NCBI GenBank assembly: GCA_035506195.1
Contig: DATJPV010000023.1
Span: forward strand, 1,050-65,049
DNA length: 64,000 bases
Reading direction: 5' to 3'
DNA from: Patescibacteria group bacterium
Lineage (GTDB): Bacteria > Omnitrophota > Gorgyraeia > Gygaellales > Profunditerraquicolaceae
Made by a program: the position numbers and the translations under genes. How positions within the stretch are numbered: the first letter of the stretch is position 1; the number at the start of each line of letters is the position of its first letter. The notes under the pieces are model-generated. The model did not search any database and had not been told where the DNA came from. It worked only from the letters and a program-made list of their open reading frames with translations. This document shows positions 1 through 64,000 of the stretch, one piece after another.

Positions 1-511
1 TGTACGGCAACTGTACGGCCGCCGCGTGAGCCCCTAATTTAGTATGCATCTGGGACAGGGCCTCAAAGAAATTGCTGCCGATCCTGTCCAGCTTATTAAC
101 GAATGCGATCCGGGGGACGCCGTAGCGGTCAGCCTGCCGCCAGACGGTTTCGGATTGCGGCTCGACTCCCCCTACCCCGCAAAAAACGGCCACTGCGCCG
201 TCCAATACCTTAAGGGACCTTTCGACCTCTACGGTAAAATCCACGTGGCCGGGAGTATCGATAATGTTGATGCTGCAATCCCTCCAGCTGCAGGTAGTAC
301 AGGCGGCGGTGATCGTGATCCCCCGCTCCTGCTCCTGGACCATCCAGTCCATAGTTGCCGTTCCCTCGTCGACTTCGCCGATCTTGTATGTCCGTCCGGT
401 ATAATATAACATGCGTTCTGTAGTGGTAGTCTTACCCGCGTCAATGTGGGCAATTATACCTATGTTTCGTATTTTGTCCAGCGCAATTTTACGTTTCACG
501 CTTGCTGCCAT
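1..511 (-). CDS. fusA: translation elongation factor G, N-terminal fragment (continues past window start)
   Basis: My own minus-strand translation from the ATG at 509-511 gives [51 protein letters not shown]..., which contains the G1 motif AHIDAGKTT. It follows rpsL-rpsG in str-operon order. It is absent from the ORF track because there is no stop codon in the window. Confidence 0.93.
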
Positions 512-525
512 CGGTTCACCCGTGA

Positions 526-996
526 TTACCATCTAAAGTGTGCGAACGCCTTATTAGCTTCGGCCATTTTATGCGTATCGTCACGTTTCTTTATGGCAGA
601 ACCTTCGCCCCTGTATGCCGCAGCGATCTCTTCCGCAAGCTTCTCTTCCATGGCCTTGCCTTTTTTGGTCCTGGCAAAATCCCTGATCCAGCGCAGGGCG
701 ATGGACGTACCGCGCTCCTGCCTTACTTCAACCGGGACCTGGTAGGTGGCGCCGCCTACGCGGCGAGGCTTGACCTCCAGGCGGGGCCGGGCATTGTCGA
801 TGGCCTTATAGAAGATCTTCAGGGGATCGGACTCATTAAGCTGCTTTTGCAATACTGCAAAAGCGCCATAGACGATCCTCTCGGCAATCGCCTTCTTGCC
901 CTGGTCCATGACCATGTTGATGAACTTTCCTACGACGGGGCTGTTGAATTTAGGGTCAGAGACAACTTTTCTTTCCTGTGCTTTTCTTCTTCTCAT
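526..996 (-). CDS. rpsG: 30S ribosomal protein S7
   Basis: 156-aa ORF with [22 protein letters not shown] and the C-terminal KAFAHFRW. It lies between rpsL and fusA. Confidence 0.98.
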
Positions 997-1012
997 GAGT
1001 AGGTCCTACTCC

Positions 1013-1411
1013 TTATTTGGCTTTCGCAGGTGCCGCGCTTTCTTTGGGGCGCTTGGCGCCGTATTTTGAGCGCGATTTCTTCCTTTGGTTTACGCCTGCA
1101 GCATCGAGAGTGCCGCGCACAATATGATAACGCACGCCGGGCAGGTCCTTCACGCGGCCGCCTCTGACCAATACGATGGAATGCTCCTGCAGGTTATGGC
1201 CTTCGCCGGGAATATAAGCCGTGACTTCAATACCGGTAGTCAGGCGCACCCTGGCAATCTTTCTTAAGGCGGAGTTCGGTTTTTTGGGCGTCATGGTACG
1301 GACTTGCAAACACACCCCTCTTCTCTGGGGGCATGCCTTAAGGGCCGGTGCCTTCGTCTTTTTCTTCTTTGAGATCCTGCCGATCCTGATGAGTTGTGTG
1401 ATAGTTGGCAT
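1013..1411 (-). CDS. rpsL: 30S ribosomal protein S12
   Basis: 132-aa ORF starting MPTITQLIR with [25 protein letters not shown] and GHNLQEHS, all typical of S12. Confidence 0.98.
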
Positions 1412-1423
1412 AGGTAATAATCC

Positions 1424-4400
1424 TTAGGCTTTTTCCGCCGTCGTCAGCTCCTCTTCCTTGGGTTCATCTTTCTGCGCCTTTGCCTCCCTGACTAATTCGA
1501 TCTCGCGGTGCGTGCGAAAACCGGTCCCCGCCGGGATCAAGTGCCCGACGATAACGTTCTCTTTCAGGCCGAAAAGTTCGTCGCGCTTGCCTGAGGCAGC
1601 GGCATCGGTAAGTACGCGGGTAGTTTCCTGAAAGCTGGCCGCGGAAATGAAGCTTTCCGTGGTCAACGATGCTTTCGTAATACCCAATAACAGCGGCGTG
1701 GCCAACGCGGGTTTACCGCCTTTTTTAATAATCCGCAGGTTCTCCTTCTGAAATCTCCATTTATCTACCTGTTGGGTAGCCAGGAATTCCGTATCGCCCG
1801 CGTCTTCTATTTTTACTTTTTTAAGCATCTGCCTGATGATCAGCTCGATATGTTTGTCGTTGATGCGCACACCCTGCAGGCGGTATACTTCCTGCACCTC
1901 GTTGACCAGGTATTCCTGCAGGACCTTGTCGCCGCAGACCCTCAAGATATCCTGTAAAACTACCGGGCCGTCGGTGAGCTGCTGGCCGGCAACGACCTTA
2001 TCGCCTTTATAGACGTTGGGGTGCTTGCCGTGCGGAATCGCGTACTCTCTCTGCATGCCGGTGGGCGACTTGACGATAATAACGCGCTGCCCTTTCTTGG
2101 ACTCTCCGAATTCCACGAAACCATCGATTTCGCTGATGATCGCCGGGTCCTTGGGCCGACGCGCCTCGAACAACTCCGCCACGCGAGGAAGACCGCCGGT
2201 GATGTCCCTGGTCTTACCCACCAAGCGCGGAGTCTTGGCCAGAAGATCGCCGGCCTCAACCCGCTGCCCGTCCTTGACCAGGATGTGCGCGCCTATGGAA
2301 ATCGGATAAATACCCAGCACTTCTTCCTTATCATCCAGGATGAGTATCTGCGGATGGAATTCCTGTTTATGTTCGACCACTACGCGTTCGGTCAACTTGG
2401 TAACCGGGTTGAGCTCTTCGCGAATGGTTATCTCGTCTTTCAAATCTTCGTATTTCACCCGGCCGCCTACTTCGGTCAGAATGGGCGAGGTGTACGGATC
2501 CCAGCGGATGAACGCAATGCCCTTGGCCACCTCTTCCCCTTCGGGCAAGCTGATGAAGGAACCCTGCGGTACCGGATAACGCTCTAATTCCCTGCCTTGC
2601 TTATCATTGATACTGATGGACCCGTTCCTGTTCAGAACGACGAACTCTTTATTCTTGGCGGTAACGCGCAGGCCGTGGTACTTGATGACGCCTTTGTTCT
2701 TTGCCTTGATAAAGGATTGCGCAACGATTCTGGAAGCGGTACCGCCGATATGGAAGGTCCTCATGGTCAGCTGGGTCCCGGGTTCGCCGATGCTCTGTGC
2801 GGCGATGACACCGACCGATTCTCCTACCTCTACGATCCTTCCGGAACCTAAGTTCCTGCCGTAACATTTGCAACAGACGCCCCGGCCGGATTCACAGGTA
2901 AGGACGCTGCGGATACGTATCTTTTCTATGCCCAGCCTTTCGATCATCTCGGCTTTTTCTTCCGTAATCTCCGACCCCTGCTCGACAATGACGGTATCGG
3001 TAATAATGTCTACGATGTTATCCAGCGCGACCCTTCCGACGATGCGGTCCTTGAGACTGACCACCACTTCGTCGCCTTCGATGATCGCGGCTACGGTGAT
3101 GCCGTTAAGCGTGCCGCAGTCGTCTTCGACCACAATGACTTCCTGAGCTACGTCTACGAGCCTGCGGGTCAGGTAACCCGCATCTGCCGTCTTAAGCGCG
3201 GTATCAGCCAGACCTTTGCGTGCGCCGTGGGTAGAAATAAAATACTCCAACACCGTCAGCCCTTCGCGGAAATTTGCAGTAATGGGGTTTTCGATGATCT
3301 CGCCCGAAGGCTTGGCCATCAGACCGCGCATCCCTGCCAGCTGTCTTACCTGCAGGCGGGAACCTCGCGCGCCGGAGTCAGCCATCAAAAAGATCGGATT
3401 AAAAGGCTCCATCTCCTTGAAGAGAAGATCCGCAACGCGGTCGGTGGTATGCGTCCAGACGTCGATAACTTTATTATATCTTTCCCTGTCGGTAATGATG
3501 CCCCGGCGGTATTGTTCTTCGACCTTGGAGACCTCGGCCTTGGCTTCCTTTAAAACGTCGGCTTTGGCTGCGGGGATCTTCATATCGTCGATAGCAATGG
3601 ACATGCCGCCGTAGGTGGCAAACTGAAAACCTAATTTCTTGATATCATCTAAGAGCTCAATGGTACGGGTGTGGCCGAAGCGCTTATAACAATCCGCGAC
3701 AACCTCCCCGACCGTCTTTTTGTTCATTTCTTTGTTCACGAAACCGAATTCTTCCGGCAAGACCTGATTGAAGATCACCCGGCCGACAGTCGTCGTCACC
3801 ATCTGGCGTTCGTTACTGAGGTTTTTTTCCTCCAGGTCATATACCTTATACAACCGCAGGTTGATCTTTGCGTGCAGCTCGACTTCTTTATCTTCGTAGG
3901 CGATCAAAACCTCATCGGCGCCGCTGAAGGTCTTATTCTCCCCTTTGACGCCTGGTTTGATCTTGGTCAGATAGGAAACTCCGAGGATGATATCCTGCGT
4001 AGGGCTGACGATGGGGCGGCCATCGGCAGGAGAAAAAACGTTATTGCTGGCAAGCATCAGGATTTTTGCCTCCAGCTGAGACTCCAGCGAAAGCGGCACG
4101 TGTACGGCCATCTGATCGCCGTCGAAATCCGCGTTGAAGGCGGTACACACCAACGGATGGATCTTAATAGACTTTCCTTCGATCAGGACCGGCTGGAACG
4201 CCTGGATACCCAAACGGTGCAGGGTCGGAGCGCGGTTAAGCAGGACAGGATGGTCTTTAATGACTTCGTCCAGTATGTCCCAGACCTCGATCTTGCCGCG
4301 TTCCACCATGCGGCGCGCGCCCTTGATCGTATGCACGAAACCTTTTTCCCTTAACTTCTTGATGATGAACGGCTCGAACAGTTCCAGGGCCATCTGCTTA

Positions 4401-5491
4401 GGAAGGCCGCACTCATGCAACTTCAGATCCGGGCCGACCACAATAACGGAGCGCCCGGAATAATCCACGCGCTTACCCAGAAGATTCTGTCTGAAACGGC
4501 CCTGTTTGCCCTTAAGCATATCCGAAAGCGATTTTAGCGGCCGGTTATTCGCGCCCATGACCGCCCTGCCGTGCCTGCCGTTATCAAGCAGCGCATCCAC
4601 CGCTTCCTGGAGCATACGTTTTTCATTGCGGATAATGATCTCGGGGGCATTCAACTCCATCAGTTTCTTAAGGCGGTTATTACGGTTAATGACGCGGCGA
4701 TAGAGGTCATTGAGGTCGGAAGTGGCGAAGCGGCCTCCGTCCAGGGGGACCAGGGGCCTTAAATCCGGAGGTATCACCGGCAGGATCTCCAATACCATCC
4801 ATTCGGGCTTGTTGCCGGAAGCCTTGAAGTCTTCGATGATCTTCAAGGTCTTAAGGGCCTTGCGGTTGCCTAAGGCATCCTTGGATTTCTCCAGGTCGCG
4901 GCGCAATTTACGGCAGACGCTGTCAAACTCCAGCTCCTTGAGCATCTCCTGAACCGCTTCTGCTCCGATCTTTGCCTTGAAGTTTGCCCCGTATTTATTC
5001 AATGCCTCCTGGTATTTCTCTTCGTTTAAGAGCTCTCTCTTCTTGAGCGGCGTGTTGCCGGGGTCAACGACGACATACTCCTCGTAGTAAATCACTTTTT
5101 CCAGGTCCCGCAAGGTCATATCAAGCATCGCCGACAGGCGCGAAGGAACTGCCTTAAAAAACCAGATATGCGTAACCGGCGTTGCCAACTCGATATGGCC
5201 CATACGCTCGCGCCTGACCGAAGAGCGGTCCACGATCACCCCGCAGCGGTCGCAGGTGATGCCTTTGAACTTTATACCTTTATATTTACCGCAATTGCAT
5301 TCCCAGTCGCGCACCGGGCCGAAAATCTTTTCGCAGAACAATCCGTCCTTTTCGGGCTTGAGGGTACGGTAATTGATCGTCTCGGCCTTCTTGACTTCCC
5401 CCTTAGACCAGGATTTAATGATCTGGGAGGAGGCAATCTTGATCGCGATACTATCAAACAGGATTATTTCTTTAATCTCTTTTTCTTCCAT
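1424..5491 (-). CDS. rpoC: DNA-directed RNA polymerase subunit beta-prime
   Basis: 1355-aa ORF with the catalytic [12 protein letters not shown] motif, an N-terminal zinc motif (CNCGKY...CDRCGV), and a position after rpoB. Confidence 0.99.
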
Positions 5492-5492
5492 A

Positions 5493-8400
5493 TTATTTAG
5501 TCTTCTCCGTCCGGATATCCAGACCCAAACCCTGCAATTCTTTCACCAGAACGTTGAACGATTCGGGTGTACCGTGAGTGAGCCGCTGTTCGCCTTTCAC
5601 AATCGCTTCATAGATGCGGGTTCTTCCAGAGACATCATCGCTTTTGACGGTAAGCATTTCCTGCAGCGTAAACGCAGCGCCATAAGCCTCCAACGCCCAA
5701 ACTTCCATTTCCCCCAGCCTCTGGCCGCCGAATTGGGCCTTGCCGCCGAGGGGCTGCTGGGTAACCAGGGAATAGGGGCCGATAGAACGGGCGTGGATCT
5801 TCTCGTCGACCAAATGCACCAGTTTCATGATATAAATATAGCCGACGGTAATCTGCTGGTCGAACTGTTCGCCGTTATAGCCGTCGTGCAGCGTCACTTT
5901 TCCGTTTTCCGGCAGGCCTGCCTTCTTGAGCATTTCCTTGATCTCTTCTTCGGTGGCGCCGTCAAATACGGGGGTGTCCACTGCAAGGTTAAGCATTTTA
6001 GCCGCCCAGCCAAGATGGGTCTCCAGGATCTGGCCGACATTCATACGCGAAGGAACGCCCAGGGGGTTCAAGACGACATCGATAGGAGTGCCGTCTGCCA
6101 GGTACGGCATATCTTCTTCGGGCAGGATCCTGGCCACCACGCCCTTGTTCCCGTGCCTTCCGGCCAATTTGTCGCCTTCGGCAAGCTTGCGCTTGGTGGC
6201 GATATACACTACCACTCTCTTGAGAACACCGGGAGGCAGCTCATCGCCGCGCCTGACCTTTTCGATCTCCTGCTGCTGTTCTGCCAACAACTCCTGGACC
6301 TGCTCGTCAAAAGAAGAGGCCAACATCTTTGCCTCTTCGTTATCGCTGAAATCTATCTTTTCCACCTTGCCCTTATCCACGCCCAGAAGCTGGCTTAAGC
6401 GGGTGATCTTTTCCGTCTGCACGAACTCTATTTCCTGTTTATAGTAGGCCTTAAGCTCACGGATCTTGGCCAATTCCTTGGTCTTTTCTTCCTTGGTCTT
6501 TCTGCCGCGGTCCTTGCGGGCGAATACGTGCACATCGACGACAAAGCCTTCCACGCCCGGCGGAACGGTCAAGGAAGTATCCCGCACATCGGAAGCCTTT
6601 TCGCCGAATATTGCCCTCAGGAGCCTCTCCTCCGGGGAAAGTTCGGATTCAGTCTTCGGGGTTACTTTGCCGACCAGGATATCGCCCGGCCCGACCTCTG
6701 CGCCGATACGGATAATGCCTGTCTCATCGAGGTTGCGCAGGGCATCTTCGCTTACGTTGGGGATATCGCGGGTCACTTCTTCGTTGCCCAGGCGCGTTTC
6801 GGTCGCCTCGATCTCGAATTCCTCTACGTGGATCGAAGTGAGCATATCTTCCCTGACGACCCGCTCGCTTACCAGGATGGCGTCTTCAAAGTTGCATCCG
6901 CGCCACGGCATGAATGCGCACAACAAGTTCCTTCCCAGGGCGAGTTCCCCGCCCCTGGTACATACGCCGTCAGCGATCACCTCGCCCTTGTCCACGTGGT
7001 CGCCCACCTTGACCAGCGGTTTCTGGTTCAGGCAGGTATCGGCGTTGGTGCGCAAAAATTTCTTGAGATGGTAGATCGACTTACCGATCACGATCGAAGA
7101 GGCATCTACGCTGGTCACCTTTCCGGAGTCCGTGGCTACGACAACGGTGCCGGAATCACGGGCGACCTTGGCTTCCATGGCGGTGCCTACCAAGGGGGAT
7201 TCACACACCATCAAAGGAACTGCCTGCCGTTGCATGTTTGAACCCATGAGCGCGCGGTTGGCATCGTCATGCTCTAAGAAGGGGATCAGCGAGGCAGCCA
7301 CTGAAACCAGCTGTTTAGGAGAAACGTCCATGTATTCGACCTGTTTGGCGGAAACCTTGACGTAATCGCTCTTGTGACGGCAGGCCACTTCCTTCTCGAC
7401 AAAATAGCCCTCGCTATCCAGAGGGACATTTGCCTGCGCGATCACTTTGTCTTCTTCGATGTCGGCGGTCAAATATTCGATCTTACGGGTCACGCGGCCT
7501 TCCTCGACTTTTCTGTAGGGGGTCTCGAGCAGCCCCAGGGAATTAACCTGGGCATAGGTGCTCAAAGACGCGATCAAGCCGATGTTCGGGCCTTCGGGCG
7601 TTTCTATGGGGCATATCCTGCCGTAATGGGACGTATGGATGTCCCTGACCTCAAAGCCGGCACGCTCGCGCGAAAGGCCTCCGGGACCCAGGGCGCTGAG
7701 CCTGCGCTTGTGGGTCATCTCGGCCAAGGGATTAACCTGGTCCATGAACTGCGAAAGCTGGCTGCGGGAGAAGAAATCCCTGATCTGGTTGGAAAGCAGT
7801 TTTGAATTGATCAAATAATGCACGCTTAAGTTGCTGAAGTCCCCCAGTATGCTTAAACGCTCCCGTATGGAGCGCTCCACCCTGGACAGGCCGATGCGGA
7901 TCTGGTTCTGTACCAATTCTCCGACGGTCTTGACGCGGCGGTTACCCAGGTGGTCGATATCGTCGATCTTGCCGACGCCTTCGTGCAGCTTGATCAAATA
8001 TTCCATGACCTTAATGACGGTGGATGAATCCAGGATCCTTTTTTCAACCGACACATCCATGTCTAATTTTCTGTTCAGGATAAAGCGCCCCACCCTTTCC
8101 AGGTCATAACGGGCGGGGTCAAAAAATAATCTATAGAATAAAGCCTCGGCTGCCTCTTTGGTAACCGGCTCTGTCGGCCGCATCTTGCGGTAAAAATCAA
8201 GATAGGCCTCTTCCTTGTTCTTGGTATAGTCTTTTTTAAGGGTATTGTGGATTTCTTTGTATTCCGAACTAAAGGCGGAAAGGATCTCCTGGTCGGTTGA
8301 GAAACCCAGGATCCTCAAGAGCTGGGTGGCGGGAAAGTTCCGGCGCCTGTCCACATAGGCGATGATGGTCTCGGACAAGTCGTATTTGAATTCAAGCCAG

Positions 8401-8897
8401 GCGCCCCGGTACGGGATGATGCGGCCGTGGAAAATCTTTTTGCCTGTGGGGTGGCTCTCCTCTTCGAAGGAAACGCCCGGAGAACGCTGCAGCTGGCACA
8501 CGACCACGCGTTCATCGCCGTTGATAATGAATGTGCCGGTATCGGTCATCAGCGGGATCTCGCCGAAATAGGCGTCCTGCTCTCTGGTCTCGTGGGGCGT
8601 GGTAAGCCTGAATTTTACTTTAAGGGCGGAGGCATAGGTAAGCGCGCGGCGTTTGCACTCCGCAAGGTCATATTTTGATTTACCGAGCGTATAGCTGATG
8701 AACTCCAACTTTACCGAACGGTTGGAGTCTTCGATCGGGAAGACCTCTTCAAAGACCTCCTGCAAACCGATAGACTTACGCTCCTGGGACGGGACGTCTA
8801 CCTGCAAGAACTCACGGTAAGACTCAAGTTGCAGATCCAGGAGATTCGGCAAATCGTAGATTTCTTTTAGCTTGGCAAAATTTTTACGCTTATTCAT
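5493..8897 (-). CDS. rpoB: DNA-directed RNA polymerase subunit beta
   Basis: 1134-aa ORF with RHGNKGVV and [14 protein letters not shown] motifs. There is a 1-nt gap to rpoC. Confidence 0.99.
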
Positions 8898-8942
8898 GTA
8901 AGGTCGACCTTTTGTAGAACCCGCAAGGTTTTTTCGATACGC

Positions 8943-9338
8943 TTACTTTAACTCAACGGTGGCCCCGGCAGCTTCGAGCTTCTTCTTCATGTCTTCGGCT
9001 TCCTCTTTCGGAACGCCGTCTTTAATCGGTTTGGGGGCACCATCTACCAGGTCTTTGGCTTCCTTCAAGCCGAGGCTGGTCATCGTGCGGACTTCCTTGA
9101 TGACGGCGATCTTGTTGGCGCCGGCGCTCGTCAGGACCACGGTAAAAGCGGTCTTCTCTTCCGCGGCCGGTGCGGCGGCTCCTGCGGCGGCTCCTGCGGT
9201 CGCAGGCCCGGCAGCCATCATCGCAACGCTTGCCTTCACGTCGAATTTCTCCTCCAGGGCCTTAACCAAATCCGAAAGCTCAAGGACGGTCATGCCCTCG
9301 ATCGACTTGATTAATTCTTCTAATTTTTCACTTGCCAT
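8943..9338 (-). CDS. rplL: 50S ribosomal protein L7/L12
   Basis: 131 aa with an Ala-rich hinge and the C-terminal [39 protein letters not shown]. Confidence 0.98.
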
Positions 9339-9349
9339 AGCTCCTCCTT

Positions 9350-9877
9350 TTAACTACCTTTTTTTTGTTTGATTTGGTCAAGACAGATAACCAGTTTTTG
9401 CAATGTATTATGCAACACCATCACGAAGCCGGTGATCGGTGATTTTATCGCAATGACCGCCCGCGTCCTGAGCGTTTCTTTTGACGGCAGCTTTGAAATC
9501 GCCTCGATATCCTTGGTTTCCAGGAATTTATCCTGAAGCAGGCCGCCGGCCAGTTTAAGCTTATCGTGGTCTTTGGAAAAATTGAATAGCACACGCGAGG
9601 CCTCTACCGGCTCTTCCGGGATAAACACCAGGCCGCAGGGGCCTTCGATCGCCTTTACTATCGCCTCCACGCCGGTATCCTTCAGGGCGCGCCTGGCAAC
9701 GGAATTTTTGACCACAAAGACGTCGGCATGCGAGGCCTTCAACGACTGACGCAGGGCCGTGATATCGGGACTGGAAAGACCGGAATACTTAAGAATGAAA
9801 ACGGTGCCTGATTTCTTCAGGTACGCCTTAATGCGGTTTTCGGATATTTCTTTCACTAACAAACCGATCTTTTTCAT
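9350..9877 (-). CDS. rplJ: 50S ribosomal protein L10
   Basis: 175 aa, positioned between rplA and rplL, with an L10-like N-terminal region ([16 protein letters not shown]). Its start overlaps the rplA stop by 4 nt. Confidence 0.93.
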
Positions 9878-10554
9878 ATCACAAGCCTCAAGCCGGGATT
9901 CATAGTAGCCGAAATGAACATGCTCTTTACAAACTTGCCCTTGACGGAGGACGGTTTTGCTTCGGTCAGTGCCTCGATGACGCGGGAGGCGTTATCGTAC
10001 AGTTTGTCATCGTCAAAGGAGACCTTTCCCACCGACAGATGCACTCCGCCTTGTTTATCTACGCGGAACTCAACCTTTCCCTTCTTTACGTCTTGGATAG
10101 CCTTGGCGATATCATTGGTGACGGTGCCTGTTTTCGGGCTGGGCATCAACCCCCGGGGCCCCAGGACCTTGCCCAGGCGGCTTAGGTCTTTCATCATGTC
10201 GGGAGTGGCGATCGCACAATCAAAATCAAGGAACCCGCCGGCTACTTTCTCGATCAATTCGGTGCCGCCGACGTAATCCGCCTGCGCTTCCTGTGCGGCC
10301 CGTTCGTGCTCGCCTTTGCAGAACACCGCAACCCTGATCTTCTTGCCGGTACCGTGGGGAAGGACAACCGTGCCGCGGACCATCTGATCCGACTTCTTGG
10401 GGTCCACGTTAAGATTGAAATGGAGGTCTACCGCGCTGTCAAATTTGACGACGGGGATTTTTTTGAGCGCAGCGATCGCCTCCTTCAGTTCGTAGGTCTT
10501 ATCCCTGTCTACCTGTTTTTCGGCTTCTTTATACCGCTTGCTGCGCTGTCTCAT
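9874..10554 (-). CDS. rplA: 50S ribosomal protein L1
   Basis: 226 aa with the [11 protein letters not shown] and [15 protein letters not shown] motifs. Confidence 0.97.
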
Positions 10555-10558
10555 CGCA

Positions 10559-10984
10559 TTAACCCTCTACGGAAATGCCCATGCTGCGGGCGGTACCGGT
10601 AATAATCTTTAACGCCTGCTCCATATCGGAGGTATTCAAGTCTTTCATCTTCAGCTTGGCGATCTCTTCTGCTTGCTGGCGGGTTACCGTACCGATCTTC
10701 TCTTTGCCGGCAATACCGGAAGCCTTCGCCAGATTAGCCGCCCTCTTCAGGAGCACCGATGAAGGAGGGCTCTTGATGATGAACGTAAAAGTCCGGTCCT
10801 CAAAAACGCTGATGACTACCGGCAGGATGAGGCCATCCCTGCCCTTGGTTTGGTCGTTGAACTGTTTGCAGAACTGCATGATATTTACGCCGTGCTGGCC
10901 GAGGGCCGGGCCTACGGGAGGAGCGGGGTTTGCCTGTCCGGCGGGCACGTGTAATCTGATTTGCGCGGTTACTTTCTTAGCCAT
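10559..10984 (-). CDS. rplK: 50S ribosomal protein L11
   Basis: 141 aa with [30 protein letters not shown]. It starts 2 nt after the nusG stop. Confidence 0.98.
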
Positions 10985-10986
10985 CG

Positions 10987-11514
10987 TTATACCTTCTCTA
11001 CCTGCCAGTATTCCAGCTCTACGGGCGTAGACCTGCCGAAGATGGAAACACTGACCTTTATTTTTCCTTTTTCCGGGTGCACCTCATCGATAGTCCCGTT
11101 AAAGTTCACGAACGGGCCGTCGATCACCCTTACCTGCTCGCCCTTATCGAAGATGATCTTCGGGCTGGGCTTGACGTTGGTCTCCTGGGATTTCTTGAGG
11201 ATACTGTCGATCTCGGTTTGCGGCAGCGGCATGGGCTTCTTTCCCAAGCCGATAAAGCCGGTCACCCCGGGCGTGGTCTTTACTAAAAGGTAGCTTTGTT
11301 CATTAAGTTCCATCTCCACCAGCAGATACCCGGGGAAAAATTTTCTTTCCGATATGCGCTTTTTGCCGGAACGAATCTCTGAGATTTGTTCGGTGGGGAT
11401 CACTACCTTATTGACAAATTCCTGGGCACTTTGTGCGGCAATCCTGTTTTCCAGCAATGCCTTTACTTTATCCTCTGCGCCAGTCTGTGTATGAACGACG
11501 TACCAGCTTTTCAT
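10987..11514 (-). CDS. nusG: transcription termination/antitermination factor NusG
   Basis: 175 aa with an NGN domain ([14 protein letters not shown]) and a KOW motif ([21 protein letters not shown]). It lies in secE-nusG-rplK synteny. Confidence 0.96.
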
Positions 11515-11702
11515 CTAAACAAGACACTCAATCCTTTGGAGAGCACAAGGTCGATAACGCCAATGAAGATCGCCATAATAAAGGTAAACGCGATGACGAC
11601 GCCCGTAGAGCCAACCAACTCCTCCCTGGTCGACCAGGCTACCTTCCCCAGCTCTTGCTTGACTTCTTTTATGAACGTGATCGGCTTTTGCAGCATGCTC
11701 AT
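11511..11702 (-). CDS. secE: preprotein translocase subunit SecE
   Basis: 63 aa with KEVKQELGKVAWSTREEL followed by one C-terminal TM helix. It overlaps nusG by 4 nt and follows tRNA-Trp. Confidence 0.9.
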   Translation of the reverse strand: MSMLQKPITFIKEVKQELGKVAWSTREELVGSTGVVIAFTFIMAIFIGVIDLVLSKGLSVLFR

Positions 11703-11736
11703 TTCTATACGATGATTCCTTCTGCTTTCGTTACTA

Positions 11737-11807
11737 CAGGAGCGGCAGGAGTCGAACCTGCAGTAACGGTTTTGGAGACCGTTGGTTTGCCATTAACCGA
11801 CGCTCCT
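11737..11807 (-). tRNA. tRNA-Trp (anticodon CCA)
   Basis: I hand-folded the reverse complement as follows. Acceptor stem AGGAGCG/CGCTCCT. Anticodon stem ACGGT/ACCGT with loop CTCCAAA. T-arm GCAGG-TTCGACT-CCTGC. No CCA is encoded. Confidence 0.9.
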
Positions 11808-11855
11808 ATGAACTATGTATCCGAACCACTGCAATCAAACAGCACAAAGGAAAAA

Positions 11856-12005
11856 CTACTTTATTTCTTTGTGGGGCGTGTGTTTCCGGTCAAACCTGCA
11901 AAACTTGCTGATTTCAAATTTATCCTGATGTTTCTTTTTATTCTTGGTTGTCGTATAATTCCGGTTCTTACAGGTCGTGCATTCTAAGGTGATGATTTCG
12001 CGCAT
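11856..12005 (-). CDS. rpmG: 50S ribosomal protein L33
   Basis: My own translation gives [49 protein letters not shown], 49 aa and so below the ORF-track cutoff. It has the L33 zinc-ribbon CxxC pattern and the classic position upstream of tRNA-Trp/secE. Confidence 0.92.
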
Positions 12006-12114
12006 GTTTTTATCCTAGTTATCCCTGCGCTTAATCGCTTGAAGATTGCTACGCAATCTTCTGCACAAGCGCGTTATGAATTCTCATCTACTTAAGAACT
12101 ATAAGAGAATTCTA

Positions 12115-12187
12115 AGCTGGAGACGGGAATTGAACCCGTGACCCCGTCCTTACCAAGGACGTGCTCTACCAACTGAGCTACTCCAGC
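12115..12187 (-). tRNA. tRNA-Thr (anticodon GGT)
   Basis: The reverse complement is GCTGGAGTAGCTCAGTTGGTAGAGCACGTCCTTGGTAAGGACGGGGTCACGGGTTCAATTCCCGTCTCCAGCT. It forms a clean cloverleaf with anticodon loop TTGGTAA. Confidence 0.94.
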
Positions 12188-12331
12188 ATGCTGTCACAGG
12201 TTCGTTCTTCATCCTTAGTTTCTTGAGCGAACAAAAGTACTCCTGATGAAGAATTTAGGTAAAATTCTCTTTTTGTCTTCTACCTAGTTAAATAGGGAGA
12301 AATCTGAATTTGGGGATTATGTAAAAAGGTA

Positions 12332-12360
12332 AGTATATACGAAGAAGAAGAAATTGTCAA
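12332..12360 (-). promoter_or_regulatory. sigma70-type promoter for tRNA-Thr/rpmG/secE/nusG/r-protein/rpoBC unit
   Basis: The minus strand reads TTGACA, then a 17-nt spacer (atttcttcttcttcgta), then TATACT. It is preceded by an A/T-rich tract (aaaaatatttaaaaaaaaagg) that looks like an UP element, and it lies directly downstream of the rsmA stop. Confidence 0.6.
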
Positions 12361-12379
12361 CCTTTTTTTTAAATATTTT

Positions 12380-13165
12380 TCAGCTGGATGCCAGGTATAT
12401 GAATTCCTCAAGGCTCAATTGCTCCGGGCGCACGCCGTGATCATGACGGAAGGCCCTGAAAAAATGCTCCAGTTTCTGACGGCAAACTACGCCGGCGAGG
12501 CTGTTGCGTAAAGTCTTTCTCCTCTGATTGAATGCCGCGCGGATGATTTTGAAAAGCAGGCGTTCATCGATATGGGCCTGGCCGGGATACGGACGGGGCC
12601 GTATGTGCAAGAAACAGGAATCGATCTTCGGTGCCGGCCGGAAACAGCTACGCGTAATGTAAAACATTATTTTGGGTTCGGCATGATAGCGGACAAAACA
12701 ACTTAAACTGCCGTATTCCTTGGAGCCGGCAGCAGAGCAAACCCTGCGGCCGAATTCTTTCTGGACGGTAATATAGATATCCGAGACAAGGTCGCGGTAT
12801 TGCAAAAGGTTTTCGATGATCGGCGTGCTTATGTAATACGGGATATTCCCGATGACCTTTATCTTCGTGCCTGAACCGCCGATCTCTTTTTTAAGATCGA
12901 GCTTCAAGACGTCCCGGTTGACGATTACCAGATTAGAGGCTTCTTTGCACTCCTCTTTTACGATAGCCGCTAGCGCCGGGTCGAGTTCGACGGCATAGAC
13001 TTTCGCTGCCTGGGCGGCCAGCATGCGGGTCAGCTCCCCCCTGCCCGCGCCGATCTCCACCAGCACATCAGAAGGGTGGATCTGGCAGGCAGAAACGATC
13101 TTCCTGCGGATGTTGGCGTCGATAAGAAAATTTTGGCCTAGTCTTTTTTTTGGTTTAGGGTGCAT
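12380..13165 (-). CDS. rsmA: 16S rRNA (adenine1518/1519-N6)-dimethyltransferase RsmA/KsgA
   Basis: 261 aa with the RLGQNFLID motif and the SAM site VEIGAGRGELT. It sits in surA-pdxA-ksgA synteny as in E. coli. Confidence 0.95.
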   Translation of the reverse strand: MHPKPKKRLGQNFLIDANIRRKIVSACQIHPSDVLVEIGAGRGELTRMLAAQAAKVYAVELDPALAAIVKEECKEASNLVIVNRDVLKLDLKKEIGGSGTKIKVIGNIPYYISTPIIENLLQYRDLVSDIYITVQKEFGRRVCSAAGSKEYGSLSCFVRYHAEPKIMFYITRSCFRPAPKIDSCFLHIRPRPYPGQAHIDERLLFKIIRAAFNQRRKTLRNSLAGVVCRQKLEHFFRAFRHDHGVRPEQLSLEEFIYLASS

Positions 13166-14121
13166 TGTATGGCGGTTTTGATTGCGGCAATTAAGGAATC
13201 CGGGCAGGCCAAGGGCCTGCCGGCGATATCGAACGCCGTGCCGTGTAACGGAGACGTCCTTACAAAAGGCAACCCCAGCGTCATGTTAACGCCTTCATGG
13301 GGCGTAGAAAGTTTCAGGGGTATAAGCGCCTGGTCGTGATACATGGCGATAACGCAATCATACTCCCCTTTCCGGGCGGCGGCAATAGCCACATCCGCAG
13401 GCTCGGGCCCGGCCAGATTGGCAATGCTGCGCTGCAGTTGTTTAACCACCGGCGCAATGACCGCACGCTCCTCCCCGCCGAGCAGGCCGTTATCGGAAGC
13501 ATGGGGATTCAAGCCGCAGACAACGATCCGGGGGGAAGGTATGCCAAACAGGCTCTTTAGCGCCTCAGCCGAAATGCGGATTACCGTGCGCACATAGTTT
13601 GCTTCGATTGCCTCCGGCACGCCTCTTATGGGGAGGTGGCGCGTTACCAGCCCGATCTTAAGATGCCGGTTGAGCAGCATCATCACATAATCTTTTACGG
13701 CAGTGCGCGCGGCAAGGTACTCGGTATGCCCCGAAAATCCCCCGTATCCCGCGCGGCTCACCGCCTCCTTCGAGATCGGGCAGGTAACCAGGCAATCCAG
13801 CTGCCCGGCGCCGAGCATCTCCAGGGCCGCATCCAGGTATTCGATAGAAGCCTTTCCATGTGCGGCCCTGATGCGGCCGAATGCGAATGTTTTCTTGCGG
13901 ACATTCGCCAGATCGATGAAATTGGCGCCGTATACGGGCTTCCTGCCGAAAGATGCCCGGTCGAAAACCCACCTGTCCCCTATAACGACAAACTGCGCCT
14001 TCCCTTTTAATGCCTCCAGCGCACGCGCAGTAATGTAGGGGCCTATCCCGGCGGGGTCTCCGATGGTAATGCCGACCCTAAGGTTAGAAGATCTTGATAT
14101 AGGCTTTCTGTTTGAGCTCAT
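13138..14121 (-). CDS. pdxA: 4-hydroxythreonine-4-phosphate dehydrogenase PdxA
   Basis: 327 aa with the GDPAGIGP, GHTEYLA, CGLNPHASDNG, MYHDQALIPLK and RTSPLHGTAFDIAG motifs. Confidence 0.95.
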   Translation of the reverse strand: MSSNRKPISRSSNLRVGITIGDPAGIGPYITARALEALKGKAQFVVIGDRWVFDRASFGRKPVYGANFIDLANVRKKTFAFGRIRAAHGKASIEYLDAALEMLGAGQLDCLVTCPISKEAVSRAGYGGFSGHTEYLAARTAVKDYVMMLLNRHLKIGLVTRHLPIRGVPEAIEANYVRTVIRISAEALKSLFGIPSPRIVVCGLNPHASDNGLLGGEERAVIAPVVKQLQRSIANLAGPEPADVAIAAARKGEYDCVIAMYHDQALIPLKLSTPHEGVNMTLGLPFVRTSPLHGTAFDIAGRPLACPDSLIAAIKTAIQCTLNQKKD

Positions 14122-14998
14122 CTACGAACGAACTTAGCTTTTCTTGCATTTTCCTGTCGAAAAGGAAGGCGTAAATGCGTTCCTGGACTTCGGGAAGGGC
14201 TTGCTGTTTTGGCGGGATAATCGCATTGACTTTGAAGATATAGTATTTCTTTTCGATTTCCACGGGCCCGGCTATTTCGTTGAGGCCCGTTTTGAAAACA
14301 ATATCCTCGATCTCTTTTTTTAGTTGTCCGCCCTTAAGCGCGCTCATTGTATTGACGCTTACGCTGTCTGATTGCACGGACCCCGAGTTTTTAAGTTTTT
14401 GAAAAGCCTCATCCGCGGCATGCGCATCTTCGGTGACCACGGTATCGAAGCGCCTCTCCTCCGGGACCGCAAATTCCGCGATGTGCTGCTGATAGAATTC
14501 GGTCACCTCGGCCGGCTTGACCGTAATGCGGTTCTTGATTTGCGAGTCGATAAAATAATACATTATCATCTGCTCTTTGATCTTTGATTCTACATCCGCG
14601 ATAGTCAGCCCCTGCTTGGTCAGGGCCTCCTGAAACTGGCCGTCCGAGGCGTAGCGGTGCTTGATCTCGTTTATCCTGCTGGTTACCCTGTTGGGATCGA
14701 GTTTCAAGTTGCTCTTCCTGGCCTCCTGAACGATGAGGCGGTCCTCGATCAGTTTCTCCAAGAGGTCCTTCTTCATCGAATCCAGCTTTGCCTCAAGCTC
14801 CCGGCCCTGGTATTCGGTTTGATATTGCATGCGCGTAAAACTGATAAAATCGTTAAGGTCCTTGACGGTAATAACATCCTTATTGACGATCGCGGCAATC
14901 TTGTCTTCGGCAAAGACAAAACTCTGCCGAGCCATCCCTCCGGATAGAAACACACACGCAACCAGGATCATCAAGCCTAAGTTTCCGTATTTTTTCAT
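14084..14998 (-). CDS. SurA-like periplasmic chaperone / peptidyl-prolyl isomerase family protein
   Basis: 304 aa with a signal peptide (MKKYGNLGLMILVACVFLSGG), a SurA_N-like start (IAAIVNKDVITVKDLNDF), and a position upstream of pdxA-rsmA. The parvulin domain looks degenerate. Confidence 0.75.
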   Translation of the reverse strand: MKKYGNLGLMILVACVFLSGGMARQSFVFAEDKIAAIVNKDVITVKDLNDFISFTRMQYQTEYQGRELEAKLDSMKKDLLEKLIEDRLIVQEARKSNLKLDPNRVTSRINEIKHRYASDGQFQEALTKQGLTIADVESKIKEQMIMYYFIDSQIKNRITVKPAEVTEFYQQHIAEFAVPEERRFDTVVTEDAHAADEAFQKLKNSGSVQSDSVSVNTMSALKGGQLKKEIEDIVFKTGLNEIAGPVEIEKKYYIFKVNAIIPPKQQALPEVQERIYAFLFDRKMQEKLSSFVDELKQKAYIKIF

Positions 14999-15000
14999 TT

Positions 15001-16902
15001 TTAGGATCCTTTAGTGATGCCGATCTTGTTGAAATTACTGATCGCCTCTTTCAAAAGGCGACAGTACAGGTCGAATCCGACCGCAGAAATAAAACCGTGC
15101 TGCTGGATCCCCAGGAGATTTCCCGCCCCTCTCATTTCCAGGTCCTCCATAGCGATCCTGAAACCCGAGCCCAGCGCCGAGTGCTCCTGGATGGCGCTCA
15201 AGCGCTTCCTGGCATCGCTGTCGATAGGGTCGTTCTTGGGGATCATAAAATACGCATACGCAGGACGGTCGAACCTGCCGACCCTGCCGCGTAGTTGATG
15301 CAGGTCGGAAAGGCCGAAAGTGTGGGCGTTATTCACGATGATCGTATTAGCGTTGGGCATATCGATACCGGATTCGATAATCATGGTACACAGCAGCACA
15401 TCGACCTTGCCGCTTAAGAATTCAAGCATCACCGCCTCAAGGACCCGCGCAGGCATCTGTCCGTGCGCAACCGCGATCTTAACGCCGGCAGGCAGTATCC
15501 GTAAGATCCTTTCGTGGATTTTCTCGATATTCTGGACCCGGTTGTGCAGAAAGTACACCTGCCCCTTGCGTTTCAGCTCTCGGGTGATTGCCTGGCGGAT
15601 CAAATCTTCATCATATTCTACCACAATACTTTTTATGGGCAACCTATTTTGTGGCGGGGTATTAAGGAGTGACAGGTCACGGGCGCCCATAAGGCTCATG
15701 TATAACGTACGCGGGATAGGCGTGGCAGTCAGCGTCAGTACATCCGCCATAAGCCTCATTCCTTTCAGTTTTTCTTTGGCCCTGACGCCGAATCTTTGCT
15801 CCTCATCGATGATCACCAGGCCCAGGTTCTTGAAGCTCACATCGGCCGACAAGAGCCGATGGGTGCCGATGACGATATCGACCGTACCGTTCTTAAGGCC
15901 TTCGATGATGGAATCCTGCTGGGCCTTGGTCTTGAAACGGGACAACATCTCTACCTCGACGGGAAAATCCTTCAAGCGCTGAGTAAAATTCTGGTAATGC
16001 TGTTCCGCCAGGATCGTCGTAGGCACCAGATACGCCACTTGCCTGTTGTCCATCACCGCTTTAAAGGCGGCGCGCATGGCTACTTCGGTTTTGCCGTATC
16101 CGACGTCGCCGCATAAAAGCCGGTCCATGGGCTTGGCGGATTCCATGTCGGCCTTGACCTCTTGGGTTACCTTGGATTGATCCGGCGTTTCGCTGTAAGG
16201 AAACGTTGCCTCGAATTGGGCCTGCCACGGGGTATCCTGCGCATAGGAAAAACCGGATACCGTCATGCGCATAGCCTGTAGCGATAGCAACTCCCAGGCA
16301 AGTTTTTGCACGCCCTTCTTGACGGTCTCCTTGAGCCGGCCCCACTCCTTTGAACCCAGGCGGCTAAGCCGGGGCCTGCGCGCCTGAAAGGCGACATACT
16401 TTTGCAGCAGGTGTATCTCTTCGACCGGCACATAGAGTTTTTCCTGCCGGTCGTATTCTATAACCAGGTGGTCTTTCCGGCCCAGGCTCGTCTGGAGTTT
16501 ATCCAGGCCGAGGAACCGGCCGATGCCGTGCTGGGTATGTACGACGTAGTCGCCCAGCTGCAGATCGACAAAACTGTCGATGGGGAAATCTTCCCGGAAG
16601 GTAGAGGTCTTAAGCGGGTGGCTTTCCTTAAAGGGCAGGATGATCACCATTTGATGGGACCAGAGGGCATTGCCGTCTGAAGGATCGAAGGTCTTCAGCG
16701 CGACAACCGCATCCCCGTCCAGCTCAATACGGATGGGCAGCTCAAAGGTAGAAGGAAATATGTCCAGGATACCGCCCCGGCGGGCAAAATCGCCCTCCTG
16801 GAGGACGCGCTCCTGCCTTTTATAGCCGAATGCAACGAGGATAGAGCAGGCCTCTTCAAGATCGACCGCGCCGCCTGCGTATATTTTGAGGGATTTAAAC
16901 AT
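15001..16902 (-). CDS. mfd: transcription-repair coupling factor, short form (633 aa)
   Basis: It has the CarD/TRCF RNAP-interaction motif GDYVVHTQHGIGRFLGL and helicase motifs (FPYSETPDQ, PMDRLLCGDVGYGKTEVAMRAAF, DEEQRFGV). It also has the TRG-type C-terminus LEMRGAGNLLGIQQHGFISAVGFDLY. I moved the start to ATG 16902 (MFKSLKIY) because the track ORF start at 17073 overlaps secDF and a terminator. Confidence 0.88.
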   Translation of the reverse strand: MFKSLKIYAGGAVDLEEACSILVAFGYKRQERVLQEGDFARRGGILDIFPSTFELPIRIELDGDAVVALKTFDPSDGNALWSHQMVIILPFKESHPLKTSTFREDFPIDSFVDLQLGDYVVHTQHGIGRFLGLDKLQTSLGRKDHLVIEYDRQEKLYVPVEEIHLLQKYVAFQARRPRLSRLGSKEWGRLKETVKKGVQKLAWELLSLQAMRMTVSGFSYAQDTPWQAQFEATFPYSETPDQSKVTQEVKADMESAKPMDRLLCGDVGYGKTEVAMRAAFKAVMDNRQVAYLVPTTILAEQHYQNFTQRLKDFPVEVEMLSRFKTKAQQDSIIEGLKNGTVDIVIGTHRLLSADVSFKNLGLVIIDEEQRFGVRAKEKLKGMRLMADVLTLTATPIPRTLYMSLMGARDLSLLNTPPQNRLPIKSIVVEYDEDLIRQAITRELKRKGQVYFLHNRVQNIEKIHERILRILPAGVKIAVAHGQMPARVLEAVMLEFLSGKVDVLLCTMIIESGIDMPNANTIIVNNAHTFGLSDLHQLRGRVGRFDRPAYAYFMIPKNDPIDSDARKRLSAIQEHSALGSGFRIAMEDLEMRGAGNLLGIQQHGFISAVGFDLYCRLLKEAISNFNKIGITKGS

Positions 16903-16911
16903 GCGGATAAT

Positions 16912-16980
16912 AAATAAAACCGGGGACGTTTCTGGTTTTTCAGCAGCACGCACGAAAAACCCGAAACGTCCCCGGTTTTT
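16912..16980 (-). terminator. intrinsic terminator after secDF (long nested hairpin)
   Basis: Outer stem aaaaccggggacgtttc (16916-16932) pairs with gaaacgtccccggtttt (16963-16979). Inner stem ggtttttc pairs with gaaaaacc. On the minus-strand RNA the hairpin is followed by UUUUAUUUAUUAU. Confidence 0.75.
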
Positions 16981-16985
16981 TACGA

Positions 16986-19202
16986 CTAGACCCGATGCGG
17001 CGTCTTCCCTGTGCCCTTGCTCCACGCCAACACCAATGGCGAGGCGATGTAGACGGTGGAATACGCACCGCAAATGAAACCGACAAAAAGCGCAAACGCG
17101 AAATTACTCAAGACCTCCCCGCCGAAGAAAAATATCGCGACAACGACGAAAAGCGTTACCCCCGTCGTCAGGATCGTCCTGGACATGCACTGGTTTACGC
17201 TTAAATTAATAAGATCATAAAGGCTCATTTTTCTCATCGACCGGGCATTCTCCCTGACGCGGTCATAGATAACAATGGTATCGTTGATCGAATAACCGGC
17301 GATGGTCAGAAAGGCCGTCACGCTCAACAGGTCTATTTCTCTGCCGGTAAGGCTCATCATACCCAGGGCTACCAGCACATCGTGGAACAAGGCGATGATG
17401 CCCGCGACGGCAAAATTCAAATGCTTGAAACGGAATCCTACATACACCAGGATCCCCGCCATCGACCAGATAATCGCCTGGATGGCTTTGCCTTTGAGGT
17501 GCTTGCCTGCGACCGGGCCCACATGTTCGATGCGCAGTATCTGGATATCCTGGCCGGGAAAGGCCTCTTTTAATTTCGCGGTAAGTACCTGGTTCCTGTC
17601 CTCCGAGGTCCTGATCAAAAGGACGCGCGGGTTATCCTTGAACTGCTGGAGGGATACGTCGCTAAGATTCAGGCCCTTTATTATCTGTCGTACGGCGTCG
17701 ATGGGCGGCGGGGTCTTGAAACTATACTCCTGAAGCTGTCCGCCGGAAAAATCGATCCCGTAGGCCTTGTGGCCCTTCATGAAGAAAGAAGTCAGCCCTA
17801 CGACGGTGATCAGTATCGACAGCGCGTAGAATATCCGCCGCTTGCTGATGTAATCCAGCTTCGGTTCTTTGATCAACCTGAACATCGGCAGCGATTTGAC
17901 GAGGTTATAATCCAGAAGGATCTCGAAGATCGTGCGCGTTACGACGATGGCGGTGAACATGCTCACCGTAAGACCGATGGTCAAGGTCACGGCAAAACCT
18001 CGGATAGGGCCGGTGCCGAACTGGAACAAAAGGAGCGCGGCGATCAAAGTAGTAAGGTTGGAATCAAGGATCGCACTGAAGGCCCGGTTATACCCGTTGG
18101 CGATGGCCGCGCGCAAGGTCTTGCCCAGAGCGACCTCTTCGCGGATACGCTCATTAATGAGGACATTGGCGTCGACTGCCATGCCCAGCGACAGCGCGAT
18201 ACCGGCGATACCGGGCAGCGTCAAGGTAGCCGAGATCCCCGGGAAAAAATGAGGCAGCATCCCTAAGACACCCAGGGTCATCAGCAGGTTAAGCATGAGC
18301 GCGATATCCGAGATAACGCCGGCCAAAAGATAATAGCACGCCATAAAAACGAGGACTATCCCGGTACCGATGATGCTGGCGCGGACACCCTTGTTGATGG
18401 AATCCTGTCCCAGGAGCGGGCCGATGGTCCGCTCTTCCTCGATGTACATCGGGGCAGGTAACGCGCCGACCCTTAACACCAACGCCAGGTCCTGCGCCTG
18501 GGGCACGTCAAAATGACCGGTAATGACCGCTTCTCCGGAAGGGATCGCTTCCTTGATACGCGGAGCGGATTGCACTTTGCCGTCAAGGACAATCGCCAGC
18601 CTCTTGCCTACGTTGGCGGCGGTTATCTCGGCGAACTTCTTGGCGCCTTCGGCATTGAATTCCAGGCCGACCACGGGCTCATTAAAACCGCCCTGGCTGA
18701 AACGTACGCTTGCGTTAACGATCTTGTCGCCGGTCAAGGCCGCCGCCTTCTCCAGCAACAGCGGCTCATGGTCCTCTTGGGAGTACTTTAGCTCATACCC
18801 CTCCGGAGGGTTGCCTTCAATGGCAAGTTTAAGCTTGTCGGCATCCGGGGATACAAGCTTGAATTCCAATAACGCGGTCTTGCCGATAAGGTCTATCGCG
18901 CGCTCTCTGTCGGTGACCCCCGGCAATTGCACGACTATCTCGTCGGCCCCCTGCTTCTGGATCGAGGCCTCCCGGACTCCGAACTCGTCAATCCGGTTAC
19001 GGATCACTTCCAGCGCCCGATCCGCAGCCTCTTCCTTTGCCTTTTCCGAAAGGTGGGCGGTATCAACTTTAAGCAACAGGTGCATCCCGCCTTGTAAGTC
19101 AAGGCCTAAGTTGATCCGCTTTTGCAAAGGGAATGAAAAGTAGCCGCAGAGCAGGCATACCCCCAGAATCGCGATTGCTTTTAAGAAAAGTTTTTTTGTC
19201 AT
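16986..19202 (-). CDS. secDF: protein translocase subunit SecDF (fused SecD-SecF)
   Basis: 738 aa with an N-terminal TM helix, a large periplasmic domain, and two 6-TM blocks. SecD-like: GLDLQGGMHLLL, ALLEFKLV. SecF-like: YGIDFSGGQLQEY. It follows yajC. Confidence 0.93.
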   Translation of the reverse strand: MTKKLFLKAIAILGVCLLCGYFSFPLQKRINLGLDLQGGMHLLLKVDTAHLSEKAKEEAADRALEVIRNRIDEFGVREASIQKQGADEIVVQLPGVTDRERAIDLIGKTALLEFKLVSPDADKLKLAIEGNPPEGYELKYSQEDHEPLLLEKAAALTGDKIVNASVRFSQGGFNEPVVGLEFNAEGAKKFAEITAANVGKRLAIVLDGKVQSAPRIKEAIPSGEAVITGHFDVPQAQDLALVLRVGALPAPMYIEEERTIGPLLGQDSINKGVRASIIGTGIVLVFMACYYLLAGVISDIALMLNLLMTLGVLGMLPHFFPGISATLTLPGIAGIALSLGMAVDANVLINERIREEVALGKTLRAAIANGYNRAFSAILDSNLTTLIAALLLFQFGTGPIRGFAVTLTIGLTVSMFTAIVVTRTIFEILLDYNLVKSLPMFRLIKEPKLDYISKRRIFYALSILITVVGLTSFFMKGHKAYGIDFSGGQLQEYSFKTPPPIDAVRQIIKGLNLSDVSLQQFKDNPRVLLIRTSEDRNQVLTAKLKEAFPGQDIQILRIEHVGPVAGKHLKGKAIQAIIWSMAGILVYVGFRFKHLNFAVAGIIALFHDVLVALGMMSLTGREIDLLSVTAFLTIAGYSINDTIVIYDRVRENARSMRKMSLYDLINLSVNQCMSRTILTTGVTLFVVVAIFFFGGEVLSNFAFALFVGFICGAYSTVYIASPLVLAWSKGTGKTPHRV

Positions 19203-19204
19203 AG

Positions 19205-19501
19205 CTAGGCTCCCGGGTTCTCGCTCTGGGCCTTCTTGCGATAGGCGATAGCACTTTTTTCCACTTCGATCTTCACGTTTTCATCGATCCGTACGATCAA
19301 AGTCTTTTCTTTGACGTTAACGATAGTCCCGTGGATGCCTCCGGAAGTTACGACTTCGTCGTTCTTGTTGAGGTTGGAGATCATCGTCGCGTGCTCTTTC
19401 TCCTTTTGCCGTTGAGGGCGAAAGATGAGGAAATAGAAAATAATAAACACAAAAACCAGCGGTATCGCATTAACGAACCCTGCGAGTTGTTGGTTAGGCA
19501 T
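19205..19501 (-). CDS. yajC: preprotein translocase subunit YajC
   Basis: 98 aa with FLIFRPQRQKEKEH followed by GDEVVTSGGIHGTIVNV, the typical YajC pattern. Confidence 0.93.
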   Translation of the reverse strand: MPNQQLAGFVNAIPLVFVFIIFYFLIFRPQRQKEKEHATMISNLNKNDEVVTSGGIHGTIVNVKEKTLIVRIDENVKIEVEKSAIAYRKKAQSENPGA

Positions 19502-19748
19502 GAGCCACCTCCTTCGATGCCTTTTTTATTATGTGCTTGACCGTCTCGGAGGGCTGGGCGCCTTTTTTGAGCCAAAATTCCACTCGTTCACGCTTGATCT
19601 TGGTAGCGCCTTTCAAGGGACTATAAAATCCCAGCTCTTCGATAACGCTGGAGTCGCGGCCGCTGGTCTCGTTAAAAACCGAGATACGAAAATGCGGGTC
19701 TTTTTTGGGGTTCTTGCCTATCCTTCTTAAACGTATGCGTACTGCCAT
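19494..19748 (-). CDS. rpsP: 30S ribosomal protein S16
   Basis: 84 aa starting MAVRIRLRRIGKNPKKDPHFRISV, with GFYSPL. Confidence 0.96.
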   Translation of the reverse strand: MAVRIRLRRIGKNPKKDPHFRISVFNETSGRDSSVIEELGFYSPLKGATKIKRERVEFWLKKGAQPSETVKHIIKKASKEVAHA

Positions 19749-19763
19749 TGTGTGGTTCCTCCT

Positions 19764-21254
19764 TTATTGTGTAATTGCCTCTACTAAGGCCTTGGCCTTA
19801 TTCACCGATTCGCGATGCTCCTTTGCGGGAACGGAATCCGCAACGATGCCGGCTCCCGCCTGGATGTAGGCGACGCCGTCTTTTATCGCGATGGTCCTGA
19901 TGGTGATGCACGTATCCATGTTATGCGAAAAACTGAAATACCCGACGCAGCCTGCGTATATCGAACGCCTATCCGGCTCCAACTCGTCGATGATCTCCAT
20001 GGCGCGGATCTTCGGGCTGCCGGATACGGTACCGGCAGGAAAACAGGCGCGCAGGACATCATACGCATCGTAGCGGCGCTCCAGATGCCCCCTGACTTCG
20101 CTTACCAGGTGCATTACATGCGAGTACCTTTCCACGGCCATGAATTCGCTTACTTCGACCTGGCCGGGCTTACATACCCTGCCTAAGTCATTCCTACCCA
20201 GGTCAACCAGCATAAGGTGCTCCGCCCTTTCCTTGGTGTCATGCAACAATTGCTGCTCCAGCAGGCGGTCCTCTTCTTCGCTCTTGCCCCGGGGCCTTGT
20301 GCCGGCTATGGGGCGGGTCTGGACCAGCCCGTCTTCGCAACGAACCAGCATCTCGGGAGAAGTCCCGATGAGAACTACGTCTTTAAATTGTAAAAAGAAC
20401 ATATAGGGCGAAGGATTAAGGCTGCGTACATTCCGGTAGATGTCGAACGGCTGTTTTTGCAGCTTAAGCCGGAACCGCTGCGACAGCACTACCTGGATGA
20501 TATCCCCTCTTTTTATGTAAGCCTTTGCCTTGGTGACGATAGAGGCGAAATCGGACTTGGTGAAATTCGAACTTATGCGTAAGGGCTTGGCTGCGGGCCC
20601 TTGTTTTCTTGCGTGCGCGACCGCGCTTTTGTCGAAAGCCTGCTGGATCGATTCGATCTTGGCGCAGGCCTTACGGTAGATCCGGGACTTTTGCGCCCGG
20701 GAAAGGGGCTTCTGCGTGCCCTGCGGAAGCATCGCATTTGCGACGATCTTTATGGTATGATTGACGTGGTCAAAAATCAGTATAGTGTCGGTAAGAATGA
20801 AGATCGAATCGGGCAATCCCAGGGTATCGGGATTCTTATCGGGAAGCTCTTCGAAGAACCTGACCATGTCGTAGCCGATATACCCTACAAAGCCTCCGTA
20901 AAACCGCGGCAGCCCTTTGACCGGTACCGTCTTAAACCCCTTCATGATCTTTTTTATTTCATCCAGGGGGTCGGTACCGGTGGTAAAGCGGACGGTGCGC
21001 GCCTGCGGATAACACAATTCGATATTCCGGCCCTTGCTCTTGAATACCAGCGCCGGAGCGCTGCCCAAGAATGAATACCGGGCAATCTTTTCCTGACCTT
21101 CCACGGACTCCAGCAAAAAGGCATAATCAGACTTTTTTGTTTTCAGGAATGCCGAAACCGGCGTATCCAGGTCCGCATTTATTTCCTTATATATAGGAAT
21201 AATGTTGCCTTTACGGCACAGCTGCAAAAAATCTTTCAGGCAAGGATAGCACAT
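19764..21254 (-). CDS. trpE: anthranilate synthase component I family protein (chorismate-utilising enzyme)
   Basis: 496 aa with N-terminal DLDTPVSAFLK and C-terminal LMLVDLGRNDLGRV, GTVSGSPKIRAMEIIDELE and GAGIVADS. I cannot exclude PabB from motifs alone. Confidence 0.85.
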   Translation of the reverse strand: MCYPCLKDFLQLCRKGNIIPIYKEINADLDTPVSAFLKTKKSDYAFLLESVEGQEKIARYSFLGSAPALVFKSKGRNIELCYPQARTVRFTTGTDPLDEIKKIMKGFKTVPVKGLPRFYGGFVGYIGYDMVRFFEELPDKNPDTLGLPDSIFILTDTILIFDHVNHTIKIVANAMLPQGTQKPLSRAQKSRIYRKACAKIESIQQAFDKSAVAHARKQGPAAKPLRISSNFTKSDFASIVTKAKAYIKRGDIIQVVLSQRFRLKLQKQPFDIYRNVRSLNPSPYMFFLQFKDVVLIGTSPEMLVRCEDGLVQTRPIAGTRPRGKSEEEDRLLEQQLLHDTKERAEHLMLVDLGRNDLGRVCKPGQVEVSEFMAVERYSHVMHLVSEVRGHLERRYDAYDVLRACFPAGTVSGSPKIRAMEIIDELEPDRRSIYAGCVGYFSFSHNMDTCITIRTIAIKDGVAYIQAGAGIVADSVPAKEHRESVNKAKALVEAITQ

Positions 21255-21262
21255 CTGTCTTC

Positions 21263-21598
21263 CTACGCGATCCTCCTATAGAAACATGAACGGCTGCCGG
21301 TGTGGCATGCGGCTCCCACTTGCCGTACCTTGATCAGCAACGCATCCATATCGCAATCGTAAGCGATGGACTTGACAAACTGATAGTGCCCGGAGGTGAG
21401 CCCTTTAACCCAGTATTCTTTCCTTGAGCGCGACCAAAAACAGGTCTTGCCGGACCGGATGGTACGCCGCAGGGATTCCGCGTTCATATACGCCACCATC
21501 AGGACATCGCGATTCTTGTAGTCCTGGATGATCGCCGGGATGAGCCCCTTGCGGTCAAACTTTAATGTGTTAATCGCAAACTTCGGTTTTTTGCTCAT
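21263..21598 (-). CDS. hisI: phosphoribosyl-AMP cyclohydrolase
   Basis: 111 aa with GLIPAIIQD...[12 protein letters not shown] and [25 protein letters not shown]. There is no fused HisE domain. Confidence 0.94.
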
Positions 21599-22350
21599 AA
21601 TCGCACTGCAACCCCTCTCTTGGCAAGGTACTCCTTTACGTCTTGCACGGAATATTCCTGATAATGAAAAATAGAAGCAGCCAGGCCTGCGCTGGCCTGT
21701 CCATCGGTCAATACCTGGTAGAAATGCTCCACTGTCCCGGCCCCTCCCGAGGCAATCACCGGAATAGCCACGGAGGCGGCCACTGCCCTGGTAAGCGCAA
21801 GGTCATAACCGTCTTTGGTGCCGTCATAGTCCATACTGGTCAAGAGTATCTCTCCGGCACCCAGGCCTGCGGCTTGCCGGGCCCATTGCAGCGCATCCAG
21901 GCCGGTCGGGGTCCTGCCGCCGTTGATGTATACCTCCCAGGAATCCCGGTTCTTCTTCGCATCGATAGCCGCCACAATGCACTGGCTGCCGAATCGCTTT
22001 GAAGAAGAGGCGATCAGATCCGGGTCCTTTACCGCTGCGGTATTGATGGAAACCTTATCCGCCCCGGCGTTCAGCAGGTCCCGGATGTCTTCGATGCCGC
22101 GGATGCCGCCGCCCACAGTAAAGGGCATATAGATATTTACCGCGATCTCTTCAACCAGCGCAATCAGGGTTTTACGCTGCTGGAAGCTGGCGGTAATATC
22201 CAGGAATACCAGCTCATCGGCCTTCTGCCGGTCATAGGCCTTTGCGACTTCAACCGGATCCCCGGCATCCCGCAACCCTAAAAACTTGACGCCCTTTACG
22301 ACCCGGCCATCCTTAATATCCAAACACGGGATAATGCGTTTGGTAAGCAC
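21595..22350 (-). CDS. hisF: imidazole glycerol phosphate synthase cyclase subunit HisF
   Basis: 251 aa with [24 protein letters not shown] and ASGGAG. Confidence 0.97.
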
Positions 22351-22356
22351 GTGATA

Positions 22357-22815
22357 TTATTTAACTTTCTGATAAAGGTACTTCTGCAGGGCGTTCCAAG
22401 TGCGTTTGCCTGCCTTGCCGTCGACATGCAAGCCGTTATCCTTCTGGAATGCCTTTATGGCGTTACGGGTCTGCTTGCCCCCCTTGCCGTCGATCGGACC
22501 CGGGTCATAACCGGCATTCTTTAATGCGATCTGGACATGCTTCATGGTAGGCCGCGACTTTACTTCGGGAACCACTTTTTCCGCGACGGCCTGCTGGTCC
22601 GCTACTTTGGCCTGAGCAACCGTGTTTGCCTTATTCAATTCATCTTTTAAACCGTTGATCTCTTCGTCCTTAGACTGAAGCTGCGTTTCCATGACCGAGA
22701 TCTGATTGCGTAGCCCCTGGACCTCGAGGTCCTTCTGTTTCCGGGCGGTTGCACAGCCGCTTAACATTCCTACCACCGATACCAGCGCAAAGAGCGCCAC
22801 TAGTTTCCTTGCCAT
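22357..22815 (-). CDS. lipoprotein with coiled-coil and C-terminal peptidoglycan-binding (PG_binding_1-like) domain
   Basis: It has a lipobox (MLSGC) and a heptad-like segment (LRNQISVMETQLQSKDEEINGLKDELNK). The C-terminus is IQIALKNAGYDPGPIDGKGGKQTRNAIKAFQKDNGLHVDGKAGKRTWNAL. I set the start at ATG 22815, behind the SD AAGGAGGAG. The track start at 22821 is a GTG inside that SD. Confidence 0.75.
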   Translation of the reverse strand: MARKLVALFALVSVVGMLSGCATARKQKDLEVQGLRNQISVMETQLQSKDEEINGLKDELNKANTVAQAKVADQQAVAEKVVPEVKSRPTMKHVQIALKNAGYDPGPIDGKGGKQTRNAIKAFQKDNGLHVDGKAGKRTWNALQKYLYQKVK

Positions 22816-22835
22816 CAACACTCCTCCTTTTTGAT

Positions 22836-23555
22836 TTATCCTAACTTCAATGCCTGGGTTAACGTAAATTTTCCCTCATACAACGCTTTGCCCACGATCA
22901 CTCCGGTAAGGCCGGCCTTTTCCAGGACCTTAAGCCGCCTGATATCGTCAAGGGAAGAGACCCCGCCGGAAGCAATAATGCGTAATCCCGTCTCCTTAAG
23001 GAGGTTCTTTATCCCCTGGATGCTTGGCCCTTTCAGGGTGCCGTCTTTCAATACGTCGGTATAGACCATGTGGGTAAAGCCTATCGCCTTGATGAGCGCG
23101 GCAAACTGCATGATGTCGACAGCGCCCCGGTTCGACTGCCAGCCCTTGATCAGCACCAAACCGTCCTTGGCATCAGCACTGATGAGGACGCGGTCTTTGA
23201 ATACCTTGAAGATCCTTTTGAGGAAACCGGCGTCTTCGACAGCCTTTGTCCCCACGATGACCTTGCTGACCCCGTATTCCAAGGCCGTCCTGATAGTCTC
23301 GGCCGTGCGCACCCCTCCGCCGAACTGCACCGGAACGCCCGCCTCCCGGACAATGGCCTTAACCAGGTGCAAGTTCTTGGGTGTGCCGGTAAAAGCCCCG
23401 TCGAGGTCAACCACGTGCAGCAGCTGCGCGCCAAGGCGCGCCCAGTGTGTGGCGGTTTTAACGGGGTCATGCGAATAGATCTTTTTATCAAGCCTGCCCT
23501 GGACAAACCTGACCACGCAACCGTCCTGTATGTCTACTGCCGGAATAATTAACAC
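22836..23555 (-). CDS. hisA: 1-(5-phosphoribosyl)-5-[(5-phosphoribosylamino)methylideneamino]imidazole-4-carboxamide isomerase
   Basis: 239 aa with IIPAVDIQDGCVVR, QFGGGVR and ASGGVSS. Confidence 0.96.
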   Translation of the reverse strand: MLIIPAVDIQDGCVVRFVQGRLDKKIYSHDPVKTATHWARLGAQLLHVVDLDGAFTGTPKNLHLVKAIVREAGVPVQFGGGVRTAETIRTALEYGVSKVIVGTKAVEDAGFLKRIFKVFKDRVLISADAKDGLVLIKGWQSNRGAVDIMQFAALIKAIGFTHMVYTDVLKDGTLKGPSIQGIKNLLKETGLRIIASGGVSSLDDIRRLKVLEKAGLTGVIVGKALYEGKFTLTQALKLG

Positions 23556-24160
23556 AGGTTAACGAAATTCTTTAACATAGTAAGACCGGTATCCTGACTT
23601 TTCTCCGGATGGAACTGCACGCCGTACACATTATTCTTCCAGACGACCGAAGCAAACGCTATCCCGTAATCGGTGCGGGTGGCGACATCCTGCTGATCCT
23701 GGGGCTCGGGATAATACGAGTGGCAAAAATAGACAAACGCCCCCTCGGCTATATCCCGCAGCAAGGGGCAGGCGGCTTTCTTGACGGAAAGCTGGTTCCA
23801 TCCCATGTGCGGCACTTTCAAATCCGCATCTTGCGCAAAACGTTTAACCGCGCCCTTCAGTAACCCTAAGCCTTTCGATGTCCTGGCTTCCTGGCTTTCC
23901 TGGAAAAGCAGCTGCATCCCCAGGCAGATACCCAGGAAGGACTTGCCCGCGGCAACCTGCTCTTTGATCGCTTCAATGAGGCCTCGCTTCTCTAACTCGG
24001 CCATGGCATCGTCAAAGGCGCCGACCCCGGGAAGCACGATCTTGTCTGCGGCAGCGATATCGGCCGGCCTGTTGGTCACCGTTGTGGCTGCCGACATGCG
24101 CTCCAACGCCTTCTGAACGCTGTGGATGTTGCCCATGCCGTAGTCAATGATCGCGATCAT
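23549..24160 (-). CDS. hisH: imidazole glycerol phosphate synthase glutaminase subunit HisH
   Basis: It has MIAIIDYGMGNIHSVQKALE, LPGVGAF, GICLGMQLL and VYGVQFHPEKS. I set the start at ATG 24160. The track extension to 24361 overlaps hisB and is not HisH-like. Confidence 0.95.
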   Translation of the reverse strand: MIAIIDYGMGNIHSVQKALERMSAATTVTNRPADIAAADKIVLPGVGAFDDAMAELEKRGLIEAIKEQVAAGKSFLGICLGMQLLFQESQEARTSKGLGLLKGAVKRFAQDADLKVPHMGWNQLSVKKAACPLLRDIAEGAFVYFCHSYYPEPQDQQDVATRTDYGIAFASVVWKNNVYGVQFHPEKSQDTGLTMLKNFVNLC

Positions 24161-24161
24161 C

Positions 24162-24767
24162 CTAGTCGATAACCCCTTTGGTTGAAGGGACCCCTTTCCT
24201 TCGGGGATCGATCTGCGTGGCTTGATCAAGGGCCAGCCCCAAAGCTTTGAAGATCGGCTCCAATGTCGTATGCAGATCGGGGCTGATAGGCTCGACCATG
24301 ATATTGACGTTGGCGCCCAGGTGCTTGGCGAAAGCGTCAAATAAATGCTCGGCATCGGCAAAGCTGTAACCGTCCTGCGTCTTGGGAGAAGCCAGGCCCT
24401 TGCTTGTCTTTAAGATGTAGTAACCCCTGCCGCTGATATCTACGCTGACGTTTGCGACCACCTCTTCCATGGGCACCGCCGCAGAACCAAACCTGCGGAT
24501 GCCTTTCTTTTCACTCAGCGCTTTCTTAAAAGCCTCGCCCAGGACCAGACCTACATCTTCGTTGGTGTGGTGGATGTCAACCTTGAGGTCGCCCTTGGCG
24601 CAGATACGCAAATCAAATAATCCGTGGAATGCAAAAAGCTCAAGCAGATGATCAAGCATGCCGATGCCGGTGTCGATCTTCGCTTTCCCGTCACCGTCAA
24701 CAGCCAAGGTAACCGTAATATCGGTCTCCCTGGTTTTTCTCTTGATGGTTGCAACGCGTTTTTTCAT
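24162..24767 (-). CDS. hisB: imidazoleglycerol-phosphate dehydratase
   Basis: 201 aa with GIGMLDHLLELFAFHG and HHTNEDVGLVLGEAF. Confidence 0.96.
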   Translation of the reverse strand: MKKRVATIKRKTRETDITVTLAVDGDGKAKIDTGIGMLDHLLELFAFHGLFDLRICAKGDLKVDIHHTNEDVGLVLGEAFKKALSEKKGIRRFGSAAVPMEEVVANVSVDISGRGYYILKTSKGLASPKTQDGYSFADAEHLFDAFAKHLGANVNIMVEPISPDLHTTLEPIFKALGLALDQATQIDPRRKGVPSTKGVID

Positions 24768-24784
24768 GGGGCGCCCTCTCCGGT

Positions 24785-26011
24785 TTATTTGAACCTGGCT
24801 TTTACTGAATCAAGATGCCTGGCTAAGCCCTCGATCCCGGCTATTTTTTCCAGCGGCTCCTTGATCCTTTCCAGTGCCTTCTTGGAATAACTAATTATAT
24901 GGTTACTTTTGATAAAGTCAAGGGCAGAAAGTCCCGAGAAAAACCGCGCAGTACCGGATGTCGGCAGCACATGGCTTGGCCCGGCGACATAATCTCCTAC
25001 CGCAGCCGGGCTATAAGGGCCCAGGAAGATGGCGCCTGCGTTCCTTATCCCTTTGACCAGCCGCTGCGGATTGTGCACAAGGATCTCCAGGTGTTCGGGG
25101 GCGATCTTGTTCGAGATCCCTACGGCCTGTTCGAGGTTCTCGGTCAAAATGATGAAACCGTCGATACCGTCCATGCGGGATTTGACTTCCCTGGCCAGGC
25201 TCTTGGAATTAGTGATCAAGATGGCCAAACCGCGCGCATGCTCTGCCTGCGCCTTCAGGTCGGCAACGATGAAATCGGGGTCGCTGTAACGGCTGGCGAT
25301 AACGACCAATTCGGTCGGACCGGCGATCATGTCGATATCGACATATCCGAATACCTGGCGCTTAGCCTCGGTCACATAGATGTTGCCGGGGCCGACGATC
25401 TTATCGACCCTGGGGATGGTTTTGGTCCCGTACGCCAGGGCGGCGATAGCCTGGGCGCCTCCCGCCCGATAAATCTCATCGACCTTCAGGAGGTCTGCGA
25501 TAACCAGGATATGGGGATTGATCCGGCCGGTCTCATCCGGGGGGCTGACCAGCACGATCTTTTTTACCCCGGCGATCTTCGCCGGCAGCACGGTCATATA
25601 CACCGATGACACCAGGGGCGCCGTACCTGCGGGGATATACACCCCGATTTTTTCCAGGGGCGTATAATTTTCCCCCAGCATGACGCCGTCTTGGCCTTTC
25701 ATCCTCCAGGATTTCTTGATGGTCCGGCGGTAGAATTGAGTCACATTCTCGATGATGACCTTGAGGCTGGAGACGAAATTGGGGCTGATATTCTGATAGG
25801 CGCCGCTTATCTCGATCTGGGAAACCTTTAACTGCTTGGGGGCCAGGCGGACCCGGTCAAACTTCTTGGTGTACTTCAAAACCGCCTCATCCCCTAAGAC
25901 CCTGACATCCTCGATGATACGCTTGACTTTCTCCGTCACCCGTTTAGAGCGGACGAACTGGCGGCAATATATTTTTTCAAGCTGGGGGCTCGTTGAACGT
26001 ATGATTTTCAT
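24785..26011 (-). CDS. hisD: histidinol dehydrogenase
   Basis: 408 aa with IGVYIPAGTAPLVSSV, IAGPTE, QAEH and GPSHVLPTSGTARF. Confidence 0.95.
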   Translation of the reverse strand: MKIIRSTSPQLEKIYCRQFVRSKRVTEKVKRIIEDVRVLGDEAVLKYTKKFDRVRLAPKQLKVSQIEISGAYQNISPNFVSSLKVIIENVTQFYRRTIKKSWRMKGQDGVMLGENYTPLEKIGVYIPAGTAPLVSSVYMTVLPAKIAGVKKIVLVSPPDETGRINPHILVIADLLKVDEIYRAGGAQAIAALAYGTKTIPRVDKIVGPGNIYVTEAKRQVFGYVDIDMIAGPTELVVIASRYSDPDFIVADLKAQAEHARGLAILITNSKSLAREVKSRMDGIDGFIILTENLEQAVGISNKIAPEHLEILVHNPQRLVKGIRNAGAIFLGPYSPAAVGDYVAGPSHVLPTSGTARFFSGLSALDFIKSNHIISYSKKALERIKEPLEKIAGIEGLARHLDSVKARFK

Positions 26012-28632
26012 AGGCTAACCTGGCTGATAGCGCGTGTGAGCTTCTCGAGGGCTTTGTTGAGATTTTCCGGCTTGCTCCCCCCTGCCTGAGCGAAATCTTT
26101 CCTGCCTCCGCCGCTGCCTCCTATTTCGGAAGCAACCTCCTTTATGAGCTTGGAGGCATCGATACCTTTGGCGCACAGGTCCTGCGTAACCGCAATAACT
26201 ACGCATGCCTGACGGTCGTTCCCGGAAGTACCGACAAAGATGGCGTTACTGGTTTTGGCTTTTACCAGATCCGCAGCCTTCCTTAATACGTCCATCTGCG
26301 CGTCTTTATAGTCTTTCGTGATCAACTGCAGCCCGTTGATATCTTGCCCCTCCTTGATAACGCTATCAATGGAGTTCTTTAGCGCCTCGCCCTTAAGCGC
26401 ATCCAGCTGTTTTTCTATCGCCCTGATCCTGGCCAGGCGTTTTTCCAATTCCCCGTAGGCGTTCTCAATCGGCACGCCCAGAAGCGCGGCGATATCGGCC
26501 AGGGACTGCTCTTCTTCCTTGACCAGCCTATACGCCGCGTCTGCCGTCACCGCCTCTATCCTTCTTACGCCGCTGGCTACCGAGCCTTCCTGGGTTATCT
26601 TGAATAAACCGATCTGGCCCGTATGGCTCAGGTGGGTGCCTCCGCAGAATTCCTTGGAAACGTCTCCTACCGATACTATGCGCACCTTGTCATCGTATTT
26701 TTCTCCGAAAAAAGCCAGGGCGCCGCTTTTTCTTGCCTCGGCCAAAGCAAGCTCCGTAACGCAAAGGCCTTGGTCACGGATGACTTCTTTATTTACCAGT
26801 TCTTCGATCCTGTCTAATTCCGGCTGGCTAACGTCTTTAAAATGCGTAAAATCAAAACGCAACCTGTCCTGCGCCACCAGGGACCCCTGCTGCTGCACAT
26901 GGTCGCCCAGGACCTTGCGCAAGGCTGCCTGCAAAAGATGCGTGGCGGTGTGGTTACGCGCTACTGCCAGCCTGCGTTCGACGTCTATTTCCGCCGACAC
27001 GGTATCCGACTTTTTGAAAGCGCCTTGCGCCACCCTGCCGATATGGACGATCACTTTATCCGATTTCCTGGTGTCGAGCACCTCAAACACATTCGGGCCG
27101 TTTATCAGGCGGCCCGTATCGCCGACCTGTCCTCCTGACTCGGCGTAAAAGCAGCTCCGGTCCAGGACCACCCGGGCCTCTTCCCCTTTCTGGATGAGTT
27201 GGGCCTCGCCGGGATCCTTGAGGATCTTCAGGATCCTGGCCTCCTGAACGTACGCATCGTAACCGGTAAACTGCGTTTCCTTAACGCCCAGGTCCAGGTC
27301 TTTTATATCAAAGACGTCGCCTTTCATGTTGCTTTGCGATTTTGAACGCTGCTTTTGTTCGTCAAGCTCCCGGTCGAATGCATCTTCGGAAACCGCTATG
27401 CCGCGTGCCGCCAGCCAGTCCTTCGTTAATTCGAAGGGGATCCCGTATGTATCATACAACTGGAAGGCAACCAGGCCGACCTGGCGGGAAGCAGAGGCTC
27501 CGGTAAAACCGCGGAATTTCTCCTCGAACAGGGCCGCGCTTGAATCCAGCGTCGCCAGAAAACCCTTTTCTTCCGACAGGATGACCTCGGCGATATTTTC
27601 ACGGCGACCGACCAACTCAGGATACGGGTCTTTCATAATGTCTGCCAGGATCGGCACGAGCTTGTATAAAAAAGGTTTCTTGAACCCCAAGGAGCGCAAG
27701 GAAAGCGAGCTCTTGCGAATGAGCTTTCGGATGACATAGCCTCTGCCTTCGTTTGAAGGCAGGACGCCGTCGTATATCGCAAAGACCACTGCGCGCAGGT
27801 GATCGGCAACGGCATACGTGTATTCTTTGCTCTGAGGGGCCTCTTTCTTCGAACCGCCCTCGATTTCCTTGAGGAGCGGCCGGAACAAATCGGTCTCGAA
27901 GTTATTCGGCACCCCCTGCATTACCGCTGCCAGCCTCTCCAGCCCCATCCCGGTATCGATGTTCTTCTGCGGCAAAGGTTCCAAGGCGCCACCCTCCCGG
28001 CGGTTGAATTGAGTAAAGACAAGATTCCATACCTCGAAGAATCTTCCGCAATCGCAGCCGGGGTTGCAGTCGGCTTTTCCGCAGCCCACCTCTTTGCCGC
28101 GGTCAAAAAAGATCTCCGAACACGGGCCGCAGGGGCCGTTGGGGCCCTTCTCTTTTGCTTCCGACGGCCAGAAGTTGTGCGTATCCCCCAGCCGGATAAT
28201 CCTGGCCGCAGGGACCCTGACCGCATCCCTCCAGATCGCATACGCCTCATCATCGTCTTTGTACACCGAGACCCACAGCTGCTCCGGGGGGACTTTCAGT
28301 TCCTGCGTGAGAAATTCCCACGCCCAGGCAATCGCCTCTGCCTTGAAATAATCCCCGAAAGAGAAATTACCGAGCATTTCAAAGAAGGTATGGTGCCCGC
28401 GGGTCTTGCCTACCTTATCCAGATCATCCGTGCGCAGGCACCGCTGGGACGAAGCAGCGCGGGTGTAATCGGTAATCAAGCCAAGGAACTGCTTTTTGAA
28501 CTGGTTCATCCCCGCCGGGGTAAACAGAACGGTAGGGTCCTCCCGGGGGACAAGCGAATCACTCTCTACGATCCGGTGGCCTTTGGAGGCAAAGAACTCA
28601 AGGAATTTTTTTCTAAGGGCGTCTGCGGTCAT
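26008..28632 (-). CDS. alaS: alanine--tRNA ligase
   Basis: 874 aa with FFASKGH, FTPAGMNQFK, HHTFFEMLGNFSFGDYFK, the editing-domain HTATHLL, and a C-terminal DHHA1-like GGGGRKDFAQAGG. Confidence 0.98.
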   Translation of the reverse strand: MTADALRKKFLEFFASKGHRIVESDSLVPREDPTVLFTPAGMNQFKKQFLGLITDYTRAASSQRCLRTDDLDKVGKTRGHHTFFEMLGNFSFGDYFKAEAIAWAWEFLTQELKVPPEQLWVSVYKDDDEAYAIWRDAVRVPAARIIRLGDTHNFWPSEAKEKGPNGPCGPCSEIFFDRGKEVGCGKADCNPGCDCGRFFEVWNLVFTQFNRREGGALEPLPQKNIDTGMGLERLAAVMQGVPNNFETDLFRPLLKEIEGGSKKEAPQSKEYTYAVADHLRAVVFAIYDGVLPSNEGRGYVIRKLIRKSSLSLRSLGFKKPFLYKLVPILADIMKDPYPELVGRRENIAEVILSEEKGFLATLDSSAALFEEKFRGFTGASASRQVGLVAFQLYDTYGIPFELTKDWLAARGIAVSEDAFDRELDEQKQRSKSQSNMKGDVFDIKDLDLGVKETQFTGYDAYVQEARILKILKDPGEAQLIQKGEEARVVLDRSCFYAESGGQVGDTGRLINGPNVFEVLDTRKSDKVIVHIGRVAQGAFKKSDTVSAEIDVERRLAVARNHTATHLLQAALRKVLGDHVQQQGSLVAQDRLRFDFTHFKDVSQPELDRIEELVNKEVIRDQGLCVTELALAEARKSGALAFFGEKYDDKVRIVSVGDVSKEFCGGTHLSHTGQIGLFKITQEGSVASGVRRIEAVTADAAYRLVKEEEQSLADIAALLGVPIENAYGELEKRLARIRAIEKQLDALKGEALKNSIDSVIKEGQDINGLQLITKDYKDAQMDVLRKAADLVKAKTSNAIFVGTSGNDRQACVVIAVTQDLCAKGIDASKLIKEVASEIGGSGGGRKDFAQAGGSKPENLNKALEKLTRAISQVSL

Positions 28633-29102
28633 GAATCAAGTTTTGAAATGGCCTCAACAATTGCATCGGACGAAAATCCGCGGCGTACAAGGGAGGAAAA
28701 GATGCGCCTTTTGGCTTGCTGGGGATCGAGCCCCTTCAGTTTCCCGGATTTTTCCCGGACAAGTCTTTCGACGATCGCCTCTTCCGAATACTCTTCTTTG
28801 ACCCTGCCGATCTGGCGATCGATGATATCGCTATCGATGCCCTTCAGCCTTAATTCCACGCGCAATCTGCGCAGTCCCAACGGCTTTTTGATACGGGACG
28901 CGATCCAGGCGCGGGCGAACTCATCGTCATCGAGAAAGCCCTTTTCTTTCAGGAAAGAAACGACCTGTGCAATCGTCTGGCGGTCGAACTTCTTGGCCTC
29001 CAGGCGCCGGGATATCTCTGCTTCGCTGCGCATCCTGAATTTAAGCAAGAGGAAGGCGTAGCGTTTTGCCTTCTGGAGCGCGGGCGAATCCTGTTTATTC
29101 AC
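28629..29102 (-). CDS. recX: recombination regulator RecX
   Basis: 157-aa helical-repeat protein (LLKFRMRSEAEISRRLEAKKF, FLDDDEFARAW) between the recA region and alaS. The call rests on context plus family-like repeats. Confidence 0.75.
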   Translation of the reverse strand: MNKQDSPALQKAKRYAFLLLKFRMRSEAEISRRLEAKKFDRQTIAQVVSFLKEKGFLDDDEFARAWIASRIKKPLGLRRLRVELRLKGIDSDIIDRQIGRVKEEYSEEAIVERLVREKSGKLKGLDPQQAKRRIFSSLVRRGFSSDAIVEAISKLDS

Positions 29103-30558
29103 CTGTTTTTACCACGCAGAAGCCGCGGTTGGTCTTAATCAGCACATCACCGCGCGCTTCCGAGGTCAACCGCGCGTAATCGCCGAGGTTGGCTACCGGC
29201 TGATTATTGATCTGGCGGATGATATCCCCGCTCATGAGCCCGGCATCGTCTGCAGGGCTGCCCGAGGCGACTTCCGAGATTACCACTCCGGAGGCATCCT
29301 CCAGGTTAAAATGCCTGGCTACATCGGGGGTGATCTCCTGCACCCGCAACCCCCGCCATACGCCTTCAGGCGCAGACGTCATTTTCTCTATATTCTGAGG
29401 CCGCTCTCCGATCTCGACGGAGATGGAAACTTCTTTTTTATTCCGGATGACCGTAACTGTCGTTTTCTTGCCGACGTCGGTTTTGCCCACGGCATTGAGC
29501 AATTCACGGACGCTGGCGATAGGTTGATTGGCAAGGCGGACGATCACATCTGCGTCCTTGATGCCGGCTTTCTGTGCCGGCCCGTTCTTGACTACGCCGG
29601 CGACCAAGGCTCCCTTTTTCTCGGTAAGCCCAAATTGCTTTGCCAAATCGTCATTGAGGTCCTGGACGGTCACCCCCAGCCAGCCATACAATATTTTCTT
29701 GCCTTCGATCAGGCGGGCAATGATCCTCTTGGCGGTATTGCTGGGAATGGCAAAACCGATGCCTTGATAGCCGCCGCTGGTAGAGAATATCGCCACGTTG
29801 ATCCCTACTATTTCTCCTTTAAGGTTCACCAGGGGCCCGCCGGAATTTCCGGGATTTATCGCCGCGTCAGTTTGAATGAGGTCCCCGTAATCCCGGTCAT
29901 TGGGCATGGCCTTGCCTAATGAACGGTGCAGCGCGCTGATCACGCCCGCCGTCACGGTAGGTTCGGGGTTCTGGAGCGCAAAACCGAAAGGATTACCGAT
30001 CGCCACTACCCACTGCCCGATCTTTGCGCTATCGGAATCCCCGAGGGCGGCCACGGGCAGGTTACGGGCATTGACCTTAACCACGGCCAGGTCGGAACGG
30101 GAATCCTGCCCCTTGATCTCCCCCTTGAACTCTCTGCCATCGGGCAGGGTTACGGTAATCTTATCCGCCCCGTCAACCACGTGCTCATTGGTAAGGATAT
30201 AACCTTCGGGGTCGATAATCACCCCCGAGCCAAGGCCTACCTGTTTATACTCCTGGTCGGGCATGTTACGGAAATAATCGCCGAAGAAACGACGCAGAAA
30301 TTCATCATCGCCAAAGGGGGATTGGGCGCCCGGGGGGACGTTGAAATAAAACCTCCTGCCTGCCGGGGCTTTATCGGTATGCTCCGTACTGATCGAAACC
30401 ACTGCCTTGCCTACGGTACGGGCTACTTCGATTACGCCGTTCTCTAAACTAGGCTGCTCCCCTTGCGATGGCGCCGGGGGCACCTGGCCCTGTGCTGACG
30501 AAAAGACGCTTAACCGCATGACCAAAACCAAAGCAAAAAATGCGATTTTTCTTTTCAT
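29095..30558 (-). CDS. htrA: HtrA/DegP/DegQ-family periplasmic serine endoprotease with two PDZ domains
   Basis: 487 aa with a signal peptide. The catalytic triad context is [15 protein letters not shown] and [17 protein letters not shown]. Two PDZ-like regions are present (GVTVQDL...; [10 protein letters not shown]...). Confidence 0.93.
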
Positions 30559-30574
30559 GGCTGTGCCTCCAACA

Positions 30575-31636
30575 CTATTTTTCCGCCTTCTCTTCTTTCT
30601 GGTCTATCTCAAGCGCGCCGGCGCTGATCTTCTTGCGGACTTCTTTCTCGATATCATCCTGAAGCTTGGGTTTTTCTTTAAGCAGCTTGATCGCTCCGTC
30701 CCTGCCCTGGCTGAGCTTTTCATTCTGAAAAGAAAGCCACGATCCGGATTTTTCCAGCACTCCCAGGCTAATCGCCGCATCGATAACGCATCCGGTTTTG
30801 GCGATCCCCTCGGCATGCAGGATCTCGAATTCTGCCTCTTTGAAAGGCGGGGCTATCTTGTTCTTGACGACCCTGGCCCGCACACGGTTGCCGATCACCA
30901 TCTCCCCGGACTTCAAGGTAGCGATCTTACGCAGGTCAAGCCTTACCGAAGCATAGAACTTGAGCGCCCGGCCGCCGGGCGTGGTTTCGGGAGAGCCGAA
31001 CATGACGCCGATCTTCTCTCTGATCTGATTAATAAAAATGACACAGGTTCGCGATTTACTGATCGCGCCGGTCAGCTTCCGGAGCGCCTGCGACATCAGC
31101 CTTGCCTGTAAGCCGACATGAGCATCCCCCATCTCTCCTTCGATCTCGGCGCGAGGCGTAAGCGCTGCCACCGAATCGATAACGACCATGTCTACGGCAT
31201 TGGAACGCACCAGCGTTTCGGCAATTTCCAGGGCCTGCTCGCCTGTGTCCGGCTGGGAGATCAAGAGCTCATCCAGATTGACCCCGATAATCTTGGCATA
31301 TGTCGAATCGAAGGCATGCTCTGCATCGATAAACGCAGCCACCCCTCCTTTTTTCTGGATCTCTCTGATAACCGTTAAAGTAAGCGTTGTCTTTCCTGAA
31401 GCCTCGGGACCAAAAACTTCGATAACCCTGCCCCTCGGCAGGCCTCCTATGCCTAAAGCCCAATCCAGCGTAAGGGCGCCGGTAGGGATGGCTTCGACAT
31501 CGGCCTTCACGTGGCTGCCCAACTTCATGATCGAGCCTTTCCCGAACTGCTTCTCGATCTGGGTAAGGGCCAGCTCCAGGGCCTTTCTGCGGTCAGAAAG
31601 ATCTTTTGTTTCCTCTTTTTTCTTTTCTATAACCAT
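30575..31636 (-). CDS. recA: recombinase RecA
   Basis: 353 aa with [19 protein letters not shown], Walker [13 protein letters not shown] and [22 protein letters not shown]. Confidence 0.99.
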
Positions 31637-31683
31637 TGCAACCTCCGATGTTGAACGCTGTTTTGTGTGTAATCGAGAAAATA

Positions 31684-31712
31684 ATTATAGCTTAGCCTGA
31701 TTTGGCTGTCAA
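31684..31712 (-). promoter_or_regulatory. consensus sigma70 promoter upstream of recA
   Basis: The minus strand reads TTGACA, then a 17-nt spacer (gccaaatcaggctaagc), then TATAAT. It lies about 45 nt upstream of the recA ATG, and the SD GGAGG precedes the start. Confidence 0.7.
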
Positions 31713-31754
31713 ACAAAATCCTCCTTTCTACTACAATAGACGCAAAAAGGAGGA
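31711..31754 (-). terminator. intrinsic terminator after the mtaB-like gene
   Basis: The stem tcctccttt (31719-31727) pairs with aaaggagga (31746-31754). On the minus-strand RNA it is followed by UUUUGUUU, and it abuts the recA -35 element. Confidence 0.7.
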
Positions 31755-31771
31755 AAATCTAACTCTCTTAC

Positions 31772-32986
31772 CTATATAGAACCTATGATCGAGCCACCGG
31801 AAAGCGCGGCCAACTTAACCGGGATAAGCTGGTTTGCCAGGTTACGGTTGGCTTTAGCCAAGACCTTGAGGTAATTGCCGGTATGGCCCTCCCAGAAACC
31901 GCGCTTAGCGCAAGATCGCCCCTCAAAAAGCACCTGCACTGTCTTGCCCAAAAAACGGCTGCGATAACGCACCGAGCAATCATCGGCTACCTGATTGACG
32001 CGCTCGATGCGCCGCTGCATTTCTGACGGCTCCAGCAGCCGATACTGCCGGCGCGCAGCTTGCGTCCCGGGCCTTTGCGAAAAAGGAAACACGTGCACCT
32101 TCAACGGCATGCTTACCTTGACCGTTGCGAGGGTATGCTGAAAGCATGCCTGCGTCTCCGCGGGAAAACCCACCAGCACATCGGTAGTAATGGCGATATC
32201 CGGTACGCGCCTGCGGATCATGCGTATCAGTTGCAAAAAATCACCGGCAGTATAAGCGCGGTTCATTGCCTCCAGCACCTCATCATCTCCGCTTTGTAAA
32301 GGGATGTGCAGGTGCTTACATAGTTTTTTTGAGCTCTTTAAAAGCCGGATCAGGCCTTCGGAAACGTCATTTACTTCTATGGAGCTCAACCTGAGGCGCA
32401 GGATCCCGGGGACCTCTTCGAGCTTACGGATAAGCGCAACCAAATCCGTCCGGCCGGAAGCGTCTTTACCATAGGAGCCCAGGCAGATGCCCGTCAAGAC
32501 GATCTCCCGGAAACCGCTTGCGGCCAAGGCAGACGCCTCGGCGCATATCGCATGCGCAGGCCGGCTGCGGGATCGCCCCCTGACCAGAGGGACTTTGCAA
32601 TAAGAACAAAAATTATTGCAACCGTCTTGTATTTTCAAAAATGCGCGGGTCCTGCCGGCAAAGGTGGTAATGCCATCGGGGAAAAAGGCCTTACTAATGA
32701 TGCAACGGACGCCTTTGATGCGGGAAAGCGCGGATGCGTCTTTTTTAACCAGGCAGCCGGTAACCAGGACTCCTGCGCGCGGATTGCGGCGGATGCATTG
32801 GCGGATCACCGCCTTGGATTTGCGGTCCGCGGCGGAAGTCACGGTGCAGGTGTTGATTACACAAAAATCGGCGGGCCTGCCGTTGTCGATAACGCGAAAA
32901 CCCGCACGGATAAAACGCTCTCTAATACTTTGCGTATCATACTGGTTTGCTTTACAGCCTAAAGTGAAGAACTTAACCGTTTTCAT
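31772..32986 (-). CDS. mtaB: MiaB/MtaB-family radical SAM tRNA methylthiotransferase (MtaB-like)
   Basis: 404 aa with an N-terminal UPF0004 domain (FFTLGCKANQYDTQ), the radical SAM motif GCNNFCSYCKVPLVRGRSRS, and a TRAM-like C-terminus. The MtaB versus MiaB/RimO assignment is tentative. Confidence 0.82.
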   Translation of the reverse strand: MKTVKFFTLGCKANQYDTQSIRERFIRAGFRVIDNGRPADFCVINTCTVTSAADRKSKAVIRQCIRRNPRAGVLVTGCLVKKDASALSRIKGVRCIISKAFFPDGITTFAGRTRAFLKIQDGCNNFCSYCKVPLVRGRSRSRPAHAICAEASALAASGFREIVLTGICLGSYGKDASGRTDLVALIRKLEEVPGILRLRLSSIEVNDVSEGLIRLLKSSKKLCKHLHIPLQSGDDEVLEAMNRAYTAGDFLQLIRMIRRRVPDIAITTDVLVGFPAETQACFQHTLATVKVSMPLKVHVFPFSQRPGTQAARRQYRLLEPSEMQRRIERVNQVADDCSVRYRSRFLGKTVQVLFEGRSCAKRGFWEGHTGNYLKVLAKANRNLANQLIPVKLAALSGGSIIGSI

Positions 32987-33707
32987 ATACAGTAATGCAG
33001 GCGGCCACGCTCAAGGCTGCGGTATCGACCCGCAACACCAGTTCTCCCAGGGAAATGCCGATGAACCCGCATTCGGCGGCGCGGGCAACCTCTTGCCGGC
33101 TGAAGTCGCCTTCCGGGCCGATACATACAATGATGCTGCGGTATCTCTGCGCGCTCAAGGCGCTTTTCAGAGAACGCCGGCTGCCGAAGAGCGAGCCGAT
33201 CAATTTAAGGTCATACTCGCCGGCCAACGCAAAAACTTTTTCCATATTCATGATCGGCTCCACAACCGGGACGGTGTTGCGCTGGCTTTGCTTTGCCGCT
33301 TCCAGCGCAATCTTTTGCCAGCGGGAAAGCCTCTGGAGCTTTTTGCGTTCATCGAGCCTAACCACAACGCGTTCGCTTTCCAGCGGTATGATACGGTCCA
33401 CGCCAAGCTGGGTGAGCTTATCTACGATTTCATCCATCTTGGCCTTTTTAGGGATAGCACAGGCAATAGCCAGGCTGTACGCCTTGGCCTTACGGTGCAG
33501 AAGCCTCTCTTTTATATCCAAGAGCACGGCTTTCTTGGAAATACTGCGAATACCGCAAAGATATTCATTGCGCTCTTCGTCGAACGCCACGATCGTATCT
33601 CCTGTCTCCAGATGCAGCACGTCCTGGATATGATGGATCTGCGCTGCGTCGTGTATGCTGATCTGAGCGGATGATATTTGTTTTGACGAAACTAAACACC
33701 GGTGCAT
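32973..33707 (-). CDS. rsmE: 16S rRNA (uracil1498-N3)-methyltransferase RsmE
   Basis: 244 aa with a PUA-like N-terminus and the C-terminal knot motif GPEGDFSRQEV...ISLGELVLRVDTAAL. Confidence 0.88.
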   Translation of the reverse strand: MHRCLVSSKQISSAQISIHDAAQIHHIQDVLHLETGDTIVAFDEERNEYLCGIRSISKKAVLLDIKERLLHRKAKAYSLAIACAIPKKAKMDEIVDKLTQLGVDRIIPLESERVVVRLDERKKLQRLSRWQKIALEAAKQSQRNTVPVVEPIMNMEKVFALAGEYDLKLIGSLFGSRRSLKSALSAQRYRSIIVCIGPEGDFSRQEVARAAECGFIGISLGELVLRVDTAALSVAACITVYENG

Positions 33708-33711
33708 TCTC

Positions 33712-34368
33712 TCACCTATACGCTTTCATTATCACCTGGATCCCTAGAACTGCGATCACCAAACCGCAGCTCGTTCGCAACAGCCGCACATAGATAGCCG
33801 GCCCCCTGCGCAGCCAGGCCGGGATACATCCTGCCAGCGCTACCAGTACGATAAGCACGGATACGCACGTCCCTGCACCGAACGCCAGACCGTAGCAGAA
33901 GGCCTGTGCCCATGTTTTCGATACCAACCCCACATACGAAAGCACGGCAAACAAGGGGGCGCAAGGGGATATCCCCAGGACCAACCCCAGTAAGAGAGCG
34001 CTGGGGTAACCCTTTTGCAGAAAATGAGCTTCGAACATGCGACAGACTGGCCAGGCCAAATCCTTCCCCAGCGCCATGAGTACCCCTATTACGGCAATGA
34101 ACGCGCCTCCGGCAATCGCCGCATATCTGGCGATGCTGCCGCAGGCTCCTTCGAACACAAAGCTACCCGCAAAGAATACGGCGATACTCAAGCCCGCATA
34201 TACCGCCATGCGGCCGGCGCAAAACTGGGCATAAAAAGCCAGGGCCCCGGTAACGTTCTTGCGGGTGCCGGCAACATACGATACCAGTATCGGCCCGCAA
34301 CTGGCCGCGCAGGGACCACAGCCTAACAACAAACCGGTAACGAAAAGATTCGCAATAAGGGGGAACAC
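33712..34368 (-). CDS. CcdA/DsbD_2-like thiol-disulfide transporter family membrane protein
   Basis: 218 aa with about 6 TM helices and paired Cys-Pro membrane motifs (LGCGPCAASCGP in TM1 and GISPCAPL in TM4), as in the CcdA/DsbD core. Recognised from memory of the family only. Confidence 0.6.
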   Translation of the reverse strand: MFPLIANLFVTGLLLGCGPCAASCGPILVSYVAGTRKNVTGALAFYAQFCAGRMAVYAGLSIAVFFAGSFVFEGACGSIARYAAIAGGAFIAVIGVLMALGKDLAWPVCRMFEAHFLQKGYPSALLLGLVLGISPCAPLFAVLSYVGLVSKTWAQAFCYGLAFGAGTCVSVLIVLVALAGCIPAWLRRGPAIYVRLLRTSCGLVIAVLGIQVIMKAYR

Positions 34369-34370
34369 CG

Positions 34371-35888
34371 CTAGGGCTCTTTTTCGGAGAAGACCGTAGC
34401 CGTAAACACATAAAGCTCGGTAGCTTTTTCTTTCCAGGCGTCGGGGGAAAGCCCTGCCTTATGGCTGCAGAGCGCAGAGAGGAATTCCTCCTTTGACCAG
34501 CCGGTTTCTGCGGCCACCTGGGGCAGGAACACGCCGCTACGGTATCCGCGCTTTACCAATACGCCGTGGGTCCCGAGCTTTATTTCATCGACGGAAGAAA
34601 CCCGCTGGAGAGGAGAAAGTACCGAAATCTCTATCTCGGCATCCTTAAGCTCTGCCGGCTGAAGGGGCGGGAAACGCGGATCCCCCACTGCCGACTCGAC
34701 GGCCATATCCCTTATCGTCAGGTATAACGGCTGATTGCCGACGAGATTACCGATGCAGCCGCGCAGCTGGCCATGCTCGTGCAAGGTTACAAAGGCGCCG
34801 TGCGCCTTGGACAGGACCGGATCGTCTTCAACAAGCTCCATGCGCTTGCCGGTTTTTAAATATGCTTCTATCGAGGCGCGGGCGATCTCCAGAAGCCTTT
34901 TTTTCTGGTTAGTGTTGAGCATCTGCGCTCCCCTTTCCTGTGGTTGGTCGATGGCACAGCTGGAGTAACCCACGGTCCAGATACCCTTGATCTTTCTTCC
35001 GGTCACCACCGCGGAATTCGTGTAGTGCAGGACCTCAAGCGTTTCGTGCCCCAGCGACTTGGCCAGATCAAGCACGGTGACAACCGGAAAACCTCCGCAT
35101 AGCTGGGCTTTTTCCTCGCGCAAGCCATAGTATAATCCCAATACGTCCATATTCCTTAAATACACCAGGGTCTGCCTGTCCGCGGCCTCCGCGGCCTCAT
35201 AGTCGTAACCGTGATACATATCGCTGGAAGCGACCACCAGCACATCTTCGCGCGTGCCTATCGCCTCCTTCAAGAGACTGGCAAGCTTACGGCAGACGGC
35301 AAGAGTACAGTCCCCCATAACTATCGGCACGACCTTGAATTCGGAAAGCGACCGCTGAAGAAATGGCAGCTGTACCTCCACGGAATGCTCCTGCTCAAAT
35401 GCCGCCGGCAGAAAGGTAATCGCGCCGTCCTGATTAAGGAGCCTCTGGGCAAATTGCGCATCGACTTCGACATCGCCCAGGGGCGTCCGGAATGCCCCCT
35501 GGGGATATACAGACACCGCATCAAACCCAAAACGATGGCTTGGGCCGATCACCACGACTGTCCGGTACGGCTTGCCCTTGATCAGCTTGTACGCGTATGC
35601 AGCGGTCTGGCCGGAATATCCGTATCCGGCATGCGGACAGACCAACGCAATGACCGGGCCGGACATCGGTTTAGGCTGCGCTGCCGCAAGGAACCCGTCG
35701 ACCATCGAACGCAGCTGCTGGGGGTTATCAGGATAGAACGCGCCGGCGACGTTCGGCTCTTTGATATCGGACGCAGCGCAATTCCCCTGCGCCAAGGAAC
35801 CAAAGAGCATAGCGACAGTTACGATGATTACTTTAATTCCAGACGCCTGCGATCTTTTCTCCGCAAAATTTACATTTTCCATCGACAA
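34371..35888 (-). CDS. fused AmmeMemoRadiSam system protein B (Memo-like) :: protein A (AMMECR1 domain)
   Basis: 505 aa. The Memo part has AGAFYPDNP, CPHAGYGYSGQTAAYAY and EHSVEVQLPFLQ. The AMMECR1 part has GAFVTLHEHGQLRGCIGN. An N-terminal hydrophobic segment (IKVIIVTVAMLFGSLAQG) is present. The start is uncertain because the ORF overlaps the upstream gene by 56 nt. Confidence 0.88.
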   Translation of the reverse strand: MSMENVNFAEKRSQASGIKVIIVTVAMLFGSLAQGNCAASDIKEPNVAGAFYPDNPQQLRSMVDGFLAAAQPKPMSGPVIALVCPHAGYGYSGQTAAYAYKLIKGKPYRTVVVIGPSHRFGFDAVSVYPQGAFRTPLGDVEVDAQFAQRLLNQDGAITFLPAAFEQEHSVEVQLPFLQRSLSEFKVVPIVMGDCTLAVCRKLASLLKEAIGTREDVLVVASSDMYHGYDYEAAEAADRQTLVYLRNMDVLGLYYGLREEKAQLCGGFPVVTVLDLAKSLGHETLEVLHYTNSAVVTGRKIKGIWTVGYSSCAIDQPQERGAQMLNTNQKKRLLEIARASIEAYLKTGKRMELVEDDPVLSKAHGAFVTLHEHGQLRGCIGNLVGNQPLYLTIRDMAVESAVGDPRFPPLQPAELKDAEIEISVLSPLQRVSSVDEIKLGTHGVLVKRGYRSGVFLPQVAAETGWSKEEFLSALCSHKAGLSPDAWKEKATELYVFTATVFSEKEP

Positions 35889-36936
35889 TATTCACCTCCA
35901 GCACAATATACCCCGAACGCCTGATCAAGACCTTGTTGCAGGCAGGACAATACGTCTGCTCCGCCGGATGAGGGGATATATTTCCTATATACACGTACTT
36001 GAGCCCGCAGTCAAGCGCAATATCCCTGGCCTTTTCCAGGGCGCTTACCGGCGTCGGGTTCAACGCAGCCAGTTTATACAAAGGGAAAAAGCGGGAAAAG
36101 TGCAACGGCGTATCCGCGCCCAGGTTATCCTTGATCCAGCGGCACATGGCGATGAGTGTCTGACTGTCATCGTTAAACCCCGGGACGATCAGGTTGGTAA
36201 CCTCCAGGTGCACCCCGGCTTTTTTTATGGCTTTTAACGTCTCCAGGACCGGCCCAAGCGTAGCGTCGGAAAACCGGGCGTAGTAATCATCGCTGAATCC
36301 CTTCAGGTCGATGTTCGCCGCATCCAGATACGGAAGGAGCTGCTCCAGCGGCTCTTTGTTGATATAACCGGCGGAGTGCATCATGTTGCGTATCCCCTGC
36401 TTCTTGGCCAGCTTCGCAGTCTCCAGCATATATTCATAAAATATGGTCGGCTCAGTGTAGGTATAGGCGATGGTCGGGCTGCCCGCCTCCTTGACCCTGC
36501 GCACCAGTTCTTCGGGCGATACGTCCAGAGAACTGACCTCCTCGGGCTTGCGCTGGGAGATCTCCCAGTTTTGGCAAAATTTACAGCGCAGGTTGCACCC
36601 CGCCGTGGCGATGGAATAGGCGGCGGTGCCGGGCAGAAAATGAAACAGGGGCTTTTTTTCGATCGGATCGATGTGCACGGCGACGGGCCGGGAGTATACA
36701 AGCGTATACAGCGTGCCGTTACGGTTCTCCCTTACACCGCAGAAACCGCGCCTGCCTTCGGTAATCAGGCAGTTGCGCGGACACAAATGGCACTGGACGG
36801 CCCTGTCTTTAAGTTTCTCATAAAAAAGGGCTTCTTTGAGGGTCGTTGCGGCGGTTAACCGAGGAAGCGCAATGCAGGCCCCCAAGAGGACCCAAAGGAA
36901 GGCAAAAAGGCAAGCCGCTCTTATGGCATGCTTCAT
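35833..36936 (-). CDS. AmmeMemoRadiSam system radical SAM enzyme
   Basis: 367 aa with the family-typical N-terminal Cys cluster (VQCHLCPRNCLITEGRRGFCGVR) and the radical SAM CxxxCxxC motif (CNLRCKFCQNW). It is adjacent to the Memo/AMMECR1 gene. It carries an extra hydrophobic N-terminus, MKHAIRAACLFAFLWVLLGACIALP. Confidence 0.88.
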   Translation of the reverse strand: MKHAIRAACLFAFLWVLLGACIALPRLTAATTLKEALFYEKLKDRAVQCHLCPRNCLITEGRRGFCGVRENRNGTLYTLVYSRPVAVHIDPIEKKPLFHFLPGTAAYSIATAGCNLRCKFCQNWEISQRKPEEVSSLDVSPEELVRRVKEAGSPTIAYTYTEPTIFYEYMLETAKLAKKQGIRNMMHSAGYINKEPLEQLLPYLDAANIDLKGFSDDYYARFSDATLGPVLETLKAIKKAGVHLEVTNLIVPGFNDDSQTLIAMCRWIKDNLGADTPLHFSRFFPLYKLAALNPTPVSALEKARDIALDCGLKYVYIGNISPHPAEQTYCPACNKVLIRRSGYIVLEVNIVDGKCKFCGEKIAGVWN

Positions 36937-36951
36937 GGGCAGGGATAAAAG

Positions 36952-37024
36952 TGGAGCAGATGGGATTCGAACCCACGGCCTTCGCGATGCGAACGCGACG
37001 CTCTCCCAGCTGAGCTACTGCCCC
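36952..37024 (-). tRNA. tRNA-Ala (anticodon CGC)
   Basis: The reverse complement is GGGGCAGTAGCTCAGCTGGGAGAGCGTCGCGTTCGCATCGCGAAGGCCGTGGGTTCGAATCCCATCTGCTCCA. It carries the G3:U70 alanine identity pair and the anticodon loop TTCGCAT. Confidence 0.94.
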
Positions 37025-37090
37025 AAAAGGTTGTTGTCTAGCTGTATCTTTTGGGACGTCCCCGTAGGGGGCTGCCCGAAAATATTATCC

Positions 37091-37119
37091 ACTTTACCAC
37101 ACTTTTCTGATTTTCGCAA
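37091..37119 (-). promoter_or_regulatory. possible sigma70 promoter for tRNA-Ala / AmmeMemoRadiSam unit
   Basis: The minus strand reads TTGCGA, then a 17-nt spacer (aaatcagaaaagtgtgg), then TAAAGT. It matches the consensus less well than the other promoters in the window. Confidence 0.35.
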
Positions 37120-37133
37120 ATCAAAAGGCGGGG

Positions 37134-37760
37134 TTAGTTTGCCGACACCGATGGCATGCGAATGCGCGAAAAAAGCCTGATGCTCGGATTTTTGGGGCTA
37201 CCGCACGCATCAGGGTTACCGTCCGGATCCCAGCAGGCGGTTACCTGTATTTCCAGCGTATCCGCAGACGGATTCAAAACATATGTCGGCTGAGCCGGAT
37301 CGTTGCCAAAATCAGGGCTGATCTTTTTTTGAGTAATCACCTCATATACGCCCGGGGCGGTAGTAAGGTCCGGATAATACCAGACTTCGTAATTCGGCGC
37401 GGACCGGTAACGATAGGCGATCTGCCTGTCGGCAGGAGAGGCATCCCTGCGGCCATTACCGTTATAATCGATCCATACGGTCATCGTCGTGTCTCCGCCG
37501 ATGGTGGTCATTGCTATCGGAGGGTTGATCGTATCCCCTATCGCTCCGCCCCTGTCGCTTGAACCTACGATACTGCGGGTTATGTGCCCTACCAAAAATG
37601 AAGCCTCCTGCTGCACCTGGGCGCGCCGCATCGAAATGAGCAGATGACCGTAGCAAAAGCTATCGATCATCGCAAAAGCGCCGACAATGATCGACATCAG
37701 AACCAGACTTATGATAAGCTCGATAAGCGTAAGGGATTTAAGGTGTCGGAGGGGGCTCAT
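37134..37760 (-). CDS. minor (pseudo)pilin, prepilin-type N-terminus
   Basis: 208 aa starting MSPLRHLKS/LTLIELIISLVLMSIIV. It has a class III signal-like leader with Glu at +5 but Ser at -1. It is the last gene of the pilin cluster. Confidence 0.75.
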   Translation of the reverse strand: MSPLRHLKSLTLIELIISLVLMSIIVGAFAMIDSFCYGHLLISMRRAQVQQEASFLVGHITRSIVGSSDRGGAIGDTINPPIAMTTIGGDTTMTVWIDYNGNGRRDASPADRQIAYRYRSAPNYEVWYYPDLTTAPGVYEVITQKKISPDFGNDPAQPTYVLNPSADTLEIQVTACWDPDGNPDACGSPKNPSIRLFSRIRMPSVSAN

Positions 37761-38103
37761 TCCACGTAATGGTAACTTTTACTTTTTTCAAGTGGGAATT
37801 CCCGACCCAGGCGCTCACATCAGCCGTACTGTATGCCGGGGTATAGGTAATGGGGGGCACCTGCAGGGCGCCCGGGCATCCGGTACCTGCGGTGAGGCAA
37901 TTACTGCCCCAGGTAGCCTGATTGACGTCTGCCTGCAAAGGGTCCAGAAAATACCTTCCCAGCTCTCCGCCGGCGCTACGGCTGCGGCTATGGAGCAGGC
38001 TGCGCCTGCCGGTTATGAAAACGCTGGACATCCCGGCGAGCACCAGCGCAAGCAATATTGCCGCTACCAATACCTCAATCAAGCTCACGGCCCTTTTACT
38101 CAT
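37738..38103 (-). CDS. minor (pseudo)pilin, prepilin-type N-terminus
   Basis: 121 aa starting MSKRA/VSLIEVLVAAILLALVLAG. Glu is at +5 and Ala at -1. Confidence 0.75.
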   Translation of the reverse strand: MSKRAVSLIEVLVAAILLALVLAGMSSVFITGRRSLLHSRSRSAGGELGRYFLDPLQADVNQATWGSNCLTAGTGCPGALQVPPITYTPAYSTADVSAWVGNSHLKKVKVTITWNEPPPTP

Positions 38104-38124
38104 ACAGAAACTTAAAAGAAGCCC

Positions 38125-38523
38125 TTACCATGACCCGTCGCAGGCATACGGCTCTTCCGTGGAAGCGCTTTGATTCGTGCACCAGACATGGTTGGTTTTC
38201 GTAACGCGCTGCGCCTTACCGATAAAGGCGTTAGGGGAAGTAGTAACGTTATCGACTTTATAATTCCATCGCGATCCCGCCTGCGGCAACATAAGGTTAA
38301 GCAGGGAGTTGACCGTAGTGTTGTCGGCGGCGGCGACATAAGCCCCGATTTCCATTTTGTAGATTCTTTCAGCCGACTGGATAAGCTTCAAATTGGCGAT
38401 GGCCTCTTTATCCAAGACAGCTTCTCGGTGCGCGGTATATTGGGCTACGCCGATAGTAGCCAAGACACCGATAATGACAAGCACTACCATTGTTTCCATT
38501 AAGGTGAAGCCCTTAATCTTCAT
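38125..38523 (-). CDS. prepilin-type N-terminal cleavage/methylation domain protein (pilin/GspG-like)
   Basis: 132 aa starting MKIKG/FTLMETMVVLVIIGVLATIGV, the canonical G/FTLxE motif. Confidence 0.88.
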   Translation of the reverse strand: MKIKGFTLMETMVVLVIIGVLATIGVAQYTAHREAVLDKEAIANLKLIQSAERIYKMEIGAYVAAADNTTVNSLLNLMLPQAGSRWNYKVDNVTTSPNAFIGKAQRVTKTNHVWCTNQSASTEEPYACDGSW

Positions 38524-38525
38524 AT

Positions 38526-38575
38526 AAAAAAATGACAGTCCTTATTGCGTGCCTACGCACGCAATAAGGACTGTC
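38526..38575 (-). terminator. strong intrinsic terminator immediately after the major pilin gene
   Basis: A perfect 19-bp stem pairs gacagtccttattgcgtgc (38534-38552) with gcacgcaataaggactgtc (38557-38575). The loop is 4 nt, and the hairpin is followed on the minus-strand RNA by AUUUUUUUA. Confidence 0.85.
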
Positions 38576-38595
38576 TCCGAGCTTGCACAAAACAA

Positions 38596-39024
38596 TTAAT
38601 AACCGCCAGATCCTCCCCACGTATCAACACCCGTGCTCAGGACCGATGTCAACTGGACGTCTCCAGCAGTTGATGCCTGCGGGAGTTTTCCACCAGCTGT
38701 ACAACGTGTTGCTACGCCGGTAACGTTTGTTGCAGCCGAAGTTACCGAATAGCTGAACCAATGCGAGGCGCGGCAAGCGCTGGGAATCTGATCGGCATTG
38801 GTACCGATATGGGCAGTAGAAGCCCCGGTTCCAAAACTGGCGGTGCTACCGAATTCCAAATAATATCCCGCCGATAGCTTCCTGATGTCGCCCAAAATAG
38901 CCTTGGCTTCTGCACCACGAGATTTCTCGATCATTCTGGCATATTGCGTGAAACCGAGGATCGCCAACACGCCCAAAATGATAATAACTACGATCAACTC
39001 GAGCAACGTAAAACCTTTTTTCAT
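38596..39024 (-). CDS. major type IV pilin / pseudopilin
   Basis: It starts MKKG/FTLLELIVVIIILGVLAILG followed by YARMIEKSRGAEAKAILGDIR, and has two Cys in the C-terminal half. I set the start at ATG 39024, which sits behind the strong SD AAGGAGGAG. The track start at 39072 adds 16 non-pilin residues. Confidence 0.9.
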   Translation of the reverse strand: MKKGFTLLELIVVIIILGVLAILGFTQYARMIEKSRGAEAKAILGDIRKLSAGYYLEFGSTASFGTGASTAHIGTNADQIPSACRASHWFSYSVTSAATNVTGVATRCTAGGKLPQASTAGDVQLTSVLSTGVDTWGGSGGY

Positions 39025-39167
39025 GTTGTCTCCTCCTTTTTTATTATTAAACCTGTGATTCATTTGATTCATTTTTTGTTTCTCGGAAAATTTTGATTTC
39101 GGTTATAGATGTGCTGCCTGTATCTATAGAGCCTGCCTTTACCACCCCCTTTCATGCTTCTGTTCAA

Positions 39168-39196
39168 ACTATATCACAAAATACCAATGCTGTCAA
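39168..39196 (-). promoter_or_regulatory. sigma70 promoter with extended -10 for the major pilin gene
   Basis: The minus strand reads TTGACA, then a 17-nt spacer ending in TGa, then TATAGT. It lies directly downstream of the pilC stop and about 140 nt upstream of the pilin ATG. Confidence 0.65.
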
Positions 39197-39214
39197 CAAG
39201 TTAGCAAAGAATTA

Positions 39215-47341: not shown

Positions 47342-47370
47342 ATTTTATAGATAACCCTATGTGCTGTCAA
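47342..47370 (-). promoter_or_regulatory. sigma70 promoter for the wHTH/PilX_N-like bicistron
   Basis: The minus strand reads TTGACA, then a 17-nt spacer (gcacatagggttatcta), then TAAAAT. It lies about 20 nt upstream of the ATG. Confidence 0.55.
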
Positions 47371-47399
47371 CTGTTTTTATAGGCTGCCCCCCGGCTAGG

Positions 47400-47621
47400 C
47401 TATTTTTTGTTGTAACTGCCGCAGCGGGGACAGACCGAAATAACGTCTTCCTTTGTGTTTACGTACGTATACGTACAGACGGAACAAAACCAAATAAAGC
47501 GGGAATCCAGGGACAGGTCTTTGTCTTTCTGCTTTTTTTCGAACAACCACGCCAGGAACACGCACACTAAGAATAAGAGCGTTGACAACGCGATAGCCAC
47601 GGAAAAATCGATGCTGATCAT
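47400..47621 (-). CDS. membrane-anchored zinc-ribbon protein
   Basis: 73 aa with an N-terminal TM helix (FSVAIALSTLLFLVCVFLAWLF) and a C-terminal CSVC...CPRC pair of zinc knuckles. It starts 4 nt downstream of the tonB-like stop. Confidence 0.6.
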   Translation of the reverse strand: MISIDFSVAIALSTLLFLVCVFLAWLFEKKQKDKDLSLDSRFIWFCSVCTYTYVNTKEDVISVCPRCGSYNKK

Positions 47622-47625
47622 ACGA

Positions 47626-48258
47626 TTATTTCTGAGGAGACAGCTCTATTTTGACCGTCTGCCACGCATCCAGGGGAAGGTTTCTTTGCTGCATAAAAAG
47701 GTAACGGCCCAGATATCGCATGGTCAACAGGTCCGCTTCCAGATTGCCGGATGATATCTTTCTCTTGACGATCAATGCGTTGGTCTTCGAATCGGCAGGG
47801 GATGCCTTCCTAAACATAAGTTCGATATGCACCGCTTGTCGATCCTTGAAATAAAGCGAAAAATTATGCGGCAGAGGCGGATAAAACATGAGTACCGCGC
47901 CTTTTTTGACGGGAGGCGCAGAAGACGCAAGGGACTCGACATATGAAATTTTATCAGCGTTTAAAGACGCCGGCATTGCGTGCGGCTTGACGTAATAATC
48001 GTACGCGCCGGCCATCCGTTGATCAGGCTGACGCAAAAGCCTGGTGTCCGGCTCTGGCGACGGCAATAGCATCTTTAGCGAAGATGGTTTTACCCGGGGG
48101 GCGCGCAGAAAATCAGCGGGTAACCATGACCCCCAGAAAGAAACAGCGGTATAGTTTGCCTTGGGCAGGACGGGATTGAAGGACAGGTTAAAAACTCCCA
48201 GGAGGGTGATATGGCTTAACAAGGAAATAAAAACGCTTTTTTTAAAAAGTTGGCTCAT
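47626..48258 (-). CDS. TonB/TolA-like energy transducer
   Basis: The start is placed at MSQLFKKSVFISLLSHITLLGVF, an ATGA overlap with the exbD stop. It has one TM helix and a Pro-containing linker. The C-terminal domain contains KISSGNLEADLLTMRYL, resembling the TonB_C SSG..LD motif. It follows exbB-exbD. Confidence 0.6.
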   Translation of the reverse strand: MSQLFKKSVFISLLSHITLLGVFNLSFNPVLPKANYTAVSFWGSWLPADFLRAPRVKPSSLKMLLPSPEPDTRLLRQPDQRMAGAYDYYVKPHAMPASLNADKISYVESLASSAPPVKKGAVLMFYPPLPHNFSLYFKDRQAVHIELMFRKASPADSKTNALIVKRKISSGNLEADLLTMRYLGRYLFMQQRNLPLDAWQTVKIELSPQK

Positions 48259-48659
48259 TGCTCTTGATTGGTCGCTATGTTGACGTGGCTGACGTTGAGC
48301 TGGCGGCACATATCCCAGACCTGCACCGCTGCCCCCAGTGATGTGCGTTTATCCGCTTTGATGAGGACGGACACATCCCGCTTAGCCACCTGCCGCAAGA
48401 GGCCCTCCAGTTCCTGGGCAGTCATGGCTTTGCCGTTGACATAGATGACGTTCTCGGCGGAGATGGCGATATCGATATTATCATATTTGACGACTTCGCT
48501 GGTGACCGCCTTAGGCAAATGTATCGCAATGCCCGGCTGCATGACAAAACTGGAAGTAAGCATGAAAAAAATCAACAGCAGGAATACCATATCGATGAGC
48601 GGGGCAATGTCTATTTGTTTGAGACCATGCTCAAGCTCCACATGCCGCTTGAAACGCAT
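48255..48659 (-). CDS. exbD: biopolymer transporter ExbD/TolR
   Basis: 134 aa with IDIAPLIDMVFLLLIFFM and a periplasmic domain. It is paired with exbB. Confidence 0.9.
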   Translation of the reverse strand: MRFKRHVELEHGLKQIDIAPLIDMVFLLLIFFMLTSSFVMQPGIAIHLPKAVTSEVVKYDNIDIAISAENVIYVNGKAMTAQELEGLLRQVAKRDVSVLIKADKRTSLGAAVQVWDMCRQLNVSHVNIATNQEQ

Positions 48660-48667
48660 GTATCCTC

Positions 48668-49300
48668 CTACTCCGTAAGGAAGTTGACCAATTCTGTCGC
48701 TGCTTTTTCCATTTCCAGGATCAGGGTATTGATCCGGCTCACCAAATAATTATAGGCTACAAACGTGGGTATCGCCACGATCAAGCCGGCTACGGTCGTC
48801 AGTAGCGCCTCCCAGATACCCCCTGCCAGGTCGCCGGGAGAAACGGGGTGAAAACTGGTAGCCTTAGCCTGAATGACCTGGAAACACCTGACCATCCCGG
48901 TCACTGTCCCCAATAAGCCGAGCAGCGGCGATATGTGCGCAATGGTAGCCAGGGCGGTAAGGTTCTTCTCAAGCTTCGGCACCTCATACAGGGAGGCATC
49001 TTCGATCGCCTCCTTTATCTGGGGACGAGGCCTGTCGTATTTGAGGATACCTGCCTTGAGTATGTGCGAGATCGGACTTTTGGTCTTATCGCAGGTTGCC
49101 AGCGCCTCTTTTATCTGGTGATGTTTCATCTTATCCAGGATCGTCGCCAGAAACTCAGCCGTATCTATCCTTATCTTGTGCAGGTACCAGAACTTATCCA
49201 AGATTATCGCCATGGCAAAGATCGAACAAAACAGTATCGGCCACATTACCGGCCCGCCTGCAAGAAACGTCTGCCACAACCCCATCTTGTACAAATCCAT
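48668..49300 (-). CDS. exbB: MotA/TolQ/ExbB proton-channel family protein
   Basis: 210 aa with three TM helices and PLLGLLGTVTGM together with ALLTTVAGLIVAIP. Confidence 0.92.
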   Translation of the reverse strand: MDLYKMGLWQTFLAGGPVMWPILFCSIFAMAIILDKFWYLHKIRIDTAEFLATILDKMKHHQIKEALATCDKTKSPISHILKAGILKYDRPRPQIKEAIEDASLYEVPKLEKNLTALATIAHISPLLGLLGTVTGMVRCFQVIQAKATSFHPVSPGDLAGGIWEALLTTVAGLIVAIPTFVAYNYLVSRINTLILEMEKAATELVNFLTE

Positions 49301-49301
49301 C

Positions 49302-51770
49302 TTATCCGCCTCCCTTGAGTTTCTGCGCGCCTATCGAATCTATCCGCTCCTGGGCGTATTTCGATTCCGGAGCGCCCATCGCAACGATCTTCTGGTAAAT
49401 CGTAAGTGCCTCCGGGAAATTCCCCTTGCTTTCGTAGATCGAAGCCACCCTCAATAAGGACCTAACGTTCAAATCGCCGTTATCGGGATACAGGTAGGTC
49501 ACCTGCAGATATTCCTGGATCGCTTCATCCGTTTTGCCCTGGGCCTCTCTGGTCTCGGCGATCTTGAACTGAAGGTGCGCCATTTCCTTCACCGGAACCA
49601 GATCCAGGCTTTTACGGTAAAACGCCACTGCATCGTCGTATTTTCCGATTTTGCGGTAAGACTCGGCGATCTTGGGATAAATCAGGTGCGCAAGGTTCGC
49701 ATACTCCTTCAGGACGTCTTGATAGGTACCCAGCGCCAGTTCCATCTGGTTCTGTTTCGCATAGATATCGGCGACGGCAATCAAGGCGGTAGCGGCAAGA
49801 TCGGATTTGGCCTGCTCCCTGACCTTATTGAAGTTGTCCAGCGCCGCCTGGTAGTCGGATTCCTCTTCGTAGATAGAGCCAAGCGCATAGCGGGCATCCG
49901 GCAGAAGGCTGCTATCGGGGAAATCTTTTATCAAAGATAAGAAATACTGCTTTGCCTGTTCTGCATCGTTGTGCCGGTAATAATACTCTCCTAGCCACCA
50001 GATAACCTCCGGGGTAAGCGTTGAAGAAGGATACTTGTCCCGCAGGAGCTTGAACCTTGCCATCGCCTCTTTTTCGTTGCCTGTCTGGTAATAGCAGTCG
50101 GCAATTTCATATTCCGATTTCTGCACCAATTCTGTGTCATTCGGATAGTTCTTGATGATCTCTTTGAAGACCTCGATCGCAGCGGGGAAATCCCCCAGAT
50201 TGAAAAGACTGGTCCCGCACAGGTATGCGGCCTGAGACTTAAGCTTGCTATCCTTGAATTCCCGGGGGAATCTTTCGAAGACTTCCCGACTGGCTTTGTA
50301 ATCTTCGCTTTGAAAATAGCTTAAGCCCAAAGCATAGGAAGCCTCATCAAGAAGTTTCGACTGAGGGAAATTGGTTTTCAAGCTCTGGAATGCGAGGATC
50401 GCGCCCGGATAGTTGCCTGATTTTAGCATCGTCAGCCCCAGCTGATATTGCACGTAATCGCCATACAGGCTGTCTGAATAATCTTTTAGTATCCCATCGT
50501 AGGTCTCGATGGCCTTGGGATAGTCGCCGGCATCCTGATAGGCATCCCCTATTTGGCAGAGGGTGGTGATCTTAATAATCTTGTCTTCGGTGCGCTGGGC
50601 CAGTTTTTGAAATTCTTCTATCGCTTTTTTGAACTCCCCCTCCTTTAGAAAAACCCAGGCCAGACCGTAATGCATCTTATCCACTATCTCGCGGGGCACT
50701 GTGCCGGGAGTCTTCTCCAGCGCCAGGGTATAAATATCTACGGCCTCTTTGTAGTTTCCCGCGTTGTAGAGTACATCGGCTTTGCCCAGATACGCCTGGC
50801 TTAAGACCACCGGATCCGAGGTCGCCGTGATGAGTTCCTCATACAAGGACTTTGCCGCCTCAAGCTGCTTGGTCTCAACCGCCAATATCGCCTTACCCAG
50901 AAGCAGCACCTCGCGGCTTGCCTTTTCCAAGGAGTCGGGGACAACGCCGGCAAACTCAGTCTCGCTTTCCTGGTAGCGCTTGAGCTTCAAGTAAGCCCAC
51001 CCCTTCCCCAGCTGCGAAAGGGAGTGCATCCGTTCATCCTTGGTGCTCAGGATGGCCTTGGCATACTCGTCTATCGACTCATTGAAATTATTCATGTAGT
51101 AATCTGCTTCGGCCAGGTAAAAATACAGGTAGGAAACTTTAGCGGTATCCTTGACATACGTCTTCAGGTACGCCACCGCACTCTCTTTCAACGCCGCATA
51201 TTCCTTGAGATTATAAAGACACTCGATGATCTTGAATTGCGCGTCCTGCACCAGGGCGTCTTTAGGAAAGCGGTTTTCTACGTTTTTGAAATTCGCCAGG
51301 GCGTCCGCAAAAGACTGTTCCTGGAACAGGCACCAGCCAAGGGAATAATATGCGGCCGCCAGATACGAAGACTGCGGAAAATTATCGATGATCTTCTTGT
51401 AGTATTCGGCGGCCTTGGAAAAGTTGTTGCCCCGGAAGTGCACCTCGGCGATCCAATAGTCAACCGCATCCTGAATATCCTTGGCAGCCGGCTGATTCTG
51501 AAGCCCTTCGAACTTGGCCAGGGCCTCCAGGAATTTCCCCTGATGGAAATAGCACTGCCCGGTAAGCAGGCTCGCCTGAGCTGCTAATGTCGAAGCCGGA
51601 TAATTGCTCATAAACCGGTCCAACAACTGCAGGCTCACATCGTAGAAGCCGTCGGCAAAGGCCTTGCGGGCGACAAAAAATGCCTCCTGCTCCTTGGATT
51701 CCTGAGCATACGAGGCACCCATGATCAGTGTTGCGCAAATAATAAGAAGGGAAATGATTCTAACCAGCAT
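49302..51770 (-). CDS. secreted multi-TPR repeat protein (YbgF/CpoB-like repeats)
   Basis: 822 aa with a signal peptide (MLVRIISLLIICATLIMGASYA) and more than 15 TPR-like units of the type A.Y.LG.CYF..G.Y..A...F. It starts 1 nt upstream of exbB. Confidence 0.8.
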   Translation of the reverse strand: MLVRIISLLIICATLIMGASYAQESKEQEAFFVARKAFADGFYDVSLQLLDRFMSNYPASTLAAQASLLTGQCYFHQGKFLEALAKFEGLQNQPAAKDIQDAVDYWIAEVHFRGNNFSKAAEYYKKIIDNFPQSSYLAAAYYSLGWCLFQEQSFADALANFKNVENRFPKDALVQDAQFKIIECLYNLKEYAALKESAVAYLKTYVKDTAKVSYLYFYLAEADYYMNNFNESIDEYAKAILSTKDERMHSLSQLGKGWAYLKLKRYQESETEFAGVVPDSLEKASREVLLLGKAILAVETKQLEAAKSLYEELITATSDPVVLSQAYLGKADVLYNAGNYKEAVDIYTLALEKTPGTVPREIVDKMHYGLAWVFLKEGEFKKAIEEFQKLAQRTEDKIIKITTLCQIGDAYQDAGDYPKAIETYDGILKDYSDSLYGDYVQYQLGLTMLKSGNYPGAILAFQSLKTNFPQSKLLDEASYALGLSYFQSEDYKASREVFERFPREFKDSKLKSQAAYLCGTSLFNLGDFPAAIEVFKEIIKNYPNDTELVQKSEYEIADCYYQTGNEKEAMARFKLLRDKYPSSTLTPEVIWWLGEYYYRHNDAEQAKQYFLSLIKDFPDSSLLPDARYALGSIYEEESDYQAALDNFNKVREQAKSDLAATALIAVADIYAKQNQMELALGTYQDVLKEYANLAHLIYPKIAESYRKIGKYDDAVAFYRKSLDLVPVKEMAHLQFKIAETREAQGKTDEAIQEYLQVTYLYPDNGDLNVRSLLRVASIYESKGNFPEALTIYQKIVAMGAPESKYAQERIDSIGAQKLKGGG

Positions 51771-51796
51771 AATCAGTGTATCCTACCACAGGGTAT

Positions 51797-54589
51797 CTAG
51801 CCGTTCAATACCTTTTTCAGGAACACGGCGGTATAGGAATCACGGTTATCGAGTATTTCTTCGGGAGCCCCGCTTGCCACCACCTGCCCGCCCCTGTCTC
51901 CGCCCTCCGGCCCCAAGTCAATGAGATAGTCGGCGCATTTGACCACCTCCAGGTTATGCTCGATGACCACAACGGTATTGCCTTTATCCACCAGCCTCTG
52001 GAGTACCGACAAAAGCTTTTCCACATCGGCAAAATGCAAACCCGTGGTCGGTTCGTCTAAAATATAAAGCGTCTTGCCGGTGGCGCGCTTGCTCAGCTCC
52101 GCGGAAAGCTTGACCCGCTGGGCCTCGCCGCCGGAAAGAGTAGTGGCGGATTGCCCCAATTGCATATACCCCAGCCCTACGTCATAAAGCGTCATCAGCG
52201 TATTCCTGATGCCGGGGATGTTACTGAATAAACCCATCGCCTCTTCGATGGTCATCTCAAGAACGTCGGCGATGGACTTGCCTTTATAACAGACCTCAAG
52301 CGTCGCCTCGTTAAAGCGCCTGCCCTTGCAGATATCGCACTTGACGTAGACATCCGGCAGGAAATGCATCTCTATTTTTTTAATCCCGTCCCCGCCGCAG
52401 GCTTCGCAACGCCCGCCTTTGACATTGAAGGAAAACCTCCCCGGCTTGTAGCCGTGCATCCGCGCTTCCGGTATCTTGCTGAAGAGGTCCCTGATATGGC
52501 TGTATATGCCCGTGTAGGTAGCAGGGTTGGAGCGAGGGGTCCTGCCGATGGGAGATTGATCAACTTCAATGACCTTATCGATATATTCGGCGCCGACCAG
52601 CTTCTGGTAAAGGCCGGGCTTCTCTTTTGCTTTATACAATCTCTGCATAAGGCTGCGATACAGAATCTCATCGACCAGGGTGGATTTTCCCGACCCCGAG
52701 ACTCCCGTCACGCATACGAATACCCCCAGGGGAAACTTGACGTCGATATTCTTAAGATTATGTTCCCGCGCCCCCTTGATCTCCAGAACCTTCTTCTGGT
52801 CATGCGGCCTTCTCTGTGCCGGCACCGGGATACGCAATTGTTTCCTCAGGTACCGGGCAGTAAGCGACTGCTGATTCTGCAGCAGGTCCGCCCGGGAGCC
52901 CGCAAAGACCACTTCTCCGCCGTGCCTGCCGGCGCCAGGGCCTAAATCCACGATGAAATCCGCGGTCATGATGGTTGATTCATCGTGCTCCACTATGATC
53001 AACGTATTACCGAGGTCCCGCAGGGTCTTTAAAGTCTGGATAAGCTTGACGTTATCCCGGGGGTGCAGGCCGATACTAGGCTCATCGAGGATATACAGCA
53101 CCCCTACCAACCCGGACCCCACCTGCGTAGCCAGGCGTATCCGCTGCGCCTCTCCTCCGGAAAGCGTCGAGCTTCTCCTGTCGAGCGTCAAATAATCAAG
53201 CCCGACGTCGATACAGAATTGCAGGCGCTGTAAGATCTCCTTGAGCACCTGATGCGCGATGAGCTTCTGTTTCTCGGATAATGAAAGGCGGCCGAAAAAA
53301 TCACGCGCTTGTTTTATCGGCATCCGAGATGCCTCGTGGATATTCTTGCCGTTGACGGTCACGGCAAGGCTTTCTTTTTTGAGCCGCGCGCCGCCGCAGG
53401 TAGGGCAAGGAAGGCTCGACATGAACCTGGATATCTCTTCTTTCAGGTAATCGCTGTCGGTCTGGCGGAAGAGCCTTTCCAGGTGCGGTAGCACTCCTTC
53501 AAAAGGCTTACCCCCTACCTCAACGTCGGTACCGTACAGAATGGCCTTTTGCACCTGACGGCTCAGCTTTTTAAAAGGAGTATCCAGGTCAAAGCCCATC
53601 TGGTGCGCAAGCTCGCGGATAAGCCAGCGATAATACAGGATGTAGCCCTTACCTCCGCGCTTCCAGGCTTCGATCGCCCCCTCATTGATCGTCTTATTCT
53701 TATCCGGCACGATGAAATCCGGATCGAATTCAAGCTTAGTCCCCAAGCCGTGGCAGTCGGGGCAGGCCCCGTAGGGGGAATTGAACGAGAATATGCGGGG
53801 TTCGACTTCCGGGTAGCTGATGCCGCACTGGGCGCAGGCATATTGTTCGCTAAAAACCAGATCGCGCTCCCGGACGTGGACAATGACGATGCCCTTGCCT
53901 GTTTTTAGCGCCGTCTCAACGGAATCGGTAAGGCGCTTCTTGATCTCGGGTTTAATGCTTAAACGGTCGACAACGACCTCGATATTGTGGACCTTGTATT
54001 TCTGGAGCTTTATCTTATCCGGCAGCTCATATATGCGGCCATCGATGCGGCAGCGCACAAAGCCTGCCTTCTGGATCTGGTTCAATATATCCCGGTACTC
54101 CCCTTTCCTGCCCCGGACCAGCGGCGCCAAAACCTGGATATCGCTTGCCGGCGGTAATGCCATGATCCGTTCAACGATCTCCTGCACGCTCTGCCGCTCT
54201 ATGGGCTGGCCGCACCGGTAGCAGGCGATACTCCCAACGCGGGCGTAAAGGAGCCGCAGGTAATCGTAGATCTCCGTCTGCGTGGCCACGGTAGAGCGGG
54301 GATTGCCTCCGGCCGTCCTCTGCTCGATGGCGATTGCCGGCGACAGGCCCTCGATGTATTCGACGTCAGGCTTCTGCAGCTGCTCTAAAAACTGGCGCGC
54401 GTACGCCGACAGGCTTTCCACATAGCGCCTCTGCCCTTCGGCATAAATAGTATCAAAGGCAAGGCTGGATTTGCCGGAGCCGGAAAGTCCGGTAACGACA
54501 ATAAGCTTATTACGGGGCAGCTTCAGATTTATATTTTTGAGGTTGTGTTCTTTGGCGCCTTTTATGACTATATATTCTTCCATGTGCAA
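51797..54589 (-). CDS. uvrA: excinuclease ABC subunit UvrA
   Basis: 930 aa with two ABC modules ([33 protein letters not shown] x2) and zinc modules (CPDCHG, CPTCGG, CEACGG). Confidence 0.98.
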
Positions 54590-54594
54590 AGGAT

Positions 54595-56403
54595 TTATGG
54601 TACGGCGTTCAATGCCTGCCAGGCCTTATCGGCGTTATCGTATTGTTTGAGCTTTTCATAGATCACCGCCAGGTTGTAGAGCGCCCGTCGGTCAGACGGG
54701 TCCAGCGCACGCGCAGCCTTCAACGCCCGCACTGCCTGAGGATAGACCTGTAATTTTCCGAAGGAGATGCCCGCAAGTATGTACATCTGGGGCGTAGGGC
54801 CGGCGGCGAGTTCCTTACCGATTATTCCCAGCGCCTGGCTGAATTCGCCTAAGCGCATGAGCGCAATGATCTCTTTCTCCTTCGGAGAGAATGCGGGGTC
54901 AAGCTCATCCTTGAAGACCTGCCCCTGTTCCTGCGCCAGAAGTTTCAGGCGGCGGTTGGCCTGCCAGTAAAAATAATCCCGCTCCAGCGCTGCCGCATAA
55001 GCCCGACGGGCCCGATCATACTGTTTCATCGCCCGATAAATATCCCCAAGCTGTATATAGGTGACCAGGTTTTCCGGTTCGCGCCGCGCCGACTGCCTGG
55101 CTTCGGCCAAGGCTTGCGCATAGAAGCCCCGCTGGGCCAAGGCAGATATTAAGAACGACCGGGTAATAAAGCTTACGGAGGGCTCCATCAGGGCCAGATT
55201 ACGGCGATAGAACGGAAGCTCCTGCCTCCAGCCACCGGCGTTGGCGAAGGTAGAAAACCCATACCCGCATACAAGGGCAGCCGACAGTATGAGCAGGACG
55301 GTCATGCTGCGTATCCGCAGGAGCAGGTATGCGGCTACCAGGAAAACCCCCCATGATGCCAGGTACACCCAATGCTCTTCGGCCGCCAGTGACCCCGGGA
55401 ATTTATACATAAATCTTATTAGATACGACAGCATCAGGATGAACCAGGTGATCCCGGTAAAGACCGCATACTTTCTTTTTTTAAAAGCGAAAATGGTTAT
55501 CGCCGTCAGCGCTACCGCTAGGACTACTGCCGCAAAGGCCCCAGCTGACCAGTATCCCGATACCGGCTTGATCATGCGCAATACATGCAGCCCCTGCGGA
55601 GCGATCAGGAGGCTGAGGTATTCGCGGATAACGCTCCAAAAATTAAGTACGTCTCGCCCGATCCCGTAGCCGCCCTGCGGGGCTATCCAGACGGGGACAA
55701 GCACGGTAAGCCGCAAGGTAATATAGAGGGCGAAAAGGCTGGCAAAGGATATGCAATGAGACACTAGCGACCCCCTCGGGACTTTCGCTTTCATCCCGAT
55801 ACAGGCGATATACAAAGGAATAAGCGCAAGGAAGCCCGCCTCCCGGGATAATAGCGCACAGGCAAAACTGGCCAGAGAAAGCAAGTAATATGTTTTCTTC
55901 GAAGAAGCCGCATATGCGCTATAGGATAGCAGGCTCAGCAAGACCCATACCGCCAACAGCAGTTCGCCGCGGTCGGCGATATAACAGACTGTCTCGGTAT
56001 GCAGGGGGTGTACGCAGAACAAAAGCGCGCTCAATAATGCCAGCGAAAAACTTGAAAACACGCGATACACAAGGGCAAACCCCAGGAACGTGACCAAGGC
56101 ATGAATAAGGACGTTCGTCAGATGGTAGCCTGCCGGATTCAGCTTCCAGATGTGGTATTCCAAGGCGTACGACAGGCTCATCAGGGGCCGGTAATATTTG
56201 TACCCTTCGTCGAATACGGAAAATTTGAACAGGTCGGTGGAAAAAAGCAGCGGCGCCTTATGCCAGTCTTTGATGAGCTCGTTCTGGACTATCAGGAATT
56301 TATCGTCGGCGACAAAGTCTCCGCGCAACACCTGGCAATACAGGACGACGGCGAGGAACAAAAAAAACAAAAAAATATAAATACCGGGTATGTTCTTTTT
56401 CAT
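54595..56403 (-). CDS. TMTC/PMT-like GT-C membrane glycosyltransferase homologue with C-terminal TPR domain
   Basis: The first-loop motif [19 protein letters not shown] resembles the TMTC/DUF1736 F.[WY]DD...I..N signature. About 10 TM helices and C-terminal TPRs follow. I set the start at ATG 56403 (MKKNIPG). The track start at 56418 is a GTG inside the upstream terminator stem. Confidence 0.65.
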
Positions 56404-56408
56404 CTGTG

Positions 56409-56459
56409 TTAAAAACACTGCCCTCTAACGATGAACCGCAGTACACAATTAGAGGGCAG
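56409..56459 (-). terminator. intrinsic terminator after the small basic protein gene
   Basis: A 10-bp stem pairs ctgccctcta (56418-56427) with tagagggcag (56450-56459). On the minus-strand RNA it is followed by UGUUUUUA. The next ATG is only about 15 nt downstream. Confidence 0.7.
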
Positions 56460-56478
56460 GATTTTCTACCTTACTGTC

Positions 56479-56718
56479 TTATCTCTTTTTCTTTTTGCCG
56501 CCTCTTTTCATCTTGGCGCAGGACACGTCGCCTTTTTTGTCGATGAAATAGAGATAGCCCTCTTTCCTCTTGATGCCTAACTTCACGAGTTTTTTAGGGC
56601 TGCCGCCTTTTTTGCCGGCTCTGGCCATCTTGGCGCAGGACACGTCGCCCTGCTTATCAAGATAGTAAAGATACCCCTTTTCTCTCTTGACACCTGCCTT
56701 CGCTACTTTCTCTGCCAT
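56479..56718 (-). CDS. 79-aa lysine-rich protein made of two tandem ~39-aa repeats (unknown family)
   Basis: The sequence is MAEKVAKAGVKREKGYLYYLDKQGDVSCAKMARAGKKGGSPKKLVKLGIKRKEGYLYFIDKKGDVSCAKMKRGGKKKKR. The strong SD GGAGGTG lies 9 nt upstream of the ATG, and the gene has its own terminator. The start is at ATG 56718, not the GTG at 56730. Confidence 0.7.
   Translation of the reverse strand: MAEKVAKAGVKREKGYLYYLDKQGDVSCAKMARAGKKGGSPKKLVKLGIKRKEGYLYFIDKKGDVSCAKMKRGGKKKKR
56509..56532 (-). repeat. 24-nt exact intragenic repeat, copy 1 (encodes GDVSCAKM)
   Basis: catcttggcgcaggacacgtcgcc is identical to 56626-56649. The offset is 117 nt, or 39 codons. Confidence 0.95.
56626..56649 (-). repeat. 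24-nt exact intragenic repeat, copy 2 (encodes GDVSCAKM)
   Basis: catcttggcgcaggacacgtcgcc is identical to 56509-56532. Confidence 0.95.
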
Positions 56719-56759
56719 GTTATTCTTCACCTCCTTCCCTCACTTGTTTAGTGACACGT

Positions 56760-64000: not shown

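What the first reader, a model, noticed from the sequence alone, without database searches (positions are those of the whole stretch)
33712..36936. AmmeMemoRadiSam system with fused B-A protein, hydrophobic N-terminal extensions on both enzymes, and an adjacent CcdA-like thiol transporter
The three-component AmmeMemoRadiSam system (AMMECR1, Memo and a radical SAM enzyme) has no established function. Four things stand out here.

1. Memo-like and AMMECR1 domains are fused in one 505-aa ORF.
2. That ORF begins MSMENVNFAEKRSQASGIKVIIVTVAMLFGSLAQG. This is a charged n-region plus an h-region, which looks like a signal peptide or signal anchor.
3. The radical SAM enzyme also carries about 30 extra residues (MKHAIRAACLFAFLWVLLGACIALP) before its family-typical VQCHLCPRNC start.
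4. The next gene, 2 nt downstream, is a 6-TM CcdA/DsbD_2-like protein with CxxC/CP membrane motifs. Proteins of this kind move reducing equivalents across the membrane.

Taken together this suggests a membrane-tethered, possibly periplasm-facing version of the system supplied with reductant. That would be very unusual for a radical SAM enzyme. The two ORFs also overlap by 56 nt if the first ATG is used.
Basis: partly seen in the sequence, partly recalled or inferred. Interest (0 to 1): 0.66.

Follow-up and report, generated by a model that had tools for sequence, protein, structure and literature searches.

The report
Exported AmmeMemoRadiSam system with CcdA-like partner
An Omnitrophota operon encodes a radical SAM enzyme and a fused Memo-AMMECR1 enzyme that both carry conserved export signals, followed by a dedicated CcdA-like membrane protein, which suggests that this enigmatic enzyme trio works outside the cytoplasm, where radical SAM chemistry is not expected.

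Summary
All four observations are real. Three tightly packed minus-strand genes encode a TIGR04337 radical SAM enzyme, a Memo-AMMECR1 fusion and a 6-TM DsbD_2 protein.

The N-terminal extensions are not start-codon artefacts. About 100 of about 110 Omnitrophota homologues of each enzyme keep a classical n-h-c signal peptide with a conserved SPase I-type -3/-1 site.

The feature reaches well beyond this locus. Among 80 related loci from more than ten phyla, 56 radical SAM enzymes carry an RRxFL twin-arginine signal. The adjacent Memo-AMMECR1 gene is a fusion with its own hydrophobic N-terminal signal segment.

The DsbD_2 gene follows the fusion in 72 of 72 metagenomic loci that have upstream sequence. 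Elsewhere, DsbD_2 domains or NosR-like FMN_bind/Fer4_5 electron-transfer modules are fused directly to this radical SAM enzyme.

Best reading: an extracytoplasmic AmmeMemoRadiSam system with transmembrane reductant supply. How the enzyme obtains Fe-S clusters after Sec-type export is unexplained, as is its source of SAM. I rate it a new variant of a known kind, of high interest.

The parts
36951..37024 (-). tRNA-Ala(CGC), the conserved upstream neighbour of the operon
   Evidence: ARAGORN and Rfam at 67.6 bits. The same tRNA precedes the locus in 18 of 19 related loci checked.
35833..36936 (-). AmmeMemoRadiSam radical SAM enzyme, 367 aa
   Evidence: TIGR04337 at 384.5 bits (cutoff 220) and PF04055 at 87.8 bits.
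36850..36936 (-). Predicted Sec-type signal peptide of the radical SAM enzyme. It covers residues 1-29, MKHAIRAACLFAFLWVLLGACIALPRLTA, with predicted cleavage A29|A30. LLGAC also fits a lipobox.
   Evidence: Conserved in 104 of 106 homologues. The position logo shows P at -5, L/I at -3 and A/T/S/G at -1. No RR motif is present.
36769..36792 (-). Family-typical N-terminal Cys motif CHLCPRNC (residues 49-56)
36574..36597 (-). Radical SAM cluster motif CNLRCKFC (CxxxCxxC, residues 114-121)
   Evidence: The motif is intact, as it is in cytoplasmic relatives.
34371..35888 (-). Memo-AMMECR1 (B-A) fusion, 505 aa from TTG 35888 or 503 aa from ATG 35882
   Evidence: TIGR04336 at 258.6 bits and TIGR04335 at 184.8 bits, plus PF01875 and PF01871. 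GGAGG lies 6 nt before the TTG.
35772..35888 (-). Predicted signal peptide of the fusion (residues 1-39, cleavage NCAA|SD)
   Evidence: 103 of 113 homologues have a hydrophobic run of at least 12 residues. The commonest ending of that run is CFAQ or SFAQ, just before DIKQPNVAG. The N-flank carries +2.0 net charge and the C-flank -1.1.
35833..35888 (-). 56-nt overlap of the two enzyme genes. The n-region of the fusion's signal (MENVNFAEKR...) is read in a second frame from the codons of the radical SAM C-terminal CKFCGEKIAGVW motif.
   Evidence: Sequence reading. The MENxNFAEKK motif is conserved in homologues.
34953..35762 (-). Memo domain (residues 43-312)
34389..34898 (-). AMMECR1 domain (residues 331-500), with the conserved GCIG cysteine at 34749-34760
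33712..34368 (-). DsbD_2 / CcdA-like 6-TM protein, 218 aa, GTG start 2 nt after the fusion's stop codon
34291..34323 (-). TM1 motif GCGPCAASCGP, with invariant C20 and C24
   Evidence: Alignments A3 and A5. CxxxC is also present in DsbD_2 domains fused to the radical SAM enzyme.
33952..33972 (-). TM4 motif ISPCAPL, with invariant C136
31772..33707 (-). RsmE (32973-33707) and an MtaB-like radical SAM methylthiotransferase (31772-32986). These are tightly packed downstream genes in conserved synteny and are probably not part of the system.
   Evidence: RsmE lies downstream in all 55 loci with at least 600 nt of downstream sequence, directly (within 400 nt) in 53. The synteny persists in L171, where the DsbD_2 and radical SAM genes are absent.

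Best explanation
The locus encodes an extracytoplasmic (periplasmic) version of the AmmeMemoRadiSam system.

Inferred steps:
[quoted passage not shown] Both are translocated across the inner membrane and released, or in some lineages lipid-anchored, on the periplasmic side.
- The two genes overlap and are probably translationally coupled.
- The third gene encodes a 6-TM CcdA-fold protein whose conserved cysteines lie inside TM1 (CxxxC) and TM4 (PC). It carries reducing equivalents from the cytoplasm to the exported enzymes.
- Its most likely role is to keep their many cysteines reduced in the oxidising periplasm. The mature radical SAM enzyme has 13 cysteines, and AMMECR1 has the GCIG cysteine.
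- The substrate is then an envelope-located molecule rather than cytoplasmic RNA.

Shown here:
- Family membership of all three proteins.
- Conservation and signal-peptide character of both extensions.
- Strict gene linkage of the DsbD_2 gene.
- Twin-arginine signals on relatives.
- Domain fusions of the radical SAM family with DsbD_2 and with NosR-like modules.
- A CcdA-like predicted fold for the third protein.

Not shown: actual export and cleavage, the direction and chemical nature of what the DsbD_2 protein transfers, and the substrate.
For: 1. The extensions are conserved over homologues only 61-75% identical, so they are selected features and not miscalled starts. They vary in sequence but keep charge, hydrophobicity and a -3/-1 cleavage pattern.

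2. The N-flank is more positive than the C-flank in 82 of 104 radical SAM and 101 of 103 fusion homologues, which predicts an N-in, C-out orientation.

3. A triple fusion of radical SAM, Memo and AMMECR1 (P0198) occurs on 6 contigs, the three shown coming from three samples. It has one N-terminal signal, and the internal signal is deleted precisely. All three domains therefore share one compartment.

4. In the search of one representative per 50%-identity cluster (representatives below), about 28 of the best 150 carry S/T-RRxFLK signals. Of the 80 genome loci, 56 carry RR signals and 9 more carry KR variants. These loci come from Planctomycetota, Verrucomicrobia, Chloroflexota, Syntrophales, Acidobacteriota, Bacteroidales, Fibrobacteres and two Euryarchaeota.

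5. In 28 of those loci the neighbouring Memo-AMMECR1 gene is a fusion with its own hydrophobic N-terminal signal segment, in several cases ending in a lipobox-like Cys.

6. DsbD_2 linkage. The gene is next to the fusion in 72 of 72 metagenomic loci with upstream sequence. In L171 DsbD_2 is absent while RsmE and MtaB remain. DsbD_2 homologues also lie near radical SAM paralogues, without RsmE, in a Saganbacteria locus and an unclassified bacterium.

7. Rosetta-stone fusions among the closest representatives:
- P0255 and P0268: DsbD_2 + radical SAM.
- P0272: DsbD_2 + FMN_bind + Fer4_5 + radical SAM.
- P0254 and P0257: FMN_bind + polytopic Fer4_5 + radical SAM.
- P0260 and P0267: FMN_bind + radical SAM.
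Counting TM helices places the radical SAM domain on the same side as the FMN_bind domain. That the FMN_bind domain is extracytoplasmic, of the RnfG/NqrC/NosR type, is my own knowledge.

Against: - There is no experimental localisation, and no SignalP or DeepTMHMM run. My signal-peptide calls are heuristic.
- The radical SAM signal lacks a twin arginine. Sec export of an unfolded Fe-S enzyme has no known route to cluster insertion outside the cytoplasm.
- No source of periplasmic SAM is known, and no low-potential reductant is encoded in this locus.
- Thiol/disulfide chemistry is, from general knowledge, too oxidising to reduce a radical SAM [4Fe-4S] cluster.
- The h-region of the radical SAM signal is long (median uncharged run of 23 residues), so it could stay as an uncleaved anchor.
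- In 22 of 104 homologues the flank charges do not favour the N-in orientation.
- Within this Omnitrophota clade the whole block from tRNA-Ala to MtaB is frozen, so adjacency alone is weak evidence of function.
- Other Omnitrophota radical SAM paralogues with Sec-type signals have no DsbD_2 gene within 8 kb.
- The DsbD_2 structure model has only pLDDT 69.
- The fused DsbD_2 domains belong to a different subfamily; only one reaches 17 bits on the clade HMM.
Confidence: 0.62

Rival explanations
1. The hydrophobic N-termini are membrane anchors that keep both catalytic domains on the cytoplasmic face (N-out, C-in, or an in-plane helix). This would place the system at the membrane, for example to act on a lipid, while it keeps access to SAM, ferredoxin and the Fe-S assembly machinery.
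For: - Every known requirement of radical SAM enzymes is cytoplasmic (general knowledge).
- The uncharged run of the radical SAM extension is long enough to span a membrane, with a median of 23 residues.
- In 22 of 104 homologues the flank charge is not decisive.
- The operon neighbours RsmE and MtaB are cytoplasmic RNA-modifying enzymes. AMMECR1 was once predicted to modify RNA bases (PMC2034487).
Against: - A plain anchor has no need for the conserved Pro(-5), L/I(-3), A/T/S(-1) pattern.
- The fusion's extension looks like a textbook cleavable signal, with the N-flank more positive in 101 of 103 homologues.
- Relatives use twin-arginine signals, and their fusion partners carry hydrophobic N-terminal signal segments, some with a lipobox-like Cys.
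- Fusion to FMN_bind with no intervening TM helix (P0260), and TM counting in P0254, put the radical SAM domain outside.
Confidence: 0.12
2. The enzymes are exported, but the DsbD_2 protein is not a thiol-disulfide shuttle. Either it relays electrons through a metal or Fe-S centre held by its intramembrane cysteines, as NqrD/E and RnfA/E do, or it exports a metal such as iron for maturation of the Sec-exported apo-enzyme.
For: - The Omnitrophota subfamily has four invariant cysteines: C20 and C24 in TM1, C136 in TM4 and C201 in TM6. CcdA needs only two.
- The LysE superfamily contains metal transporters (own knowledge).
- A radical SAM cluster needs a lower potential than thiols give.
- Other lineages fuse true electron-transfer modules (FMN_bind, Fer4_5) to this radical SAM enzyme.
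Against: - The best and longest structural match is CcdA, with 186 aligned residues against about 140 for the others.
- The TM1 and TM4 cysteines next to proline are the CcdA/DsbD hallmark.
- P0272 carries both a DsbD_2 domain and an FMN_bind/Fer4_5 module, which suggests the two do different jobs.
- The TM6 cysteine is missing from P0268 and P0272.
- The model is of low confidence.
Confidence: 0.2
3. The DsbD_2 gene is only a passenger in a frozen syntenic block (tRNA-Ala, radical SAM, fusion, DsbD_2, RsmE, MtaB) and has no functional tie to the system. It could serve general periplasmic redox homeostasis or cytochrome c maturation.
For: - RsmE lies downstream in all 55 loci with downstream sequence (directly in 53) and tRNA-Ala upstream in 18 of 19.
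- All intergenic distances in the block are tiny, including those to RsmE and MtaB.
- 78 of the 80 genome loci of exported radical SAM relatives have no DsbD_2 gene.
Against: - The subfamily was never seen without a system gene beside it, in 72 of 72 loci.
- DsbD_2 is lost while RsmE and MtaB stay in L171.
- DsbD_2 relatives lie near radical SAM paralogues, without RsmE, in two other lineages.
- DsbD_2 domains are fused to this radical SAM family in three representative clusters.
Confidence: 0.06
4. The extensions are artefacts of choosing the most upstream start codon.
For: - The radical SAM ATG has no Shine-Dalgarno sequence and sits 14 nt after a tRNA gene.
- A TTG exists at codon 18.
Against: - No canonical start lies between codon 22 and the conserved domain.
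- The extension is conserved in length and character across about 100 homologues at 65-75% identity.
- The same holds for the fusion.
Confidence: 0.01

Closest known systems
Canonical AmmeMemoRadiSam system (TIGR04335 AMMECR1-like A, TIGR04336 Memo-like B, TIGR04337 radical SAM), function unknown
   Same: All three family models are matched far above their cutoffs, and the genes are adjacent. The radical SAM CxxxCxxC motif, the N-terminal CxxCxxxC motif and the AMMECR1 GCIG motif are all intact.
   Different: - Here A and B are fused. Such fusions were noted in 2007 (PMC2034487).
- Both proteins carry export signals, whereas about 80 of the 242 compared relatives start directly at the domain.
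- A fourth, dedicated DsbD_2 gene is present.
CcdA / DsbD-beta thiol-disulfide electron transporters (PDB 5vkv)
   Same: - A 6-TM protein in the Pfam DsbD_2 family.
- Cysteines next to proline in TM1 and TM4.
   Different: - It falls below the cutoff of the classical DsbD_TM model, at 18.3 against 27.1 bits.
- TM1 carries CxxxC, and TM6 carries a further invariant Cys.
- No thioredoxin-like periplasmic partner is encoded nearby.
- It is linked to a radical SAM system rather than to cytochrome c maturation.
- No PDB sequence match was found.
NosR/NapH-type transmembrane electron supply to periplasmic enzymes (FMN_bind + Fer4_5 polytopic proteins)
   Same: Close relatives of the window's radical SAM enzyme are fused to exactly this module (P0254, P0257, P0272). 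The logic of feeding electrons to an exported redox enzyme therefore applies to the family.
   Different: The window locus has no FMN_bind or Fer4_5 gene. It has only DsbD_2.
Tat-exported Fe-S enzymes
   Same: 56 of the 80 related radical SAM loci have canonical RRxFL signals. This is the accepted export route for cofactor-loaded proteins.
   Different: The window enzyme and its Omnitrophota relatives have no twin arginine. Only 1 of 106 does, and the h-region is strongly hydrophobic in the Sec manner.
Pyruvate formate-lyase activating enzyme (PflA), the nearest characterised radical SAM family
   Same: Weak similarity in the radical SAM core (TIGR02493, 61 bits).
   Different: The score is far below the cutoff of 231.75 bits. 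No glycyl-radical enzyme partner is present. PflA is cytoplasmic.

Membership tests
AmmeMemoRadiSam system | Radical SAM enzyme matching TIGR04337 above its cutoff, with a CxxxCxxC motif | tested here: met
   384.5 bits against a cutoff of 220. CNLRCKFC lies at residues 114-121.
AmmeMemoRadiSam system | Memo-like protein B (TIGR04336) and AMMECR1-like protein A (TIGR04335), both above cutoff | tested here: met
   258.6 bits (cutoff 26) and 184.8 bits (cutoff 99), both on one ORF.
AmmeMemoRadiSam system | The three components are encoded together | tested here: met
   The two genes overlap by 56 nt. The order is conserved in 26 of 28 loci with enough upstream sequence.
CcdA/DsbD thiol-disulfide transporter | Sequence membership in the family | tested here: inconclusive
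   PF13386 DsbD_2 is met, at 54.9 bits against 24.9. PF02683 DsbD_TM is not met, at 18.3 against 27.1. No PDB sequence hit.
CcdA/DsbD thiol-disulfide transporter | One conserved Cys in TM1 and one in TM4, each next to Pro | tested here: met
   GPC20xxSC24GP and SPC136AP are invariant in 11 sequences.
CcdA/DsbD thiol-disulfide transporter | 3+3 inverted-repeat 6-TM fold like CcdA | tested here: inconclusive
CcdA/DsbD thiol-disulfide transporter | A thioredoxin-fold periplasmic acceptor and cytoplasmic thioredoxin-dependent electron transfer | not testable with these tools
   No thioredoxin-like gene was noticed in the operon or in the by-eye ORF list of the window. No dedicated thioredoxin-fold search was run, and the rest of the genome was not available.
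Sec-type cleavable signal peptide (both enzymes) | Positive n-region, hydrophobic h-region, and small residues at -3 and -1 | tested here: met
   Heuristic statistics and a position logo over about 100 homologues of each enzyme. SignalP was not available.
Twin-arginine (Tat) signal peptide (window radical SAM enzyme) | S/T-R-R-x-F-L-K motif before a mildly hydrophobic h-region | tested here: not met
   The window sequence MKHAIRAAC has no RR, and only 1 of 106 Omnitrophota homologues has one. The motif is met in 56 of the 80 relatives from other phyla.
Bacterial lipoprotein (window radical SAM enzyme) | Lipobox [LVI][ASTVI][GAS]C at the end of the h-region | tested here: inconclusive
   The window's LLGA-C fits. 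Only 49 of 104 radical SAM homologues and 16 of 113 fusion homologues conform.
TauE/SafE sulfite exporter (the public name of the DsbD_2 protein) | Match to the TauE family model | tested here: not met
   No TauE match at E <= 0.01. Only DsbD_2, DsbD_TM and a weak ArsG match at 35.5 bits against a cutoff of 200.

The most novel reading that the evidence does not exclude
Genuine radical SAM chemistry takes place outside the cytoplasm. In Omnitrophota the apo-enzyme would be exported unfolded through Sec and matured in the periplasm. A dedicated multi-cysteine CcdA-fold protein would supply the electrons, or the reduced cysteines or iron, that it needs. This implies extracytoplasmic Fe-S cluster assembly and a periplasmic supply of SAM. 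It would also mean that Memo and AMMECR1 act on a cell-envelope substrate.
Probability: 0.2. Interest if true: 0.92.

Novelty: new variant of a known kind. Interest (0 to 1): 0.72.

Why it matters
Radical SAM enzymes are treated as strictly cytoplasmic. They need SAM, a low-potential reductant and cytoplasmic Fe-S assembly. This study finds a large branch of one radical SAM family, spread over many phyla, that carries export signals. The branch also has membrane modules of its own: DsbD_2, or NosR-like FMN_bind/Fer4_5.

If the predictions hold, two consequences follow.
- Radical SAM chemistry would extend into the periplasm, which raises concrete questions about cofactor and SAM supply.
- The unsolved function of Memo and AMMECR1, both human disease genes, would be constrained. 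In these lineages the substrate must lie in the envelope, so it cannot be cytoplasmic RNA.

The work also points to a cultured organism in which this can be tested: Mangrovibacterium marinum DSM 28823 (L073). Its locus holds the radical SAM gene with a TKRAFLK N-terminus, a Memo-AMMECR1 pair cut off at the fetched end so its N-terminus is unseen, and the SpeE-like membrane gene.

Tried and rejected
- Alignments A1 (28 Tat-type radical SAM enzymes) and A3 (11 DsbD_2 proteins) were too diverse for the search for related loci. Smaller sets A2 and A4 worked.
- The promoter and terminator scan gave nothing above chance.
- Rfam found only the tRNA, with no SAM riboswitch.
- Burroughs et al. 2019 (J Biol Chem 294:10211) is the main comparative study of Memo contexts, and I could not read it. 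It may already describe membrane or SpeE-type contexts.
- Literature searches for periplasmic, exported or secreted radical SAM enzymes found nothing relevant. Neither did AMMECR1 with periplasm, or Omnitrophota with twin-arginine.
- Lipoprotein hypothesis for both enzymes: only about half of the radical SAM homologues and about 14% of the fusion homologues have a conforming lipobox. I do not claim it.
- Idea that DsbD_2 accompanies only Sec-type radical SAM enzymes: it is suggestive, because none of the clearly Tat-type loci has one. It is confounded, however. The Saganbacteria enzyme begins MRRLFLL, and seven other Sec-type Omnitrophota loci lack DsbD_2. I do not claim it.
- A clustering of 242 radical SAM domains showed that the nearest neighbour usually shares the same signal type. 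It gave no clean single origin of export.
- No second Memo, AMMECR1 or DsbD_2 copy, and no SpeE-like membrane protein, lies in the window.

Full report
**Anatomy of the locus**

The finding's coordinates cover three co-directional genes on the minus strand.

- Radical SAM enzyme: 35833-36936, 367 aa. It scores 384.5 bits on TIGR04337 (cutoff 220), and the model begins only at residue 38.
- Memo-AMMECR1 fusion: 34371-35888. TIGR04336 matches residues 43-312 and TIGR04335 matches residues 331-500.
- DsbD_2-family membrane protein: 33712-34368, 218 aa. PF13386 scores 54.9 bits. The classical DsbD_TM model scores 18.3 bits, which is below its cutoff.

The spacing is tight.
- The two enzyme genes overlap by 56 nt if the fusion starts at TTG 35888, which has GGAGG 6 nt upstream. 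They overlap by 50 nt from ATG 35882.
- The DsbD_2 GTG comes 2 nt after the fusion's stop codon.
- RsmE follows DsbD_2 after 4 nt.
- An MtaB-like gene overlaps RsmE by 14 nt.
- A tRNA-Ala(CGC) ends 14 nt before the radical SAM ATG, which has no Shine-Dalgarno sequence.

Names attached to close homologues place the organism in Candidatus Omnitrophota. The 100% identical public record is labelled 'Patescibacteria group'.

**Are the extensions real?**

Yes. Of the 120 best radical SAM homologues (64-100% identical), 104 of the 106 with a scorable extension share the same layout. It consists of M-K/R-x-x-x-K/R, an uncharged hydrophobic run with a median of 23 residues, and then the family's LKEALFY...VQCxLCPxxC start.

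A position logo shows a conserved signal-peptidase-I-type c-region:
- Pro at -5 in 69 of 106.
- L/I/S/A at -3 in 98 of 106.
- A/T/S/G at -1 in 101 of 106.
- Then Q/E/D.

In the window this predicts cleavage at LTA29|A30.

The fusion behaves the same way. In 103 of 113 homologues there is a hydrophobic run of at least 12 residues after a K/R-rich n-region. The commonest ending of the run is CFAQ or SFAQ, directly before DIKQPNVAGAFYP. The window has NCAA|SD.

Net charge favours an N-in orientation. For the fusion the N-flank is +2.0 and the C-flank -1.1 (101 of 103 homologues). For the radical SAM enzyme the values are +1.9 and +0.3 (82 of 104).

The sequence of the h-regions drifts freely while their character is kept. 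This is how signal peptides evolve.

The n-region of the fusion's signal (MENVNFAEKR) is encoded in the overlap. It is read in another frame from the radical SAM enzyme's conserved C-terminal CKFCGEKIAGVW codons.

As a specificity control, the same heuristic flags 16 of 54 minus-strand ORFs in the window. None of the recognisable cytoplasmic housekeeping genes is flagged. Besides the two enzymes, the flagged ORFs look, by eye, like pilins, SecD, ExbB, a lipoprotein and other likely envelope proteins, though not all were annotated.

**Same compartment**

One lineage carries a triple fusion of radical SAM, Memo and AMMECR1 (P0198). It occurs on six contigs; the three shown come from three samples and have the same gene context.
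- It has only the N-terminal radical SAM-type signal.
- The internal signal is excised precisely, giving the junction ...GEKIAGVW-DYIKQPNAAGAFYPD.
- DsbD_2 follows.

A second triple fusion with an N-terminal TM segment exists in another cluster (P0262).

**The wider family**

I searched one representative of each 50%-identity cluster with the radical SAM enzyme. This returned 9300 relatives, and I examined the best 150.
- About 28 have a 40-70-residue extension with a canonical twin-arginine motif, such as DRRRFLKVCGLSALAAG or SRRDFIKKLL.
- About 70 start directly at MKEALFY and are presumably cytoplasmic.

A genome scan seeded with five Tat-type sequences returned 80 loci from Planctomycetota, Verrucomicrobia, Chloroflexota/Anaerolineae, Syntrophales, Acidobacteriota, Bacteroidales, Fibrobacteres, Latescibacterota, Elusimicrobia, Omnitrophota and two Euryarchaeota. 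With local HMMs on all ORFs, the radical SAM signals sort as follows:
- 56 with RRxFL signals.
- 9 with the KR variant (Bacteroidales).
- 9 with Sec-like signals.

In 28 of these loci a Memo-AMMECR1 fusion lies beside the radical SAM gene. It carries its own hydrophobic N-terminal signal segment, in several cases ending in a lipobox-like Cys. Examples are LALSSLLISAC|AAPT in Anaerolineae and MKRITILLIFSAFFLRLPAQ in Bacteroidales.

Export of the system, together with the A-B fusion, is therefore a widespread subclass. The window represents its Omnitrophota form, in which the radical SAM signal is of Sec type rather than Tat type. In a crude clustering, signal type tracks nearest-neighbour relationships: Sec-Sec in 32 of 35 and Tat-Tat in 74 of 86. 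Exported and cytoplasmic forms are interleaved at depth.

**The DsbD_2 gene**

Its homologues (37-75% identical) were found only in this context.
- All four look-ups started from DsbD_2 or P0198 and three of the four started from fusion homologues showed the order radical SAM, fusion, DsbD_2, RsmE, MtaB.
- A metagenome scan seeded with DsbD_2 gave 80 loci. In 72 of the 72 with at least 300 nt upstream, the AMMECR1 domain ends a median of 20 nt before the DsbD_2 domain. In 26 of the 28 with at least 3.4 kb upstream, the radical SAM gene is present.

RsmE is just as constant: it lies downstream in all 55 loci with downstream sequence, within 400 nt in 53. The tRNA-Ala was found upstream in 18 of 19 loci checked. 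Adjacency inside this clade is therefore weak evidence on its own.

Three observations break the tie.
1. In L171 the order is tRNA-Ala, fusion, RsmE, MtaB. Both the radical SAM and DsbD_2 genes are absent while RsmE stays.
2. DsbD_2 homologues lie a few kb from radical SAM paralogues, without RsmE, in a Saganbacteria locus (L064) and an unclassified bacterium (L032).
3. Among the closest representatives, the same radical SAM family is fused to DsbD_2 domains. P0255 is the second-best hit, and P0268 shows the same arrangement. P0272 combines DsbD_2, FMN_bind, two Fer4_5 domains and the radical SAM domain.

The fused DsbD_2 domains belong to another subfamily. They share the TM1 CxxxC, the TM4 C-P, and the GR..Y and F.GT motifs.

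**What the DsbD_2 protein looks like**

- Eleven sequences share four invariant cysteines: C20 and C24 in GPCxxSCGP (TM1), C136 in PCAP (TM4) and C201 (TM6).
- The AlphaFold model is mediocre (pLDDT 69).
- Foldseek found nothing significant.
- Counting K and R in the loops by hand puts the N- and C-termini outside. This agrees with P0272, where the DsbD_2 C-terminus runs straight into an FMN_bind domain.

**Electron-supply logic in relatives**

Several close representatives are fused to FMN_bind modules.
- P0254 is the best hit at 56% identity. P0254 and P0257 combine a signal anchor, FMN_bind, a polytopic Fer4_5 region with CxxxCP loops, a final TM helix and the radical SAM domain.
- P0260 and P0267 combine a signal, FMN_bind and the radical SAM domain, with no TM helix in between.
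- The FMN_bind domains carry the (S/T)GAT motif.

From general knowledge, this is the flavinylation site of the extracytoplasmic RnfG/NqrC/NosR-type domain. The FMN_bind + Fer4_5 layout is that of NosR/NapH, which feeds periplasmic enzymes.

Counting the seven TM helices of P0254, with its K/R-rich CxxxCP loops facing inward, puts the radical SAM domain outside, on the FMN side. These architectures argue independently that this branch of the family works outside the cytoplasm. They also suggest that it obtains reducing power through a dedicated membrane module.

**Most likely mechanism, and its gaps**

Both enzymes are exported, and the DsbD_2 protein passes reducing equivalents to them from the cytoplasm. 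I rate export of the fusion at about 0.85 and export of the radical SAM domain at about 0.65. I rate a thiol-reductant role for DsbD_2 at about 0.4, and an electron-relay or metal role at about 0.2.

Three things are unexplained.
- How a Sec-exported, unfolded Fe-S enzyme acquires its clusters.
- Where the SAM comes from.
- What reduces the cluster in this locus, which has no FMN_bind or Fer4_5 gene.

Export argues against the old prediction of RNA base modification (PMC2034487), at least for this subclass. It fits an envelope substrate better.

**Novelty**

- Memo-AMMECR1 fusions and the three-gene system are known.
- I found no paper describing exported radical SAM enzymes or exported AmmeMemoRadiSam systems.
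- I could not read the main comparative paper on Memo contexts.
- Public annotation calls the three genes plain 'AmmeMemoRadiSam system radical SAM enzyme', 'protein B' and 'sulfite exporter TauE/SafE family protein'.

I classify the finding as a new variant of a known kind.

Noticed in passing
39 of the 80 genome loci (L005-L084), e.g. L027:8969-11377, L064:7856-9943 (-), L072:9982-12129 (-), L032:10132-12530: In 39 of the 80 genome loci a 700-800-aa polytopic membrane protein lies beside the exported radical SAM gene. It has a central spermidine-synthase-like domain (PF01564; NF002956 and NF037959, 'fused MFS/spermidine synthase'). Crude TM counting puts that domain outside the cytoplasm in 3 of 4 cases. 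This protein is absent from the window and from the DsbD_2-bearing Omnitrophota clade.
   Followed up: partly
27 loci, e.g. L012, L016, L018, L020-L025, L058, L074 (N-terminal extensions of the radical SAM genes): A CxxCH motif, often followed by YCH, lies between the Tat signal and the radical SAM domain. It occurs in Anaerolineae, Syntrophales, Acidobacteriota and Fibrobacteres. It could be a haem c attachment site or an extra metal site.
   Followed up: partly
P0254, P0257, P0260, P0267, P0272 (proteins): The radical SAM enzyme is fused to FMN_bind domains, with or without NapH/NosR-like Fer4_5 membrane regions. P0265 carries a CBM_11 carbohydrate-binding module and P0261 carries beta-propeller repeats before the radical SAM domain. 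Both hint at an extracellular glycan or surface substrate.
   Followed up: partly
window 36951-37024; P0185, P0188, P0198: The tRNA-Ala(CGC) gene lies immediately upstream of the operon in 18 of 19 related loci checked. Several public gene calls run through it, which produces the spurious N-terminus MGERYIRIVEV(S/A)GSNP.
   Followed up: yes
L171:3435-7003; L128:5803-7955; L132:3348-5658: Natural variants of the locus exist. L171 lacks both the radical SAM and DsbD_2 genes (tRNA-Ala, fusion, RsmE). L128 and L132 keep the fusion and DsbD_2 but have no radical SAM gene upstream. L128 has integrase- or transposase-like ORFs and a tRNA-Lys there instead.
   Followed up: partly
L002:10181-11002, also L087, L116, L127, L150: A second, stand-alone Memo paralogue of about 273 aa, without a signal peptide, lies 4-6 kb downstream in several related contigs. 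No such copy is in this window.
   Followed up: no
window 35833-35888: This stretch is dual-coding. The positively charged n-region of the fusion's signal peptide is read from the same bases as the radical SAM enzyme's conserved C-terminal CKFCGEKIAGVW motif, which explains why MENxNFAEKK is conserved.
   Followed up: yes
window (whole record): The 100% identical public proteins are labelled 'Patescibacteria group bacterium'. Every close homologue that carries a name is Candidatus Omnitrophota, so the record is probably mislabelled or misbinned.
   Followed up: no
window 37134-46372: Upstream of the tRNA lies a cluster resembling a type IV pilus or type II secretion system. It contains four or more prepilin-like genes, GspF- and GspE-like genes, and possibly secretin- and PilM/N/O-like genes (guessed from ORF size and order, not searched). 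It is syntenic with the operon in related contigs.
   Followed up: no
L057:8999-10051; L050:2477-3556: In two lineages (L050 is labelled Latescibacterota, L057 'uncultured bacterium'), a Sec-type radical SAM paralogue is followed by a DUF362 protein with two 4Fe-4S ferredoxin motifs, and not by Memo-AMMECR1.
   Followed up: no

What the first reader, a model, noticed from the sequence alone, without database searches (positions are those of the whole stretch)
56409..56759. Highly expressed 79-aa lysine-rich protein built from two tandem repeats, with a 24-nt perfectly conserved DNA core
The protein consists of two ~39-aa repeats (G[VI]KR[EK][KE]GYLY[YF][LI]DK[QK]GDVSCAKM + K/G-rich tail). By my count it has 21 Lys and 5 Arg against 7 acidic residues. 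Expression signals are strong: the SD GGAGGTG at optimal spacing, and its own 10-bp-stem terminator that ends only about 15 nt before the next gene's ATG.

At the DNA level the segment encoding GDVSCAKM is 24/24 identical between the repeats (56509-56532 versus 56626-56649) while the flanks have diverged. That suggests gene conversion or selection on the nucleotide sequence. I do not recognise the family. The GYLYFIDKKGDV hairpin is vaguely reminiscent of WG/KWG-type beta-hairpin repeats. Its size, charge and expression signals would suit a nucleoid-associated or ribosome/RNA-binding protein.
Basis: seen in the sequence. Interest (0 to 1): 0.55.

Follow-up and report, generated by a model that had tools for sequence, protein, structure and literature searches.

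The report
Conserved two-repeat lysine-rich protein of Omnitrophota
A real 79-residue, strongly positively charged protein made of two copies of one small beta-sheet unit is kept almost unchanged across the uncultured phylum Omnitrophota, shows signals of very high expression, matches no described family or solved structure, and most likely coats DNA or RNA, though no binding has been tested.

Summary
The gene lies at 56479-56718 on the minus strand. It encodes 79 aa with 21 Lys, 5 Arg and 7 acidic residues (pI 10.2). It consists of two 39-aa repeats, and the GDVSCAKM codons are 24/24 identical between them.

Its Shine-Dalgarno site is the strongest in the window and a -30.5 kcal/mol terminator hairpin follows. 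Its codon usage fits ribosomal-protein genes better than any other ORF here. No promoter of its own was found.

The protein occurs in at least 548 species-level genomes, mostly Omnitrophota, and is more conserved than UvrA. More distant relatives occur in Myxococcota, DPANN archaea and predicted viruses. Seven viral ORFs carry a single repeat. Every source calls it "hypothetical protein".

The identical DNA core reflects sporadic short-tract gene conversion, not a conserved nucleotide motif.

Best reading: a new family of abundant nucleic-acid-binding proteins, probably nucleoid-associated. This rests on charge, an SPKK linker, H1-like tails in homologues and the expression signals. Binding itself is untested.

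The parts
56479..56718 (-). Coding sequence of the 79-aa lysine-rich protein (ATG at 56718, TAA stop at 56479-56481)
   Evidence: An identical protein is deposited as HTY44965.1 'hypothetical protein'. Orthologues all start MA[EQDK]K.
56602..56718 (-). Repeat unit 1 (aa 1-39): strand, KREKG loop, YLYYL-DKQG-DVSCA hairpin, then MARAGKKGG
   Evidence: DNA repeat D1. The AF2 model has strands at residues 3-6, 16-20 and 26-30.
56482..56601 (-). Repeat unit 2 (aa 40-79): SPKK, strand, KRKEG loop, YLYFI-DKKG-DVSCA hairpin, then KRGGKKKKR tail
   Evidence: The AF2 model has strands at residues 42-45, 55-59 and 65-69, and the tail has lower pLDDT.
56626..56649 (-). 24-nt core of repeat 1 (codons G24-M31, GDVSCAKM), identical to 56509-56532
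56509..56532 (-). 24-nt core of repeat 2 (codons G63-M70), identical to 56626-56649
   Evidence: The excess of within-genome identity at this segment across orthologues is shown.
56590..56601 (-). Codons for S40-P41-K42-K43 (SPKK) in the linker. P41, K42 and K43 are invariant in 40 Omnitrophota sequences.
   Evidence: Alignment A1. That SPKK binds the minor groove is prior knowledge from histone H1 and sperm H2B, not tested here.
56727..56736 (-). Extended Shine-Dalgarno AAGGAGGTGA, 8-9 nt upstream of the ATG
   Evidence: -17.6 kcal/mol, strongest in the window. Orthologues carry AAGGAGGTGA or AAGGGGGTGA.
56411..56465 (-). Intrinsic-terminator-like hairpin (12-bp G+C-rich core stem plus A-U extension, structured 20-nt loop) followed by UGUUUUU
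   Evidence: -30.5 kcal/mol, z -5.35. Strong hairpins occur at the same place in nearly all orthologous loci.

Best explanation
This is the Omnitrophota member of an undescribed family of small, very basic, abundantly made proteins. They most likely bind nucleic acid without sequence specificity. The most probable role is as a nucleoid-associated protein that coats or compacts DNA.

Shown:
- The gene is real.
- It is under stronger purifying selection than uvrA.
- It carries the strongest translation signal and the most ribosomal-protein-like codon usage in the window, and it ends in a conserved terminator.
- AlphaFold predicts, with confidence, two equivalent three-stranded beta-meander units forming one small all-beta domain with no detectable solved relative.

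Inferred:
- The rigid pseudo-dimeric beta core presents three lysine-rich segments to the phosphate backbone. These are the KREK/KRKE loops, the nearly invariant linker ARGxKKGGSPKK (which contains an SPKK minor-groove-type motif), and the RGGKKKK tail.
- Homologues that extend the tail into long histone-H1-like K/A/P repeats strengthen the same activity.
- Single-unit viral versions act as homodimers of the same fold.

The two repeats arose by tandem duplication. They are occasionally homogenised over the roughly 24-nt GDVSCAKM segment by short-tract intragenic gene conversion.
For: Reality and conservation:
- 3395 database proteins match at E<=0.01, and the top 120 are 78-100% identical.
- At least 548 species-level genomes carry a relative.
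- Identity to the window protein averages 78.8%, against 70.3% for UvrA in the same loci. The small protein is higher in 56 of 56 loci. PanC averages 53.7% and Asp-DH 49.2%.

Expression proxies:
- SD duplex -17.6 kcal/mol, rank 1 of 56 ORFs.
- An SD of the AAGGAGGTGA or AAGGGGGTGA type and strong downstream hairpins in nearly all orthologues.
- CAI 0.778 against rplKAJL and rpsLG of the same window, the highest of all ORFs.
- Across 80 loci: Phe TTC 0.72 vs 0.36, Ile ATC 0.63 vs 0.37, Arg AGA 0.49 vs 0.12, with p<1e-8 for the Phe, Ser and Cys contrasts among those tested by paired test.

Charge: +18, pI 10.2.

Fold: pLDDT 87.7, pTM 0.69, six strands, three per repeat.

Linker: K37, G38, G39, P41, K42 and K43 are invariant.

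H1-like tails in homologues:
- L072 carries (KKKAVKKKAV)n; L046 and L067 also have long tails.
- P0143 and P0235.
- P0157, P0166, P0233 and P0196.

Distribution typical of chromatin proteins:
- The gene stands alone in Myxococcota, in 'Deltaproteobacteria GWA2_38_16' and in Woesearchaeota.
- 18 viral contigs carry relatives, including seven single-unit ORFs of 43-51 aa.

Fusion: in one case the module is fused to a candidate defence protein (PDC-S18, E 2e-12) whose sequence suggests a nuclease-like motif.

Gene conversion:
- Within-genome core codon identity is 257/462. Codon usage predicts 183. GC-matched cross-genome permutations give 226.7 +/- 8.1, and 0 of 2000 reach the observed value.
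- There is no excess in the N-terminal part of the repeat (344 observed vs 344.3).
- The core DNA differs between the genomes that have identical cores.
Against: - No binding assay, proteome or transcriptome value for this protein was obtained.
- In Omnitrophota the gene is not monocistronic as classic NAP genes usually are. It sits 32-41 nt behind an aspartate-dehydrogenase-family gene at the end of a dapB-aminotransferase-folK-panC cluster, and no conserved promoter was found.
- Conservation this extreme is more typical of ribosomal proteins than of NAPs.
- The fusion partners are heterogeneous: an OmpA-domain membrane protein, GAF with zinc ribbons, and transmembrane proteins.
- The anti-SD sequence was assumed, not read from this organism's 16S rRNA.
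Confidence: 0.45

Rival explanations
1. It is an RNA- or ribosome-associated protein, such as a lineage-specific ribosomal protein, rRNA chaperone or translation factor accessory, rather than a chromosomal protein.
For: - It is more conserved than UvrA.
- Its codon usage and SD equal or exceed those of the ribosomal-protein genes in the window.
- It is small and very basic, with RGG after each repeat.
- K/A/P-rich extensions also occur on some RNA-binding proteins. This is prior knowledge, not tested here.
Against: - It matches no ribosomal-protein or RNA-binding family in Pfam or NCBIfam.
- It does not lie in the ribosomal-protein cluster that the window itself contains at 526-11702.
- Its patchy spread across Omnitrophota, Myxococcota, DPANN archaea and viruses, with single-unit viral forms, is unlike a ribosomal component.
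Confidence: 0.2
2. It is a two-blade fragment of a beta-propeller that assembles into a closed ring, for example a trimer giving six blades. The ring serves as a scaffold or ligand binder, and the lysine tails are secondary.
For: - The only recurring weak similarities are to propeller blades. DUF5050 is hit by 13 of 43 family members, best E 0.005.
- LRP6 YWTD propellers score E 0.002 with the family profile.
- A faint precomputed hit to PF27482 Beta-prop_YycP exists.
- The 39-aa period is close to blade length (prior knowledge, not tested here).
- Natural proteins with 1, 2, 4, 6 and more units exist.
Against: - All similarities are below the family thresholds: 13.5 bits against a 27-bit cut-off, and per-domain E-values of 12-61.
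- The model has three strands per unit, not four.
- A ring of such subunits would carry +55 or more without a polyanion partner.
- The attempt to model a six-unit homologue failed (pLDDT 41).
Confidence: 0.12
3. It is a mobile, virus-derived small protein, such as an anti-defence or DNA-mimic-binding factor, that happens to be fixed in Omnitrophota.
For: - Relatives occur on 18 IMG/VR contigs among small early-type genes.
- One homologue is fused to a PADLOC candidate defence protein.
Against: - In Omnitrophota the gene sits in a fixed housekeeping neighbourhood, with Asp-DH upstream in 73 of 81 loci and uvrA downstream in 63.
- It is under very strong purifying selection and shows host-like, highly adapted codon usage.
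- The protein itself has no significant PADLOC or PHROG match.
Confidence: 0.05

Closest known systems
Small basic nucleoid-associated or chromatin proteins (bacterial HU/IHF, chlamydial Hc1, archaeal Sul7d/Cren7/CC1)
   Same: It is 7-10 kDa, strongly basic and apparently very highly expressed, like these proteins. Some homologues carry histone-H1-like K/A/P tails, as actinobacterial HU and Hc1 do. Outside Omnitrophota the gene stands alone. The family is spread patchily across bacteria, archaea and viruses.
   Different: There is no sequence or structural similarity to any of them. The fold is a duplicated three-stranded beta-meander, not the HU fold, the histone fold or the SH3-like barrel. 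DNA binding is untested. In Omnitrophota the gene trails a biosynthetic gene cluster.
Beta-propeller blade repeats (YWTD/LDL-receptor class B, DUF5050 PF16472, Beta-prop_YycP PF27482)
   Different: There are only two units, with one in the viral forms. Three strands are predicted per unit. All scores fall below the curated thresholds. The extreme positive charge and the lysine linker and tail are unlike propeller blades.
SPKK minor-groove-binding motif of histone H1 and sea-urchin sperm H2B
   Same: The linker reads KKGGSPKK, and P-K-K is invariant in Omnitrophota.
   Different: The motif occurs once and is embedded in a folded protein. Outside Omnitrophota it degenerates to [KR]-P-x-[KQE]-[VI]. 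Its function here is recalled from the literature, not tested.
   Same: It has an aromatic-rich hairpin with a D-x-x-G turn.
   Different: No Pfam hit to these families was found. Only 1 of 43 members touches Choline_bind_2, at E 0.037. The protein is cytoplasmic, has no signal peptide, and has two units rather than a long solenoid.

Membership tests
Beta-propeller blade families (DUF5050 / YWTD Ldl_recept_b / Beta-prop_YycP) | Profile match at or above the curated gathering score | tested here: not met
   DUF5050 scores 13.5 bits against a 27-bit cut-off. The best E among 43 members is 0.005. LRP6 scores 21.6 bits only as a sum of sub-threshold repeats, with per-domain E-values of 12-61. PF27482 is marked 'faint'.
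Beta-propeller blade families (DUF5050 / YWTD Ldl_recept_b / Beta-prop_YycP) | Four-stranded blades, four or more of them closing a ring | tested here: inconclusive
Nucleoid-associated proteins (functional class) | Small, basic, abundant | tested here: met
   The protein is 8.8 kDa with pI 10.2. Abundance is shown by proxy only: the strongest SD, the highest CAI and codon bias across 80 loci.
Nucleoid-associated proteins (functional class) | Binds chromosomal DNA and alters its conformation | not testable with these tools
   This needs EMSA, ChIP or microscopy.
Nucleoid-associated proteins (functional class) | Usually a single-gene transcription unit | tested here: inconclusive
   In Omnitrophota the gene lies 32-41 nt downstream of the Asp-DH gene, no promoter was found, and a terminator follows. 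It stands alone in Myxococcota, 'Deltaproteobacteria' and Woesearchaeota.
HU/IHF, histone fold, Sul7d/Cren7 | Sequence or fold similarity to the family | tested here: not met
Ribosomal proteins | Match to a ribosomal-protein family, or location in a ribosomal-protein operon | tested here: not met
   No family match was found. The gene lies 45 kb from the rplKAJL-rpoBC-rpsLG cluster of the window. Physical association with ribosomes was not testable.
WG/KWG or choline-binding beta-hairpin repeats | Profile match to the repeat family, with many tandem copies | tested here: not met
   No such hit appears at E<=10 for the query. Only 1 of 43 members touches Choline_bind_2, at E 0.037. The protein has only two units.

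The most novel reading that the evidence does not exclude
This is a structurally new class of chromatin protein. Its DNA-coating module is built from a duplicated, beta-propeller-blade-like 35-39-aa unit, with SPKK- or H1-type lysine segments attached. It serves as the principal nucleoid protein of Omnitrophota. It is shared with Myxococcota, DPANN archaea and their viruses, and the viruses keep the ancestral single-unit form that works as a homodimer.
Probability: 0.3. Interest if true: 0.8.

Novelty: new variant of a known kind. Interest (0 to 1): 0.6.

Why it matters
Omnitrophota are widespread and almost entirely uncultured. Many are ultra-small and possibly predatory or host-dependent.

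A protein that is better conserved than UvrA, probably among the most abundant in the cell, and invisible to every annotation resource is a gap in basic knowledge of the phylum.

If it is the main nucleoid protein, it adds a new fold to the short list of prokaryotic chromatin proteins. It would also link bacteria, DPANN archaea and viruses through a shared DNA-packaging module.

The one-, two-, four- and six-unit natural forms, together with the faint link to propeller blades, make it a possible natural example of how repeat folds grow from a single peptide unit.

The family is small and easy to synthesise, so these ideas can be tested directly.

Tried and rejected
1. Selection on the nucleotide sequence of the 24-nt core is rejected. 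Orthologous synonymous identity there is only about 0.50. The core differs between genomes that each have identical repeats.
2. WG/KWG or choline-binding repeat membership has no support.
3. A promoter of the gene's own was sought by scanning the upstream 200 nt of 80 loci for sigma-70-type sites. The result barely exceeds coding-sequence controls (mean 7.9 vs 7.4 of 12). The window's best site scores 7 of 12.
5. The AlphaFold run on the six-unit homologue P0123, meant to test ring closure, had no alignment and gave pLDDT 41. It is uninformative, and the job was wasted.
6. Fusion partners (P0153, P0158, P0221 and others) were searched against PDB sequences, Pfam and NCBIfam for DNA-related domains. 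Only OmpA, GAF, zinc ribbons, Prok-RING and a PADLOC PDC-S18 match turned up.
7. Apparent single-repeat proteins in the metagenome protein set mostly look like frameshifted or truncated calls. Convincing single-unit ORFs were found only on viral contigs.
8. Literature searches on Omnitrophota NAPs, PF27482, YycP, two-bladed propellers and DPANN chromatin found no description of this family.
9. I tried to read the orthologue's abundance from the Ca. Velamenicoccus archaeovorus omics tables (PMC12583861, Table S2). The tables list protein ids without names. I could not obtain the orthologue's accession.
10. The terminator stem is not a dispersed repeat in the window. Rfam finds no RNA family at the locus.

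Full report
**The observation**

The feature is a gene on the minus strand at 56479-56718. From the ATG at 56718 it encodes 79 residues: MAEKVAKAGVKREKGYLYYLDKQGDVSCAKMARAGKKGGSPKKLVKLGIKRKEGYLYFIDKKGDVSCAKMKRGGKKKKR.

The DNA holds a 101-nt direct repeat, 75% identical and spaced 117 nt or 39 codons. Within it, 56509-56532 and 56626-56649 are 24/24 identical. These are the eight codons of GDVSCAKM. Seven of the nine conserved residues further upstream in the repeat use different synonymous codons.

GGAGGTG lies 9 nt upstream of the ATG and is part of AAGGAGGTGA. Against an assumed canonical anti-SD it pairs at -17.6 kcal/mol. No other ORF in the window does better than -15.2, even when alternative starts are allowed, and the median is -7.3.

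Downstream, a hairpin at 56412-56465 folds at -30.5 kcal/mol (z -5.35; none of 200 shuffles as stable). UGUUUUU follows it. It ends 14 nt before the ATG at 56403 of the next gene.

**Is it a real, conserved gene?**

Yes. The protein database holds 3395 relatives at E<=0.01. The best 120 are 78-100% identical, 77-87 aa long, and called 'hypothetical protein' wherever a name exists, mostly from Candidatus Omnitrophota.

In 81 loci the neighbourhood is fixed:
- An aspartate-dehydrogenase-family gene lies upstream on the same strand in 73 loci, at a median gap of 32 nt.
- Before that come panC and folK, an aminotransferase and dapB.
- uvrA lies downstream in 63 loci, at a median gap of 126 nt.
- In the window and 13 other loci a TPR membrane protein is inserted before uvrA.

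Measured against the window's proteins, the small protein averages 78.8% identity and UvrA 70.3% in the same loci. The small protein is the more conserved in 56 of 56 loci. PanC averages 53.7% and the Asp-DH 49.2%.

**Expression**

Nearly all orthologues carry AAGGAGGTGA or AAGGGGGTGA before the ATG. Nearly all have a strong G+C-rich hairpin just after the stop, typically -25 to -45 kcal/mol.

Across 80 loci the gene's codon usage departs sharply from that of its neighbours, in the direction expected for translational selection:
- Phe TTC 0.72 vs 0.36
- Ile ATC 0.63 vs 0.37
- Arg AGA 0.49 vs 0.12
- Ser TCT+TCC 0.66 vs 0.39
- GGG, ATA and TTA are avoided.
- Paired tests on the Phe, Ser and Cys contrasts give p<1e-8.

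The window also holds secE-nusG-rplKAJL-rpoBC-rpsLG. With those six ribosomal-protein genes as reference, the small gene's CAI is 0.778. That is the highest of all ORFs in the window, above the reference genes themselves at 0.72-0.76.

I found no conserved sigma-70-type promoter. Only 41 nt separate the gene from the upstream stop codon. It may therefore be the last cistron of the biosynthetic cluster, or it may use a promoter that I cannot recognise. 'Highly expressed' is well supported by proxies but not measured.

**The identical DNA core**

In 72 orthologues the repeats were compared codon by codon.

In the GDVSCAK segment 257 of 462 same-residue codon pairs are identical. Local codon usage predicts 183. 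Pairing repeat 1 of one genome with repeat 2 of a GC-matched other genome gives 226.7 +/- 8.1, and 0 of 2000 permutations reach the observed value. In the N-terminal part of the repeat there is no excess: 344 observed against 344.3.

Eight genomes have a fully identical core, against 0.1 expected. Their core sequences mostly differ from one another, for example GGCGATGTCTCTTGCGCCAAGATG, GGTGATGTTTCTTGCGCAAAGATG, GGAGATGTTTCCGCTGCGAAGATG, and the window's GGCGACGTGTCCTGCGCCAAGATG. Orthologous synonymous identity is only about 0.50.

This is the signature of occasional short-tract gene conversion between the two most similar segments of the gene. It is not the signature of a conserved nucleotide element.

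**What the protein is**

Pfam, NCBIfam, PHROGs and PADLOC give no significant hit for the protein. PDB sequences give none either.

AlphaFold, using a 40-sequence alignment, gives a confident model with pLDDT 87.7 and pTM 0.69. It has six strands, three per repeat: one short strand, a basic loop, then the YLY[YF]x-DKxG-DVSxA hairpin. The C-terminal tail has lower confidence.

The only signal that recurs is weak and points to beta-propeller blades:
- DUF5050 is the commonest sub-threshold Pfam hit, in 13 of 43 diverse members.
- A family profile reaches E 0.002 on LRP6 YWTD propellers, through several individually insignificant blade matches.
- One homologue carries a faint precomputed hit to PF27482 Beta-prop_YycP.

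I treat this as a possible distant origin of the unit, not as membership.

**The wider family**

An exhaustive profile search finds 1030 clusters at 50% identity with E<=0.001. Almost all have the same two-unit plan with a basic linker and tail.

Many extend the tail into histone-H1-like K/A/P repeats: L072, L046, L067, P0143, P0235, P0157, P0166, P0233 and P0196.

More distant members lie in Myxococcota MAGs, in 'Deltaproteobacteria GWA2_38_16' and in Woesearchaeota/Nanoarchaeota. There the gene stands alone among unrelated neighbours.

Eighteen IMG/VR viral contigs carry relatives. Seven of these are complete single-unit ORFs of 43-51 aa, for example MGRIIAKEVVVRKPGFLYYIDGKGNVCEAKMARGGKKKKKKKKKK. 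It also implies that the unit can pair with itself.

Proteins with four, six or more units and various fusions also exist: OmpA, GAF with zinc ribbons, membrane anchors, and a PADLOC PDC-S18 candidate defence protein. These fusions do not point to one function.

**Most likely function**

The evidence consists of the following:
- a net charge of +18;
- a nearly invariant linker, ARGxKKGGSPKK, containing SPKK, which is known from histone H1 as a minor-groove-binding turn (prior knowledge, not tested here);
- an RGG after each unit;
- H1-like tails in homologues;
- expression signals at ribosomal-protein level;
- a patchy spread across bacteria, archaea and viruses of the kind chromatin proteins show.

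Together these best fit an abundant, non-specific nucleic-acid binder, most probably a nucleoid-associated protein (confidence 0.45). General nucleic-acid binding is more likely than that, about 0.7.

The main rival is an RNA- or ribosome-associated role (0.2). Extreme conservation favours it. The distribution and the lack of any link to ribosomal genes count against it. An oligomeric propeller-like scaffold (0.12) and a virus-derived accessory protein (0.05) are less likely. None of these was tested biochemically.

**Novelty**

No source names the protein, and no Pfam-A, NCBIfam or PDB entry covers it. Targeted literature searches found no description.

As a kind of thing, a small basic abundant nucleic-acid binder is familiar. 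As a family and fold it appears to be new.

Published transcriptome and proteome tables exist for the Omnitrophota predator Ca. Velamenicoccus archaeovorus (PMC12583861). They could settle the abundance question once the orthologue's accession is known. I could not obtain that accession here.

Noticed in passing
window 526-12187 (minus strand): A classic gene cluster is present: tRNA-Thr, tRNA-Trp, secE, nusG, rplK, rplA, rplJ, rplL, rpoB, rpoC, rpsL and rpsG. I used it as the highly-expressed reference set for codon usage.
   Followed up: partly
window 54595-60724 and loci L001-L080: The gene order dapB, class I/II aminotransferase, folK, panC, Asp-DH-family gene, small protein, uvrA is conserved across most of the 81 Omnitrophota loci. 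In the window and 13 other loci a roughly 600-aa membrane protein with C-terminal TPRs is inserted between the small gene and uvrA.
   Followed up: partly
window 56403-56418: The mechanical ORF start of the downstream TPR membrane protein (GTG 56418) lies inside the terminator stem. The ATG at 56403 (MKKNIPGIY...) is the more plausible start. It sits 14 nt after the stem and has no recognisable SD.
   Followed up: no
L005, L011, L013-L015, L019-L022, L024, L029, L031, L035, L037, L039, L041, L044, L047, L048, L053, L064 (just after the small gene): Many species share nearly the same terminator stem sequence (GCCCCTGTA...TACAGGGGC). The window, L038, L043 and L066 share another (CTGCCCTCTAA...TTAGAGGGCAG). 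A terminator stem conserved in sequence across species is unusual. The window's stem is not repeated elsewhere in the window.
   Followed up: partly
L072 5001-5417; L046; L067; L031/L035; proteins P0143, P0235, P0262: Some orthologues carry long C-terminal K/A/V/P-rich repeats resembling histone H1 tails. Examples are (KKKAVKKKAV)n in L072 (138 aa) and (KKVAKK)n in P0262.
   Followed up: partly
L101, L103-L108 (IMG/VR viral contigs): Complete single-unit versions of 43-51 aa, one repeat plus a lysine tail, lie among small genes of AT-rich predicted viral genomes (GC 0.26-0.39). A ParB-like gene lies nearby in L103.
   Followed up: partly
protein P0153 (452 aa), residues 104-212: The two-repeat module is fused N-terminally to a region matching the PADLOC candidate defence protein PDC-S18 (E 2e-12). 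This region contains a D...E-x-K-like motif (IDIFAIDAKHNPYILEFKKGKD).
   Followed up: no
database labels: The exact protein of this window is deposited as HTY44965.1 from a 'Patescibacteria group bacterium'. Contigs labelled Halanaerobiales (L045), Deltaproteobacteria (L006) and 'bacterium' (L028) share the Omnitrophota synteny, so these labels look like mis-assignments. Contigs labelled Nitrospirae (L040, L058), Elusimicrobiota (L062), Babeliaceae (L051) and Woesearchaeota (L072) lack the synteny.
   Followed up: partly
proteins P0175 and P0197: Two homologues share a further unannotated C-terminal domain of about 90 aa that ends in ...VN[SK][VL]PKKYC.
   Followed up: no
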